Shown here: piece by piece, positions 1-1,205 of the stretch | Layout of the letters: every line of letters begins with the position of its first letter | How positions within the stretch are numbered: position 1 is the first letter of the stretch | Assembly: GCA_000004985.1 (NCBI GenBank) | Contig: GG739499.1 | Source of the DNA: Naegleria gruberi | Taxonomy: Eukaryota | Length of the DNA stretch: 1,205 nucleotides | Direction: 5' to 3' (one strand) | Position numbers and translations under genes: made by a program | Notes under the pieces: generated by a model | Told to the model about the DNA's origin: nothing | Database searches by the model: none | What the model saw: the letters and a program-made list of their open reading frames with translations, nothing else

Positions 1-127
1 AAATAAAATGTTCATCATATTCATTATTAATGATGGAATGAAGTGAGCAGGAACGAATTTTGGAATAATCATTGTTTCGGATACATTCAACAGCTTCTTC
101 CCATTTCTTCTTATCGGTTGATGCCAT
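1..127 (-). CDS. Partial CDS, N-terminal 42 codons, running off the left edge of the window. It encodes a hypothetical protein beginning MASTDKKKWEEAVECIRNNDYSKIRSCSLHSIINNEYDEHFI and continuing beyond position 1.
   Basis: Reverse-complementing 1..127 by hand puts an ATG at 127..125. It is the first in-frame ATG after a TGA five codons upstream and is immediately preceded by an A7 tract. The frame then stays open for 42 codons to the window edge. G at first codon positions is about 26%, similar to the neighbouring Sel1 gene at about 30%, and the amino-acid mix (K/N/E/D/I/Y) is typical of AT-rich proteomes. The six-frame track omits it because there is no stop inside the window. No Shine-Dalgarno motif lies upstream. 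Confidence 0.42.
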   Translation of the reverse strand, partial: MASTDKKKWEEAVECIRNNDYSKIRSCSLHSIINNEYDEHFI

Positions 128-311
128 TTTTTTTGTTTGTAGTCATTACAAAAATAGTTTATACACGTTTCGAATAATATCAATCAACAAAGGCACAGCT
201 CAGATGGAGAATCTGCGAAAAAGGATCCTAAAAAGCAACATTCAAGAAAGAAACACTCTGAGATTAAAGATGGAAAGTTTATTGAGTAGAAAATTGTCTT
301 CATTGATTTAG
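72..311 (+). CDS. 79-aa hypothetical ORF from the track, probably spurious or antisense.
   Basis: The frame is open for 80 codons including the stop, TAG at 309..311. Only about 13% of first codon positions are G. It uses CG-containing codons (cgg, tcg, acg, cga) that are rare elsewhere in this window, and the protein is S/L/F/R-rich, which is what antisense or non-coding AT-rich sequence tends to give. Positions 72..127 overlap the more coding-like minus-strand start antisense. If it were real, it would be convergent with the Sel1 gene, with the 16-bp palindrome between the two stops. Confidence 0.15.
   Translation: MFRIHSTASSHFFLSVDAIFFVCSHYKNSLYTFRIISINKGTAQMENLRKRILKSNIQERNTLRLKMESLLSRKLSSLI
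158..187 (-). promoter_or_regulatory. Candidate promoter for the minus-strand gene that starts at 127. On the minus strand it reads TTGATT (187..182), an 18-nt spacer, then TATAAA (163..158). The same TATAAA could equally be a eukaryotic-style TATA box.
   Basis: Read directly from the minus strand: cTTTGTTGATTgatattattcgaaacgtgTATAAAc. Against the sigma70 consensus the -35 element matches 4 of 6 and the -10 element 5 of 6, with an acceptable 18-nt spacer. The TATAAA sits 31-36 nt upstream of the ATG. A TAnnTTTG-like motif (TATTTTTG, 156..149) follows. In roughly 70% AT DNA such matches are common by chance. Confidence 0.2.
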
Positions 312-322
312 TGGAATAATGA

Positions 323-338
323 TAAGTTGCTCTTTCAA
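323..338. repeat. Perfect 16-bp palindrome tttcaaatatttgaaa, function unknown. It could be a protein-binding site or a weak AT-only hairpin 3' of the Sel1 gene.
   Basis: All eight base pairs 323-338, 324-337 through 330-331 were checked and are complementary, while 322/339 is not. The palindrome lies 28 nt downstream of the Sel1 stop at 367 and 11 nt after the plus-ORF stop at 311. The stem has a single G:C pair and the minus strand has no T-run after it, so it is not a convincing intrinsic terminator. Confidence 0.55.
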
Positions 339-366
339 ATATTTGAAACTTTGTTTACAGTTTGTT

Positions 367-861
367 TCAATTAATGAAATTTTGGGCTGCAGAGCTTCCA
401 TTCTCAGCAGCTTTTATGATCCATTCCATTGCTTTGCAATAATCATGTTGAACTCCTTTTCCAATAAGGTATAACCATCCAATTTGAAATTGAGCGCATG
501 AATGACCATGTTCAGCAGCTTTTAGAAACCATTCCATTGCTTTTTTGTAATCTTGTTTGACTCCTTGTCCATTTTGATATAAAAATCCAATTTCAAATTG
601 AGAAATTGAATGACCATTGTTAGTAGATATTAAAAAATACTCCATTGCCTTGGAATAATCTTGTTTAACTCCTTGTCCATATCCATATAAACATCCAATG
701 TTGTGATATGATGCTGAATGACCATTTTCAGCAGCTTTTAGAAACCATTCCATTGCTTTGGAATAATCTTTTGTAGCTCCTTGTCCATTTTGATATAAAC
801 ATCCAATTTCAAATTGAGAAATTGAATGACCATTTTCAGCAGCTTTTAAATACCAATCCAT
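367..861 (-). CDS. Sel1-like repeat (SLR/TPR-family) protein, 164 aa, made of 4.5 tandem 36-aa repeats and ending in a TGA stop at 369..367. It is probably the intact 3' portion of a longer SLR gene, because the annotated Met is the repeat-consensus Met.
   Basis: The translation shows four full repeats plus a 20-aa partial repeat, with the M-(D/E)-W-(F/Y)-L-K-A-A-E-N-G-H-S at the start of each unit and I-G-x-L-Y-x-N-G-Q-G-V-K-Q-D-Y-x-K-A at its end. The conserved A/G/Y/W positions give a strong match to the Sel1 repeat consensus (A..W..KAAeqG...Aq..LG.mY..G.GV..D...A). Minus-strand repeat boundaries fall at Met 861, 753, 645, 537 and 429. The antisense strand is full of stops. Upstream of 861 the same repeat continues, but out of frame. 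Confidence 0.8.
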   Translation of the reverse strand: MDWYLKAAENGHSISQFEIGCLYQNGQGATKDYSKAMEWFLKAAENGHSASYHNIGCLYGYGQGVKQDYSKAMEYFLISTNNGHSISQFEIGFLYQNGQGVKQDYKKAMEWFLKAAEHGHSCAQFQIGWLYLIGKGVQHDYCKAMEWIIKAAENGSSAAQNFIN

Positions 862-1205
862 TGCTTTGGAATAATCCTGTTGAACTCCTTTTCCATGCTT
901 GTATAACCATCCAATTTGAAATTGCGATGCTGACCTGAATGACCATTTTCAGCAGCTTTTAAATACCATTCCATTGCTTTTTTATAATCTTGTTTGACTC
1001 CTTGTCCATTTTGATATAAAAATCCAATTTGTAATTGAGAAATTGAATGACCATTGTCTAGTAGCTATTAAAAACTATTCCATTGCCTTGGAATAATCTT
1101 GTTTAACTCCTTGTCCATATCCATATAAACATCCAATGTTGTGATATGATGCTGAATGACCATTTTCAGCAGCTTTTAGAAACCATTCCATTGCTTTGGA
1201 ATAAT
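862..1205 (-). pseudogene. Upstream continuation of the Sel1-repeat array, about three more 36-aa units reaching past the window edge. It is disrupted by one nonsense codon and two frameshifts, so it is either a pseudogenised 5' portion or an assembly artefact.
   Basis: Repeat Met codons fall at 1191..1189, 1083..1081 and 974..972, and the repeat nearest the edge translates cleanly to SKAMEWFLKAAENGHSASYHNIGCLYGYGQGVKQDYSKAME. The lesions, judged against the intact paralogous repeats, are as follows. An in-frame TAG sits at 1077..1075, where the homologous repeat has GAG-TAT and this one has GAA-TAG. There is a 1-nt insertion (c) near 1058. There is a 5-nt insertion near 926-935 (gatgctgaCCTGAatgacc), which looks like a local duplication or gene conversion. 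Confidence 0.5.

Follow-up and report, generated by a model that had tools for sequence, protein, structure and literature searches.

A four-unit Sel1 block carried twice in tandem at the 3' end of an SLR gene, with a frame-broken upstream copy

The window analyzed here, a stretch of 1205 nt that is AT-rich (32% GC), contains the 3' end of an SLR gene whose Sel1-repeat coding strand is the minus strand, and a block of four Sel1 units recurs there in tandem. The downstream block is intact and in frame, whereas its upstream counterpart is interrupted by a stop codon and two frameshifting insertions. The N-terminus and 5' part of the gene lie beyond the right end of the window. We consider it fairly likely that these features have a common explanation, namely that the 3' end of an SLR gene carries its block twice in tandem, that the upstream copy is decaying, and that the contig ends inside a loop of an assembly graph built with k = 127. 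Coordinates of all features are collected in Table 1.

Table 1. Features of the 1205-nt window (positions are those of the window; a dot marks a feature without a strand).
Feature	Position	Strand	Description
Possible start of a downstream ORF	1-126	minus	ATG at 126-124, MASTDKKKWEEAVECIRNNDYSKIRSCSLHSIINNEYDEHFI... (MASTDKKKWEE...); extends past the left edge
AT-rich flank 3' of the SLR stop	127-366	.	16-nt palindrome and minus-strand AATAAA; non-coding as far as can be told
Intact ORF	367-861	minus	164 aa, ~4.5 Sel1 units; TGA stop at 367-369
Block A, units 1-4	391-822	minus	391-498, 499-606, 607-714, 715-822; each exactly 108 nt, in frame
Perfect repeat, first copy	641-767	minus	Longest exact repeat of the window
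Block B, units 5-8	823-1205	minus	823-935 (113 nt), 936-1043 (108 nt), 1044-1152 (109 nt), 1153-1205 (53 nt); frame broken
5-nt insertion, unit 5/6 junction	931-935	minus	TGACC, or equivalently CTGAC at 930-934
1-nt insertion (extra C)	1058	minus	CCATTGTCTAGTAG versus CCATTGT-TAGTAG in block A; shifts the frame
In-frame TAG, unit 7	1075-1077	minus	Block A counterpart TAT (Tyr, 637-639); T-to-G substitution
Perfect repeat, second copy	1079-1205	minus	127 nt, offset 438; ends at the last base of the window

The array is built on a 108-nt ladder that spans positions 391 to 1205. TRF returned a period of 108 with 7.4 copies over 398-1205, as well as a period of 216, and the repeat finder placed unit starts at 391, 499, 607, 715, 823, 936, 1044/1045, and 1153, with spacings of 108, 108, 108, 108, 113, 109, and 108 nt. 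In translation order, the units of block A are of types b' (unit 4), c (unit 3), b (unit 2), and a (unit 1, the C-terminal unit). Block B repeats block A, the offset ranging from 432 to 438 nt, with unit 8 clipped by the window end, and about 1.9 block copies fall within the window, contiguity being as given by the assembly. Units four apart were clearly more alike than neighbors, as in a higher-order repeat, with a mean identity of 93.1% at lag 4 versus 80.8% at lag 1, 83.0% at lag 2, and 82.5% at lag 3. The first-pass annotation, which had described a 108-bp Sel1 unit, a tandem four-unit block, and blocks more alike than neighboring units, was therefore correct on all of these points. The even-numbered units (2, 4, 6, and 8) were also about 90% identical to one another, which accounts for the TRF period of 216 and shows an older two-unit rhythm beneath the four-unit block.

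Several of the finer measurements in that annotation needed adjustment. The offset between blocks, taken there as about 432 bp, has this value only at the start and moves to 437 and then 438, because the right-hand block contains the 5-nt and 1-nt insertions. Gapped alignment of 391-767 with 823-1205 gave 349 matches, 25 mismatches, and 12 gap columns, equivalent to 93.3% identity when gaps are ignored and 90.4% when they are counted, and the blastn self-match (398-767 versus 830-1205) was 91.5% identical. Hence, the reported block identity of 96% describes 499-767 versus 936-1205 (9 mismatches and 1 gap in 269 nt), while for the whole block the figure is 93.3%. The span of 367-1205 assigned to the duplication was slightly too long, since 367-390 comprises the stop and final codons and lies outside the repeated block; the two blocks are homologous from about 391-398 and 823-830 onward. 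The perfect tract, given as ~118 bp (650-767 and 1088-1205), is real but measures 127 nt. At the 78% identity typical between units, a run of 127 matches has a probability of ~2e-14, and the next-longest exact repeat is 46 nt, at an offset of 437. The left neighbors of the two 127-nt copies differ, position 640 being C and position 1078 being T.

Divergence between the two blocks is graded along their length. Identity was 81.7% for unit 1 versus unit 5, 94.4% for unit 2 versus unit 6, 96.3% for unit 3 versus unit 7, and 100% for unit 4 versus unit 8, of which only 53 nt are visible. Across units 2-4 versus 6-8, all 9 mismatches fell in the first 142 nt and 0 in the last 127 nt (P about 0.003 if evenly spread), a contrast subject to ascertainment bias if the perfect tract is the reason why the contig ends there. 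Such uneven divergence fits a conversion or crossover tract that may be younger than the rest of the block. Units 1 and 5 differ far more, in part owing to clusters of multi-base changes at 464-468 and 492-498, and unit 5 is nearer to the a-type unit of a predicted Naegleria gruberi protein, XP_002674559, than to its sister unit 1. Unit types a, b, and c all recur in this protein, hence the types are older than the block duplication. Together with the graded identity, the affinity of unit 5 points to a mosaic history, in which older unit types were followed by duplication of the block, part of which was homogenized later or differently constrained. The first-pass annotation had proposed a recent duplication or ongoing concerted evolution. 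A tandem block whose copies are far more alike than neighboring units does fit unequal recombination and/or gene conversion; a single recent event at a uniform 96%, however, is too simple for identities that range from 82% to 100%. Variation in array length among isolates, as that annotation anticipated, is plausible. The ratio pN/pS between blocks was ~0.5, based on 3 synonymous and 6 non-synonymous changes within the portion that is well conserved, a value compatible with relaxed constraint although the counts are too small to separate this from purifying selection.

The repeats belong to the Sel1 family. Against the Pfam profile PF08238 (Sel1), the 164-aa ORF scored 147.7 bits (cut-off 30.7, E 4.6e-44) in 4 matched stretches, and it likewise matched solved SLR proteins in the PDB (best E 5.9e-87). 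The ORF thus scores above the gathering threshold with several repeat matches, and its tandem units are of ~36 residues, as in the SLR family. From the strong similarity to solved SLR proteins, an alpha/alpha solenoid fold would be predicted. Frame analysis of the window identified 367-861 as the sole open frame of the array. Because it starts at a conserved Met within a repeat (AMDW), this ORF is not a complete gene but the C-terminal part that remains of a longer array. The earlier description of the duplication as lying inside an SLR gene thus stands with respect to the Sel1 units, but not if it is taken to mean one intact frame, given that block B contains the TAG and the +1 and +5 insertions and that only 367-861 is open.

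Relative to both block A and the N. gruberi protein, block B has three disabling lesions (TAG, +1, and +5), as would be seen in a pseudogene. None of the three (0/3) is a change in homopolymer length. The two insertions sum to +6, restoring the frame past unit 6, and leave unit 6 (~36 codons) out of frame, where the frame of the gene contains TAA and TGA. In another frame, this same unit encodes a perfect Sel1 unit, and its DNA matches that of the in-frame unit 2 at 94%. Deleting 1058 and 931-935 gave back a clean Sel1 translation, and the repaired translation aligned to XP_002674559 across the repaired +5 site, with 76/103 residues identical. Hence, the insertions are derived changes in former coding sequence. 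Around the 5-nt insertion, window positions 926-945 read GATGCTGACCTGAATGACCA, in which the inserted TGACC is the same as the TGACC four bases on (equivalently, CTGAC is followed by CTGAA). This context suggests that the insertion may have come from local slippage or misalignment.

Judged from its sequence, the locus as assembled is probably a decaying or truncated paralog or pseudogene rather than a gene for a functional long SLR protein. The distribution of 3 lesions in block B versus 0 in block A is not statistically distinctive (~0.125 under equal rates), and the 495-nt downstream frame remains open, which is somewhat unexpected for a long-dead gene. Three other causes of the broken frame were considered and rejected. 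An intron does not explain an out-of-frame stretch that is itself a perfect Sel1 unit with 94% identity to unit 2, and no GT...AG pair gave a clean splice. An alternative genetic code, with TAG and TAA read as sense codons, does not accommodate the TGA that the out-of-frame unit adds in the frame of the gene, and the ORF itself ends in TGA. Programmed frameshifting was discarded as neither 1058 nor 931-935 lies in a slippery or simple-sequence context.

The lesions could also be artifacts. If the block duplication is real and the TAG, +1, and +5 are sequencing or consensus errors, then the gene would be intact and would encode a long functional SLR protein with a variable repeat number. The return of the frame after one unit, by insertions that sum to +6, would suit this explanation, as would the perfect Sel1 unit that each out-of-frame piece still encodes in its own frame and the 164 open codons downstream. 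We nevertheless consider it improbable. The three lesions are independent of each other and lie within ~150 nt, none being a homopolymer-length error, and both a 5-nt insertion and a stop-creating T-to-G substitution are atypical of read errors. If the contig came from a k-mer assembly, as the 127-nt terminal repeat suggests, then error k-mers would normally have been discarded. Furthermore, the gene model of the closest relative likewise closes on a frameshifted unit (QAWKRS), which suggests that this family contains broken copies.

The right end of the window bears on how the array was assembled. A k-mer of 127 is the largest in routine use by SPAdes/metaSPAdes and by the meta-large preset of MEGAHIT, and a contig that circles a de Bruijn loop, halted on revisiting a node, ends with exactly k repeated bases. 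The 127-nt tract that finishes at the last base looks like the pattern left by a k = 127 de Bruijn assembler halted in a loop, and the window looks like a whole contig. The warning in the first-pass annotation about short-read assembly of such repeats thus appears to be borne out, to the extent that the terminal tract is a guide. In that case, the loop would correspond to 641-1078 (438 nt, 146 codons), k would dictate how long the perfect tract is, and both contexts of the 127-mer (C at 640, T at 1078) would be real. The contig would then end because the assembler could not resolve the block number, and random read errors would be an unlikely source of the lesions, as these lie within the looped part.

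Such an ending also raises the possibility of a chimera, in which two paralogous or allelic SLR sequences, identical to each other over stretches of 127 nt or more, were joined in one path, with no molecule carrying two blocks 438 nt apart. The second perfect copy, being exactly 127 nt long and ending at the last base, is what a loop or branch in a k = 127 de Bruijn graph would leave, SLR genes belong to multi-paralog families, and an unseen paralog with a common 127-mer inside 768-1078 could make the path chimeric. However, 641-1205 contains no further exact repeat longer than 46 nt, hence the path between the 127-mer copies is an unbranched k-mer chain in this sequence, which supports a true tandem period of 438 nt. 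The differing left neighbors of the 127-mer copies imply at least two genomic contexts, and the 25 differing positions and the indels between blocks show that one read set was not used twice. We therefore regard a chimera as unlikely and prefer a genuine tandem arrangement.

To place the locus phylogenetically, we compared its translations and DNA with sequence collections. The closest protein was N. gruberi XP_002674559.1 (NAEGRDRAFT_70287), at 78% identity over 81 aa as is and 76/103 after frame repair. Best protein identities elsewhere reached 58% in Mortierellaceae fungi, 56% in metagenome contigs, and 53% in bacterial/archaeal genomes, while viral contigs gave a single protein match at 37%, the last three collections being searched by protein-guided scan. 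Searches with the frame-repaired 276-aa translation and with the downstream ORF retrieved nothing nearer than the N. gruberi protein, and an exact-product look-up found no record of the 164-aa product. At the DNA level, no match was found in phages by blastn or in viral contigs and JGI metagenome contigs by exact-pattern scans, and a 25-mer present four times in the window had no match in 185,579 species genomes (GTDB, one genome per bacterial/archaeal species). Plasmid blastn returned only distant SLR genes, with identities of 64-82% in short stretches, including some from Psychrobacter and Legionella. We take a Naegleria-like eukaryote to be the most likely source of the locus, with which its AT-richness, the TGA stop, and a minus-strand AATAAA beyond that stop are compatible.

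Legionella, Helicobacter, and amoeba symbionts commonly carry SLR proteins, and the weak DNA similarity (64-74%) to SLR genes on Psychrobacter and Legionella plasmids could be taken to indicate a bacterial or viral gene for an SLR effector or surface protein, with repeat-number change or frameshifting acting as a contingency switch for phase or antigenic variation. This is highly improbable given that protein identity is 53% (bacterial/archaeal) and 56% (metagenome) versus 74-78% for N. gruberi, that the 25-mer was absent from the species genomes, and that phages and viral contigs were empty but for the one 37% match. Promoter-like sites were no more frequent than in shuffled sequences, and the only terminator-like match from the bacterial promoter/terminator scan fell inside the coding repeats. 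A contingency locus is further at odds with the position of the indels at 1058 and 931-935, outside homopolymer or microsatellite runs. The designation of the product as a surface or effector-type protein in the first-pass annotation was therefore not upheld, as the closest relative is a eukaryotic protein, the best bacterial and metagenomic identities do not exceed 56%, and the N-terminus lies outside the window.

Downstream of the array, the flank offered few recognizable elements. A perfect palindrome, TTTCAAATATTTGAAA, lies at 333-348, ~20 nt 3' of the SLR stop on the minus strand; being AT-only and loopless, it does not make a convincing terminator, and none other was found in the flank. 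A minus-strand AATAAA at 278-283, ~85 nt past the TGA, is compatible with a eukaryotic polyadenylation signal but could easily occur by chance at 30% GC. No RNA family scored above its Rfam threshold in the window and no tRNA was detected there. A non-coding RNA or tRNA was thus rejected as an explanation of the repeats, the lone miRNA-model match scoring 20.4 bits versus a gathering score of 51. The ORF that may begin at position 126 had no homolog in an index of 5.8 billion proteins and no Pfam match beyond noise.

We propose the following order of events for the array. Three unit types make up a four-unit block, b'-c-b-a in translation order, which is carried twice in tandem. The doubling may have occurred by unequal homologous recombination or by replication slippage between in-register units, followed by partial homogenization through gene conversion. 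The upstream copy would since have gained the TAG stop and the two frameshifting insertions. Finally, the stop of the contig at 1205 was very probably caused by the assembler re-entering a 438-nt graph loop at k = 127, in which case the true block number could be higher than that visible. Any repeat or block count taken from this contig would accordingly be a lower bound. For annotation, the stretch should not be called as a single long SLR protein, given that its open part is limited to the final 164 codons, the upstream block being disabled.

Among known proteins, XP_002674559.1 was the nearest match. It shares unit types with the window (...QFQIGWLYKHGKGV..., ...ASYHNIGCLY..., and ...IGFLYQNG.G.KQDY...) but is only 131 aa long, has a non-repeat N-terminal part, and presents its units in the order b-a-c without a b' unit; it represents a different locus from the window. 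Its C-terminus reads ...NIGCLYQAWKRS, where QAWKRS results when the LYKHGKGV DNA of an a-type unit is read in the +2 frame, hence the N. gruberi gene model also seems to enter a frameshifted or chimeric unit. Translated out of frame, the window also yields the peptide MVIQAWKRSS (ORF 836-946, minus strand). The frameshifted end of XP_002674559 is a hint that broken or chimeric copies arise in this SLR family.

Taken further, this could mean that a Naegleria-like amoeba maintains an SLR family with rapid turnover, in which 36-codon units and four-unit blocks are amplified, converted, and recombined out of register, generating new binding surfaces together with many frame-broken or chimeric copies, in a birth-and-death repertoire comparable to the fungal HNWD/NLR WD-repeat genes. 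The array itself might then hold many more 438-nt blocks. This scenario is speculative, and we think it has only a slim chance of being right. If the window does come from a Naegleria-like amoeba, then it provides one data point on eukaryotic SLR families.

The solved SLR proteins (8sxq, E. coli C5321 4bwr, human SEL1L 8kes, H. pylori HcpC 1ouv, and HcpB 1klx) belong to the same repeat family (E 5.9e-87 to 4.7e-07) and share with the window units the 36-residue SLR consensus G-x-LY..G.GV.QDY.KA..W..KAAE.G. Unlike these intact proteins, whose N-termini and partners are known, the window contributes an open C-terminal fragment only. Hcp proteins carry regular cysteine pairs, and the translation of the window does not contain pairs of this type.

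Repeats visible in DNA also occur among distantly related SLR loci. Internal direct DNA repeats of at least 200 nt with at least 85% identity were found in 12 of 160 such loci, mostly as single-unit ladders. Two were block-wise, namely L014, with three units (about 325 nt, 86%), and L091, with two units. L014 (2906-3855 of the metagenomic contig Ga0255753_1000002, 34% GC) is an intact 653-aa SLR gene with a long non-repeat C-terminal domain. It resembles the window in that its SLR array is repeated block-wise in the DNA; it differs in having an intact frame, a 3-unit block, and a lower block identity, and the two share 46% protein identity.

Across repeat families, typical indels comprise two, three, or more units, such that arrays gain or lose units in blocks and units n apart are the most alike (Bjorklund, Ekman & Elofsson 2006, as summarized in PMC5100051). 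That account describes the process at the protein level and across families, whereas in the window the event is seen in DNA (93-100%) and one copy has already been disabled. The window is thus an instance of a known phenomenon, the block-wise growth of solenoid repeat arrays, at the high-identity end, caught young enough to show in DNA.

What the first reader, a model, noticed from the sequence alone, without database searches (positions are those of the whole stretch)
862..1205. The upstream copy of the block carries three independent disabling lesions, so the 164-aa ORF is a remnant of a longer SLR gene
The start codon of the ORF at 861 is just the consensus Met of the repeat (AME-W). Immediately upstream the same repeat continues, but with a TAT-to-TAG nonsense change at 1077..1075, a +1 insertion at about 1058 and a +5 insertion at about 930. 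The frame is restored and clean again in the unit nearest the edge (1191..1084), so the ancestral gene very likely began beyond 1205. Three lesions in about 270 bp of otherwise 96%-identical sequence suggests one of two things. Either the duplicated block is decaying quickly, as happens in reductive genomes of host-restricted bacteria, or repeat-induced assembly errors have crept in. One lesion is a base substitution and the 5-nt insertion is not in a homopolymer, so both argue against simple indel-type sequencing noise.
Basis: seen in the sequence. Interest (0 to 1): 0.6.

Follow-up and report, generated by a model that had tools for sequence, protein, structure and literature searches.

The report
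Broken upstream copy in Sel1-repeat array
The three gene-breaking changes upstream of the 164-aa ORF are really in the sequence, but they are the ordinary decay expected in a diverged copy of a repeat gene. The gene's closest relative is in the amoeba Naegleria, not in a bacterium, and the stretch sits exactly where the assembly could not resolve the repeat.

Summary
All three lesions exist on the minus strand: a TAG at 1077..1075, an extra G at 1058 and an extra GGTCA at 935..931. The ATG at 861 is the repeat's own conserved Met.

The array has 7.4 Sel1-like units of 108 nt, arranged as a four-unit (432-nt) higher-order repeat: A'-B'-C'-D-A-B-C-tail. The two blocks are 93.8% identical, not 96%, and the identity is uneven. 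There are 0 differences in the first 127 nt, then 21 substitutions and two indels in 211 nt. At about 10% divergence, one nonsense change and two indels are what neutral decay predicts, so no "fast decay" is needed.

The perfect run is exactly 127 nt from the window edge, which is the largest k used by SPAdes-type assemblers. The window is therefore probably a whole short contig starting at an unresolved repeat. The "clean" edge unit is not independent evidence, and where the broken block sits is uncertain.

The closest protein is a Naegleria gruberi predicted protein (67-74% identity). Its own C-terminus reads like a frameshifted Sel1 unit. Bacteria reach at most 53%. The reductive-bacterium idea is not supported.

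This is an ordinary pseudogenised repeat segment, or a mis-join. Interest is low.

The parts
1079..1205 (-). Perfect 127-nt copy of 767..641, covering the end of a D-type unit and most of unit A'. It runs from the very edge of the window. It is probably the k=127 overlap of a de Bruijn contig, or else a recently homogenised stretch.
   Evidence: the exact run from the edge is 127 nt, and the next longest exact repeat in the window is 46 nt. One search shows the alignment.
1087..1194 (-). Unit A' (AMEWFLKAAENGHSASYHNIGCLYGYGQGVKQDYSK). It is identical to unit A at 756..649.
   Evidence: 108/108.
978..1086 (-). Unit B' (109 nt). It is the counterpart of unit B (102/108) and carries the nonsense codon TAG at 1077..1075 and the +1 insertion (G at 1058).
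865..977 (-). Unit C' (113 nt). It carries the +5 insertion GGTCA at 935..931. With the insertion removed it reads AMEWYLKAAENGHSASQFQIGWLYKHGKGVQQDYSK. That is only 93/108 identical to unit C, and closer to the Naegleria protein than unit C is.
757..864 (-). Unit D. It contains the ATG at 861..859, the conserved Met of KAMDW, which starts the 164-aa ORF.
367..861 (-). Intact 164-aa ORF with a TGA stop. It consists of a lone second helix, four complete Sel1-like repeats (D, A, B, C) and a short C-terminal helix.
   Evidence: ORF. (Pfam Sel1, 147.7 bits against a cut-off of 30.7, 4 repeats). (PDB 8sxq, E = 5.9e-87). (AlphaFold pLDDT 97.7, 10 helices).
128..366 (-). A 239-nt spacer after the ORF stop. 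It has no terminator-like hairpin and no RNA family match.
2..127 (-). Possible start of the next gene (MASTDKKKWEEAVECIRNNDYSK...), cut off by the window edge. The context before the ATG is A-rich and has no Shine-Dalgarno-like motif. No homologue was found.

Best explanation
The window is the 3' end of a tandem array of 36-aa Sel1-like repeats, which are helix-pair modules that build a protein-binding solenoid. The array is a four-unit, 432-nt higher-order repeat in the order A'-B'-C'-D-A-B-C-tail. It most probably comes from a Naegleria-like eukaryote.

The distal copy is a genuinely degenerate, pseudogenised stretch. Unit B' has a nonsense codon and a +1 insertion, and unit C' has a 5-nt insertion. 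As assembled, only the last 4.6 repeats remain open, starting at the repeat's own conserved Met, so the 164-aa ORF is a remnant and not an independently evolved gene.

The lesion load is what neutral drift gives at the observed divergence of about 10%. No accelerated decay is involved.

The perfect 127 nt at the edge is either a recently homogenised stretch (gene conversion or unequal exchange) or, more likely, the assembler's k-mer overlap at an unresolved repeat. In the second case the contig simply stops there.

Shown: the lesions, the unit architecture, Sel1 family membership, the mid-repeat start and the closest relative. Inferred: that the lesions are real in the DNA, that the broken block truly lies directly upstream of the ORF, and the eukaryotic origin.
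For: - Lesions and their coordinates.
- Higher-order repeat with graded identity (108/108, 102/108, 93/108).
- 21 substitutions in 211 nt, spread 8:5:8 over codon positions; of 15 differing codons, 3 are synonymous, 11 nonsynonymous and 1 nonsense. This pattern fits relaxed constraint.
- The repaired upstream block is a good Sel1 array (151.8 bits).
- The ORF starts with an unpaired second helix.
- No sigma-70-like promoter on the minus strand upstream of 861. Promoter-like sites are at chance level (8 against 6.3 +/- 2.1).
- Several upstream ATGs (1191, 1163, 1054, 974, 946) precede 861 on the same strand.
- The closest homologue, N. gruberi EFC41815, ends ...GCLYQAWKRS. That is exactly the +1-shifted reading of LYKHGKGVK, as seen in this window's own shifted frame, with AGT TAA giving the stop. 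The same kind of lesion therefore occurs in the nearest relative.
- The exact 127-nt run points to a k-mer-based short-read assembly. In such an assembly every 127-mer must be present in reads, so the assembler is unlikely to have invented a +1 and a +5 insertion.
Against: - No reads, no assembly graph and no orthologous locus could be examined, so neither the reality nor the placement of the lesions is directly verified.
- The ORF itself is flawless, with four canonical repeats and pLDDT 97.7, so it could still be expressed and functional.
- The broken block is joined to the ORF through a perfect repeat at least 127 nt long, so the join could be an assembler's choice.
- The origin is inferred from a single close homologue. 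The window itself was not found in any collection.
Confidence: 0.55

Rival explanations
1. Repeat mis-join or unresolved loop. The lesion-bearing segment 1078..768 is real DNA, but it belongs to a paralogous dead copy, or to a tandem block of unknown copy number. In that case the real gene upstream of the ORF may be intact. The contig is one path through a de Bruijn graph that passes the same 127-mer node twice.
For: - The perfect identity runs exactly 127 nt from the window edge. 127 is the largest k of SPAdes-type assemblers. If the edge had been cut at an arbitrary point, the chance of exactly 127 would be below about 1 in 100.
- No other exact repeat in the window exceeds 46 nt.
- The odd window length of 1205 suggests a whole short contig.
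- Identity drops abruptly from 100% to about 90% right after the run.
Against: - In a k=127 graph the segment 1078..768 leaves the shared node and re-enters it. Any genome containing that segment must therefore have it flanked by the shared sequence on both sides, which a true tandem arrangement satisfies most simply.
- The k=127 reading is itself an inference. The assembler is not known.
Confidence: 0.25
2. Base-level sequencing or polishing errors in a repeat. On this view the true sequence is an uninterrupted longer ORF.
For: - All three lesions fall within about 150 nt of a tandem repeat, where read placement and polishing are least reliable.
- The lesions sit in units that otherwise keep the Sel1 consensus.
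Against: - One lesion is a substitution, and neither insertion lies in a homopolymer.
- The surrounding 211 nt carry 21 further substitutions. The segment is therefore a truly distinct sequence and not a miscopied duplicate.
- If the assembly is k-mer based, as the 127-nt run suggests, the indels must be present in reads. Illumina indel errors are far too rare to give two in 130 nt (established knowledge).
Confidence: 0.05
3. The 164-aa ORF is an independently expressed short Sel1-like protein, and the upstream units are a dead duplicate that plays no part in it.
For: - The ORF has 164 open codons, four canonical repeats and a very confident solenoid model.
- Short Sel1-like proteins of 130-290 aa are common among the homologues.
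Against: - It starts in the middle of a repeat with an unpaired helix and no N-terminal cap or targeting sequence.
- No promoter-like site lies upstream on its strand.
- Five upstream ATGs on the same strand would pre-empt it under eukaryotic scanning (established knowledge of scanning initiation).
- Its start codon is present in every unit of the array.
Confidence: 0.1
4. One reading: a rapidly decaying duplicated gene in the reductive genome of a host-restricted bacterium.
For: - The window is AT-rich, at about 32% GC.
- Sel1-like repeat genes are abundant in amoeba-associated bacteria. A Parachlamydiaceae MAG reaches 51%, Coxiellaceae and Dependentiae MAGs also match, and a Legionella plasmid gives a weak DNA match.
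Against: - The best bacterial or archaeal match is 53%, against 67-74% for Naegleria gruberi.
- There is no Shine-Dalgarno-like motif before either ATG, and no intrinsic terminator after the ORF.
- The lesion load does not exceed the neutral expectation.
Confidence: 0.1
5. Translational recoding (stop read-through plus two programmed frameshifts), or splicing, that restores a long protein.
For: - +1 and +5 add up to 6, so the outer frames coincide.
- Twelve formal GT-AG single introns of 200-320 nt would give an open frame from 1191 to 367.
Against: - Recoding would need three separate events within 150 nt, and there is no slippery heptamer at either indel (sequence).
- None of the 12 intron solutions keeps the 36-aa repeat register. 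Each would also make an intron out of repeat-coding sequence.
Confidence: 0.01

Closest known systems
Naegleria gruberi predicted protein EFC41815.1 / XP_002674559.1 (NAEGRDRAFT_70287), 131 aa
   Same: It is the closest sequence found: 67% identical to the ORF and 74% to the repaired upstream block. It shares the distinctive unit variants GHSASQFQIGWLYKHGKGV and GHSASYHNIGCLY. Its C-terminus, LYQAWKRS, is the frameshifted reading of a Sel1 unit, so it too appears to be cut short by a frameshift inside the array (inference).
   Different: It has a basic, non-repeat N-terminus (MKRKRETPKTPTKQ...) that this window lacks. Its unit order differs. At 26-33% divergence it is not the same locus. Its DNA could not be retrieved.
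Bacterial Sel1-like repeat proteins with solved structures: LceB of Legionella pneumophila (8sxq), EsiB of E. coli CFT073 (4bwr), HcpC of Helicobacter pylori (1ouv)
   Same: They share the 36-aa helix-pair repeat and its consensus (A..W..KAA..G...A...LG..Y..G.GV..D). E-values run from 5.9e-87 to 5.9e-27. The predicted fold is the same solenoid of helix pairs.
   Different: Those are complete proteins with their own N-termini. This ORF starts mid-repeat behind broken units. Identity to bacterial relatives is at most 53%.
Eukaryotic SEL1L / Hrd3 family (8kes, 5b26)
   Same: The same repeat type (E = 1e-52).
   Different: SEL1L is a large ER membrane adaptor with other domains. Nothing in this window indicates that architecture.
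Degenerate or pseudogenised units in tandem-repeat genes that evolve by unequal exchange and gene conversion
   Same: A higher-order repeat with a perfectly homogenised stretch next to a diverged stretch carrying a stop and indels.
   Different: There is no population or orthologue data here to show the exchange events themselves.

Membership tests
Sel1-like repeat (SLR) proteins, Pfam PF08238 | The whole-protein score exceeds Pfam's curated cut-off, with several tandem repeats of about 36 aa. | tested here: met
   The ORF scores 147.7 bits against a cut-off of 30.7, with 4 repeats. The repaired upstream block scores 151.8 bits, with 5 stretches.
Sel1-like repeat (SLR) proteins, Pfam PF08238 | A solenoid of antiparallel helix pairs. 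| tested here: met
   AlphaFold mean pLDDT 97.7, pTM 0.90, 10 helices in a regular A/B pattern; strong sequence matches to solved SLR structures.
Sel1-like repeat (SLR) proteins, Pfam PF08238 | A complete protein with its own N-terminus (a cap, signal peptide or other domain). | tested here: not met
   The ORF begins with the lone second helix of a unit. The matching first helix lies upstream of the ATG, in the frameshifted unit C'.
Pseudogenised gene segment | An in-frame stop and/or frameshifts relative to an intact paralogous copy. | tested here: met
   TAG at 1077..1075, +1 at 1058 and +5 at 935..931, relative to units B and C.
Pseudogenised gene segment | A substitution pattern consistent with relaxed constraint. 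| tested here: inconclusive
   the 21 substitutions fall 8:5:8 over codon positions, and 11 of the 15 differing codons are nonsynonymous. However, many of these hit positions that vary between repeat units anyway, and the sample is small.
Pseudogenised gene segment | The lesions are present in the underlying reads and the segment is correctly placed. | not testable with these tools
   No reads or assembly graph are available. The 127-nt edge repeat makes the placement uncertain.
Pseudogenised gene segment | An intact orthologue exists in relatives. | tested here: inconclusive
   No orthologue was found. The nearest homologue is 67-74% identical and itself appears truncated.
Gene decay in a reductive genome of a host-restricted bacterium | The sequence is of bacterial origin. 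| tested here: not met
   The closest relative is Naegleria gruberi. The best of 185,579 bacterial and archaeal species representatives reaches 53%. There is no Shine-Dalgarno motif and no intrinsic terminator. The origin is still not proven.
Gene decay in a reductive genome of a host-restricted bacterium | An excess of disabling lesions relative to divergence. | tested here: not met
   three lesions accompany 21 substitutions in 211 nt. That is within the neutral expectation (inference from general nonsense and indel fractions).
Programmed recoding (frameshift or read-through) | A slippery site at the shift, and a single event that yields a conserved product. | tested here: not met
   There is no X XXY YYZ-type site at 1058 or 935..931. 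Three events would be needed.

The most novel reading that the evidence does not exclude
The contig might belong to an amoeba-associated bacterium and not to the amoeba. A Sel1-repeat gene 67-74% identical to a Naegleria gruberi gene would then be a recent inter-domain transfer, caught while decaying.

A related possibility concerns the broken 438-nt (146-codon) block, which is flanked by direct repeats at least 127 nt long. That arrangement could act as a recombinational on/off cassette: excision between the repeats would remove all three lesions in frame and re-fuse the upstream array to the ORF.
Probability: 0.07. Interest if true: 0.45.

Novelty: new member of a known kind. Interest (0 to 1): 0.1.

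Why it matters
It matters little beyond annotation. The locus should be flagged as a disrupted Sel1-like repeat gene, and not annotated as a 164-aa protein. The contig start should be treated as an unresolved repeat.

The useful general lesson is methodological. A perfect repeat of exactly k bases at a contig edge means the "clean" terminal unit is the same graph node as the internal one. It cannot be used as evidence that an intact gene continues upstream.

If the source turned out to be bacterial, the high identity to a Naegleria gene would be of some interest for host-to-symbiont transfer of eukaryote-like repeat proteins.

Tried and rejected
- Exact look-up of the 164-aa product, and of the Naegleria protein, in the contig index: neither is on record.
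- An exact 26-37-nt pattern from the unique spacer, searched in the viral, bacterial/archaeal and metagenome collections: no match. The source could not be retrieved and the window could not be extended past 1205.
- The 42-aa start of the downstream ORF: no homologue and no Pfam family.
- Protein-guided scans. Viral gave one hit at 37%. Metagenomes reached at most 56%, with DNA identity at most about 74%. Bacterial and archaeal genomes reached at most 53%. None is an orthologue, so the "uninterrupted orthologue" test could not be done.
- The exhaustive representative search was swamped by very long multi-repeat proteins (228,520 hits) and gave no closer relative.
- Cluster look-ups of the best unnamed hits returned no names.
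- The literature search for Naegleria plus Sel1 found nothing on this family.
- Plasmids gave only distant Sel1 genes, at most 66% identical over half the window. Phages gave no match.
- Rfam gave no match.
- Intron rescue: 12 formal GT-AG solutions exist, but none keeps the repeat register. Rejected.
- Recoding: rejected, because there are no slippery sites and three events would be needed.
- Independent bacterial promoter or terminator: none beyond chance.

Full report
**Observation.**
The window has about 32% GC throughout. On the minus strand, Tandem Repeats Finder reports 7.4 copies of a 108-nt unit across 1205..398. The motif GCAATGGA, which encodes the "AM(E/D)" of the repeat, starts a unit at 1194, 1086, 977, 864, 756, 648, 540 and 432. 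The spacings are 108, 109, 113 and then 108 four times. The only long ORF is 861..367 on the minus strand: 164 aa, ending in TGA. A local alignment of 1205..862 against the downstream sequence places it on 767..430.

- GAA TAG against GAG TAT, with the TAG at 1077..1075.
- One extra G at 1058.
- Five extra bases, GGTCA, at 935..931.

The two insertions add up to six bases. As a result, the short ORF 1191..1075 and the ORF 861..367 are in the same frame. The ATG at 861 is the conserved Met that every unit has.

**Corrections to the observation.**
Outside the indels the two blocks are 317/338 = 93.8% identical, not 96%, and the identity is very uneven. There is no difference in the first 127 nt, then 21 substitutions in the next 211 nt. 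By unit, A'=A is 108/108, B'~B is 102/108 and C'~C is only 93/108, barely more than C' against D at 91/108.

The array is best described as a four-unit (432-nt) higher-order repeat, A'-B'-C'-D-A-B-C-tail. With the GGTCA removed, unit C' reads ...GHSASQFQIGWLYKHGKGVQQDYSK. That is closer to the family consensus and to the nearest homologue than unit C of the intact ORF, which carries two Cys and an LI replacement.

**What the sequence encodes.**
The ORF is a clear Sel1-like repeat protein. Pfam Sel1 scores 147.7 bits against a cut-off of 30.7, with four repeats. It has strong matches to solved SLR proteins: 8sxq LceB, 4bwr EsiB, SEL1L and 1ouv HcpC. The AlphaFold model has mean pLDDT 97.7 and ten helices in the regular pair pattern.

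The first helix of the model (residues 2-9) is the second helix of a unit. Its partner helix is encoded upstream of the ATG, in the frameshifted unit C'. The ORF therefore starts in the middle of a repeat. The upstream block, with the three lesions repaired, scores 151.8 bits against the same model.

**Is the decay fast?**
No. The 211 nt that hold the lesions differ from their counterpart at 21 positions, spread 8:5:8 over the three codon positions. Of the 15 differing codons, 3 are synonymous, 11 nonsynonymous and 1 nonsense. With that many substitutions, about one nonsense change and one or two indels are what unconstrained change is expected to produce. This is an inference from the general fraction of nonsense substitutions and general indel-to-substitution ratios. 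The lesion load is ordinary for the divergence.

**The edge of the window.**
The perfect identity starts at base 1205 and lasts exactly 127 nt. The next longest exact repeat anywhere in the window is 46 nt. 127 is the largest k-mer used by SPAdes-type assemblers (my own knowledge). A contig that begins at a repeat node of a k=127 graph begins with exactly 127 bases that recur inside it. Together with the odd length of 1205 bases, this makes it likely that the window is a whole short contig whose path passes the same node twice: 1205..1079, the segment 1078..768, the node again at 767..641, then 640..1.

Three things follow:
1. The "clean" unit at the edge is the same graph node as unit A of the ORF. 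It is not independent evidence for an intact upstream gene.
2. The placement and copy number of the broken segment are the uncertain part. The ORF's first 31 codons lie in that segment too.
3. In a k-mer assembly every 127-mer must be present in reads. The +1 and +5 insertions are therefore unlikely to be assembler inventions, and short-read indel errors are far too rare to give two within 130 nt.

I therefore rate "real lesions, ordinary pseudogenised block" highest (0.55) and "real DNA but mis-joined or unresolved loop" second (0.25). Base-level error rates low (0.05). The k=127 reading is an inference that I could not verify.

**Origin.**
The window itself could not be found. The exact product is not on record, and exact patterns from the unique spacer are absent from the viral, bacterial/archaeal and metagenome collections.

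The only close protein is the Naegleria gruberi predicted protein EFC41815 / XP_002674559. It is 67% identical to the ORF and 74% to the repaired upstream block, and it shares the unusual unit variants GHSASQFQIGWLYKHGKGV and GHSASYHNIGCLY. Everything else reaches at most 57%. Named hits near 50% are Mortierellomycota fungi. Metagenome loci reach at most 56%. The one viral hit is at 37%. Representatives of 185,579 bacterial and archaeal species reach at most 53%. Plasmids give only distant Sel1 genes, and phages give nothing.

Within the window:
- Neither ATG is preceded by a Shine-Dalgarno-like motif. The downstream one sits in CAAAAAAAATGG.
- No intrinsic terminator follows the ORF.
- Promoter-like sites are at chance level, and none lies on the minus strand upstream of 861.

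A Naegleria-like eukaryotic origin is the best guess, at moderate confidence.

**A parallel in the nearest relative.**
The Naegleria protein ends ...GHSASYHNIGCLYQAWKRS. QAWKRS is exactly what this window's own +1 frame gives for the unit segment YKHGKGV. With the usual continuation GGA GTT AAA, the shifted frame reads AGT TAA, a stop directly after RS. That gene model is therefore very probably cut short by a frameshift inside a Sel1 unit as well. This is an inference, because its DNA could not be retrieved. It suggests that frameshifted units are a feature of this small family and not a peculiarity of this contig.

**Alternatives considered.**
- An independently expressed 164-aa protein is possible, but it would start with an unpaired helix. 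It has no promoter-like site, and on a eukaryotic mRNA it would sit behind five upstream ATGs.
- Splicing could formally bridge the lesions. Twelve GT-AG solutions of 200-320 nt exist, but none keeps the 36-aa register.
- Recoding would need three events and has no slippery sites.
- No RNA family matches the window.

**Verdict.**
The phenomenon, however, is an ordinary degenerate block in a tandem-repeat gene, at a point where the assembly is unresolved. It offers no support for fast decay or for a reductive bacterial genome. Reads, the assembly graph and a spanning PCR or long read would settle it. Interest is low (0.1). It is a new member of a known kind.

Noticed in passing
window 1205..1079 and 767..641: The perfect repeat runs exactly 127 nt from the window edge. 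That matches the largest k of SPAdes-type assemblers, and the window (1205 nt) is probably a whole contig that starts at an unresolved repeat node.
   Followed up: partly
P0009 (N. gruberi EFC41815), C-terminus: The nearest homologue ends LYQAWKRS. That is the +1-shifted reading of the Sel1 segment LYKHGKGVK, with a stop at AGT TAA. Its gene model appears to be truncated by a frameshift inside the repeat array.
   Followed up: partly
window 1058 and 935..931; spacing of 438 nt between the two blocks: The two insertions add up to 6 nt, so the block period is 438 nt, or 146 codons. Recombination between the perfect direct repeats would remove all three lesions and stay in frame.
   Followed up: no
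window 977..865 versus 540..433: Apart from its 5-nt insertion, the broken unit C' is closer to the family consensus and to the Naegleria protein than unit C of the intact ORF. Unit C has unusual Cys, Leu-Ile and His replacements.
   Followed up: partly
   Followed up: no
window 127..2, minus strand: A possible start of a second gene (MASTDKKKWEEAVECIRNNDYSKIRSCSLHSIINNEYDEHFI), cut off by the window end. It sits in an A-rich context with no Shine-Dalgarno motif. No homologue and no Pfam match were found.
   Followed up: partly
window 828..800, minus strand: The only terminator-like hairpin lies inside the coding repeat (the FEIG region of unit D). One such site against 0.4 +/- 0.7 in shuffles is most likely chance.
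   Followed up: no
L015 (Ga0256407_10250160), about 170..780: The closest DNA-level relative found is a very AT-rich (23% GC) 1.5-kb metagenome contig, 71-74% identical over 270-600 nt of the repeat array. Its origin is unknown.
   Followed up: no
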